Source: Octopus vulgaris (Eukaryota). From it: 64,000 nucleotides of DNA. Under the pieces are notes generated by a model. That model searched no databases. It saw nothing but the letters and a program-made list of their open reading frames with translations, and had not been told where the DNA came from. Positions within the stretch are counted from its first letter, which is position 1; each line of letters opens with the position of its first letter. Location of the stretch: assembly GCA_951406725.2 (NCBI GenBank), contig OX597819.1, forward strand, positions 23,374,001 through 23,438,000. The letters run 5' to 3'. Positions 1-64,000 of this stretch are shown piece by piece. Made by a program: the position numbers and the translations under genes.

Positions 1-826
1 ATTGGAAACGAATGAAACTGAAAATAGGTGGATAAAGAAAAGAACGCATGGACAATTTCATAAGTATGTTGAAGATAAGACAGACAGAGAAAAAAGATGG
101 CTGTGGATGACTAAAAGTGGTTTAAAACAGGAAACGGGGGCCCTAATCTGTGCTGCCCAAGCGCAATCATTAAGGACCAATTACATCAAATACAGAATAG
201 ACAACATATCAGAAAGTGATAAGTGCAAAATTTGTGGACAAAATGGTGAAACCGTATGGCATACTACCAGCCAATGTGCGCCACTAGCCCTGAAAGAATA
301 TAAGAGACGTCACGACAATATAGCAAAGCTTGTCCATTGGACACTTTGCAATAAGTATGGACTTGACAGAACAAAAAAGTGTTAAGAACATAAACCCGAA
401 GACATCATCAAAAATGATAATGCAAAGATCCTGTGGGATTTTATGATTCTAGTGTGACCATGAGAGTGAGAATAGGAAACCAGACATAGTGCTAATTGAG
501 AAAGAAAACAAACTATGCTGGATCATAGATATAGCATGCCCAGCTGACAACAAGGTATGGGATAAGAAATGTTGGTAGATATAACAGGTTCGCTTGGAAG
601 GTAAAGCAGTTGTGGTCGCTGAAAAGGTAGTAGTATTACTAATAATTGTCGGAGCCCTGGGAACAGTGGGTAAAAATATTGAGAAGTACATAGAACAAAT
701 AGGGGCTGCAATGAAAACATCACTGCTTGGACCTGCTCGAATACTAAGGGGTTTTACCTTAATGCACTGGTAGTGAACAGGTGACACCGTAGTACAACAC
801 CAGCGTTAGAAGCTGTGCAAAGACAA
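1..826 (+). mobile_element. R4/Dong-clade non-LTR retrotransposon 3' fragment (zinc knuckle + restriction-like endonuclease), degenerate
   Basis: ORF 2..385 has CKICGQNGETVWHTTSQC and KRRHDN; downstream broken frames give KILWDF, RKPDIVL, IIDIACP, IIVGALG, LLGPARILR; the 3' UTR (..gcgttagaagctgtgcaaag) is shared with the copy at 19981-20216. Confidence 0.85.
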
Positions 827-835
827 TTATCATCA

Positions 836-909
<74 letters not shown>

Positions 910-910
910 T
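826..910. repeat. (ATC)/(ATT)n microsatellite
   Basis: direct reading. Confidence 0.95.
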
Positions 911-1533
911 CTGGGTCAATGAAATAAATATCAGTTGAGCATTTGGGCCTATGTGACCGACTAGTTTCCTCCCAAAAAATGTTAGGCTTGTGCCTTAGTA
1001 GAAAGAATCTTATAATAATGCTGCTTGTCATTGCATTATTTAGTCCGTCCATAACGCTTTCATGTGATTAGAGAAAAAGAGAGAGAAAGAAAAGAGAGAA
1101 AAAAACGGAGAGGGAAAAGAGGGAGAGAGAAGTTTCCGTGGCGTGAGGTAGAGGGAATGCAATTGTAACGCTTTCACGTGATAAGTTAATGGGAAATAGA
1201 GAACAAGAGGAAGAGAGAAAAGAGAGAGAGAGAAAAAAAGAGGAGAATAAGGCGAAGAGTATGACAGAAAGAGAGAGAAAGAAAGAGAGAGAAAAAGACG
1301 GAGAAAGACAAAGATAGAAAGAGAAGCATCCATGACATGAGGAAGGGAGACGTAATATTTATTACGTGTTTTATAAAGTTAGTTGAAGGTAATGATATAG
1401 AGGAGAGCTTAAAAAATAATTGTAGCCAAGGGGTGACGTCTTGATGGTGTTGTTGAAGGAAGGCAGAGATGGTGAGATTAATGAAAGGCAAAGAAAGGGA
1501 GAAAGATAGGAGGGAGAGAAAAACGGGGAGAGA

Positions 1534-1566
<33 letters not shown>

Positions 1567-2114
1567 AGTAATGGTGGTGCTGGTGCTGGAGATGGAGATG
1601 GAGTTGGTGGTGGAGGTTGTGGTGGTGAGCTGATAGTGAAAAGGGCATTTCTTTTAATTAAACTAAGTTTTTTTTTTATATCGCCTATCACTTAACGCAT
1701 GCGCATAAGTGCAATTCCGAGAAATATTCACGCTTATTTACGTAGCAGATATATGCAGTTTAACTAAAGGTTGTATCATATGTACAGCGATATTTTTTTT
1801 TTTCCTGTTTATGGGGAAAATGGGAAAAATAAGAGTGAATATTTATTTTATGAGTACTGTATATTAAGTTTATAAAATTGTGCAGAAAGTATATAAAGTG
1901 TATACATAAGCTATTTTGAGTAATCATTGTATTCCAATTTCTTTCACTTTTCAATGAGTAGCAGACGAGCGACTATCTTTTCATACAGACACAACACAGG
2001 CTACGCTTTCAGACTTTTTTTTTTATAAAGTTTTCAGAAATAGCCCAAAAGGTTTATCCTTAATTCCGTGAAACATTCATGGGTCCCACTAGTTATTATT
2101 ATTATCATTGTTAA

Positions 2115-2327
2115 GGAGGCGAGCTTGCAGAACCGTTAGCACGCCGGGCGAAAGGCTTAGCGGTATTTCGTTTGTCTTTACGTACTGAGTTCAAATTTCA
2201 CCGAGGTCAAGTTTACTTTTCAATCTTTTGAGTTCGATAAAATAAGTAACATTTGAACACTGGAATCGATGTAATCGATTTAATCTCTTCCTTAAAACTG
2301 CTGGACTTGACCCCAAATCTGAAACCA
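2115..2327 (+). mobile_element. tRNA-derived SINE, family M (central domain resembling the Meta/MESC conserved SINE domain)
   Basis: GGCGAGCTGGCAGAA head, GAGTTCAAATT B box, GGTCGACTTTGCCTTTCATCC-type body; many related copies in the window. Confidence 0.8.
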
Positions 2328-2357
2328 TTATCATCGTTGTTGTTGTTGTTGTTGTTG

Positions 2358-2840
2358 TTCTTCTTCTTCTTCTTCTTCTTCTTCTTCTTCTTCTTCTTCT
2401 TCTTCTTCTTCTTCTTCCAATCAGGACTCACGTCATTAGCCACAAAGAATAATCGCTAATTCGAGCCTACCCTAAGCTACTAAGAATGCATGTGGCAACT
2501 TGGAGATCCACCCACCACACGCAATAGACTGGCGGTTGCACGGGCGCGAAAGCTACGTTGTCATCCTCATTCCGTAAACGGTGGCTTTTAACGGGTGGAG
2601 AGCTGAGGATTCGCAATCTAGACTTGGGTCTGAAAGTTTATCACACCATAGTGGGTTACACCATGGTTTTCTCTGCTTTGTGGCAGAAGTAGGAAGAAAG
2701 AGTGAGAGAAAGTTGTGGTGAAAGAATACAGCGGGGTTCACCACCACCCTCCTCGCCGGAGCCTCGTGGTCTGAGAATCGAAACCGCGTTCTTACGACCG
2801 CGAGTCCGCTGCCCTAACCACTGGGCCATTGCGCCTCCAC
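2358..2840 (-). mobile_element. tRNA-Arg-like SINE, family R (OR-type), with a distinct tail ending in (GAA)n
   Basis: Reverse complement begins GGAGGCGCAATGGCCCAGTGGTTAGGGCAGCGGACTCGCGG; body shared with 16465-16846, tail different. Confidence 0.75.
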
Positions 2841-3572
2841 TGCTGTTGTTGCTGTTGTTGCTACTGCTGCTGTTATTGTTATACAGCAAGCCCAGTATTA
2901 GCACGAACATATATAACAATAATAATGTCTATAAGTGTAACAGCAGAATTAATAACAACAAACGCAGAGATGAAAAATAGATACAGCGGACATATTTGAA
3001 TATGTAGAGAAACCTTGAAATCACTTGATATACTAAGAATGTACTTAGAATATAGTGAGATCGATGAGGTGTTCACGTTCACCACAACTCCGACCGAAAC
3101 CAAAACAAGTAATTAAAGTACCAAAAAGACGGAGGAGGCTGTATATAAAGATAATGAAGATTGTGAAGATAATGACGATGGGGGAAGCAAAATGATGCGA
3201 GAAAGAGGTAAAGGAAGAGAACTGCTTTTCGTGTTATTTGATAATATCGGAGATAGAGCTACTCTAGAGAATAAATGTACATTGCAGCTTTTCTTTAATA
3301 ATATCTAAAATTATATTTAATGACTATATCTTGAAGAACTAATGGAGATAGCTAGGTTTTAGAGTAATAGAGGCCATTGTAGTAGCGATAGAATAGTGAG
3401 AGATGAAAAACAGTACGTCTGCGTTTAGTAATTGAAGCCTGTTGAGAGATTGAATCTTTGATAATTGCAAGAATTGTATTGCTTTGTATGTGATTTACGA
3501 CGTAGCAGCAGCTTCGTTCCCTACATGAAAGCAGTACTACAACGTGGATTTTGCTTCACTGTATAGGATTAC

Positions 3573-3975
3573 TTACTCTTTTACTCTTTATACTTGTTTC
3601 AGTCATTTGACTGCGGCCATGCTGGAGCACCGCCTTTTAGTCGAGCAACTCGACCCCGGGACTTATTCTTTGTAAGCCCAGTACTTATTCTATCGGTCTC
3701 TTTTGCCGAACCGCTAAGTGACTGGGACATAAACACACCAGCATCGGTTGTCAAGCAATGCTAGGGGGACAAACATACACACACACACACTTATATATAT
3801 ATACATATATACGACAGGCTTCTTTCAGTTACCGTCTACCAAATCCACTCACAAGGCATTGGTCGGTCCGGGGCTATAGCAGAAGACACTTGCCCAAGAT
3901 GCCATGCAGTGGGACTGAACCCGGAACCATGTGGTTGGTTAGCAAGCTACTTACCACACAGCCACTCCTGCGCCT
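3573..3975 (-). mobile_element. tRNA-derived SINE, family C (GGCGCAGGAGTGGCTGTGTGG head, internal TA/TG microsatellite, GTAAAAGA tail)
   Basis: Near-identical to 17412, 22549, 23318, 29779, 43870, 52210. Confidence 0.9.
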
Positions 3976-4155
3976 ATACTGACAAGGGTTAAAATAGTTT
4001 CCTGACCCTAAAAAAGAATCCTCCTTTATATGCCCTTATAATCCTGTTATATATATGTGTGTGTGCGTGTGTGTGTTTGTATGTGTGTGTATGTATATAC
4101 ATATATATATGTATATATACGTATTTCAAAATAGAAAATTACCCTTTAATGGGTA

Positions 4156-4555
4156 ATTTTGTTTTTTTTCTGAGATTTTTCTAGAAATAGCAGCCAACAC
4201 GGCCAAAAACCACAATTTTATAGCAAATTTCGAAGTAAATGAAAAATAAAAACCTTTACATTGTTATATAATTAGATAAGGGTAGAAATTGATATTAATC
4301 AATTAAAACCACTGGCTTAGCATATTTTAAAAAATCCGAATATTAAAAATTGTGTTACATACAAAATTTAGAGGACCGACCACTAAAGGTGGACAGCCTA
4401 TATGCTAAACATAGACGTCAATTCGCCATTACCACGAAGAATGTGTTCTCAAGAAAAATCTCAGAAAAAAAACAAAATGTGCTAATGCTGATTTGACGTC
4501 TATTTTTAGCATATAGGCTGTCCACTTTTAGTGGTCAGTCCTCTAAATTTTGTAT
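4156..4555. mobile_element. Fold-back element with nested inverted repeats between TA-rich tracts (Penelope-like terminal repeat architecture)
   Basis: 4359-4421 is the reverse complement of 4493-4555; 4156-4182 is the reverse complement of 4452-4478. Confidence 0.6.
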
Positions 4556-4862
4556 ACATATATAATTCTTGAGCCGACTCATAACATCGGTTGCCTGGTT
4601 TCCATAGCATTTAAGTGACCGAGGTCACAACATACTCCTAAACAGTTGCAAGGTTTGATGTCACCAATTTGAAAGCGAAGGTACAAGCCGATTATATCAA
4701 CCCTAGTACTTGACTGGCACTTTATTTTATTGAGCCCGAAGAGATGACAGTCAAAGTTGACCTCGACGAGATTTGAACTCGGAACATAACGTGACAGAAG
4801 AAATGCTGCTGTGCTAACGATTCTGCCATCTCGCCGCCTTAGTGTGTGTGCGTAAGAGAGAG

Positions 4863-4901
<39 letters not shown>

Positions 4902-4928
4902 ATTTGCGCGCGCATGCATGTGTCTGTG

Positions 4929-4955
4929 TAGATAGATAGATAGATAGATAGATAT

Positions 4956-4988
<33 letters not shown>

Positions 4989-5001
4989 CAGACAGATAGA
5001 C

Positions 5002-5060
<59 letters not shown>

Positions 5061-5073
5061 CAGACAGATAGAC

Positions 5074-5137
<64 letters not shown>
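4929..5137. repeat. (GATA)n/(GACA) microsatellite at the 3' end of the Tx1 LINE
   Basis: direct reading. Confidence 0.95.
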
Positions 5138-5139
<2 letters not shown>

Positions 5140-6742
5140 GTTTCTTTATTGGCCACACAGGGCTGCATACAGATGGGACAAGTTACAAGGTAGAGCTTTT
5201 CTTTTGGGGGATGAAAAAAACAAAAAACAAAAGAAAAAAATAATAAATAAATAAAATAAAAAATAAAAAGAATAAAAAGAAAAAAAGAAAAGGAAAAGGA
5301 ACAAAAGAAAAAAGAAGAAAAAAGGGGGGAAAAAGGGGAAGAGGAAAAAAAGAACGATCAATAGGGATCGTGTATCACAGTGTTATGATATATGGTGTAA
5401 AGGGGAAAGCAAGTAAGGTTTATCCGTGGGAAGAAAAGCCTACGAAGAAGACCACGGTAACCTTGGTCAATATTGTTATATGTTACCACATTTGTTTGCA
5501 AGTGGGTAACCCTCTGTTTTCAATTTCTGGGTTCATAGGATTATGCTCAAGGTGGCTTCGTCATTCATACGTGCCATCCTTGCTACATTCACCCATCTTT
5601 TTTTAAAACATTCGCTAAACAAAACTTGCCTCTCTACTCTCACTTTCCTTTTCAAGTGGTACTTGAAGAAGTTGATGAGAGAATGACCAGAGAGGAAAGT
5701 GTTTGTCTCCAATCCTTTCAGACGCGTCCACCAGATACATTCTTTCGCCATAGCCACAAGGATGATGAAAATAGCTCTTCCTTCCCGTTTGAAGGAAGGA
5801 GGCGTGACAATATTGACGATAGACTCAGCTGATAAACCGACTCGTCCCACACGTGACAGCAGTTGTTCGACACAAGCCCACAGGTCGGAGATTGTTGGAC
5901 ACTGCACGAGTGCGTGCAGAACGGTTTCGTCGCTCTGACCGCATCTCTGGCAGGTCGGCCCCGTGTTTCTCGAGCCGTGTCTGTAGAGCTTATCCCGAAC
6001 GGGTAGCGCTTCTCGGTAACACTGCCAGGCCAGGGATCTCTGGAAGTTGTCCATGGGCCCTGGCCCGAAAGTCGTCCTGAACAGGCGGGTCAGGTACTCC
6101 TCGTCGACGTCCAGGTTCGCCCCGAGCTCGTCGTCGTACCTCCCCTCCACTAATCCCCTATAGAATACTTTGGTTGTGTTGAAGTCACTCAAGGTCGACC
6201 TTGAGAGCAACGCGACACTCGCGGTGCCATTCGCCCTTCCTCGGCCTCTTTTTGATCCACGACTGCAGTTCGATCATGGAGACGAGCTGCGGGAAAGCGT
6301 GCCTCACAAACGGCGACCACACCTGTTCACCGTCGTCTACATAGAGCCAGAGATGTCGCAGTTCAGCGCGTGTCTGCGCATCATCAACCACGGCATGCCC
6401 AGCTCTCCTTTTAACGGGTGTTGACAGCAAATGGATGGCCTGACCATCGGGACGCATCCTTTCCACAAGAAGCGAAAGAGAATGCGTTGTAGTTTGGTGA
6501 TGGTGGGTCGGGACAAGGTACGACGGTCAGGCGGTAGTAGATGACGGACGCGATGTACGTGTTCGCCACCTCCGCCCGACCTTTTAGGGACAGTTTCCTC
6601 TCGGCCCATTGCCGGGCGAGAGTGACCACCCTATTCGTTATCTTGTTCCAGTTCTTCTCCACTTGGAGGTCCGGACCAAACCAGACCCCGAGCAACTCAA
6701 CCGGGCCGTCGGTCCAGCGTCCCACGACGGAGGCGCTGGTGG
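5138..6742 (-). mobile_element. L1/Tx1-clade non-LTR retrotransposon, 5'-truncated: RT C-terminus, CCHC zinc finger, 3' UTR with AATAAA
   Basis: Frameshifted ORFs 6411-6725, 6337-6609, 6185-6466, 5533-6210: LLGVWFG, LSLKGRAEVANTYIASVIYYRL, GELGMP, W..YREALPVRDKL, CQRCGQSDETVLHALVQC; GC-rich relative to flanks. Confidence 0.9.
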
Positions 6743-6744
6743 AG

Positions 6745-6775
<31 letters not shown>

Positions 6776-7087
6776 GATGGAATGAGATACAAGTATCAAG
6801 TCTGAATATATTCAGAAATTACAAGACGATTAAAACCACATATATATTATTATTCACCAACTTAGTGAACGATATATATGGTTCTTATTTTTTTTTGTGA
6901 GATATGGCTTCCTCAGGCCACACATTATTTGTCTGTCAAGAAAAAGGATGGATGAAGAGAGAAAGCTAATATAGAGCCTGCGCTTTATATTCGATCCTGT
7001 TTTATTGCATTCAGGAATTTTCGAATATGTGTCGAAAATTAAGCTTATCACATATCTATAACCTGATCACTTACAATACAAGGCTAA

Positions 7088-7298
7088 GACGAGCTGGCAC
7101 AATCGTTAGGGCACCAGGCAAAGTGATTAACAACATTTTGTCCGTCTTTCAGTTTTGAGTTCAAGTTCCGCCAAGATTGACTTTGCCTTTCATCCTTTCA
7201 AGGTCGAGCAAATGAGTACCAGTTAAACACTGGGGTTGACGCAATCGACTTAGCCCCTCCCCCCGAAATTGATAGCTTTGTACTAAAATTTGAAATCA
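7088..7298 (+). mobile_element. SINE family M, diverged
   Basis: head, B box and central domain match the family. Confidence 0.75.
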
Positions 7299-7341
7299 GT
7301 ATACATAAATACGCACACAGACACACACACATATATATATA

Positions 7342-7736
7342 TCTTTATATATAAAAGTCAAGTTGTGTGTCTGTCTCCTACGATTTAGATTCCTAACTAC
7401 TCCCACATTTTGCGGTGCAGTGTAACCAAAACCGGGTATCTTATAGCCGTGATTCATATCGAGCCCTTCTGGGTATTAGCGCGCGTCTACGATGAGTCTA
7501 CCATTTTAAAAATAATTTACCATAACTTTTTTTCCATTTTAATGCATTTTTTCACTATTATATAAGGGAAGTAACTCTCTAAAAATGTCTACGATGAGTC
7601 AACGATTTAAAAAAAATTTATCATCATTTTTTTCCATTTTTAATGCATTTTTTGCTATTTTTTGGCTATAACTCTCTAAAAATGCTTATATAGTTATTTC
7701 CCTTACAAACCCGAGCAACGCCGGGCGATACTGCTA

Positions 7737-7737
<1 letters not shown>
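7342..7737 (+). mobile_element. Non-autonomous Helitron
   Basis: 5' TC(TTTATATATAAAAG), subterminal hairpin CCCGAGCAACGCCGGG, 3' CTAA (CTAG in sibling copies), A|T target; four copies in the window. Confidence 0.85.
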
Positions 7738-7804
<67 letters not shown>

Positions 7805-7968
7805 ATATATCAAGTAGTAGGGTTATCACTGATACTACCAACTAATTATGTAGCACTTCAGCATGTATTTTGCTAAAAGGGCACTCAGGTGGAATACCGG
7901 TGATAAGCACTTTCTATGAACCAATCAACACAGCAAACAATGTATGTAACAACAAACGCTGTATATGA

Positions 7969-8215
7969 AGGCGGCGAGCTGGCAGAAACGTTAGCACGCC
8001 GGGCGAAGTGCTTAGCGATATTTCGTCTGACCTTACGTTCTGAGTTCAAATTCCACCGAGGTCGACTTTGCCTTTCATTCTTTTGGGGGTCGATAAAATA
8101 AGTACCAGTTACGCACCAGTGCGTAACTGGTACTTATTTAATGTAATCGACTTAATCCCTTTCTCTGTCCTTGTTTGTCCCCTCTATGTTTAGCCCCTTG
8201 TGGGCAATAAAGAAT
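7969..8215 (+). mobile_element. SINE family M with Tx1-like tail
   Basis: full head and body, tail CCTTGTTTGTCCCCTCTATGTTTAGCCCCTTGTGGGCAATAAAG; small internal palindrome 8100-8135. Confidence 0.9.
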
Positions 8216-8539
8216 TAAGGAACGCTGTACATATAATGTGATATCAAATTTAAGAATATGGATAGAGTTGAGATGTTTGAATATTTCCACTTTACTGATG
8301 CTATAGTGTTTGTATGTATTTATGTGATGTGTATATGTGTGTGTGAGAGAGAGATTTGTTGTATAAGGCCGGAACATGCGAGGTGGTACTGGATAAACTT
8401 CAAAAAGAAAAACAAAACATAGTTGTAGTCTGACCTATATATCTCAATATTTCAGAGTTATGTCCCTTCTTCGGGACATTGGAAAAGGTCGTTGCACACA
8501 ATGCTTCCTATATATATACATATATATATTAAAAAAAAG

Positions 8540-8835
8540 GAGCATTCCGTCGGTTTCGACGACGAGGGTCCCAGTAGATACGATCAACGGAATAGCCTGC
8601 TCGTGAAATTAACCTGCAAGTGGTTGAGCACTCCACAGACACGTGTACCCAGACCGTGGTTCTCAGGGAGATTCAGCGTTACACAGAGTGTGACAAGGCC
8701 GGCTCTTTGAAATACAGGTACAACTCATTCTTGCCAGCTGAGTGGACTGGAGCAACGTAAAATAAAGTGCCTTGCTCAAGGACACAACGCGACGCCGTGA
8801 ATCGAACTCACAATCGTGAGCCGAATGCCCTAACG
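8540..8835 (-). mobile_element. SINE related to family R (shares the 3' tail of 16465-16846)
   Basis: tail match; tRNA-like head at about 8780-8835. Confidence 0.8.
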
Positions 8836-8856
8836 ACTAAGCCACGCGCCTTCACA

Positions 8857-8888
<32 letters not shown>

Positions 8889-8920
8889 AAATATATAATA
8901 TATATATATATATATATATA

Positions 8921-9318
8921 CTAGCAGTATCGCCCGGCGTTGCTCGCGTTTGTAAGGGAAATAACTTTATAAGCATTTTTAGAGAGTTATAGCCAAAAAA
9001 TAGCAAAAAAATGGATTAAAAATGGAAAAAAAATGATGGTAATTTTTTTTTAAATCGTTGACTCATCGTAGACATTTTTAGAGAGTTACTTCCCTTTATA
9101 TGATAGCGAAAAAATGCATTAAAATGGAAAAAAATTATGGTAAATTATTTTTAAAATCGTAGACTCATCGTAGACGCGCGCTAATACCCAGAAGGGCTCG
9201 ATATGAATCACGACTATAAGATACCCGGTTTTGGTTACACTGCACCGCAAAATGTGGGAGTAGTTAGGAATCTAAATCGTAGGAGACAGACACACAACTT
9301 GACTTTTATATATAAAGA
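8921..9318 (-). mobile_element. Non-autonomous Helitron
   Basis: reverse complement of 7342-7737, intact CTAG end. Confidence 0.85.
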
Positions 9319-10079
9319 TATATGTTGCTTTAATCACAGTAACCTATACGTGAATGACGATATAAGAAATTTAGAAATATAAGCAACCACAAAACCACGG
9401 CTTAAGATATTAGAGGTGAAACGCGTGTATGAAACATATAATTTGTTGCATGCGTTGCATTTGTTCGTCTGCTCTGTATATTATGCAAGAAGGAACGTCT
9501 CTATTCATTTTTTTTCTTCTTCTACTTCTTAAACATGAATTAGTTCAACAAACTATCAACTGCTGGTTAGAAATGTAACTATTAATTCAAATTATAACGA
9601 TGGTTGTTTGAAAATATGTGAATTATATAAAGAAGAAAAAAAAACTATTGAAATATTTAACAAAAGAGCTTCATGATTTCGAGAACGGCTCGTTGTACGT
9701 TTTGTTTTTTATCCGTTTATTATTCGTTTATTTTACTTTTTTTTTTTGGTTTGAAAATCATTCTTTTTATCCTTGATCAGCTTCAAATATGATTGGTTCC
9801 AAATATAATTTGTTGCTAATGTAATTTGTAGCCCAAATCCATTTTCTTTTCACTTCTTACGTGACTTTTAGAATCATTTTAATTTAAAATATTGTAAGGA
9901 AAAGAAGCAAAATTTTAAAAATTCGTTACTTTATCATTCGAATCTTTGGGTGTTCGAAATATTTTCTGCATGCTAAAATACTCTTTCAAGTCTTGAAAGA
10001 TGCTTCGAAATATTTTTTTTCTATATACTTTTGTTTCATGGCTATCATGTGTTTGTAATCCAGCTTTCATATCAATAAA

Positions 10080-10252
<173 letters not shown>

Positions 10253-10254
10253 AA

Positions 10255-10770
10255 GTCATAGAAGCGAGACGGCCAGATATCGTGATCATCCATAAAGATG
10301 AAAAAGAAGTAAAGATAAAAGATGTTGCAATACCAGGCGGTTCGAGGGTGAAATGTAAGGAAACAGAAAAGATTGAGAAATACCAGCCACTGCGGGACGC
10401 GATAGGAAATTTATGGGGCATGAGGAAAGTGATGGTGATACCGGTGATAATTGGAGCATTAGGAGCAGTTTCCAAGGGCTACTGGATTTATTGGCTCTCT
10501 GAAGACCACAGGTGACTGGGACCAAAGGTGTCTGGGACCAAAGGTGTCTAGGACCAAAGGTGTCTGGGACCAAAGGTGTCTGGGACCAAAGGTGTCTGGG
10601 ACCAAAGGTGTCTGGGACCAAAGGTGTCTGGGACCAAAGGTGTCTGGGACCAAAGGTGTCTAGGATTGCTATTTGTCTTTTTTAAGATTCTTAGTGTGGA
10701 AAGCATTTGAATCGCGAAGACCCGAATGTTGCCTCCTAAAACGAATACTCCGTAAAGACGGCTTGACTTC
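10255..10770 (+). mobile_element. R4/Dong-type endonuclease fragment with its 3' portion inverted
   Basis: + strand IEARRPDIVII..DVAIP..EKIEKYQ..VIPVIIGALGAVSK; the continuation GNIRV..STLRILKK lies on the - strand (ORF 10548-10772). Confidence 0.75.
10517..10660. repeat. 16-bp minisatellite TGGGACCAAAGGTGTC x9
   Basis: nine contiguous units, one with a G>A change. Confidence 0.95.
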
Positions 10771-10945
10771 AATTCCAGATACTTTTCTGCCTGTGAATAC
10801 TTGTAACGTCTTCAGTAGGGTTTGTTTGCCCAAGTTCAGACTTCTTAGTCAAACAAGATCTCATGACACCATTTGCAAAAAAACGGCCATCTTCTATAAA
10901 AGTAGCTATCACCACATACATGTGTGCGTGTATGTTTATGTGTGC

Positions 10946-11006
<61 letters not shown>

Positions 11007-11851
11007 GTACATGTATAGATGTGTGCGTGCGTGTTCCTGTCCACCTACCTATGAATCTGACTATATCTATCTATATATCTATGTGGCCTCTTTTTAACGC
11101 TTTCTTTCTTTCTCTCAATATATCCGTTCCAGCTCCTGTTCTTTCTCTGCCTCTCTCACATTATCTCTTTTATAAACACGTTGAAATATGTATGAGATTT
11201 ATATCGCCGCATAATCAATCAATTTATATATAATCAATTTATATAATCGTATAATCAATCTATTTCATCTCTCCGACACTCAGTAGCTATATCGAAGCAA
11301 TGATGCGGCAATAATGCGGTGGTTAGACTTGTGAAAAGCACTCGACAAAATACTTCTCAAATAATTTTTTCAACCAATAATTCACCCTTGAATATTTCGT
11401 TATTTCTTTCAGATATTTCGAATCTAGGACTACATTATCTAACATGACCTTTCCTTTTTAAGACTGTGGAGTGTGTTTTAAATTAAGTTTGGTTGTTCTC
11501 TCTAACATATGGAATGGATGAGTGGAGACTCGCCGACAATTTGCTACAATTCATTCTCCTGCCCACTCTTTTTTAAACTAACCTCCTTATTATCATAGTA
11601 AATACCTCATGCAGAGCTGACATCACGGTTACTTACTCTTACTAAACCTCATACACACCTACAAACTGCCCCAGCTTTACATTAACCACACAGAAATCTG
11701 ATTCAAAACTGAGCATTTACAGTTCCCGAATCTAGTCTCCCTACCAGCACTAAATAAGAATAAATGCAACTAAACATACGATAAACAACATAAAAAGAAG
11801 ATAGAACTATGAATCACGTACAATAACTTCATAACATTTATAACGTACATG

Positions 11852-11907
<56 letters not shown>

Positions 11908-12324
11908 CTTTATTGCCCACGTGGGGCTAAACATAGAGGGGACAAACATGGGCAGAGAAAGGGGTTAAGTCGATTATAACGAACCACCCATGTTTCCAAA
12001 GGTGAATTATTCAAACCCCAAAGAATCCCTCTCAACACATGGCTATGATGCTCCCCCACTACTTCTGCCCTTGATCAGAGATGCACATATCGTCAGCCAC
12101 TAAGGGACATGCTCAACTGGTTAAGGTCAAACAACTGACAAGTAAATGTGTGGTATTGAGCAGAACATTTGCTGTAGCCCATCTTTTATACCAAGACAAA
12201 ACAATGTACATGATAACACTTCCAATCAGTTAAGATCAGAAGCCATGAGAGCCACTGCCTGGTACTGCATCGGGGTATTTATTATTATTATTCTTGTTGT
12301 TGTTGTTGCTTTTGTTGTCGTTGT

Positions 12325-12805
12325 TATTATTATTATTATTAGGTTCGTTGGTGCCTTTAAGTGGCACATCGCGCAGTCAGTGATCTCCAATTATCTCCGT
12401 CTCTGGCTAACTGGTATGCTTCTTCCCGAGTGATGCTCAGTCTGCGTAGGTCTGTCTTCTTTGAGGGTACTACGCCTTGTCTTCCTTGGGCGGTTTCTTC
12501 TCTTACCTTCCAGAGGCATTCTAGCCCATAGCCGGTTTGACAAGCCTCTTCTCTGACTGCGAACGCGCTAACGGTTCTGTCCGGCCATTCTCATTCTTCG
12601 TTCAGTTACAATTGCATGCAAGGGCCCTACTCTTGGTGCCTGAGAGTGGCTTCATTTGTCACTCTGTCTCGATAAGTGACTCTTAAGATCTTTCTGAGAC
12701 ACCACTGATGAAATACGTCGAGATGTTTGCTGTCATCTTCCACATGTCAACTGCACAGATCGCTATTGGAAGTATTACTGTTTTATGCAGACGAGGCTGA
12801 ACCAA
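12325..12805 (-). mobile_element. RTE-clade LINE 3' fragment with (TAA) tail
   Basis: - strand reads LDVFHQWCLRKILRVTYRDRVTNE..RRMRMAG..GKRRNRPRKT..NWRSL. Confidence 0.8.
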
Positions 12806-12818
12806 AAAATATCATATC

Positions 12819-12819
12819 G

Positions 12820-12911
<92 letters not shown>

Positions 12912-13010
12912 CAGAGAGACAGAGAGACAGATAGACAGACGGATGGACGGTCGGGTGGACAGACAGACAGGCAGGTAAGAAAACAGACAGACAGACAGGC
13001 AGAGAGAGAA

Positions 13011-13058
<48 letters not shown>
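12819..13058. repeat. (GATA)n/(GACA)/(GA)n microsatellite
   Basis: direct reading. Confidence 0.95.
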
Positions 13059-13061
<3 letters not shown>

Positions 13062-13241
13062 TTTCATTATTGGCCACACAATTGATAGATTATATATATT
13101 TCCGTTCATATACCAATTAATTAATATTAATTAAATTATCCAAAAATACATTCTTACAAGTTGATTCAAAATATTCTACTACCCAAATTACATTATTGCA
13201 TACCGGTTTCACTTCTTATGATAAATAACCATTGTAACGTA

Positions 13242-14264
13242 TGAGGTTATCCTAGAAGTTCTGTCCGAATTTTGAATAAAGAAAACAAGTGATCAAATGT
13301 TATATTTAATTGAAATTTAATTATCAATGTACTTTCCCTGATTATCTATGACTTACTTCCATCTATTTACAAGCTTTTTAATCCCATCAATGTAAAACTC
13401 TTTTGGTTGCAAAGCGAAGAACTCTGAAATATCAGGTTCGACCTCCTCCTGGCTTGCGAAAGTTGTGTCCCCCTAATAATTCTGTAAACTATGAAATAAA
13501 TGGTATCCTGAAGGAGTAAGGTCGGGAGAATAAGTTGGATGAAGAATTTTTTTCCAAACAGGCCTCTTCGATCTTCTGTGATGTGATCTTTGCAGTGTGG
13601 GGTCGCGCATTGTCCTGCTGAAACATCACACGTTTCGACTCACTAAAGCGGGTCTTTTTTCCTTCAACGCTTGGTTCAAACGCTCTAATTGCTGACAGTA
13701 GACTTGAGCATTGATTGTTGCATTAAGTGGTAACAATATAAAGTGAATCACTCCTTTGCAATCGCACCAGATATAGAGAAGACTTTTTCCCATGAAGTTC
13801 CTTTTTCGGTTGTGGTTGAGCTTTTTCCCTTTTACCAAGCCACTGTTTACAACGTTTAACATTTCGATAGAAGATCCATTTTTCGTCACCAGTCACAAGT
13901 CTATCCAAAAAGGGTGAAATGAGTTCGAGAGCATGGAGAGAAGAACAGATGTCAACTCGGGATTTGCGGTTGCTTGCGGACAATTCATGAGGTACCCATT
14001 TTCCAAGTTTAGGAATCTTTCCAAGTTGTTGACGATGACGATGAACTGATGTATGGTTTGAACTAAGTTTTATTGCCAATTCTTCAACTGACAATGCATG
14101 ATTTTCTTCAAGTAATTCCTCAAGAAGCTTATCATCAAACTCAACTGGATGTCCTGTTCGATCTTCATCTTCAAGGCTGAAATATCCACTTCTGAATTTT
14201 GCAAACCATCTTCTGACAGTTCTTTCATTCAAACATTCTTTCTCATAAACTGAGTATATGTTTA
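13242..14264 (-). pseudogene. mariner (DD34D-type) transposase pseudogene, 5'-truncated
   Basis: WFAKFRSG..LEDE, WVPHEL, TGDEKW, QDNARPH, YSPDLTPSGYHLF motifs across frameshifts. Confidence 0.9.
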
Positions 14265-14466
14265 CAGTAATCCTTCGCTATATCGCGGTTCATCTATCGC
14301 GGTTTATTATTTAAGCTGACGTCGATTTCTCCATGGTATTGTTTTGCACTTATGATAAAATGAATATATACAAATTATAAAAATAATTTAAAAAAATATA
14401 CGGTACTGTTTCTACCTCGCGGTATGGAGGTGAAAATTTACAGCCACCATAGTTGAGGGATTACTA
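14265..14466. mobile_element. pogo/Tigger-like MITE
   Basis: TIR CAGTAATCC..GGATTACT, TA-flanked; related to 32593-33125. Confidence 0.7.
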
Positions 14467-14815
14467 TAATCCTAAATCCACAATAAAAAAAAACATGAAA
14501 AACGGTAAATCACGACCTTAACACCGTTGATCAGAGATATACCCAATCAGATGCAACATAAAATTAAAGATTAGTCATTAATCACGTCAGTACCTCCCAA
14601 ACCAGTAGGATGAAAAACAATACTTAACAACATCTTAAGCCATACAACATCACACGTATACAAAGCGGTGGGATTCGTTCTGAGCACAGTAAGCGTATCG
14701 GTTGCCTCGAACGCCTGGTGAAGAACACCATCGGAGAACCATGCGGGTTGAAAAAACTGGAAGACGGAGGAGCTCTGTGACATACGACAGTGCAGATAAA
14801 ATAACAACGGGCATA

Positions 14816-15215
14816 TCTTTATATATAAAAGTGAGGTTGTGTGCTGTCTGTCTCCTACGATTTAGATTCCTAACTACTCCCACATTTTGCGGTGCAGTTT
14901 AACCAAATCCGGGTATCTTATAGTCGTGATTCATATCGAGCCCTTCTTGGTATTAGCGCGCGTCTACGATGAGTCTACGATTTAAAAAAAAAATTTACCA
15001 TCAATTTTCCCCATTTTAATGCATTTTTGGCATATATAAGGGAAGTAACTCTCGAAAAATTTATTATTAAATCTCAGAACGTAAAAAGCTACAGTAACCT
15101 TTGTGGTTAGTCATATTGAGATGGCTATTATACTTTACATCTCTAAAAATGCTTACATCTCTAAAAATGCTTATATAGTTATTTCCCTTACAAACCCGAG
15201 CAACGCCGGGCGATA
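14816..15215 (+). mobile_element. Non-autonomous Helitron (terminal CTAG missing)
   Basis: same family as 7342-7737. Confidence 0.85.
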
Positions 15216-16464
15216 CAACACTTCTCTCTACGATAATCGTATCATATATTAGAGGAAAAGCAAAAGAAAACAGAACTACACACAAACATACTTAACATTC
15301 ATACAGATGTCAAGTCCGGCTAAGTGGGATTAACAATAACGATCTATGAATTTATATATGTTTGGGTCCTATTTCGAGGTTTCCAACCTCTGACCAACAT
15401 ACCAGTAACAACTTATAAGAGTTTGTTATTTCTGTCGTGGTTTTATTATGTAACGAACATTGTTAAAACTATGACCAGATAATATATTCACTGTTACATA
15501 AGGTTCTATGGTAATTTGATTTATAATTTTCTAGTTAAAAGCTTCTGTAATTTAATGAGAACTGCAATTGATTCAGAATAGCTGTCTTCACAAGCGCCGA
15601 GAATCTGTCATTATTGATAATGAATGGACATTGATCTTAGTCAAAACGTCAATTGCCTAGTAGCAACTAAGATTTCAATGCGATAAGGTTTTAGATTCTA
15701 CACTCAACAGAAAAGCTGCTTTCATCCCTGATTAAACGACTTAATGGAAAACGGAAGTTGAGCTATATTAATTAGCGGCAAGTGAAAACTACTCAGGGTC
15801 ACGCTCTGCTTGGCCACATTTCATCATTAAGCTAATGAGTCTTTCTCCTCACGACAGATGTAATTTTAATCATGCACCAACAGTGATCACAACCTCATTA
15901 AGACAATTAATTTTCTGTGTTTACACCATAACCTGGTAAAATATGGCACTTATACATAAATCTACCTATATCTGTATCAGATACTGTGAGTAGAAGAATT
16001 TTGCGCTCAAAAGCTAAAGGACACCCATGATTGAAGATGAGAGGGGTATCATCGGCTTATCTACCTGTTGAAATACTCATTACGGTTAACCTATTGCCTT
16101 CTTAGGCTAAAAATGTCAGATGAGTAACCAAAAGTAGCTGCGTAGACTCATACAAGTACCTTAAATATTGCAATGAGTTTTTTTAATAAAAAGTATGATA
16201 AACACAAGATGCAGTTTATATCAGGTGTTTTTCCTACATACACTTCAGCTTTGTGACTATGTGCATCCACTGCAGTGGGTGCTCTAAGTGCAATTGGATG
16301 CTGAACCCAAACAGTGCTTCCGGGCAATTCTTTATCTCATTATGTTTACATTAATCATGCTGGACAGATGACAAGACATTTTATGATACTCTACCCGATT
16401 AGTATAAATTTCATAATATTAAGACTTACTTATCCTCGTGATATGGATCTTTCTTCCCAGTCGT

Positions 16465-16846
16465 GGAGGCGCAATGGCCCAGTGGTTAGGGCAGCGGACT
16501 CGCGGTCATAGGATCGCGGTTTCGATTCCCAGACCGGGCGTTGTGAGTATTTATTGAGCGAAAACACCTAAAGCTCCACGAGGCTCCGGCAGGGAATGGT
16601 GGTGATCCCTGCTGTATTCTTTCACCACAACTTTCTCTCACTCTTACTTCCTGTTTCTGTTGTACCTGTATTTCAAAGGGCCGGCCTTGTCACTCTCTGT
16701 GTCACGCTGAATATCCCAGAGAACTACGTTAAGGGTACACGTGTCTGTGGAGTGCTCAGCCACTTACACGTTAATTTCACGAGCAGGCTGTTCCGTTGAT
16801 TTGGATCAACCGGAACCCTCGTCGTCGTAACCGACGGAGTGCTTCC
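16465..16846 (+). mobile_element. SINE family R (tRNA-Arg-like, OR-type), full length
   Basis: A/B boxes, TCG anticodon-like loop; TSD TCTTCCCAGT 16452-16461 / 16848-16857. Confidence 0.9.
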
Positions 16847-16878
16847 CTCTTCCCAGTAAAATTTCTGTGATATAACAA

Positions 16879-17093
16879 GGCGGCGAACTGGCGGAAATTT
16901 TAGCACGCCGAGCAAAATGCTTAGCGGCATTTCGTCCGTCTTTATGTTTTGAGTTCAAATTCCGCCGGGGTCGACTTTACTTTTCACCATTTTGTTGTCG
17001 ATAAAATATGTACCATTTGATCACTGGGGTCGATGTAATCGACTTACACCCTCCCCCCTAAATAACTGGTCCTGTGCCAAAATTTGAAATCGA
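16879..17093 (+). mobile_element. SINE family M
   Basis: family match. Confidence 0.85.
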
Positions 17094-17411
17094 TATTTCT
17101 GTGACATAATTTCATCTACCCAGGAAGCGTATTGCCATGATGTTTTCTCGATAATCATAGCATATCAACAAGCTTAATAACCGCATTAATGAATACATGG
17201 TGGTGGTGGTCGCCGTCGTCGTCGTCGTCATTGTTGTCGTTATCATGGTGGGGTACTGATGGTGGTAGTTGTGGTGATGGTGGTGTAAGAGAAAGAGGAG
17301 GAAAATGACAAAATGCAATGACAGCTAAGGGGAACTCAGTGTAGGAAATTATGTTCCCCCCAAACAGGAACGCCATGAAATGGCAGTATGTTGTATAGAT
17401 GACATAGAATA

Positions 17412-17575
17412 GGCGTAGGAGTGGCTGTGTGTTAAGTAGCTTGCTTACGAACCACATGGTTTCAGGTTCAGTCCCACTGCGTGGCACCTTGGGCAAGTGT
17501 CTTCTACTATAGCCTCGGGCCGACCAAAGCCTTGTGAGTGAATTTGGTAGACGGAAACTGAAAGAAGCCTGTCGA

Positions 17576-17632
<57 letters not shown>

Positions 17633-17862
17633 TGTATGTATGAGTGTGTAAATGTCTGTGTGTCTTTGTTTGTCCCCCCAACCGATGCTGATGTGCTTAC
17701 GTCCCCGTAACTTAGCGGTTCGGAAAAAGAGACTGATAGAATAAGTACTAGGCTTACAAAGAATAAGTCCTGGGGTCGATTTGCTCGACTAAAGGCGGTG
17801 CTCCAGCATGGCCACAGTCAAATGACTGAAACAAGTAAAAGAGCAAAAAGAGCAAAAAGAGT
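17412..17862 (+). mobile_element. SINE family C
   Basis: family match. Confidence 0.9.
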
Positions 17863-18159
17863 AATGAGTAAAGAGTAGGAGTGTGATCGTCTCTGAAAAA
17901 ATAGTGAGATCGAAATATTTCTTCCAATTGTATTTTTGGGGGGCCCTAGGTCTTATAAGACCGGTTGCCCGTTTTCTATTCCCTACACAACATTCGTCAT
18001 CGGCTGGGTGCCGGTCCGTTGCAGGATTCAAGGCAAATAATTTTTAGGGAAGGGTCAAGTTGATGACATGGACGGTGAATCGCTCGGCTCGTCCTTCAAT
18101 GAAGAGCGCGGCTATCCGCGTAAACTGATGCGTATTGCAGGACTCAGTGATCAAAACAA

Positions 18160-18535
18160 GGCGGCGAGCTGGCAGAAACGTTAGTACGCCGAGCGAAATG
18201 CTTAGCGGTATTTCGTCTGACTACATTTTGAGTTCTAATTCCGCCGAGGTTGATTTTGCCTCTCATCCTTTTGGGGTCGATAAATTAAGTACCAGTTACA
18301 CACTGGAGTCGATGTAATCGGCTTAATCCCTTTGTCTGTCTTTGTTTGTCCCCTCTATGTTTAGCTCCCTATGGGCAATAAAAATTAAGTTGATGACACT
18401 GACTCCAGTATTCTATTGGTACTTTATTTTATCAACCCACAAAGTGATGAAAGGCAAGGTTGACTTCGGCGGGATTGGAACTCAGAGCGTAAATAACCGG
18501 AAGAAATGCTAACGATTCTGTTAGCTCGCCGCCTT
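18160..18535. mobile_element. Two SINE family M copies tail-to-tail (18160-18385 +, 18390-18535 -)
   Basis: family match. Confidence 0.8.
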
Positions 18536-18683
18536 GTCAGAGCTCATGAGATCAAATCCTGTAGCCTGGTATAGGCAACAATGATGGAAAACAGAGACGT
18601 GTTTTTAACTTGCAGGGCCAAATTCAATTTCTACTGTAAATTCATTTGTTGATGCTTTTTTCTTGTTGGTAAGGTCTTAAAGG

Positions 18684-18975
18684 TGGAGGCACATAGCCTA
18701 GTTGTTAGAGCCGCGGACTCGCGGTCGAGGGATCGCGGGTCCGAATCTCAGACCGGGCGGTGTGTGTGTTTATGAACGAAACACGTGGCTCCGGCAGAGG
18801 GTAATGGCGAACTTCTGCTGATACTTTCACCATAACTTTATCTCACTATTTCTTCATGCATCTATCAGCTCACCTGCTACGGACCGGTGTCCCGTCCAGG
18901 TGGGGAACCTATACGCCACAGAAACCGGAAAACCCGCCCTAATGAGTCAGGCATGGCTTGAGAAGGAACAAAAAA
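18684..18975 (+). mobile_element. SINE family R, second tail type
   Basis: R head and body; tail shared with 31125-31408 and 62300-62560. Confidence 0.8.
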
Positions 18976-19828
18976 AGGTCTTGAAGAAGAAACTCTGCCT
19001 ACAACATATATTGGTCCTTCGCGGAATTTAATGATTTGAACACGGCAACTACGGTAAAAAAAACCTTAGCAAAGAGGGACAATCCGAGGATCAACCAACA
19101 GTTTAGGAAGTAAGTACAGAGCTTAATGTGTATTGTGGAGACGAGAGGAGCGCAATATGGTTTGGGGCACAAAAGAAGCTAATTCTGTTAAAGCGAAAGA
19201 TAAAGCAAAAACTTGAGTCAAATACTTGAAAAATAAGTTCTACCGGAACAGTTTCCAAGATTAATGAAAGTGTCTTTGAGGGATTTCAAATATGAAAATT
19301 AGATAATAAAGGTATTTAATGGAAAGCCTAAATAAAGCCGAACATAAAAACAACCTGGCATGACTTTAAAAGTGTCTGTACAAACTTTTTGATAAATCAC
19401 TAAGTCGAAAACTGCTCTGAAATAGTAGGGGAACTTCTTAAATCCTGTCAAGCACCAAGTTTGCGTTTCCAGAGTTAGGGTGTGTGCTCCAAATCGTGAG
19501 GAATCTAAAGTCATCCGATGCGCCCGAATAACAAAGGCACAAGAAAGCCACAATTCTGTCTTCAACGGATCGATTCCTAGTAGGCGCGCGGCTTTTCAAT
19601 GGCAAAGATTAAAGAAAACATTTTCGTAGACTTTCAGATCAAAGGATCAGGTAATGGAGCTCTTTGAATAAAAATTGTATAAAACTGGAAAACATCTACA
19701 TGGAATGACAACTGCGAAAACTTTGGGGGGAAATCTTAAGGTCGAAAATTTATCTGAAATAGTAGTTGAACTTCATTAATTACATTATTTACATTTGACG
19801 GATATTTGTCCTCATCTTGTTTGTGGTT

Positions 19829-19871
19829 AACATATTTCGGATGATATACACTCCAGCCTTCATCAGGTGTC
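19829..19871 (-). ncRNA. Minimal type I hammerhead motif, degenerate on the 3' side
   Basis: GACAC CUGAUGA A GGCUG..CAUCC GAAA UAUGUU. Confidence 0.55.
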
Positions 19872-19920
19872 TTGGGAAAATTTCGAACCTGGGTTCTCAT
19901 TCTTAAGGTATTTTTCGATG

Positions 19921-19980
<60 letters not shown>

Positions 19981-20398
19981 CATCATTGCCTTTGCACAGC
20001 TTCTAACGCTGGAGATGTATTACAGTGTCAGCTGTTCACTACCAGTGAACTAACGTAACATATCTTATTTTTCGAGCACCTTCCAGAATATTCGAGTGGT
20101 TCCAAGCAGTGCTGTTTTCTACAAGTGCTCCACCCTTATTGCAGCCCCTATTTGTTCCACGTACTTCTCGAGATTTTTGCTCACTGTTCCCAGTGCTCCG
20201 ACAATTTTCATAGACCACAATTCCTTTAATTAATTGTTATAGCCATATTAATATGGCATTCTTATAGATATAAGAATAATCGCTGCCATGGTCAGCTCCA
20301 TGAGGCCACCGCCATCAAGATAGCTATTGATACACGATCTGTATCCATTATAGCCTTCGAACAAGGGAGGTCAGCCGCTTCACACTGCCAGTCCGACA

Positions 20399-20440
20399 GC
20401 TACAGACGCGTTTCGGGGTATTGCCCCTTGTCAATGTAGC
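20399..20440 (-). ncRNA. Minimal type I hammerhead ribozyme, U3:A8 variant
   Basis: GCUACA UUGACAA GGGG CAAUA CCCC GAAA CGCG UC UGUAGC. Confidence 0.8.
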
Positions 20441-21036
20441 GCAGTCAGACCCGCAGGTGTCGCCACTGACGTCTGTTCGAAGGCTTATATTTACCTAGTT
20501 TCAGTGGAATACATCCACTTGTTTTCAATAATAGAAATATTAAAATTACTAAGTCTCTATAAAAGAGATTATGGCAGCGTTTACTGGAAATTAATTGTTA
20601 TCGACATATTAATATGGCATTCTTATAGATATAAGAATAATCGCTGCCATGGTCAGCTCCATGAGGCCACCGCCATCAAGATAGCTATTGATACACGATC
20701 TGTATCCATTATAACCTTCGAACTGGCAGTGGGAAGCGGCTGACCTCCCTTGTTCGAAAGTTATAATGGATACAGATCGTGTATCAATAGCTATCTTGAT
20801 GGCGGTGGCCTCATGGAGCTGACCATGGCAGCGATTATTCTTATATCTATAAGAATGCCATATTAATATGTCGATAACAATTAATTTCCAGTAAACGCTG
20901 CCATAATCTCTTTTATAGAGACTTAGTAATTTTAATATTTCTATTATTGAAAACAAGTGGATGTATTCCACTGAAACTAGGTAAATATAAGCCTTCGAAC
21001 AGAGACGTCAGTGGCGACACCTGCGGGTCTGACTGC

Positions 21037-21078
21037 GCTACATTGACAAGGGGCAATACCCCGAAACGCGTCTGTAGC
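21037..21078 (+). ncRNA. Minimal type I hammerhead ribozyme, U3:A8 variant
   Basis: identical to 20399-20440; stem I extendable by GUCUGAC/GUCGGAC. Confidence 0.8.
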
Positions 21079-21678
21079 TGTCGGACTAGCAGTGTGAAGC
21101 GGCTGACCTCCCTTGTTCGAAGGTTATAATGGATACAGATCGTGTATCAATAGCTATCTTGATGGCGGTGGCCTCATGGAGCTGACCATGGCAGCGATTA
21201 TTCTTATATCTATAAGAATGCCATATTAATATGGCGATAACAATTAATTTCCAGTAAACGCTGCCATAATCTCTTTTATAGAGACTTAGTAATTTTAATA
21301 TTTCTACAATTCCTTTACTTCCCAAGCTAACTTGCCATATCTCTAGACTTTTCTTTCTTCTTTATCGCATATCTTGTTGTTAGCTGGGCATGCTATATTT
21401 ATGATCCAGTATAGTTTGCTTTCTTTCTCAATTAAGACTATGTCAGGCTTCCTATTTTCTATCTCATGGTCGCACTGCATCATAAAATCCCATAGGATCT
21501 TTGCATTTCCATTTTCGACGATGTCTGCAGGTTTGTGGTCGTACTTTTTTATTCATTCAGGTCACCGCCTGGAATCGAAATCGGAATCTTGAGGTTAGTA
21601 GCCAATGGTCTTAACCACTACGCCTCATGCCCGAAAAAATACCTTAGGAATGAGAACCCAGGTTCGAAATTTCCCCAA

Positions 21679-21724
21679 AACACATGATGAAGGCTGGAGG
21701 GTATATCAGCCGAAACATTGTGTT
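21679..21724 (+). ncRNA. Minimal type I hammerhead motif (C3>A in this copy)
   Basis: AACAC AUGAUGA A GGCUG GAGGGUAUAU CAGCC GAAA CAUU GUGUU. Confidence 0.6.
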
Positions 21725-21857
21725 AACAACAAACAAGATGAGGATAAATATCCGTCAAATGTAAATAATGTACATAATTCCTCATCTCTTAAATATAAAA
21801 CTGTATTATAGTAGTTGAGCTTGTTAAGTCTTGCCAATGGGATACTTTATATCATTC

Positions 21858-22088
21858 GGCGGCGAGCTGGCAGAATCGTTAGCACGCCGGCCGAAATGCT
21901 TAACAGTATTTCGTCTGCCGCTACGTTCTGAGATCAAATTCCGCCGAGGTCGACTTTGCCTTTCATCCTTTCGGGGTCGATTAAATAAGTACCAGTTACG
22001 CACTGGGGTCGATATAATCAACTTAATCCGTTTGTCTGTCCTTGTTTGTCCCCTCTGTGTTTAGCCCCTTCTGGGTTGTAAAGAAATT
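21858..22088 (+). mobile_element. SINE family M with Tx1-like tail
   Basis: TSD TTTATATCATT 21846-21856 / 22087-22097. Confidence 0.9.
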
Positions 22089-22341
22089 TATATCATTAAA
22101 GGTTCAGTCGCTTTGACTTTTTTTCCAGAAGAGAAGGTTGCAACAAACGACAAAGATGATTAGCATTTATACCTGGATATTTCTGCGACGGAAAAGCGTT
22201 ACTGGGCCAACTGGAACCCCAGTGTGTTTTATGATTACTGCTGGCCTCTTTAAAGAGACACCTCTCGGGCAAACTATAAAATAAAATGAAATCAATCTAC
22301 AGTTTGATCTATAATTATGTCGTTTTAATAGTGTATTAATA

Positions 22342-22717
22342 TTGGGTTGGTGCATAATTATTGCGGCTTTTTTCAACAAATTATATTCAACAAAAACAAT
22401 AGCAGCATGTAACACAAACATCTTTAAATGATTATTCCGGGGCATATTTGCTTGGCAGACGGTCAGACCGTCATTTAAAGATGCTTTTATTAAATATTGC
22501 TATTGCTTCTGTTGAATAAAATTTGTTGAGAAAAAAAAAGCCACAATAGGCGCAGGAGTGGCTGTGTGGTAAGTAGCTTGCTAACCAACCACATGGTTGC
22601 AGGTTCAGTCCCACTGTGTGGCATCTTGGGCAAGTGTCTTCTGCTATAGCCCCGGGCCGACCAATGACTTGTGAGTGGATTTGGTAGACGGAAACTGAAA
22701 GAAGCCTGTCGTATATA

Positions 22718-22777
<60 letters not shown>

Positions 22778-23005
22778 ATTGTGTGTCTGTGTTTGTCCCC
22801 TAGCATTGCTTGACAACCGATGCTGGTGCGTTTACGTCCCCGTAACTTAGCGGTTCGGCAAAAGAGACCGATAGAATAAGTACTGGGCTTACAAAGAATA
22901 AATCCCGGGGTCGATTTGCTCGACTAAAGGCGGTGCTCCAGCATGGCCGCAGTCAAATGACTGAAACAAATAATAGAGTAAAAGAATGATTACGCACCAA
23001 CCCAA
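22342..23005. mobile_element. mariner-type MITE containing a family C SINE (22549-22985 +)
   Basis: TIR TTGGGTTGGTGC..GCACCAACCCAA with TA flanks. Confidence 0.75.
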
Positions 23006-23174
23006 TATATATGTAACTACATAGATCAGAAAAATGAAAGTGCATGCTTGACAAAAATAAAAACTGACCAATGAGAGAAATGTAACAAGCTTATTTGGAT
23101 TCGGTATAACGATTTTCATTCTTGACGGCGACAATAACTTATTATACAGCAGTATGGGAATTAATAATTAGCAT

Positions 23175-24470
23175 TCCATCCATTCATCCATTTTCATTGC
23201 CCATTATACTTGTGAGGGTCGTGGAGTAGACCCCTTCAGGTACCTTCTCCATAGGATCCTATTAGAAGTAACCATTATTACACTTTTCGTCTGAATTCTC
23301 AAATGTCACAAACTTAGACTCTCTTTACTCTTTTACTCTTTTACTTGTTTCAGTCATTTGACTGCGGCCATGCTGGAGTACCGCCTTTGGTCGAGCAAAT
23401 CGACCCCGGGACTTATTCTTTGTAAGCCCAGTACTAATTCTATCGGTCAATTTTGCCGAACCGCTAAGTGACAGGGACGTAAACACACCAGCATCGGTTG
23501 TCAAGCAATGCTAGGGGGACAAACACAGACACACAAACATATACACACACACTTATATATATATATACGACAGGCTTCTTTCAGTTTCCGTCTACCAATT
23601 CCACTCACAAGGCATTGGTCGGCCCGGGGCTATAGTAGAAGACACTTGCCCAAGATGCCACGCAGTGGGACTGAACCCGGAAACATGTGGTTGGTTAGCA
23701 AGCTACTTACCACACAGCCACTCCTGCGCCTATGGATAATATCCAACTATCTCATTCTTAGTATACCCTTAGGTCTCCTGCGAGCTGGCCCCACTTGATG
23801 ATTCCGTCTTGCGATTTACTGTACCCTTCTAATCACATGTCTGTGCAACTGGGGCTGTGACTTCTCAGTGCAGAGAAGTAGCGACTCGACCTGAAGAGAC
23901 TCTTTGGTCTCTTAGCTACGCATCCTGTCTAGCAACATTACTCCAGAGATCCTTCAAAAGAACCCCATTTTGGTGACCTGTATTCGCAATCGTAAACTTT
24001 CGGCGATAACGGCAATTATGACCGTTATCATAGGTAAGGATAGCCATGAAAACCGAATCGAAGATAACCAATTAGGCATTTTTTTTACCAACTGTACCTT
24101 TCTTATTTCTTTACTACCCACAAGGGGCTAAACATAGAGGGGACAAACAAGGACAGACAAACGGATTAAGTCGATTACATCGACCCCCAGTGCGTAACTG
24201 GTACTTAATTTATCGACCCCGAAAGGATGAAAGGCAAAGTCAACCTCGGCGAAATTTGAACTCAGAATGTAACGGCAGACGAAATACGGCTACGCATTTC
24301 GCCCGGCGTGCTAACGATTCTGCCAGCTCGCCGCCCTAAACTGTACCCTTCTGAGGATCCAATGATGAAGCAGGCGTATTACTGCGAGAGCAACTGCAAT
24401 TCAAACACCCAGTCCAGTCTCCTGCCTCCCATCACCCGTGAATACGGCCTGGGGATACTTCTCCACTATT
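23175..24470 (-). mobile_element. Degenerate RTE-clade LINE fragment interrupted by SINE C (23318-23730 -) and SINE M (24104-24336 -)
   Basis: VFMAILTY..KMGFF.RISGV.LLDRMRS..LQVESLLL..EKSQ..HVIR..NRILWR; SINE M TSD AACTGTACC(T/C)TTCT. Confidence 0.7.
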
Positions 24471-25526
24471 CGACATCAGCACTGGATATATAACGAGATA
24501 TGGAAAGAGAAGATAAGAAACACATAACTAGAATGAGAAGGGGATTTATAGAAATATAGAAAGAAGTAGCAGCAGCAGCAGCAGCAGCGCAAAGAGTTGG
24601 TATGTCGTTTCTATGTTGGCTACTTCACTGTTCTAGACTGGCTCTCATCTAAATAAATCATTTAAACTACTTGAATTTGTTCAAAAGACATCACCTACTG
24701 CCCTTGTTTGTAATGGTCAACGTGCAGAGTCATTGAAATTAACCCAGCTACTTTATCCCAAACTCTCTCTCTCATTCCAGCATTATCTCTCTCTCCCTTT
24801 CTCTCTCTCTCTCCCTTTCTCTCTCTCTCTCTCCCTTTCTCTCTCTCTCTCTCTCCCTTTCTCCCTCTTCTTCTCTCTCTCTCTCTCTCTCTCAATCGTG
24901 TTTCGAACAATTATTTACGCATCTTACAAATTGCGAACACAATTTATCTCAGTATCGTTAGACGTCAACTTAAAGCCTAAATTATTTTTCGCTTTTATAA
25001 AAGCATGATGTCAGCTGATATAGAACGTGACATTAAAAGGTGTTCACCACCAGCCGAGGGCGACTATATTGGTAACATTATACGTCTTCTACTTATGCAA
25101 TTTCGTGTCGTCAATGCTTTCTTTTACCTTGCATTAGGTCTTATTGATTTTCATATGAACTATCTCTGTGTTTAGGTTTGCTTTCCTGAAGAGAAAGACT
25201 AAAAATATATCAACTAGCTTACTCTTAAAGCTACACCAACAATCTATTAGTTGCTTTAACCAGTTCCAACCTACAATCTAAAGAGAAACTAATAGCAAGC
25301 TAAGTGGTATGGTGGTGTATTTATCTGATATTGTAGCTGTATAATAAATACGAGCTATTTCCCTTGTAGCATACACGAGTCTATGTCTGTTTAAATGTAT
25401 GTCGAACTGTCTAAATGTATGTGTGTGTGCGTGCGCGTGTATCAGCGTGTGTGTGTGGCCTATATTGGCAATTATGCTTATATCTGTATATTCTATTTTG
25501 CATAATTGTATGTATATATATACAGA

Positions 25527-25650
<124 letters not shown>

Positions 25651-25804
25651 GTGTGTGCATACATATACTTTTATATTTATATATAAACTTATTTGTAAAT
25701 GAATGCATGACGTTCAATTAAATAATAGTATAAATAATATATGTGTATGTATGTATATATATGTATGTATATAATAATAATTAGTAGTAGTAGTAGTAGT
25801 AGTA

Positions 25805-26135
25805 GTATTTTTTTTTCTGCTTTCTTTAAATTTTCTTCCGTTTCTCACCGGGTGTTTTCCGTACACCTAGGGCAGAGACTCTTTGCATGCATTCCCAGAT
25901 TACACACGCAAATTCACAGGTAAAATATATACTTAAAAAATTAATGAATAAAAATATTCATGAATGGATGTTATTTTCACAGCGATAATGCTCTTCTCGG
26001 TACATGAGCCGTTCCATTCAACACGATTTTTTGTACTTCCTGTAGGGATGGTAAGCCTGGTATCATTTTCAGATAGGTTTCAGTACCTTTTTTTTATCAT
26101 TCCTAGAGATCCCACAATCACTGGTACTGAGATGC
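25805..26135 (-). mobile_element. R4/Dong-type 3' end (second subfamily) next to (TAA)n
   Basis: VPVIVGSLGMIKK..YLKMIPGLPSLQEVQKIVLNGTAHVPRRALSL* plus 3' UTR. Confidence 0.8.
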
Positions 26136-26147
26136 TACATTTTTTCC

Positions 26148-26305
<158 letters not shown>

Positions 26306-26637
26306 TATATGCATATATGGGTACAGGACGTCATCAACTGTGTAAGCAACATGAAGAACGAAAACAAACGAGTTAAATGCGCAAACAACGAGAGAAAAAT
26401 TGAAAAGAGGACAAGTAAAGACAGAGAACGACCCTCATCAGTTGTCGGCTGTCTATCTACTCTTCTGCTCGAAATGAGGAGTGGATAGACAGCCGACAAC
26501 TGAAGAAGGGTCGTTCTCTATTTGCTTGATCTGTTTTCCATTTCTTCACTCGTTGTTTGCGCGTATTTAACTCGTTTGTTTTCGTACTTCATGTTGTTTA
26601 CACAGTTGGTGACGTCCCGTACCCATATATGCATATA
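26306..26637. mobile_element. Fold-back element, ~160-bp imperfect arms (Penelope-like terminal repeat)
   Basis: 26306-26465 is approximately the reverse complement of 26476-26637. Confidence 0.75.
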
Positions 26638-26776
26638 TATGCATACATACATACATATATATGCATATATATTGATAAAAATGGTAAGACAACAAAAGAC
26701 AGAAAGAGACCTCGATATTATGTAAATAGAGGAATTTATCTGTAAATGTAATATGTGACAATTATTCGGTAGCCAT

Positions 26777-26837
26777 GATAAAACTTTGAGTTTCGGATGC
26801 CGAGGTGGAAACCCACGCCGCCATCTCTTCAGTTATC
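26777..26837 (-). ncRNA. Type I hammerhead ribozyme motif
   Basis: GAUAA CUGAAGA GAUG..CAUC C GAAA CU CAA AG UU UUAUC. Confidence 0.65.
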
Positions 26838-27466
26838 CAGACATCGGAAAAACGCTATCTTCCCTTGATGGTGTAGGTACGTTTTTCATAGAATAATCGA
26901 TGTAATAGGCGTCCATATTATATATATATTATTTATATTACATTTGTAGATATAAATGTATTATATAAAGGAGTAAAAGGGTATATATAATATATAGATT
27001 TTATATATAAGAGTATATATAATAGATGGATAGACAGACAGACAGACAGACTGACGTATACATATATACGTATATAATATATACATATGAATACATCTTG
27101 TTTGGAATAGTATATCTCGAAGCATACATATAAAGCTATGAACAACAGCATGTGAATATTGGGTGGGAAAATCCTTTTTGATAGGAAAAAAGATTTTCAG
27201 CCCAATATTTATTTGCAACTACTTATTGTTTTGTGTGTGTGCTTCGAGACATGCTGTTCCAGAATTATCTCAAGTTCTCTCTAAAGCTTATGATATTCTT
27301 ATGATGTTAACAGCATATCGTGTGCACATGTGTGTCTGTTTGTGTTTATGTGTGTGTAATAAAGGGTACAGAATCTACGTGTTCAGACGTAATTCAGAGG
27401 TGCAACGTAATCCAATTGTAAAGGTAACCCAAAGAAACAGCTACAGGTACATCCACCCACCCCCTG

Positions 27467-27507
<41 letters not shown>

Positions 27508-27574
27508 AATTGTTAAAGAGGACAACAAACGTTGAGGCATATACATCATTATTATTATTGGGAAGGAATTCAGA

Positions 27575-27630
27575 GCCCTACATCTGTTTCTGGGATGTCC
27601 CAGAGTATGGCATATTCCGTCATCGGAGAC
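27575..27630 (-). ncRNA. Degenerate hammerhead motif related to 58624-58670
   Basis: GUCU CCGAUGA ..UCCC A GAAA CAGAUG UA GGGC. Confidence 0.45.
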
Positions 27631-29039
27631 AAATGGGGAAAATGATAAATACATTTGATTCTCAACATACAAATCTTCAGTCACGGTATCAAAAGTGAGC
27701 AGCTCTCCTTTCTGTTTTTTTGTACCTCTTCCCTATTTGTAATATCTATCAATGTTTAATTCCCTCGATGTATTTAACAACATCGTTGTATCTTATCCCC
27801 ACCGAAGTTTACTCTGATTTTGTTACCGATAGCTAACTGTGAGTTGAATATTTATCTTATCGACCAAGTTTTCTATTTTCTTGTTATGCTTAAGTCAGCA
27901 GCAGTTTTTCAGCACCAATACCTCCTCCTCCTCCATATAGTAGTTGAAGTCTATAACATAGATCTTCTTCTGGGACCATGATGTTCCTTCGTCTTTCCAA
28001 GAGATGCTTATGATTCAGCTCACACATCCCGTCATGAATCTATACAAATCTTTTACCTGTTTACGCAATAAAATCCCTCCTGTTTCCGTATATTCGAGTG
28101 AATGTTACTGTTACTCGATACATTTTACCTTTGCATCGATCGTAAAGGTAACTGTGGTCCCGTAATCACTATCCTAATCGCTAAAAGCTAAGCAGTCTTG
28201 ATCATCTTGCAATGAAATTCCTTAGTCTCACTTACCATCACACTCATTGGTTGTCTGGGCCAAATAAGTGAAGTAGTTTATATCTACCAACTTCTCTCTT
28301 TTTCTTTCCCACTCGATGATATATAATCACCTAGGAAAAAATAATCCAAAATATAAAATCAAACTGAAGAAATCGCATAAAACATTTAAAATCAGAGTGT
28401 TCATAAAACTAGAGTATTCATGTTTTCAATAATACATACTTATATTACATACCTCCATTAGCAATCGCAACTATGAATAAAGTTATAATAATATTGACTG
28501 TTCTATTCTCCTTTAACTTCCAGACGTACTTGGACAAGGTGGTGGAATTTATTTTTTTCTTATGTAAAGGTATGTGTATGCTATGTATGCCAGGTTTAGA
28601 ATATATTGCTCCTTAGCCAGAAAAACATGTGTGTATGTTATTTTACTTAAAAACTCTAACGCCTTTATGAGAGAATTGTTGTTCAAGGGAGAGTATTCTG
28701 TATTACTCAACATTTGCAGTAAATAAAGTTTCCTTTGGTAACAAATTCTAGAACGTTTTTTTCGCTCTTTAATGATATGACGAAAATATTGCTTCCGTTG
28801 ATGTCAGTTTTCTGTTCTTAACTTCTCGAAAAGTATTACAAATATTGTGTACATACATAAAAATATATTATTGCAATGAATAAAATATAACTAAAGCATT
28901 TATTATTACATTTTAAAACTAGTATATTTAATATATATGTATGGATTAAATCAGTTCAGCTTTTTCTATATCACTTCTATCTTTTAGATTATATTAGATC
29001 CAAACGTTTTTCATCAAAACATATGGCGTTTATGTACTT

Positions 29040-29125
29040 ACGATATGTATATATATATGTATATATATATATATGTTCGTGTGTGTGTATATGTATGTAT
29101 GTGTATAGATATAGATATATGCATG

Positions 29126-29176
<51 letters not shown>

Positions 29177-29292
29177 GTATGTATATGTATATATATACAT
29201 AAATATATATATGTATGTTTGAATGTATGTACGTATATAAATAGACATACATATTCGTACGTAAACGTAAATATAGATAGATAGATAGATAG

Positions 29293-29323
<31 letters not shown>

Positions 29324-29329
29324 CATACA

Positions 29330-29360
<31 letters not shown>

Positions 29361-29375
29361 GTGTGTGTGTGTGTA
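29040..29375. repeat. Compound TA/TATG/GATA/CATA microsatellite
   Basis: direct reading. Confidence 0.9.
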
Positions 29376-29607
29376 TGCAGATTCTATATTCGTTATAAAT
29401 TTCAATATATCGATATTTTTGAAATAGCATGACAAAATTTACCAAAACATTTTGTATTTAAAAGGAAAAGCATTAAAAGATAACACATCAATCTTAGAAA
29501 TTTAATAAGAAACATCTCTAAGATTGATCATCCAACTCTTACATCTAATTCTTACATAGATGTAACATCCTAAATTAACGTAAAGGAAACAGTTGATTTA
29601 TACTAGT

Positions 29608-30492
29608 TTCAAATTTTGGCACGAGGCCAGCAGTTTTGGAAGAAGGGGTCGATTAACTCGAATCCCAGAACTCTCAATTGGTTCTTATTTTATCCACCCT
29701 AAAAGGATAAAAGGCAAAGTCGACTTCGACGGAATTTGAACTTTAAACGTAAAGGTGGATGAAATGCCGCTAAGCATAGGCGCAGGAGTGGCTGTGTGGT
29801 AAGTAGCTTGCTTACCAGCCACATGGTTCCGGGTTCAGTCTCACTGCGTGACACCTTGGGCAAGTGTCTTCTACTATATATTTCTTTACTACCCACAAGG
29901 GGCTAAACACAGAGAGGACGAACAAGGACAGACAAACGGATAAAGTCGATTACATCGACGCCAGTGTGTAACTGGTACTTAATTTATCGACCCCGAAAGG
30001 ATGAAAGGCAAAGTGGACCTCGGCGGAATTTGAACCCAGAACGTAAACGGCAGACGAAATACGGCTACGCATTTCGCCCGGCGTGCTAACGATTCTGCCA
30101 GCTCGCAGTGTCTTCTACTATAGCCTCGGGCCGACCAAAGCTTTGTGAGTGGATTTGGTAGGCGGAAACTGAAAGAAGCCCGTCGTATATATGTATATAT
30201 ATATATATGTAAGTGTGTGTATATATTTGTGTGTCTGTGTTTCCCCCCCCCCACATCGCCTGATAACCGATGCTGGTGTGCTTACGTCCTCGTAACTTAG
30301 AGGTTCGGCAAAAGAGACCGATAGAATAAGAACTAGGCTTATAAAGAATATGTGCTGGGGTCGATTTGCTCTACTAAAGGCGGTGCTCCAGCATGACCAC
30401 AGTCACATGACTGAAACAAGTAAAAGAGTAAAAGAGAACAAGAGTAAGCATTTCGCCCGGCGTGTTAACGATTCTGCCAATTTGCCACCTTA
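29608..30492. mobile_element. Triple-nested SINEs: M(-) containing C(+, 29779-30444) containing M(-, 29879-30106)
   Basis: TSD TAAGCAT 29771-29777 / 30445-30451; TSD AGTGTCTTCTACTATA 29863-29878 / 30107-30122. Confidence 0.9.
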
Positions 30493-30651
30493 AGATCGAT
30501 TATATTGACCTCAGTATTTCACTGGTCCTGTGTTTTAGTGACTCCGGAAGGATGGAAACAAAGTTGACCTTGATGCGAGTGGAATTCAGAACATAAAGTT
30601 CAGGAACATATTTCACAAGACAATTTGTCAAGAAGGCTAAAGATTATGACA

Positions 30652-30704
<53 letters not shown>

Positions 30705-30788
30705 AATATAGGATGAAGTTTTTTCTCTACAGAAAAAAATTCCATCAAGAAATGTGGCAGCATATTAAAATACCTTTACGGTTAAAAT

Positions 30789-31037
30789 TATAAACAACTT
30801 ATAAGTAAGGGCTAAAGAAAATAATTTCTATGCCAATATGCTGATAACAGACTATTAAATCGTCAATTTCCACATATAATCTACTTGCTACAGCAAAAAA
30901 AATCGCGACTTCAGTTCTTCGATTTTTTTTTTGCTGTAGCGAGTAGATTATATGTGGAAATTGACGATTTAATAGTCTGTTATCAGCATATTGGCTTTGA
31001 AATAATTTTCTTTAGCCCTTACTTATAAGTTGTTTAT
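30789..31037. mobile_element. Fold-back element, ~115-bp arms, between (TA)n tracts
   Basis: 30789-30905 is the reverse complement of 30920-31037. Confidence 0.8.
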
Positions 31038-31065
31038 ATATATATATGCATACATACATACATAA

Positions 31066-31124
<59 letters not shown>

Positions 31125-31127
<3 letters not shown>

Positions 31128-31408
31128 TATTCCTTCTCGAGTTACGCCTGGCTCATTAGGGCCGGTTTCCCGGTTTCCCGGTTTCCTTGGTGTATAGGTT
31201 CCCCACCTGGACGGGACGCCGGTCTGTCACAAGTGAGCTGCAAGATGCACGAGGAAAGAGTGAGAGAAAGTTGTGGTGAAAGTGTCAGCAGAAATTCGCC
31301 ATTACCTTCTGACGGAGCCACGCGGAGCATAGGTGTTTCGCTCATAAACACACACATCGCCCGGTCTGAGATTCAAAGCCTTGAACCACTGGGTCATGTG
31401 CCTCCACA
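31125..31408 (-). mobile_element. SINE family R, second tail type
   Basis: matches 18684-18975. Confidence 0.8.
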
Positions 31409-31483
31409 TCTATATGTGTGTGTGTGTGTATTCGTATACAACCCATACTTATAGATCCACACACACACATGTTAGGGTGTGCA

Positions 31484-31533
<50 letters not shown>

Positions 31534-32204
31534 CGTGTGAAATTTCACTCAATAATTTTTACTCTAAAACTTTTTTTCATTGAGCGTCAACCGAATATTA
31601 TTAGCTGTGAAAGTCCCTTTGACTTTTGTTTCTTGTATTTGATGATGATAATGATGATGATAATGATTGATATATATATATATATATATATATATGCGTG
31701 TGCATGTCTGAGTGCGTGCGTGTTTGATTGTTTGCGTGTCCCTAACAGGTAAAATTTGAGGAGAGAAAAGCTAACAACTTTGCATCTAGTGGAAAAGCCT
31801 GCAGCATAAGTGAGGAACAGAAAATTGATTTGCTAAAACAAACATAAAAAATATCTTGAGCCGTGAATGTTGAAAGCAAATGGAAGATAGCAATATGAAG
31901 GAAGTTGTCCAGCTCACTTAGCTTAAGTACAGTACGGATAGTGAAGGAAACATCACAGGTGAAATATGATGGAGAATGTCATAAGCAACTAATTACTTAA
32001 AATGACTTTGTCAGAAAGCGTTCATTATAATAATTACGCACCTTCGACTTACTCTTGCCTGTGTGGTTTAGTGTAAGCTTTTGAAAGCTGAAAAATCAAC
32101 CTAGAAAGCAGAATAAAACGTTGATTCCATTGGCCTATAACAGGTTCCAAAGTATTATATGCGTAAATGAGAGTTGTTCAAAACCAGCAAATAAATTTGG
32201 AAAA

Positions 32205-32585
32205 TGGGCCTGAAATTTCATGGGACTAGGATTAGTCGATTACATCGACCCCAGAGTTTGTTTGATATTTATTTTTATCGACGCCGAAGGATGAAGGGCA
32301 AAGTCAAAAGAAATGCCGCGACGCACTTTGTCCGGCACTGGATTCTGCCAGCTTGCTGCCTTAAGTGAACCCATAATATAGGTTTGAAATATTAGCACAA
32401 GGCCAGTAGTTTTAGGGAAGGGGTAAGTCAACTATATCGACCACAGTGCTCAGCTGGTACTTATTTACCAATCCCCAAAGGATGAAAAGCAAAATCACCT
32501 TCGGTGAAATTTGAACTCAGAACGTAAAGAGAATAAAATGCTGCTAAGCATTTTGCCCGGCGTGCTAATGGTTCTGCCAGCACGC
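32205..32585 (-). mobile_element. Two SINE family M copies
   Basis: family match. Confidence 0.75.
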
Positions 32586-32592
32586 TGATATT

Positions 32593-33125
32593 CAGTAATC
32601 CCTCGACTATCGCGGGTGTTACGTTTCAAAACCTCCCGCGTTAGGTGAAAATCCGCGAAGTAGAAACAGTACTGTATTGTATATATATTTTAAAATTATT
32701 TTTATAATTTGTATATATTTATTTAATTATGAATGCAAAACAACAGCACACTCTCGCCTCACGGGTTTCGTTTTCCATACAGTATATGCGATTGTTTGTT
32801 TACTCATCTACGGTACAATACGTATTTACTTTTAATATATTTTAATTAATGTGTTATACAGTGCAGTACTGTACTGTGTTTTTATTTATTAATTTATTAA
32901 TTTTTATGCGTGAAAATGTTTATTTTACCACAGAAATAATTAAAATCTAAAAAAACTATAAATACCTATCGGCTGCAGAAACCCGCGATATATTGAGGAG
33001 TCCGCGATATAAATTTACATATATATATTAGCCAGAAAAATCCGCGATGGACTGAAGGCGTGATAGATGAACCTCGATGTACTGAGTGCGCGATAGGTGA
33101 ACCGCGATATGGCGGGGAATTACTG
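32593..33125. mobile_element. pogo/Tigger-like MITE
   Basis: TIR CAGTAATCCCTCG.CTATCGCGG / CCGCGATAT..GGAATTACTG. Confidence 0.75.
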
Positions 33126-33454
33126 TATATTTCATCCAGACCAAACCCATATAGAACAATTTATTGCCCTATTTCTGGATGAACCTGTTTAATAAACTAT
33201 TTCAATTAAAATATAGAAGTCAGTTCAAAATTGCCATAACTTTTGCCTTTTACCTTTTGCTTTATTCACTGGATTGCGGCCATACTGGGGCATTGCCTTA
33301 AAAGGTTTAGGCGAACAAATGGCTTCCTGTACGTATTTCATCCATCCGTTCTGCCGAACGGCTAGCTTAACAAGGAGGCAAACAAACCAACATCGGTTGT
33401 CAATCTGTGGACTCAGATGATAGCAAACACACACATACACACACACATATATAT

Positions 33455-33534
<80 letters not shown>

Positions 33535-33658
33535 TAAGGAACGGTCATAATAGGCCGTTCAACCCACTAGAAATAGCAGCCAAGGCTTCAACCGCAAAAC
33601 AATATTAATTCCGTAAACCAGGAGAAAATTTTAAAAAACATTTACCCTGTAATTTACC

Positions 33659-33730
<72 letters not shown>

Positions 33731-34650
33731 GCCTGCTCGCTTAGCCAGCGGGATGGCGTCATTTGAAGGCTAAAACAATGTGAAGCGCATTGTGACCAGC
33801 GATGTGTAGCAACATCTGATAGCCTGGTCGGTCACGGTGATCACGGTGATATATATACACACGTCGGGATTCCACTCAGTTACCGTCTACCAAATTCGAC
33901 AAAGCATTGTTCGACCCGAGGCTATAGTAAAAGACACCTGCCCGATGTGCTGCGCAGTGGGAGTTGAACCTGAAACCGTGTGGTTGCAAAGCGAGTTTAT
34001 TAACAACAGAGTAATGCCTGTTTATAATGTTAGAAATGAAATTTAAAAGTTAATTTCTGGAAATGAAGGAGGAAATTAAAATATTTTCTCAGAATTAATT
34101 TGATTTTTTTTTCAAATATTTTCATTTATTTTAATTACTTTTTTAATAGCTAATTATTCCATATTTTATATTTTATATGCTTTAAATTTCTATCAACTCC
34201 CGATTCCCTCTCACCCCACCTCCTTCTCGTTCCCCTTATCTTCTCATCTGCTCTATTAATTCTTAGTTTTCAATTATCTCTGCTTTAACCTACTTCAAAT
34301 ATTTACCATATCGAATATCGTCTGTTTCTATTTTTAGGGTCGCTCTAGTGCAATATAGAGATATTTTAATGAAACTTAGCTTGTCATTCCCTTGAACTTT
34401 AGTACATCTATCCTCATTTATCACGGAGATTTGGTTTTCAAAAACAAGTGATAAATGAATTATCTCCATGCAATTTGTAAATGGAATGAATGGTAGAGTC
34501 ATTGACATCAAACTCGTGGCTTGCAGTAGCAATGCTTCCACGTCACGCGTTTTTTTTTTAAATTATCTCAACTTTTTCTAGCAGAAAATATGCACGTGAG
34601 CATCGTTTGTTAGGATCAGAAGCCTTCGTATTTCTTCCGTTTACTGGTCA

Positions 34651-35163
34651 CTAGCAGTATCGCCCGGCGTTGCTCGGGTTTGTAAGGGAAATAACTATAT
34701 AAGCATTTTTAGAGAGTCACTTCCCTTATAGATGCCAATTCGGGCTTTCTTAGCCATTTCTGTTTTGGTGTCTTCAAGCCATGAAGTCGTTGTTCTAAAA
34801 GAACGCTGGTCTCTTTGACAACGCTTTACGGCGTTGATTTCCTTACACTCCCTTCCCCACAGCTTCACGAGGGAGGGAAGAAGGGGGAGAAGCAAACAGG
34901 TGCAGGTGTGACCATGGACGCCAACTCCGCCGCCATCGACACACGAAAAATTATGCATTAAAATGGAATAAAAAATGATGTTAAATTATTTTAAAAATCG
35001 TAGACTCATCGTAGACGCGCGCTAATACTCAGACGGGCTCGATATGAATCACGACTATAAGATACCCGAATTTGGTTAAACTGCACCGCAAAATGTGGGA
35101 GTAGTTAGGAATCTAAATCGAAGGGGACAGACACTCACACAACTACAGTTTTATATATATAGA
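34651..35163 (-). mobile_element. Non-autonomous Helitron, variant with a different interior
   Basis: same ends as 7342-7737; 34735-34950 replaces the internal duplication. Confidence 0.85.
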
Positions 35164-35981
35164 TATGTTGATAGATACGAGTAAGAAAATCTGTATAAAA
35201 AATACACACCCTCGCAACACAGCCGCGTAAAGGCAGGCGATTGTCAGTGCATTCTGGGCAGCTGAGCATCATGGGTGATCACTGGGGCGCGTGTTATTAC
35301 GGATCAAACCATGATGAGTGTAACATGGTTCACATTTTAGCGTACTGATGAATGAATCAGTGATAAACGAGACAACATGTATTATGTAAGGATGGATATA
35401 CATTCACAGTTTCCCTTAATCTCCTTCAAAGCACTAAAATATTACATAATCGGGGTTATGAAAACTTATACATTTCCTGTGAATAAGATAACCTCTACGC
35501 ATTCGTTTGATCTAATGGAAATAGCAACCAAATTCCCTCTAGTCACATTTTATTTTCGTAAAACTAGAGATACCCACTGGATATTGTTGTCCTATATATC
35601 CATAATTATTGGATGATCAAATCCGGATTGCTTTTGAACAGAGATTTCCTCAGTCAGGAAGCAAGAATGTCTGGAATTCCAAAGAATAGTAAAATGTTAA
35701 AATTAATGTCGAGTTGGAAATAGAAAGCTACCGAGATCAATATTGTCCCTTTCAGTTTCCCTTCTTGTAGACTGGTATTTCATTAATTCCTTCCACTCAG
35801 TCTCTCTTTCTCTCTCTCCCTTTCTCTCTCCTTCTCTTTCTCTCTCTCTCTCTCTCTTTCTTTCTCTCGCATTCTTTCTCTCGAGTTCTTTCTCTCCCTT
35901 TTCCCACCCGCTCTCTCCCCTTCTCTCACTCTTCTTTCTCCATCTGAGCCACTGTAGATTTATATATAAAAATCCATATAT

Positions 35982-36038
<57 letters not shown>

Positions 36039-36271
36039 TATCCACTAACACGTATATCTAGATATGTGTGTGAGTGTGTGTGTGTGTGTTATTTTCAGTT
36101 TTACTAAGATTCATTGACAATAGAGAAGGAGTCAGTCTCTAACCTAGATCCAAGGCTCTTTCATTGGAATTTCAACATCAACAACAGGGTATTTTTGTAT
36201 GTATGAGTGTATATATATATATATATACACCCTGATGGCATTTTCAGACAGCTGCTTATGATGGTAATATT

Positions 36272-36458
36272 CGAAATACTTAGCGCTATTTCGTCTGCCG
36301 TTACGTTCTGAGTTCAAATTCCGCTGAGGTCGAGATTGCCTTTCATCCTTTCAGGGTCGATTAAGTAAGTACCAGTTACGCACTGGGGTCAATGTAATCG
36401 ACTTAATCCCTTGTTTGTCCCCTCTATGTTTATCCCGCCTGTGGGCAATAAAGAAATA
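36272..36458 (+). mobile_element. SINE family M, 5'-truncated, Tx1-like tail
   Basis: family match. Confidence 0.85.
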
Positions 36459-36508
36459 AAAAATATCTTCGGTGTTAACTTCACATCGGTTGTCACATTT
36501 TACTACTT

Positions 36509-36660
36509 TGGTGGTTGTGGTGGTGGTTGTGGTGGTGGTGGTGGTGGTGGTGGTGGTGGTGGTGGTGGTGGTGGTGGTGGTGGTGGTGGTGGTGGTGGTG
36601 GTGGTGGTGGTGGTGGTGGTTGTGGTGGTTGTGGTGGTTGTAGTGGTTGTCGTCGTGGTG
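36509..36660. repeat. (GGT)n microsatellite
   Basis: direct reading. Confidence 0.95.
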
Positions 36661-36867
36661 ATGAATTTGGTTATGCTCGTTATGAAAGTAAAGATCCTAT
36701 TTTCTGTGTTTAGACGCAGATTTTAAAATAAAAGGTCATTAACAAAATTATCTACCTTTAGATTTTAAGTAATATTTTAAGTTTTTTGTGCTATAATATA
36801 AACCTGTATGCATTATATGTATACACACACATACACACACACACACACACACACATATGTGTATATA

Positions 36868-37483
36868 CAGAGTGCGGTGAATAAACTGTCATCTAAATTA
36901 CACAAAAATGAAAATAACACTGACATCTCATTTTAACGAATATATTGACCAAAACTACTTTAAAATATCTTGAAATAAGGAAGAGTAAATTTATTCAATA
37001 AAATCGCCATTAGTTACAACCACGGCCTCAAGACGACTTCGGAATCTCTTGTAACTCTTCTGAGCGGTCATCTTGTTTAAGTTGGTGAATGCTGCCATAA
37101 TTCTTGCCTTCAGTTCATCTTTGATGTTACAAGGAGTTTTGTTGGTCTCTCGCTCAAATGCGTCTCCCACACATAATAATCAAAGAGGTTACAGTCTGGG
37201 GAGTTAGGTGACCAGATGTTAGGAGTGATGTGGTGGCAAAAATTGTCTTACAGCCATGATTTGGTTCTCGTGCTTGTGTAGCATGGTGCAGATTCCTGTT
37301 GCTAGACATAGGGTCTTTCAGCAACCACCCTCTTGACCCAGAGCAGCACTACCTCCTCCAGGCACTTGATTTAAGCTTCTGTGTGGAGCCTGAGGCGGAA
37401 TGGGAATATGAATGGAGACATATCGTCGCCATCACTAGTGATCACTCCAAACACCATAATGTTAACTGGATGGTAGATTTTTA
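36868..37483 (-). pseudogene. Tc1/mariner transposase C-terminal remnant, maT/DD37D-like
   Basis: IMVFGVITSDG..QQESAPCYTS..WSPNSPDCNLFDYYVW..RFRSRLEAVVVTNGDFIE*; terminal TA|CAG. Confidence 0.8.
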
Positions 37484-37821
37484 TCTTGGGGAAATTTCGA
37501 ACGTAGGTTCTTATTCCTAAGGTATTGCGTAGTGGTTAAGAGCGCGGGCTACTAACCCCAAGATTCCGAGTTCGATTCCAGGCAGTGACCTGAATAATAA
37601 TAATAACGATAATCATAATAATAATGATGATAATGATGATGATGATAACAGCGAAAAATACCTTAGGAATGATAACCCAGGTTCGAAATTTCCCCCAAGA
37701 TACCCGATGAAGGCTGGAGGGTATATCAGCCGAAAAGTTGTGTTAACAACAAACAAGATGGGGATAAATATCTGTCGAATGTAAATAATATACATAATTC
37801 CTCATCTCTTAAATATAGAAC
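37484..37821 (+). mobile_element. Composite tRNA-head/(TAA)n/hammerhead-tail element with 5' inverted tail fragment
   Basis: inverted piece 37484-37526; tRNA head 37527-37592; TAA/TGA repeat 37593-37649; tail 37650-37821. Confidence 0.85.
37699..37744 (+). ncRNA. Minimal type I hammerhead motif (U4>C in this copy)
   Basis: GAUAC CCGAUGA A GGCUG GAGGGUAUAU CAGCC GAAA AGUU GUGUU. Confidence 0.6.
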
Positions 37822-37959
37822 TAATATAGATACCTTTAAAACATTTCAAACAGGGGAAAATGCATTTCATTTACCTTATATTTTGCTGAAATTGAATCTC
37901 TTCAGTAACTGCCGTTTTATTAAACAATTCGTTTAAATCTGTTGGAGTAGTTTTCTTTT

Positions 37960-38770
37960 CATGCAGTTAATGTCTTGGGTTAAAGATTTAAATTATATTA
38001 AGGTTGATGTTTTCAAAGAGCTGTGATTTTTATTATTAATGGCTTTCAATGAAACGGGAACTCTGTAGCTGCTAATGAATGATGCAATGAAAAAAGGTTA
38101 ATCACAAATTTCGACAATAAAGGGAAGCGATAGTCATAGCCAAATTTTTTCCGAGATATGTTAAGCCCAATCTTTTTTTAGATATTTTTTTCTGCATTAC
38201 GAGATTCAGTTTGTAGTATCAACTCCCTCCATTCTTTATTAATTTGTTCATAATGTTCTTCGTGGGCGAGATTGAAAAATTTCCGAAATAATGGGATAAT
38301 TGATTTTGGCCTTCCTTCGATAAAATAGCTCGGTTCTAACGCTTTAAATAACGCTAACTTTGTAAACACTTCACAAGATAAAAAGAGCTAAAGCTTCTGC
38401 TTTGTAAAACAAACAGAATTTTTTAATATTTATTCGATGTTTTTGCAGTTGTTTTGTGGAAATCTTTGTTGAATTATCCAGAAAATTCTTTTTAAAGTGG
38501 CACAACAATAAATGTCAACTCTACAGAGATATGATGAAGGACCATTAACATTAATTCTACTTATATCTTTAGGCCTCACAGTTTTGCAACGTGAAATGAT
38601 TGAAATCATTTTAACACTAGTATTAAAAGAATGTCTTAATGAAATGTAAAATCGTGAGCAAAACTGATTAGGTATTCAAAGGTTGTTTCATTGTTGTTTA
38701 AAAAAAGTCAAAAAGGTCTTCTATACAATTACATGAAGGGCAGCACATGATATCCTTTGTTATTCTGAAT
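37960..38770 (-). pseudogene. hAT-like transposase remnant (C-terminal dimerisation region)
   Basis: EQINKEWREL..RFPLLSKFVINLFSLHHSLAATE resembles the hAT FP.L.....LSLPHS.A..ER motif. Confidence 0.6.
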
Positions 38771-38783
38771 CTGGTGACGAGGC

Positions 38784-39052
38784 TTGTTTGTTTGTTTGTT
38801 TGTTGAGCGCCTGGGAGAAGTCCGAGATGTGGTCCTTTGCTATTCGTAAGACCCGCAGAAGACGCCGAGAGCTTCGACGGATAGATGAATGCGCATCCAG
38901 GCTCAGCGGTTGCGTAGGGAGTCGGGGACAAGAAACAGGAAGAAAGAGTGAGAGAAAGTTGGAGCGAAAGAGTTTATACAGGGGTCGCCACCACCCCCTG
39001 CCGGAGCCTCATGGAGCTTTAGGTGTTTTCGCTCAATAAACACACACAAAAC
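38784..39052 (-). mobile_element. 5'-truncated SINE family R with a third tail ending in (AAAC)n
   Basis: R body 38925-39048; TSD GGTGACGAGGCT 38772-38783 / 39053-39064. Confidence 0.8.
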
Positions 39053-39612
39053 GGTGACGAGGCTAGATAAATGATGTGAAAGGGCAATTAGTAAACTGCG
39101 TTCAAATTTTGACAGCTTGCTATATACATAGATAAAGACAAATACATTAGATTATAGTAGAGAATTTTCTATGGTTGCAGCTACCTGTAAATTCCCTTCT
39201 TCTTGGTAGTGTGTCCCTTGTCAGTCCTACCGAACAGAACACAGGAAAATTAATGTCAACCAAAGCTTTTTTTTTTAATTGATGGCCTGAAATTGTCTGT
39301 TTCTCTGTGTGTGTAACGAACTTCCACACACTTTCCATCGACCAAATTCACTGACAAAGTATTGGTCGTCCCGGGGTTATAGTAGAAGACACTTGCTCAA
39401 GGTAGCACCCAGTGGGACTGAAACAAAAATCCCATGGGTACAAAGCGAGCTGCTTAACAGCACAACTATGACTATGACTTTCAAAAAATGACTATGACTT
39501 TCAAAACATATTCAAAAGCTCCAAAACAAGCTGCCTCGCATCCTCCAAATCCTATCAATTGAAGAGAAAATTTATGAAGCATTTCAAAGAGTTACCTGAA
39601 ACAAACATATAG

Positions 39613-39710
39613 CCAGGGTCACATGTGTGTATACGGCATGCAAGGATCACATGTGCATACGGTATACCAGGATCACATGCGTATATACGGCATACAAGCA
39701 CATACGCATA
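39613..39710. repeat. ~27-bp imperfect minisatellite, about 3.5 units
   Basis: CAGGATCACATG..ATACGGCATAC-like units. Confidence 0.7.
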
Positions 39711-39764
39711 AAGAGAAATCACATATATTCGAGTATTAAATAGACATGAGTATACATTATATAA

Positions 39765-39813
<49 letters not shown>

Positions 39814-39959
39814 TTCATACCTACGTATATACACACACTAACTTAAATATTTGCAAATCTCAGGATTTCTTTTTACTCAAACACAAAAAGCCTTGTCATT
39901 TTGTCTGTGCTTCAATTCTGCAAAGAACTTAAACATATCTGCAAACAAAACGTATAAGT

Positions 39960-39995
39960 GTGTGTATACATACATCCATACATATTTATATACAT

Positions 39996-40063
<68 letters not shown>

Positions 40064-40142
40064 CATATATACATATATACATATATTATATGCATAGCCC
40101 TACAACCCAAAGATATATATACATATATATATACACATATGT

Positions 40143-40199
<57 letters not shown>

Positions 40200-40350
40200 T
40201 ACATATATATACATATATACGTATATAAATATACTGACATATATATATACATATATATATACATATATATATACATATTTATATACTTATATATATATAC
40301 ATGTATATATGCATATATATATATATACATACATACATACATACATATAT

Positions 40351-40441
<91 letters not shown>

Positions 40442-41007
40442 TGTGTACGTGTGTGTATACATACACACGCCTACATATGTACGCACACAGGGATATACAC
40501 CACATACATATACATCAGATGCACAAATACACAACACACAAACACAAAAATTCATACACAGCAACCCACACATTCATATACATTCATAAATACACGGGCT
40601 CATACAAGTACAACATACTCATATACATAGACACGGCATACATAGACAAACACACGAACAAACGTGCACATACGCTACAATACGCATACACACACACACA
40701 CATTTGCACTTATACACACATGGGCACACAACATAAAAGCAAGCATCCGTTCGTTTTCACTCTCATCTTGTGTTCGTACATATGTTTATATATCTCAAAG
40801 CAAGATTAAAATCAGTAAAACTTCAACTGACTTTATTCAATATGTAGTTCTTATTGTTACGAGTGACAGTCTGCTGACGATACAAAATCTTTTAAAACTT
40901 CTGCTCATTAATCAGGTGAGACAGCTGAGGCCTTCCACGGATTTTTATTCTTGCTTAAAAGAACAATACCCTGTCATTCTACTGTTTTATACACACACAC
41001 ACACACG

Positions 41008-41081
<74 letters not shown>

Positions 41082-41218
41082 TACATATATATATACATAT
41101 ATACATATATACATATATATATGTATATATATATATATATATACACACATATATATATATATATACATACATACATATATATATATACATATATATAAAT
41201 ATATATATATATATACAT

Positions 41219-41287
<69 letters not shown>

Positions 41288-41415
41288 CATACATATATAT
41301 ATATATCGACATGCATATATATATACACACATATATGCGTACAAACACTAACACCCAAACACAAATGCACACAATACTTACGTTCACAAACTCGCACACA
41401 CACACACACACACAC

Positions 41416-41473
<58 letters not shown>

Positions 41474-41490
41474 TGTGTTTGTGTATATAT
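39960..41490. repeat. Extended TA/CA/GATA microsatellite-rich region
   Basis: direct reading. Confidence 0.9.
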
Positions 41491-42351
41491 AAATAACTAT
41501 ATCAAGTACGCTAGTAGTACTAAGACTGTGTTCTAAGTGACATGAGTGACGGCAAATAACTAAATAGATATTGGGAGTAGAAAGTTTCCGACGGATGTCT
41601 TCTGCATTAATAAGAGGTAGTTAAGCTCAAGTTAGCATTCTTAGTAAAGTGAGCCTCAAAAATATGTAAAGTGTTTAATTTAAACCTATAAAGAAACGTC
41701 ATAACCGTTAATGACAATATCCGTTTTTTATTGGGTTTGCAAGATTCTTGAGGGGAACTTGTGGCTTGAAGCATTTCTTGTATCTCAGGAAGGTCATTAT
41801 GCCAAAGAAATACACGCACAGGTTCTTTTTCACTTTTATACATTCGTTTGTCAATAGGTAAAATGTTTAACTAATTAATTAATCTCTTGTTTGATCAATC
41901 GTTCCCCTAAATCAAACTTGGGGCAGAGAGGGCATGCCATTGATGAGGTCGTGAATGGAGTCGAAACGACTTTGACAAACCTTTCTGATTGGTTTTCACG
42001 CGGTTAATCAAACACTCAGTTCGTTTGTTAAATTGTTAACCAATTAACAAATAAAACTATAGACGTAAAATAGATGAACCAGTGTGTAAGTTTTTATTAG
42101 TAGCATAAAGACCCTCCCGCTATACAACAAAATAATGACGTTTTTTTTTCAGAGAAAGCAAGAAGACAGTGAATGCGATCTTTGAATTGAACAACAATTA
42201 AGTGACCACATGCAGTGGAGCCAAAGTCTGGTCTTTAAGAACAGTGGCAACTCTGGACACGTTTAGGTCTTATCAGACCTCCTCAACGAATCACAACGTA
42301 ACACGTACTTTCCAGGTTACACAGCGGCTGACTATATAAAGATTTTGTGGG

Positions 42352-42775
42352 ATAAATAGAGAATACCAAACGAGTTCCCTATGGATACCGTATTTATTAC
42401 AACTCGTGGCTTGTAAACGTATCTAACTCGCTTTCGCTCGTTAGATACGTTTACAAGCCACGAGTTGTAATAAATACGGTATCCATAGGGAATGAGTTTG
42501 GTATTTTATTTATTACACACGAATAAACGACCATATTTTATTAACCCAATAACTAAATTCTTCACGTTTAGTTGTAACTTATGAATGACAAAAGTAGTGC
42601 CGTCACCGTGACCCCGGGTCATCACCATGGATTGACCAATCAGAAGCAGCGCTGTCACCGTGACCTCGGGTCATCACCATGGATTGACCAATCAGAAGCA
42701 GCGCTCGCAGTATCTGACATATGTTAGATACCAAAAATATCTCAAAGTGTTCTCACTCACATGTGTGTAATAAAT
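42352..42775. mobile_element. Palindromic non-autonomous element, Crypton-like; includes a 52-bp tandem duplication
   Basis: ~75-bp arms around TCGCTTTCGCTC; second IR ATTTATTACACAC 42508-42520 / GTGTGTAATAAAT 42763-42775; 52-bp x2 at 42602-42705. Structure is seen; family is inferred. Confidence 0.6.
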
Positions 42776-43706
42776 GATTATATCAATGATTCGGCAATGT
42801 GAGACAATGACAGTGAAAGAGTGAACGCACTTGTTAAGCCACACTTAACTATATATTCTTCATACACACACCGCACATGCTTCTATTGTAAAACACACTT
42901 CACACATCAGACTCACTAGAATCTCAAATCAAATTACCGTTCCGAGTTCTCTAAACACATAAAAACCAAACATCAACTGCAGCAGCAAGTGTAAGGGCCT
43001 GCAGTACTTCGAGGACGATAACCATCACCAAGTACTGATGAGAATTAACCCCACTACTACCAACCACCACCACCATCATAATGGTTTTTTAGACGTCATT
43101 TAGAGGTGATGCTTTTATGTATCTCCCAATTACAAGCTTTACTTTCAAATTATTCGTGAAGGCGTAATGGCCTCGTGGTTAGGGTGTTGCATACACAATC
43201 GCAAAATCGTGGTTTCGATTCCCGGGTGGTGCGTTGTGTTTTTCAGCAAAATAATCCTTTTTACTACAGACCTGAAATTTTGCGGGAAGGGCTAGTCGAT
43301 TACATCGACCCCAAAGCGTAACTGGTACTTATTTCATCGACCCCGAAAGGATGAAAGGCAAATTCGACCCCGGCGGAATTTGAACCTAGAACATAAGAAC
43401 GTAAGGACGACGAGTTAATTCGAAAACCTCCACATGGATTTTTAACTTACAAGAAATAGCGGCTAAATCTCAGATCACACACTACAGTTTTATGAAAGGG
43501 TACTTAGATAATATGATCTTTCGTTCCCTGCGCGTAAACAGACAGATGGTCACGGTTGGAATGCTTTTAATGTTACGTCTGCATGTTTACGACAAACATG
43601 TAGCTAACGAATAAGCCTGATCTGCTAGAAATAGCTACCGAAGCTCCTTTAAATCACAGTGATGTTCTAAATAAAGAATGCATTTGACAAAACAGCTCTA
43701 TTTATG

Positions 43707-44041
43707 CAGGGATGGCCAAAAGTCACCCGTCAGTAAATCAAAATTCCATAAATACTTACTATTCAATTTTATTTATTCATTTCAATTAGGAATGTTTAAT
43801 AATTGGATACTGTGAGTTAAAATCACCGTTTTTTCTTTTTGGTGGGGGGAGTTCAACATTTTTCAACATAGGCGCAGGAGTTGCTGTGTGGTAAGTAGCT
43901 TGCTAACCAACCACATGGTTCCGGGTTCAGTCCCACTGCGTGGCATCTTGGGCAAGTGTCTTCTGCTATAGCCCCGGGCCGACCAATGCCTTGTGAGTGG
44001 ATTTGGTAGACGGAAACTGAAAGAAGCCTATCGTGTATATG

Positions 44042-44078
<37 letters not shown>

Positions 44079-44397
44079 ATGTATGCGTTTGTGTGTCTGT
44101 GTTTGTCTCCCAAGCATTGCTTGACAGCCGATGCTGGTGTATTTATGTCCCCGTCACTTAGTGGTTCGGCAAAAGAGACCGATAGAATAAGTACTGGGCT
44201 TACAAAGAATAAGTCCCGGGGTCGATTTGCTCGACTAAAGGCGGTGCTCCAGGATGGCCGCAGTCAAATGACAGAAACAAGTAAAAGAGTAAAAGAGTAA
44301 TTTGTCTATTTATTAGCGAAGTGTCGCATAGTTTAATTTTTTGTTTTAATCTTGGAATTAAATGGATTTTTGATTTACTGTGACTTTTGGCCAACCT

Positions 44398-44399
<2 letters not shown>
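43707..44399. mobile_element. Tc1/mariner-type MITE containing a family C SINE (43870-44299 +)
   Basis: TIR CAGGGATGGCCAAAAGTCAC / GTGACTTTTGGCCAACCTTG. Confidence 0.75.
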
Positions 44400-44455
<56 letters not shown>

Positions 44456-44472
44456 TCTGTGTGTGTTATGTG

Positions 44473-44529
<57 letters not shown>

Positions 44530-44555
44530 CACATATATCTGTCCGTGTTATGGGT

Positions 44556-44617
<62 letters not shown>

Positions 44618-45182
44618 CACTGGCAAAAACAAGACACCAACAGTGACCTCCCTAACGTGCGGCCCAACAACAACCAGCAGCACTCTAACAACACCACAAA
44701 CAGCATCACAAAAGTCCGCTAAATAACCATAGCAACTAAGACAGCAAGAACAGTGGCAAGGAGAAATTTCCTGTGGAAACCGATTAAAGATGGAACTGGT
44801 TCTGTGATGAGTCTTAATAAGAAGCGATAAATCTATGAAGTTAATTATCCGAATAGACATATTTCAGGAACGGGGTTCCATATGTCACACATTTAATTAT
44901 GTCCGTCGAAATGTTTATAAACGTATCAGATATACCAATTACATTATTACAGATGTTTATTTATTTCACAAATTTTACAAATATTATTCCTGGATGATGG
45001 TTTGTTTTGCTTTGCTTTTTTCGGTTTTATTTGGGTTTTTTTTTTTTTTGTTATGTATTTTTTTGTTTTTGTGTGTTTGTTATTGTTTTTTTTTTACATA
45101 CTGCAAATTTTACTCAGATGATATTAATCATTCATTATTGCTGTAAATATAGTTATCGATGTTATCGCCGTTGCCGTCGTGT

Positions 45183-45215
<33 letters not shown>

Positions 45216-45811
45216 TCGTGTTGTTGTTGTTGTTGTCTTTATTATTGCTGTTCATGTTACCTTCATCGTTCTTTTGTTTATTGTAGTTTATAAATTGGTT
45301 TCGATATTGTTTTGGCAGCACACTTCACTTAGTCAGTAAATACAATCATATTATTAATTTATAGAAATATTTTTGTACATGCGCATATGGGAGTGCTTGT
45401 TGAAACAAAGAAAGAAAGAAAGAAAGAAAAAGGAAAGAAACAAACAAACAAACAAACAAACAAACAAAATATGTTGTGGGGTATTTTGTAAATTCGGTAA
45501 TTGATCTTATTCAGAGAAATGCCCCTCCCCCACCGCCACACCACTTGACAATTCTCATTTTTTATGCATCATACTGTAAAGTAATTTTATAACTATTTAT
45601 TTTCGTTTTTAGTATCCAATTTCACCGAAATTATTCTTAATTTTGGCAGACGAACTTGGGCATTTTTGTGACCAAAACAAAGGAAAATATGTCTTGTAGT
45701 TCGACTGACATAGTCTTGTTTTTTTTTTGTTTTTTTTTTTTGTTTCTTTTTAAATCATGCTCTTTAAAGAATTGCAGTGAAATAAAACTAAATTTGGCTT
45801 CCGAGTAAACT

Positions 45812-46190
45812 CTTTTCTACTTTTGGCACAAGGCCCGAAATTTTGGGGGGAAAGGGGCAGTCGATTACATCGACCCCAGTACGCAACTGGTACTTAATTT
45901 ATCGATCTCGAAAGGATGAAAGGCAAAGTCGGCCTCGGCGGAATATGAAATCAGAACGTAAAGACAGACGAAATACCTATTTCTTTACTACCCACAAGGG
46001 GCTAAACACAGAGGGGACAAACAAGGACAGACAAACGGATTAAGTCGATTACATCGACCCCAGTGCGTAACTGCTACTTATTTAATCGACCCCGAAAGGA
46101 TGAAAGGCAAAGTCGACCTCGGCGGAATTTGAACTCAGAACGTAACGGCAGACGAAATACGGATACGCATTTCGCCCGGCATGCTAACGT
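45812..46190 (-). mobile_element. Tandem SINE family M pair with different tails
   Basis: 45812-45977 and 45979-46190. Confidence 0.85.
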
Positions 46191-47329
46191 GTCTTAATTT
46201 TTTTTTATTATCCATAAGGATATACATAGAATGGACAGCACAATGAAATCAAATGATTTTACAAGAAATGCAATTGGGGTCCTTTTACGCCATGGAAACC
46301 GAGTAACCAGTCTTAGGAGTCCCAGAGCTCAAGAAAAACATTATTTCATTATAAAGCAATACATAGCTCATTCTATGCTTAGTATATATTTCATTATTTT
46401 CTCGCTTTTAAGGTTGCGAACTGGAAGAATCGTTAGCAACGGCGAATCGGACAAATTTCTTGGGAGTATTTCTTCCGACTCGTTTCGTTTTGAGTTCAAA
46501 TTATTCCGAGATCGACTTTACCTTTTGTCTCTTCAAAATCGATAAAACAAGCAACAGTCGAGTACTAGAGTCGATGCAATCGATCATCCTCCTCCCTATA
46601 ACTTTCAGTTCGATATTAGAAAGAATTATTTCATGATTATATCCTTCATATAATTATTTTATAACTGTAATATAAACCATTTTGATCTCTCACCTTTTAT
46701 ACCGCTAGCAATAATCTTATATTCACTTAACAATTCAAAATTTATACTTGTTATATTATGGATGTATAAAATTTCACTATATTGTAAGAGATATCTTATT
46801 CTATGGTAAGTATGTGTTATCTTATAATTATATTACGCTTTAGTAAATTTAAAACAATATGATCTCTCGCCTTTAGCCACTCTAGATATCTTCAAATATT
46901 CTAGCTATCTGATAACTCATCGTATTGTTACTCCACTTTATTGTAAGTATCTGATATCTCAAAGGAGGTAAATTTATACAGTATAGTTTAGGTTAGTTTC
47001 AGTCGTCTATCATAGTTTTACATTGATAAAATTTTAAGAATGTACTCAACTATTGTGATAGGAATAGTGACATAGGAGGCGCGGTAACCCGTTGCAAACA
47101 GTTGCTTTCTCGGAATGTGTTTCATTGTCAGAGCACCGGTTTCCACCCCTCAACAGTTTTACGATTGTGGCGGAATATTCCCCGTTTTCCTTCCCTTATC
47201 TTTATAAATGTTTGTCTTACAAACTCTAGTTATTGTTTTTATTTGTTTATTTTATACTGATTTTGGTTGATTTCAATTATTTAATCTTAGAGGGAACTCT
47301 TTCACAAAGTTTTCGATATTAAATACGCA

Positions 47330-47545
47330 AAGGCAGCAAGCTGGCAGAATCGTTGGCACGCCGGGTAAAGTTCTTAGCAGCATTTCATCCGTATTTACGT
47401 TCTGAGTTCGAATTCCACCGAGGTTGACTTTGCCTTTCATCCAATCAGAGTCAACAAAATAAGTACCAGTTGAACACTGGGGTCTATTTAATCGACTTAC
47501 TCATTCCCCAACACTGCTGGCTTTGAACCAAAATTTGAAACCGAT
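47330..47545 (+). mobile_element. SINE family M
   Basis: family match; a more diverged copy lies at 46410-46625. Confidence 0.8.
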
Positions 47546-49462
47546 ATTACAGATAGAAAAATTGCAAATGTGTTCCTCACTAAGTCTTTAATGCTTCCTT
47601 CACTGCAGTCTCGTCGATGTCTTGCGAAGGAAGTGTTTTAGTTGTTCAAATCCGGACACGATTTCCATCAGGTGCATTGTTGTATCTAGTGGAACCAATG
47701 CAAACTAAAAAAAAAGCTTGAATCTATGCCTTTGGCTACGTCAAGTTGGTAGTATTGATCTGCTAAGTCGAACAATGATACAGTCTTTACGTGCTCACTC
47801 GATTGCCAGAAATAGAATCAAATCTCCTTCAAACCATATATTCGTGCCTTTAAAAGACACGCTGAAAAATATAGTCTAAAGTACACGTTATATGAAAAGT
47901 AGACTTAATGGTAATATCTGACATACCTTTGTCATAAGTCCGCTTTTTCAATTTTGGCTTAGGATTACTGAACTCCAGCTATCAAAAAAAGGTTGATGTG
48001 TTCCATATGCCTCTGATTCCAGCTGCCAAGCCTGTTTCACAAACGACAGCGATCATGGACTTCCATGCCGAATTCTAAAGATTCATAATTTGGTGGCGGG
48101 GATGCGGTAAATTTGTAGCTTACTCTGCTACTACTCTCCTCCTCTTCTGGACTTAATTTTGAGGCACAGAGCTTGTCGGTAGGCACACTGGCACACGTGA
48201 CATGAAGGCCTGTCTACACACACATGTATACTGGTGAATCTCTGTAACATATCTCTAGGGACCAATCCGCCGCCGAATCCTATATGGTTAGATCACTAGA
48301 TAGTTTTCTGCTATTTGATCCATTACTGGGGCCTTTTACTGGTACTACTACACTGAACATACGTAGGAGTAGCGGTAACTAAGGGGTTACCCTGTACTCC
48401 CAAAAACTCTTGGACTCCCAAGCTCTAACCACTTCCGCTTCACTGGTTGCAGTTTAATGTCTTACCTAGGACAAATTCCATTACAAATTTTACACGTATG
48501 TCCTCACTGATGTTTGCACCAGCGCATTCCACTCTATTTCTTCCTCCCTCACACCAGAGTTCATATGTACTTTTAGAATTAATGAATCAATCTAGCTAAT
48601 TATGGCTGTCTGAAACGTTTAGAGATTAGAAAAATAACAAAACGTTCTCCACCTTTGTCTGATTGTCAAAAGTCATTGTCTAGTAATTGTCTAGGACTCT
48701 GGAACATTTCTGCATACATATGAGACAAATGAGATTCCACGCAGTCATTGTCAGTCTCACGATCGTAACGTCGTAGGTTCGATTCCCACAGTGGGTACTT
48801 CATTTCATCTGGCTCGAATCCGCTTAACTAATAAATGGGTAACGTGCATCGGCTTCTCAGCAGTGCTTCGGAAATCATAAGATGAAAATCTTTCAAATGT
48901 AAGATGTTAACAGCCATTGGTGGTTACACAAGCTGGATAATTATTGCCTCCCAACATGCAAAGTTAAGCAAAACACTTGTAACTTTCGAAGCACTGCTGT
49001 TGCTTATATCATTTGTTTAATTCGGTCAGCTGAAATGATCGCAAGAGAATTAAACGTCTTAAACTATACTCATCACCGCTTTGGTAACTCTATAAAAAAA
49101 GGGGAAGAAAATAAGTGTTGAACGCAGTGTCGCTCTGAAAACAGAAGCAAGATTGAGTACTTCACCCTTATAAGACAGGAAAAAATTTGCTAGCAGAAGG
49201 CTACAGGTATTGAAGCCTTCAGAGACCGGCTGAGAACTCTACCATATATGCGTATAAGAAGGGATGACCACTAAGTGGACATCCAATATGCTAGAAGTAG
49301 ATCACCTACGATCTAACCACTAAGAAAAGAATGATCTCTAGAAAAATTCAGCAAACACGAGAACATAAGCGAGTAAGACAGATGAAAATATACAAAATAA
49401 AGAATTAATCGAAGACCGGTTCCGCCATTATTTAAATTTTATTTAAAATTTAAATCACCTTC

Positions 49463-49515
<53 letters not shown>

Positions 49516-49519
<4 letters not shown>

Positions 49520-49829
49520 GATGTACTTGCATAGCGAGTGACTTGATCTGAGATCGTGTGCTGGAACGAAAACAATTGCAGCGTGGAAGGTGTTTATAAG
49601 CCATTTAAGAAACACACAAAACCGTTAGATTCACTTCAACATTTAAATTTAATTTGTCAAAATATTTTCGTCGCTTTGAGACCGCGACCTGTTCACTGAC
49701 AAAACTTCAGTGAACAGGTCGCGGTCTCAAAGCGACGAAAATATTTTGACAAATTAAATTTAAATGTTGAAGTGAATCTAACGGTTTTGTGTGTTTCTTT
49801 AAATGGCTTATAAACACTTTCTACGCTGC

Positions 49830-49833
<4 letters not shown>
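49516..49833. mobile_element. Fold-back Penelope-like terminal repeat within (TA)n
   Basis: arms 49574-49699 / 49707-49833, nearly perfect. Confidence 0.85.
49653..49703 (-). ncRNA. Minimal type I hammerhead, G3:C8 variant
   Basis: UUUGUCA GUGAACA G GUCGC GGUCUCAAA GCGAC GAAA AUAU UU UGACAAA; second copy 49707-49749 (+) with a shortened stem I. Confidence 0.7.
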
Positions 49834-49904
<71 letters not shown>

Positions 49905-49917
49905 TATATACATATAT

Positions 49918-50012
<95 letters not shown>

Positions 50013-50078
50013 CACATATATATACACACACATACATACAGAAATATACATATATATATATATACATCCATACAGAAC

Positions 50079-50139
<61 letters not shown>

Positions 50140-51459
50140 CAACCGACTTCCTCAATAGCCATCTACTAAATTCTTTTCTCAAGCTAGTAGTCAAACGAAG
50201 GATGTAGTAGATGACATCTGCCTGCCAAAAGTGTTGTGCAAAGAGACCGAACCTGGAACCACATGGTTTTGAAAGGAACTTATTAATCACACATCCCTCT
50301 GTCGTATTTGAGACCGTTTTATTCCCTAAGTACTTCAGTTATGTGTCATTTCGTTTTTTAATTAACGACTCTGCCATTCCTATTTACATACTCTGTCACG
50401 TCTTAATGTCATTTTGCACGTTGCCTTTCGACGGAAATTTTCTTGTATTTCATTATGATTGAATTAAAGCCAACTTCTCCAGTGTCTGTTGTTGATGTTG
50501 TTTAATTTTTTGTTGCTGATGTTGTTTTCTTAATGAAGGAAGAGATATCAAAGCTTTCCAGACTAACTGGACAAAGGAAGAATGCTACCGTCAGACCAGA
50601 GACGTGGTTCGACTAATTTCAGTGGTATCTGCTCAGTTTTCGACAGGTTTGCGGGCTGCTTTTAAACCTTGCGACGTATTGGATCTAACGTCTACCAACA
50701 GGAATTGTTTGACTACTTGGCACCGACACAGTTTATTTCTATCAAATGTTTTATTCGATCCGAGGCAACGATCGAAAATACTTGATCTGTGTACTGTGCG
50801 GTGGAATTTAACCGGAAACACGTTTGTTACGAGACAAACGTCTTACATACTCAACAACAACCGCACTTATTTTCAACTTATTAATTGAACTACTGCCATG
50901 CAATGAATTCTTGATGCGAGTTATGTCTCTTTCGTTTTGTTCTTTTAATATTATTACTCACGGTGTTGCAATTAATATTTTATTTCTTATTCTATCCGAA
51001 TCTTATCTATGTGCCGTCTCTTCAATTAGACTTAACTTAATCTATTTTTGGCTTGTTCAAGTGCTTCATAATATATTTACTTTTACGTTGTAAGTATCTC
51101 TTGTTTACTTGTAATCAGTTTATGTGTGATTGTACTTAACTGTTTCACTACGCTGTGTACTGTGCTTTTTGCGTTCGGTCAGATAATATTGATGTGATCA
51201 GTCTTGGAGTCTTGGTATCTTCTTTCCTGTTTTCAACTGGCGCTTTTTGATCAGACTATCAACGATCAACTTTAAGATGCAATGTTGAGATGATGAAGAA
51301 ATCGATAATCAACAGAAGTGCTTAGGATTATCCTGTGGGAGCGGGTGAGTGGGTGGGTTATATGTGCGGGCATCAACTTATGTTTGTATGGGTAATGTTT
51401 CTTTCCCCCTTCTCTCTCTCTCTCTCTCCCTCTCTCTTGCTGTCCCTATATTTTTATCT

Positions 51460-52610
<1,151 letters not shown>

Positions 52611-52639
52611 TATATATATATTATATATTATATATATAT

Positions 52640-52684
<45 letters not shown>

Positions 52685-52686
<2 letters not shown>

Positions 52687-53025
52687 GGAGTAAACACATA
52701 AATGTGAAACAAGGTGGAAAAAAGAGTACTCAAATTACCAGTGGTAATATGCTTTATTTTAAGCAGCAGAAAATTCAACAATTTTTATAAGTTTTTTATA
52801 TATATATATACATATATTTTTGACCTTTTTGTTTATCGCTCGAAGATTGACCGTTTTTTCTAAAGGGCCAATCAAACAAATCCATTTCTTTTTAAAGGTG
52901 TAGCGTTTGTAAGAGTATAGATTGAATTGATATATCAGTTCCATTCTAGCAAAAACTGTCTGATGAACGGCAACGAGAAACTCAGAGTAACAGATTTTGT
53001 TGAATTTTCTGCTGCTTAAAATAAA

Positions 53026-53030
<5 letters not shown>
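52685..53030 (+). mobile_element. Penelope-like terminal repeat with inverted segment, inside (TA)n
   Basis: 52747-52781 is the reverse complement of 52997-53031; hammerhead at 52956. Confidence 0.7.
52956..52993 (+). ncRNA. Minimal type I hammerhead ribozyme, canonical core
   Basis: CUGU CUGAUGA A CG GCAA CG A GAAA CUC A GAG UA ACAG. Confidence 0.75.
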
Positions 53031-53086
<56 letters not shown>

Positions 53087-53689
53087 GGGCTCGTTAGAAA
53101 ATAAAAAATCCCGTAGCAGTGGATTAGTGGGACGGTGTAACTAGTGGACCGCATGGTATAAATGTATGAATATGTCGATCTTTCCCTCCTTCTCTTTATG
53201 TAGTTATCGCCAAATCCCCGCAGTACCACAGTGCTGAATTTCAATGTGTTTTAGTATTCTACCTGCCCTTTGTTACAACTCATTAAAGGCTTTGCTAATT
53301 TTGGCGGCACTGTTCTTCATATCTCAGATTTTTCAAACACTGTTTACTTTTCTTTCTCTTTCTATCTTTCATTTCTAATCACTTTACTCTCTCTCACTCT
53401 CTATCTCTCTCTATATATATCTATCTATCTATCTATCTATCTATCTCGTTGTAACTCTCAGTGTCGTAATGACACTGTTAAAGATTCCACGCATCAAGGT
53501 CAATAGAGACACTCCTGCATGGAATTGATGCACACAGATGATGTCATCGACCATGCAGCCCTCGACCAGCTCGAGAATACAAATAACTAGATATTTAAAA
53601 AAAAATTGGGCCGCATTCAAACTATCTATACTAAAGTCAATAAACAAGCCAGAGAAATTATGAAAGGGACATCTTATAATAATGATTTT

Positions 53690-54087
53690 AAATTTTTGGT
53701 TACGTCGATTACATCGACCCCAGTGTTCAACTGGTACTTGTTTTATTGACCCCGGAAAGGCGAAAGTCAAAGTGGACTTCGGCGGAATTTGAACTCAGAA
53801 CGTGAGGATGGATGAAATTTTGCCCAGCGTACTAACGATTCTGCCAGTTCGCCACCTTTGAGACATCATATAATCCTTTCTACTTTAGGCACAAAGCTTG
53901 AAATTTGTGGGGAGGGGACTAGTCGATTATATCGACCCAGTGTTTCACTGGTACTTAATTTATCGACCCCGAAAGGATGAAAAGCAAAGTCGACCTCAGC
54001 AGAATTTGAATCCAGAACGTAGCAACGGGCGAAATATCGCTAAACATTTCGTCCAACGTGCTAACGATTCTGTCTGCTCACCGCCTT
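53690..54087 (-). mobile_element. Two SINE family M copies
   Basis: family match. Confidence 0.8.
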
Positions 54088-54879
54088 AGAGACAGCATAT
54101 AATATAATACATGTCAATAAAAATAAACCCAAATTTACTGCACACCAAGTGGCTGCTTATTGCTATATTTTTAAATGGTTAGGCAAGGAACTAGAATTTG
54201 CTCTTTTAATGTTCAGTTTGGAACGGGAAAATGTTATTAATTAGTCAGTCTGCCAAAATCTGTCAACATAAAACCATATCCATTGCAGTTGTTTCTTCAG
54301 ATGCTGCTCTTACAATCCATCTTGGAATCTTGTAGCACATCCTGCTTTCAAGTTCATCTTGGATTTGAGCATAAAGGATACACTTCTTTGAAATAGTACA
54401 AGAATTCGGAAAAATGTGGGTTTTTAAGACGCTAAATAATTTGTCTGGAATAAATGCACAATGACTTACAAGAGACCTCTGAAGTTGCTGGGAAATTCGA
54501 AAACAGATCTCCAGTGGGAGGTATAACAATAGTGTTGTGAGATCCCAAAACAAAATGAAAAGTTGATCAAATTAGGAAATATATTGAATTGTAATTGATT
54601 TGGACCAAAGTCTTGAAATAGTTTACAAACATGAAAGTGAGTCATTTTGGAGTTCAGTTGCATGGCCATTTTGCCAAAAACGTATTACAAGTTTGGGAGG
54701 GAAGATTTTGTTTCATGGTCCAGGCTCCAACTCCAATCGTATAGTCCTTAAAAGCCTACGAATTCATAGTAAAAGTGTTCCTTGATCTGCAACTTTACTA
54801 ACTATAAATGGCTGTGCTTTAAAAATTGCTTGATTGACATCAACTCGCAGCTGATGCAGGAGATTCCAAGAAATAATCA

Positions 54880-55355
54880 TACCGAATAGATGATGTTATG
54901 GATCAGAAAGAAATAGTTCGTTATCCTGCAGATTTTTTAAAATTTTAAAGAACCTTCAAATGTGTAGATCTTAAGGAAAAAACCTATTCCCCAGACTGCT
55001 GCTACGTTATTTAACTCCGCTACAGCTATGCAATGGTTAAGCAGTTTATGTTAGATATCGTAGAGACTGCGAATCTCAATAGTGTGTCAGAAAAGAGGAT
55101 GCAATAACACCTGTAATTCCACTCCTACCAACAGGTATAGCCTTTAAGACTTCAGTTTCCTTCTCACCTATATTTTGCCATGGCAATCAATAAATCCCAA
55201 TGGCAAACAGCTGCTGGAATGCATCATGAAGAATATTGCTTTGCTAATGGCCAATTTTATGGAAGTTACTCAACAGCTGGGAACTCCTATAATCTATTCA
55301 TTTATGCCCAAATTGGTAAAACGAAAATTATTTTATATCCTGAGGTGTTTCATGA
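54880..55355 (+). pseudogene. Helitron RepHel PIF1-like helicase C-terminal remnant
   Basis: VRYPADF..LLRYL..LCNG..IPLLPT..RLQFP..FAMAINKSQWQT..CFANGQFY..GKTKIILYPEV matches the FAMTINKSQGQT / CFxHGQLYVA motifs. Confidence 0.85.
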
Positions 55356-56052
55356 CAATATTCAGAATTATCACGACTATGATGGATACAGCCTAGGGTT
55401 CATCACATCTAATATAATTCAATTTTTTATCACTACATCTTTTGCAGTTTTAATATTCAATATCAGAATGATATTTCCATGAACGGTTTCTATTCATTTT
55501 TCAAATTATTTTTGAGAATTAAAGTATATCAAGAGATAATATATCAAATAATGGTGTGAAATTAAATAAAAGTATTTCCACGTTTATTTAGTTTTGCGTT
55601 TAATTTGTTTCAATATATCAGAAACACAAATTGCGAATATACTTTTAATATTATGAATATATCTGTGAGTGGGTGTAATAGACATTGAACAGCAATAAAC
55701 CTATTAGATTTCAATTTAGTTTGTTTTATTACATGAAAATTATAGTTATATTAAAACGAATAGAACTTCATTACGAACAATTTATTGCTACATTAGATCT
55801 TGGAGAACGCCGAATATTCTTATATTCGTGCTTATGTGTGCGTATGTACCTCTCTCTGTGTGTGTGTGTACTTAGATACGTTTTCTTTTTCTAATCATCT
55901 TCCTTTTATTTTGCCCGCCATTGTTTTTCATTTTTATATTGTTCCTGATGAAGAACTAACATCCGACACGTCAAGTCACCCTTCTTTTAAACTAATACAT
56001 TTGTTTAAAAACTCGTCCCTTCTGCGCTGTCTTTGTGTGCATGTGTGTATGG

Positions 56053-56105
<53 letters not shown>

Positions 56106-56269
56106 TGTGTGTGTGTGTGTGTTTGTGTGTGTATGCTGAATGTCTTATACGACGCATATGCAGGGAAATTGTGATTAGTTCGTTGGAGACCTGTACCAAC
56201 CAACAATACTCTCTACTGATAGCAATATAAAGGAATGAATACAGTTCTATATTTTTTTTTATTTCTTTA

Positions 56270-56715
56270 AGTCCTTGGATCGCCGCCATGCTGGAGCACC
56301 GCCTTGTAGGGCTTAGAAGAACGAATCGACACCAGTACATATATTTTAAGTTGCAGACATGCAATCAAACCAACGCTAGTGGTCAAGTGGTAGTGTAGGA
56401 ACAAACACAGGCACAAAGGCATGCACACACATACATACATACGCGCGCGCGCACTTACACACGTACACACACATATCACGCGCGCGCGCACAGATATGCA
56501 AACACATACAAACGCAAACAAATATACAAACACATACATACACAAACACACACACACACATATGTATATATTTGTGTGTGTGTGTGTGTGTGTGTACGTG
56601 TGTGTACGTACTGGGGCTACAGTGGAAAATATTTGCACAAGGCACCGCCCATTGGGACTGAACCCGAGACCATGTGGTAGTGAATCGAGCTTCTTTACCA
56701 CACAACCATGCCTCT
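56270..56715 (-). mobile_element. Diverged family C SINE
   Basis: family match; another diverged copy at 59694-60105 (+). Confidence 0.7.
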
Positions 56716-57508
56716 GTGTGGGTGTGTGTGTGTGTGTGTATCTGAAAAAATGTCGGCAGAAAAAGAATTAATTTAAACTTACTAGGTGTATTATTGGTCG
56801 ATGAGAATAATGATGATGAGCCAGAAACTTAACTTGGATTTGAGATTAAGATGAAGCTGGGAGCTAAAGATAAAGTCTGTCTAGACAGAAAATATACAAA
56901 TATTTCCAGGATAATCGTGTTTGGTAATCGCCTGCGATCATAGAGAACAAAACAGAATCAACAAGGAAACACCAAGCTCTCAACGAATTAAATCCGTGTG
57001 CATGTTAGAAAAAACAGTTTTCTTCAGCTACCCGTGATGATAAAGCCGACGTTCGGATTAGACTCTGTGTTATGGTTTAAGTGGATGAGAGACGGATACT
57101 AACTAGATAACCCCGAACCCCCACCCTGTTTCTGTCAGTAATATTTTCAGAATATCAAAAGAAGTCCAGCATAATGATGAATTTATATTTATAAAATTTA
57201 AAATTAACAATCCAGTTTGTCATTTCTTCTTCGTTTACACTGAAATTAAGAGTCTAAGAAAGCTTCCATATTTTAAAGAGCTTATTTTATGTGTGCGTGT
57301 GTGTGTGTATGCTTATGTATGTTTGTATGTATGCATGCATGTATATGTTGCTCAATGCAGGCACATGCATGGCTGAGTGATAAGAAACCTGCTTCTCAGC
57401 TACATGGTTCCACGTTCAGTCCCACTGCGTGACACCTTGGGCGACCAAATCCTTGCGAATGGATTTGGTAGTTAGAAACTGAAATGGAAGGACGGTTCGA
57501 TGGAAATT

Positions 57509-57890
57509 GGAAGCACTCCGTCGGTTACGACGATGAGGGTTCCGGTTGATCCGAATCAACGGAACAGCCTGCTCGTGAAATTAACGTGTAAGTGGCTGAG
57601 CACTCCACAGACACGTGTACCCTTAACGTAGTTCTCGGGGATATTCAGCGTGACACAGAGAGTGACAAGGCCGGCCCTTTGAAATACAGGTACAACAGAA
57701 ACAGGAAGTAAGAGTGAGAGAAAGTTGTGGTGAAAGAGTACAGCAGGGACCACCACCATCCCCTGCCGGAGCCTCGTCGAACTTTAGGTGTTTTCGCTCA
57801 ATAAACACTCACAACGCCCGGTCTGGGAATCGAAACCGCGATCCTACGACCGCGAGTCCGCTGCCCTAACCACTGGGCTATTGCGCCTCC
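57509..57890 (-). mobile_element. SINE family R, full length
   Basis: TSD TCGATGGAAATT 57497-57508 / 57891-57902. Confidence 0.92.
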
Positions 57891-58623
57891 TCGATGGAAA
57901 TTAATATACACATAATTTACCATCTTGTGAAAAGTGGTGGGAAGCGCACATTTCTTAATTATGTGGGAGTTATGGGGTTGTGGGAAATGCCATAAACGTT
58001 AGAGCCTGCGATTTTTGTGATATTCTATGTTTTCCGTCGAAATAGTTAGGTCTAATCCATCCTGTGCCGCATTTGTATTTTACGTTTCCCCTGTATATAC
58101 TTCAACGGGTTTCTAAACATTAAGACAGATACTATGTGGAGAGAGGGACAAAGATAAAGAGAGGGAAATGTGTGCTCGGGGTTAAAGAGAGAAATTTGCA
58201 AATTCAATTGCGATACGAAACCTGCAACTTAATTTTAATTTTCCTCGGTTTTCCTCATGATTTTGTAATTGTATACTTATTGAAGCAAATCGATATTAGT
58301 AAAATCTATATATTTCAATAACACCACAAGACCCCTTTGAATGAACAGCACATGGAATTTATGTCTCCACACCATCCACACGTAATAACAAAATATGAAT
58401 TCCTATCCGAAGCTACATACCATGGATAAGAAGCATTTCTATCCAGTCTACAAAGCACTTTCCTTGGATAATGGAACTGCGACTGTAACATCCTACATAT
58501 ATCTTTATTTTTACTTTTATTCACTTACTTCCTTTCACACTTCCTATATCCATCCTTTTCCAAAATAACTCCTTATATTGAACTATACTATTCCCCCCCC
58601 CCCTAGTTAACTCTCTCATATCC

Positions 58624-58670
58624 TCTCTGATGAAGGGATATCCCTAATATCCCAGAAACAGCTGTAAGAC
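58624..58670 (+). ncRNA. Minimal type I hammerhead ribozyme, canonical core, palindromic stem III
   Basis: UCU CUGAUGA A GGGAUA UCCCUAA UAUCCC A GAAA CAGCUG UA AGA. Confidence 0.7.
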
Positions 58671-58896
58671 TACCTTTCTCTTTATAAATGTCCTATAAGT
58701 TCCACACAGCCTTGACTTTGTTGTCTTATTCTATTTAACATATATTTCAATAACCTTAAGCTTGAAATGTTAATTGCAAACGGTGATTAGAGGGATGCAC
58801 TCACGGACCGGGCAGTGCGTTGTGTTTTTTACCAAAACACTTAATTTCATGTTGGCTCAGCTGTAAATGAACAACTTTACGACGGACTGTAATGTG

Positions 58897-59282
58897 TGGA
58901 AGCACTCCGTCGGTTACGACGATGAGGGTTCCGGTTGATCCGAATCAACGGAACAGACTGCTCGTGAAATTAATGTGTAAGTGGCTGAGCACTCCACAGA
59001 CACGTGTACCCTTAACGTAGTTCTCGGGGATATTCAGCGTGACACAGAGAGTGACAAGGCCGGCCCTTTGAAATACAGGTACAACAGAAACAGGAAGTAA
59101 GAGTGAGAGAAAGTTGTGGTGAAAGAGCACAGCAGGGATCACCACCATCCCCTGCCGGAGCCTCGTGGAGCTTTTAGGTGTTTTCGCTCAATAAACACTC
59201 ACAACGCCCGGCCTGGGAATCGAAACCGCGATCCTATGACCGCAAGTACGCTGCTCTAACCACTGGGCCATTGCGCCTCCAC
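58897..59282 (-). mobile_element. SINE family R, full length
   Basis: TSD ACGACGGACTGTAATGTG 58879-58896 / 59283-59300. Confidence 0.92.
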
Positions 59283-62200
59283 ACGACGGACTGTAATGTG
59301 ACACACTACTGAAAGTAGAAATTTGAAAATCCGGTAATGACTTCAAAGGGTAGACCAGGCGTAGTGGTATGGCGCCATTGCAACGCGTTGCAGCATTCAC
59401 CATTTCTTGGTATATTCCCGGGTCCTCGCAGGGTGATCCGTCGAGCGGAGTCCCAGTCAGTCCCCCATCTCTGCTAGATACCGGCTGGGTTGACGGCGGC
59501 TTGTGTTGCTCGACCACATGGCGCGCAGTCGTGGCAAATGGTGGCTCCGAAACAGCAACTAAACTTTAAAAGTTCCGAAATGGCCATTTTCCTCGGCTTT
59601 CCCCAAGACCTGTGAACTTATCCAAACAAGTGGATGTCAGTAAAATTTGTATATTTCAGCAACTGTAAGATTTAAAGTTCGTTACTCAATGATGGTGCAG
59701 GCATAGCTGTGTGATAAGAAACTCGCTTCCCAAGCACATGGTTCCAGGTTCAGTCCCACTGTGTAGCATCTTTGGCATGTGTTTTTGTACTATAGCCTCA
59801 GCCTGACAAAAGCCTTGTGAGTGAATTTGGTAGACGGAGACTGAAAGAAGCCTCTACATAAATATATATTTGTGTGTATGTGTGTGTGTGTCTTTGTCTC
59901 TGTTTTTTGGAATCACCACCACTTAACAACCAATGTTGTGGGTGTTTGCGTCCCCGTAACATAGCTGTTCTAAGAGGCCTAAGAGACTGAGAGAATAAGC
60001 ACCAGGTTTTAAAAAAATAAGCAGTGATGACGTTTCGTTCGTCCAAAATTCTTCAAAGTGGTTGCACCAGCATGGCCGCAGTCTAATGACTGAAACAGAT
60101 AAAAGCTAACAAAGATCTTTACATTTCTAGTCATATGCAATTATAAATATTCCATTATTGTTTCAAAACAATTTAATTCTTTGTTATTACTACATTTATG
60201 TTATGCCGTTGCTACCTAGATTTACAGCCACAATTTTTTTTATTCGTTGCTGATTCATTTTTCTTCTTAATGTTGTATTTTTTCGTTCCATTTTTCTTTT
60301 TTCAAGTTTCACTTTCATTCCTACATAGTCTTCATTTTACTTACAATTTTCATTTTATTTTTCTTGTGCTTAACTATTATACGTTTCCCCTCCAACAACT
60401 CGCTTTACAACCTACACTTCCCCTTCCTTAATGTATGACAATTTCCTCCGTGTCAAAGATCCTGCAATTCTCCATTAGCTATATCGGACAAGTAATGAAC
60501 GATAAAAGCATACCAGACATTCAACATCCATTTTCTAACATCATCACTCAAAGGATTCCCACAACCGGATATTTGTAGGTGAGTTGCACATTTACACCGT
60601 TCATCACTACCGATCTTATTTCCGTCTTATCTAATTCCTTACAGCTCTATCTTCTTCCATTATAAAAAAAAAAATTGTTTTTTTTTATATAATTTTGTTT
60701 GATTTTGTTTTAGATTTTATTTTGATCTGTTAACAAATTACCATTCCTTTTGTTTAATCCACGTGACGTTTTATGGTTCTCGATAATAAAAGCGACTCTA
60801 GTGATTCTAACAACGGCAGTGAGTTCTTATATTAGCATAACCAATTAGCTATAATACAGCATCAATTTACTATTTCGTTTTCATTGGATCCTACAGAGAT
60901 CGATCAAATCTTTTATAACGACCATCGTTATATATACACCCTTATCTTCTTGTTTCCTGGCCCTTATCATGGCACCAAAATATTTATAATATCACACAAA
61001 TACTCTTCACTTTCTATGTGCTATCTGGAGATTATCACACATTGAGCATATTCCATCTACAACCAATTAAATGTATCGTATTTTCACACAAGCACTTTCA
61101 TTGGTTTTTCCCATAGACATTGTATCTCACTAAACCGTGTGATTGAAGTATCCTCCTAAATTCCGCTATAAATTTATTTTAGTTACGGGAGTATGTGCAT
61201 ACGCACACACATACACGAAGAAACACACTCACACACATACAATCATGTAGAGGCACACGTATGATACATATCTAGGTTGAGCGTTTATCTTCTTGACATT
61301 ATCTCATTTAATCTAGTTGTGGTTATTGATAGCTTTAAGTCAATTTTAATTATGTAGAGGTATGAGTTTGATCAAACTATTTCACACATGACCGTCCCAT
61401 ATTTTATGATTTTATCTCTGGCATCCTTTCTATTCCCAAGAGAGTAGTATGTAATTTGAGCGAGAGACAGGTACTAATTCTCGTATATCGAACGATCAAT
61501 TAGAAATCTATTTTAATGTATAGTTACAACATAACAATTTGTGTCAGGATTAAGGCAGATACATTGTTGAAAGCCTGCGAAACTACGGTATTCGTCTCGA
61601 GATATATTATCTTACAGACGAGAACAATCAGTTGGAGACGAAAATCCTCTAGCATCTGTGATCGCGTTGTTGAACACGTATTTCTGCCTCCTTACGCTTC
61701 GTCAGTAGCAAGTTTTCACTGGCAAAGACATGCTAAGACAAATTTCTCAGCTAATGATATCATAAAACTGTGATTGAAAATCACTGTGTTGCAAGTAGCC
61801 GGTAGAATAAGTCTGCAACTAATATTTTTCAATGATTTTTAACACTGTACATCTATAAGAGGTGCTAGCTTCAGAAGAATACTAGTTTATCAGGCTTTCA
61901 GTGATATTTCTGCGTTCAGTATGAGACACTAACTCTTATTATGAACTAATACTGCTTCTGCCTCTACTAACGAATAGATGTAACATAATATTCGCTATAT
62001 ACCTCTTAATGAAAGCTACAATTAATTTACAATAGAGCATGAATTACACATGACATTTTAAAAACATCATTAATTAACATTGCCGCTTTTTCTCGTTTCC
62101 CAAAATTAATTTTCATGCATGGCTTTGCAGTATTTGTTCCACTCTCTCCACGACCGTATCTGATTTCCTTGTTTCAATAGTATAATTAAACTGTATAGAG

Positions 62201-62711
62201 AGATCTCACAGAATCCTGTAGCTATCATTCACAACCAAGGTCTCTGGTTCGTTTTCATGTCACTTTCCCATCTCTTCAAACGCACAGGCTTAGTTTTGGA
62301 GGCATTTAACTTAGTGTTTATTGTGTTTGACTCATGATTCTAAGATTGTGGTTTCGATTCCTGGACCCGGCGATGCGTTGTAATCTTGTGTAAAACGCTT
62401 CATTTCACATTGCCCCAGTTCACTCAGCTGTTAAAAATGAGTAACCCTACCACGGACTGGCGTCCCATTCAGGTGAAGAATTTATAGGCCACAGAAACCG
62501 GGAGACCGGTCCCGGCCCCTATGAGCCGCCATAACTCGAGAAGGAAACTTTACCTCACCTTTCTACAGGTATGTTTAACATTCCAAAGCAGTTTGTTACA
62601 GATACACTCATGCCTGTGTTTATGTCGTATTTTGTGCAAGCCCACTGCACTTACTTAGAAGGTAGTTAATGCTTACGTCCCCTTTTCCTCACATGTTGCG
62701 CTTGCAGTATA

Positions 62712-62891
62712 CGAGGGGGTATTGGTTGGAGGTCCAACCTCTCGAGTTCTTTTACAGGGCTTAGAAAAACTGAAGAACCGCTGCAATAAATGTGTGAATC
62801 TGAGAGGGGAATATTTTGAATAAAATCATAAACTTATTCTCTTGTATTTTCTTTTGCCCAAAGCCAGGAACCTTTCAGCACCCCCTCGCGC

Positions 62892-62944
<53 letters not shown>

Positions 62945-63179
62945 CGTGTGTGTACAGAAATACGTATGGGTACTGAACACTTTCTGGCTTTAAGGATGTT
63001 GCAAAAGGCTTGGTTGGAGGCCCAAACTTTCGAGTTCTTTTACAGGGTTTAGAAAATCTGAAGGACACCTGCAATAAATGTGTGAATCTGAGGGGGGAAT
63101 ATGTTGAATAAAATTCTAATCAACTGATTCTCTTATGTTTTCTTTTGCCCAAAGCCAGGAACCTTTCAGCACCCCTTCG
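62712..63179. mobile_element. Two tandem mariner-derived MITE copies separated by (TG)n
   Basis: 62725-62888 repeated at 63010-63179; ends TACGAGGGG / CCCCTTCGTA. Confidence 0.75.
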
Positions 63180-63299
63180 TAACCGAGTTTTATTAATAAT
63201 TATCTTTATCAAATTCATACTGATGTCTTAAAGACAATTATTTGCATGTCATTAATTAGCGAGTCTTGTTGGTATTTTTCTGACAAAACCATCGTTATT

Positions 63300-63870
63300 C
63301 ACTTCCAGCATTCTTAGTTTGTTGCGTGAATTGGTTATGGAGTTCCTTCTTTTTCCAGCCATTTGCCCTATCTTTCTTCTTTCTATTCCTGAAATTTTTC
63401 ACAATCTCAGTTACCTCTATATTCCTCACAATATACAACGTAGTTTTTCAAATCCAAAATCGCAGTATTAGTTTTTCCTGCATAATATTAAACTTCTATT
63501 TCCTTCCCATTATGGTAAATAGATCTTGTCGATATTATTATGAAAGTGGCGAGCATAATGTATTGAGGGTGACTTTCTTGATTTTTGCCTATTTCTTGTA
63601 GCTCTTTATTCAGTGTAGAAAAAGGGCAGAGTACCTCAACATTGGCAGAGTCCACGTAGTCGTGGTTTTAATGATATAACCAATTATTTTTGTATCAACC
63701 ATCTTTTCAACCCCTTTTTTTTGTACTCTTTAGAGACTTTCTCATTTCCCTTTCCATTACATCACTCCCAGGTACTTCAGTCTCTTCTTCCAATGATCTA
63801 ATGATATCATCTTGTGGTATTTTATCTCATCAGATTTCATCCTTCGAACTCTCATCACGATTCATAAAGC
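63300..63870 (-). mobile_element. Old R4/Dong-type RT C-terminal fragment
   Basis: KYLGVM..TWTLPMLRYSA..ELQEI..IDKIYLP.WEGNRSL..WKKKELHNQF (compare WIKKRTHGQF in ORF 2..385). Confidence 0.7.
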
Positions 63871-64000
63871 ACACTTTTGCTCACCCACTCACACACACAC
63901 ACACACACACACACACAAGAAAAATACCGCATATCAATATCCTAGCTAAATATTCTTACAGCTTGTAAAAGAAAATCCAGGTAGAGGAAGTTTCAGTATT

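Follow-up and report, generated by a model that had tools for sequence, protein, structure and literature searches.

Minimal type I hammerhead ribozymes are found in the pLTRs of metazoan Penelope-like elements (PLEs), where they exhibit low activity as dimers, and functions besides cleavage have been allowed for them (Cervera and de la Pena 2014, PMC4209133). An extra base between positions 9 and 10.1 is the norm in these hammerheads, with H as the consensus, and the sole core covariation named in the parts of that paper considered here is U3-A8, the variant carried by the Cercyon PLE of Schistosoma (PMC4209133). U3-A8 was also described as the natural covariation of the core (PMC3088659). 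The 3:8 pair is a contact of the active conformation, and laboratory constructs with G3 were less active with C17 than with G17, a comparison marked 'data not shown' (PMC3884650). In the Poseidon element of Anolis (PAc), single mutations at positions 3 and 8 abolish cleavage and the double mutation C3G/G8C partly restores it (Frangieh et al. 2024, PMC11167929). The same double change is given as a partly active laboratory mutant in a further source (PMC8495972), and the two papers bear out the statement of the first-pass annotation that it partly rescues activity. Cleavage is unnecessary for the insertion of PAc, and hammerhead mutants had no effect on insertion in vitro; reverse transcription starts at two internal sites early in the ORF, and uncut RNA is the main template (PMC11167929).

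The EN+ PLEs of the Neptune and Nematis type encode a C-terminal GIY-YIG endonuclease with a CX2-5CxxC linker and target (TA)n. Naiad elements are successful although they have no canonical hammerheads (Craig et al. 2021, PMC8557442). Non-LTR retrozymes are built of non-coding head-to-tail monomers, each with a hammerhead (bioRxiv 10.64898/2026.07.22.740005). General background was also taken from PMC6765202. Our literature search found no natural G3-C8 hammerhead; the numerous PLE variants of Lunse et al., which were outside its scope, may include such molecules. The octopus motif described here is likely the natural counterpart of a change found in print as a laboratory mutant alone.

Structure of the fold-back insertion and its hammerhead

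The window, a 64,000-nucleotide stretch of the Octopus vulgaris genome (assembly GCA_951406725.2, contig OX597819.1, positions 23,374,001 to 23,438,000), contains a fold-back, the product of a short insertion in which two pieces of a Penelope-like retroelement's 5' end stand head to head (Table 1). The arms of the fold-back (49574-49699 and 49707-49833) are 97.6% identical over 127 nt and are separated by a loop of 7 nt. The near-perfect fold-back inside (TA)n reported by the first-pass annotation is thus present within the span given there, 49574 to 49833, but the element reaches further, to 49517. Its long arm starts about 14 nt past the inferred transcript start and continues through the hammerhead into the rest of the 5' UTR, and the 3' limit of the arm is the second of the two start points of reverse transcription (the end of the tail), as placed by the survey of copy ends described below.

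Table 1. Features of the fold-back insertion and its surroundings in window coordinates
Feature	Position	Strand	Basis or remark
(TA)n target, left side	49469..49515	none	sequence
Long arm, covering the element's 5' end	49517..49706	-	match to L164 3' of position 3730
Codons 1-29 of the RT-endonuclease ORF	49517..49604	-	ATG at 49604-49602; frame continues in the long ORFs of L164 and L147
Complete type I hammerhead fold	49653..49703	-	sequence and folding
7-nt loop at the fold-back junction	49700..49706	none	2 nt of microhomology at 49707-49708
Short inverted arm	49707..49833	+	stops at the first of the two frequent 3' ends
(TA)n-rich target, right side	49833..50134	none	sequence

The minus-strand motif, read from 49703 to 49653, contains the 7-bp stem I, 5-bp stem II and AAUAUU stem III of the earlier reading. 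Stem II (49688-49670) is closed by a 9-nt loop. The core consists of G3 (49696), U4, G5, A6, A7, C8 (49691) and A9, followed by GAAA, and an additional G (49689) is located between A9 and stem II. Stem III is a 6-nt palindrome (49666-49661), U16.1 is present, and the predicted cut site lies between U17 (49660) and 49659. Three helices therefore surround U4 G5 A6, A9, G12 A13 A14, A15.1-U16.1 and an NUH site, as in other type I hammerheads. The literal C3 and G8 are absent from the core of this family, hereafter family A, and a Watson-Crick 3:8 pair is retained as G3:C8. Of the two arms proposed to carry the hammerhead, the minus arm contains it complete. In the plus-arm copy the core is intact (G3 at 49710), but the 5' strand of stem I is largely missing and the stem is reduced to 3 bp. 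The first-pass annotation also considered the G after A9 and the UUU cleavage triplet unusual. The G is there, and it also occurs in sister families with C3:G8, but PLE hammerheads normally have an extra base at this point (PMC4209133); many other hammerheads of the octopus genome share U17. The fold-back, its (TA)n target, U17 and the base inserted behind A9 are all ordinary features.

In the inferred transcript, stems I and II form with pair probabilities of 0.69-1.0, and the palindromic stem III is very weak (-0.2 kcal/mol). Folding of a dimer provided no usable model of stem III. According to the fold computation, an RNA running through both arms is one perfect hairpin (-210.6 kcal/mol), which hides both motifs. 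Pairing of the leader with loop II in a pseudoknot was considered and rejected, since loop II varies without a matching change and the leader G is absent from the genomic template.

Other hammerheads and open frames are located elsewhere in the window. At positions 20301-21200 another element forms a nested fold-back; its hammerhead has U3:A8, C17 and a strong CGCG palindrome, with the core at 21043 on the plus strand and a mirror copy near 20434 on the minus strand, and similar motifs occur in L161, L152 and L261. The hammerhead at 21684 is a decayed copy with A at position 3, from a family whose other copies (L014, L074, L115, L179 and L344) are canonical C3:G8 with U17. The open frame at 5533-6273 resembles the terminal part of an ORF from a non-LTR retrotransposon, and that at 13723-14277 is presumably a fragment of a mariner-type transposase, both assignments being our assumption.

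Parent element and route of insertion

Copies of family A that extend upstream lead into an ORF, the start of which corresponds to the 29 codons in the window. The copy L164 is a partial tandem with a unit of 4261 bp, and its hammerheads at 3742 and 8003, one in each pLTR, flank the ORF. The frame of L164 begins about 55 nt after the motif, opens with the 29 codons of the window and runs into the reverse transcriptase (RT). A 1025-residue open frame in L147 contains YVDD and, at its C-terminus, GIY-YIG, and the CX3CxxC linker that we read in it by eye falls within the CX2-5CxxC form of Neptune and Nematis. The Pfam scan recognised GIY-YIG in the frame of L111 (E 9.2e-05, 23.1 bits against a cut-off of 22.6) and returned no match to an RT family. 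The linked Penelope ORF that the first-pass annotation had proposed to look for was thus found, as a frame with RT and C-terminal GIY-YIG in a 4.3-kb element. A protein 98% identical to its product is on record from an octopus as a 'hypothetical protein', and the other nearest matches looked up are unnamed.

The single ORF with RT and GIY-YIG, the partial tandem of hammerhead-bearing pLTRs, and the inverted 5'-truncated copies with an optional tail are those of EN+ PLEs. The element fits the Neptune/Nematis type as judged by its described features. Identity with Naiad or Chlamys was rejected because the N-terminal endonuclease is absent and GIY-YIG is at the C-terminus. The copy is not a short non-autonomous SINE or retrozyme, since the upstream sequence led to an ORF, and a non-LTR retrozyme was dismissed because the window copy derives from a coding element and joins its pieces head to head, in place of non-coding head-to-tail monomers. 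The end of a Penelope ORF in L016 was set aside as part of a neighbouring insertion on the other strand.

The ends of insertions were surveyed with the start codon as anchor; the 99 arms used come from L167-L256 and represent the first 100 listed matches apart from one region. The 5' ends of 52 arms lie within -15 to +8 of one point, 41 are downstream of it and six upstream, four of the latter looking like simple-repeat alignments. The pile-up is located about 60 nt upstream of the predicted cut site and often includes an extra G. In the 43 short copies that reach +1 and contain no genomic upstream sequence, the preceding base is G in 24, the genomic C in 11, A in four and T in four; 22 other copies were set aside, and L081-L116, whose search pattern fixed the upstream bases, were excluded. 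Reverse transcriptases can copy the cap as an extra G. The pile-up and the extra G are likely the capped transcript start copied by the RT. A branch-point-like word, a pyrimidine tract and CAG/TAG, overlapping an initiator-like word, lie just before the inferred start (L164 3698-3722); it is possible that they are a 3' splice site and that the pile-up is a splice product. No shared first exon of more than 1-2 nt was seen upstream of the pile-up.

The copy ends show no genomic footprint of cutting: two of the 99 5' ends are within 5 nt of the predicted cut (+60/61). Therefore, the insertions of family A likely derive from uncut RNA. Family B, introduced below, likewise has no such footprint, with two of 28 5' ends within 10 nt of the cut. 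The 3' ends of family A, searched over 70 nt past the anchor, form two clusters about 60 nt apart, with 46 of the 99 arms ending at 3-13 nt and 51 at 59-70 nt. Head-to-head fold-backs account for 50 of 86 insertions, and (TA)4 is present within 30 nt after 76 of 134 3' ends. The window copy may be explained as an ordinary product of this route, in which a long arm from the far site was copied to about +14, the cDNA snapped back through the 7-nt loop, presumably the priming point, and a short arm was extended to the near site. The same fold-back junction with near-identical flanks occurs at eight places of C1 (L036, L037, L049, L050, L051, L056, L058 and L060), which indicates that one fold-back was multiplied within a larger repeat.

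Conservation of the G3:C8 pair

A 28-mer located at the start codon matches the assembly exactly at 7738 places. In one fixed frame, 6529 of 7081 matches (92%) contain G3:C8, compared with 371 that have another base at position 8 and 181 that have another base at position 3, and G3:C8 is thus the consensus, a point that the first-pass annotation had proposed for verification with its GTGAACA core. A shorter frame produced 62 double changes, among which other families are included, against 13 control matches. In contigs from four public runs with four organism labels, no difference of at least 1% is listed at position 3 or 8; the table also misses transitions of about 2% present in the assembly, which makes it a weak check. 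One family A copy (L325, C18:35453000-35462900, at 4852) has C3:G8 in one arm and G3:C8 in the other, a double reversion of a single arm.

Sister families have hammerheads with C3:G8. In family B, whose RT is 55-59% identical, the hammerhead is at the same place, with A9 or C9 and C17 or U17; in family C it is also at the same place, with C17. Family D, with the motif again at this place, combines C3:G8 and U17 with the inner stem I of family A in 12 of 14 matches, the remaining ones being one further D-like and one A-context copy. In an alignment of 15 sequences from the four families, 96.1% of 180 cells are paired, compared with 20-46% in slid controls, and five of 12 pairs exhibit changes on both sides. 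Family A differs from families B, C and D by double changes at 3:8 (CG in 11, GC in four), in a pair of stem II (AU in nine, GC in four) and in a pair of stem III (GC in eight, AU in four). Because the 15 sequences are related, any double change counts as a single event, and the observed number of covarying pairs was attained in 42 of 500 shuffles. The earlier proposal of a compensatory variant is supported by the double change at 3:8, accompanied by those in stems II and III, and its fixation in a Penelope-like family by the census and by the RT and GIY-YIG of the element.

A search pattern with a base other than A at position 7 had 252 matches and exposed an older, diverse G3:C8 group (group E) of 30 loci, of which 12 were read and eight aligned. 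The 12 loci keep G3, C8, U4-G5-A6, A9 and GAAA; they have C, U or G at position 7, and loop II, the other loops and the UTR have diverged. Matches to the ORF start are 49-70% identical (four loci). The search pattern itself fixed G3 and C8, which presets the share of G3:C8 among its matches; the second arms of two loci, L422 and L423, also have G3 and C8. A looser pattern for further G3:C8 families was swamped by family A matches, and gave two candidates with two and one matches, the first of which led to group E. The second, L399 (C1:7019226-7019252), is a lone G3:C8 hammerhead-like match with another stem II and no partner for the 5' strand of stem I, and may be a chance match.

Within family A, hand-counted subfamily markers fall on five of eight positions of loop II and on one of 43 positions of the core and stems, where the change preserves a wobble pair (p = 0.0001). 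The comparison of the same 1/43 with the rest of the 5' UTR (7/66) is not significant (p = 0.14). All aligned G3 copies with an intact cleavage site have U17, whereas C17 occurs in the C3 families B and C. U17 is also found in family D with C3:G8, and therefore it was not a change made for G3. Family B is very young; its copy L149 (C5:115838000-115847900) has an intact ORF of 1312 residues with a long Asn-rich insert, and the hammerhead contains C for A9; C17 has changed to U17 in the youngest copies of family B. The replacement of A9 suggests that hammerhead motifs of PLEs can drift in active elements.

The unpaired combination G3/G8, predicted to be a dead form, is present in 214 copies, including both pLTRs of L166 and the long elements L139, L140 and L159. 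It is about ten times as frequent as the opposite transversion at position 3 (12 in the first 100 of 181, counted by hand) and about ten times the background rate of 0.3-0.5%. G3/G8 spans all subfamily backgrounds, and it is confined to one arm in 11 fold-backs and present in both arms in four. This mostly single-arm occurrence points to mutation after insertion and away from an old lineage. An amplified evolutionary intermediate is not supported by these two features. The copies are few on the largest contigs and clustered on small contigs and at contig ends, for example C16:0.6-5 Mb. No general excess of C-to-G changes was found in family A copies or in the ORFs, and G3/G8 is not listed at 1% in the read contigs, which likewise omit 2% transitions at those positions. 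The excess of G3/G8 may reflect either a mutation hot spot or assembly error. The G3:C8 variant itself is real, fixed and old.

Possible function of the reversed pair and comparison with known systems

Based on the copy ends, the census and the sister families, a role of the motif can be proposed. We consider it probable that the G3:C8 motif is a slow, dimer-dependent self-cutting RNA kept by selection in a Penelope-like element that often inserts as fold-backs. Several observations weigh against activity, namely the lack of copy ends at the cut site (although family B lacks them too), the weak stem III, the core and stems being not significantly more conserved than the remaining 5' UTR, the drift of family B at A9 and the 214 copies with G3/G8. 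Transcription would start about 23 nt before G3, so that the capped mRNA would contain the hammerhead in the 5' UTR. The RT of the element would begin at either of two sites within the first 30 codons and copy uncut RNA back to the cap or near it; the cDNA would then fold back to prime its second strand and be placed in (TA)n by the endonuclease. Two copies of the motif are predicted to pair through the 6-nt palindrome, G3 and C8 forming a pair in the way of C3 and G8, and a cut following U17 would free the mRNA of its cap end or split tandem precursors into units. Cutting would not be needed for each single insertion. The presence of U17 instead of C17 probably made the swap tolerable, because G3 could otherwise trap C17. 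More tentatively, we speculate that a whole clade of octopus Penelope elements has long run on the reversed-core hammerhead (G3:C8, U17) as a deliberately slow off-switch that cuts only when two transcripts meet. Located in the element's mRNA at a distance of 60 nt from the cap, the hammerhead would limit the element when its RNA is abundant and leave most of the RNA uncut for insertion.

Alternatively, the fold may be kept as a binding site of the element's protein or because it overlaps an internal promoter just past the transcript start, the G3:C8 core being catalytically dead or of negligible activity. The origin of the insertions from uncut RNA is consistent with this, as are the location of the motif at +17 to +67 relative to the inferred start, a region in which promoter elements are to be expected, the about equal conservation of the remaining UTR, the functions besides cleavage allowed by Cervera and de la Pena (PMC4209133) and the unaffected in vitro insertion of hammerhead mutants (PMC11167929). 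However, bases 3 and 8 are known to be in contact in the active conformation (PMC3884650), their Watson-Crick pairing survived a double change and is still present in group E despite the variable position 7 and altered loops, and a promoter acting as DNA would not keep compensatory pairs. We regard this explanation as unlikely. Less likely still is that the ribozyme died in an ancestor by the change of C3 to G, was re-paired by a chance second change, and has hitch-hiked since. Unpaired G3/G8 copies exist, long elements among them, family B tolerates the loss of A9, and Naiad elements do without canonical hammerheads (PMC8557442); nevertheless, the other core positions and the three helices are intact across families with 55-59% identical RTs and in group E, and the 11 discordant against four concordant fold-backs assign G3/G8 mostly to mutation after insertion. 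That the resemblance to a hammerhead is due to chance, or G and C to assembly errors, is hardly credible: a Rfam search of 48500-51000 with E up to 5 found no hammerhead among 23 matches, which were sub-threshold hairpin-driven microRNA matches, but canonical hammerheads of sister families occupy the same position with the same stems, G3:C8 recurs in 6529 copies with double changes relative to those families, a pairing-aware scanner found a single match, non-pairing at 3/8, in 785,526 shuffled bases drawn from 200 loci and read on both strands, and the read contigs of four runs list, within their limited sensitivity, no difference of at least 1% at 3/8.

If the proposed self-cutting takes place, the octopus motif is a natural catalytic core with a purine at position 3 and a pyrimidine at position 8, and the combinations C3:G8 with C17, C3:G8 with U17 and G3:C8 with U17 form a natural series for testing how a catalytic tertiary pair flips. 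No new chemistry is implied, the double change being already known as partly active in the laboratory. Searches for hammerheads use cores with C3-G8 or U3-A8, and therefore miss a family with thousands of copies; similar variants may be concealed in other retroelements that score as motif-negative. The role of hammerheads in PLEs is an open question, for which the octopus genome offers sister families with C3:G8, U3:A8 and G3:C8. The mapping of the likely transcript start and the measured lack of cut templates make kinetic and reporter comparisons simple.

The octopus motif resembles the PLE hammerheads described by Cervera and de la Pena in its type I layout, its place in the pLTR, the extra base, the G10.1-C11.1 pair, the short palindromic stem III and the many solo and inverted copies (PMC4209133). 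It differs from them in having G3:C8 instead of C3:G8, a longer stem I of 7 bp, and G as the inserted base, which is outside the H consensus. The U3-A8 variants are, like G3:C8, natural double changes at 3:8, but they retain a pyrimidine at 3 and a purine at 8, the orientation that is reversed in octopus (PMC4209133, PMC3088659). Among Neptune and Nematis elements, the octopus element has its counterparts in the GIY-YIG endonuclease, the linker, the (TA)n target, partial tandems, and inverted 5'-truncated copies with an optional tail, which is about 60 nt long compared with the 30-40 bp described (PMC8557442). The C3G/G8C mutant of PAc has the same double change in a PLE hammerhead, but there it was engineered, whereas in octopus it is natural and fixed. 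PAc belongs to a different clade of PLEs, and its motif overlaps the start codon, whereas that of octopus is wholly in the 5' UTR. Family A resembles PAc in its two probable internal starts of reverse transcription early in the ORF, the gap between which is the 'tail', and in the likely use of uncut RNA as template, which is the main template of PAc (PMC11167929).
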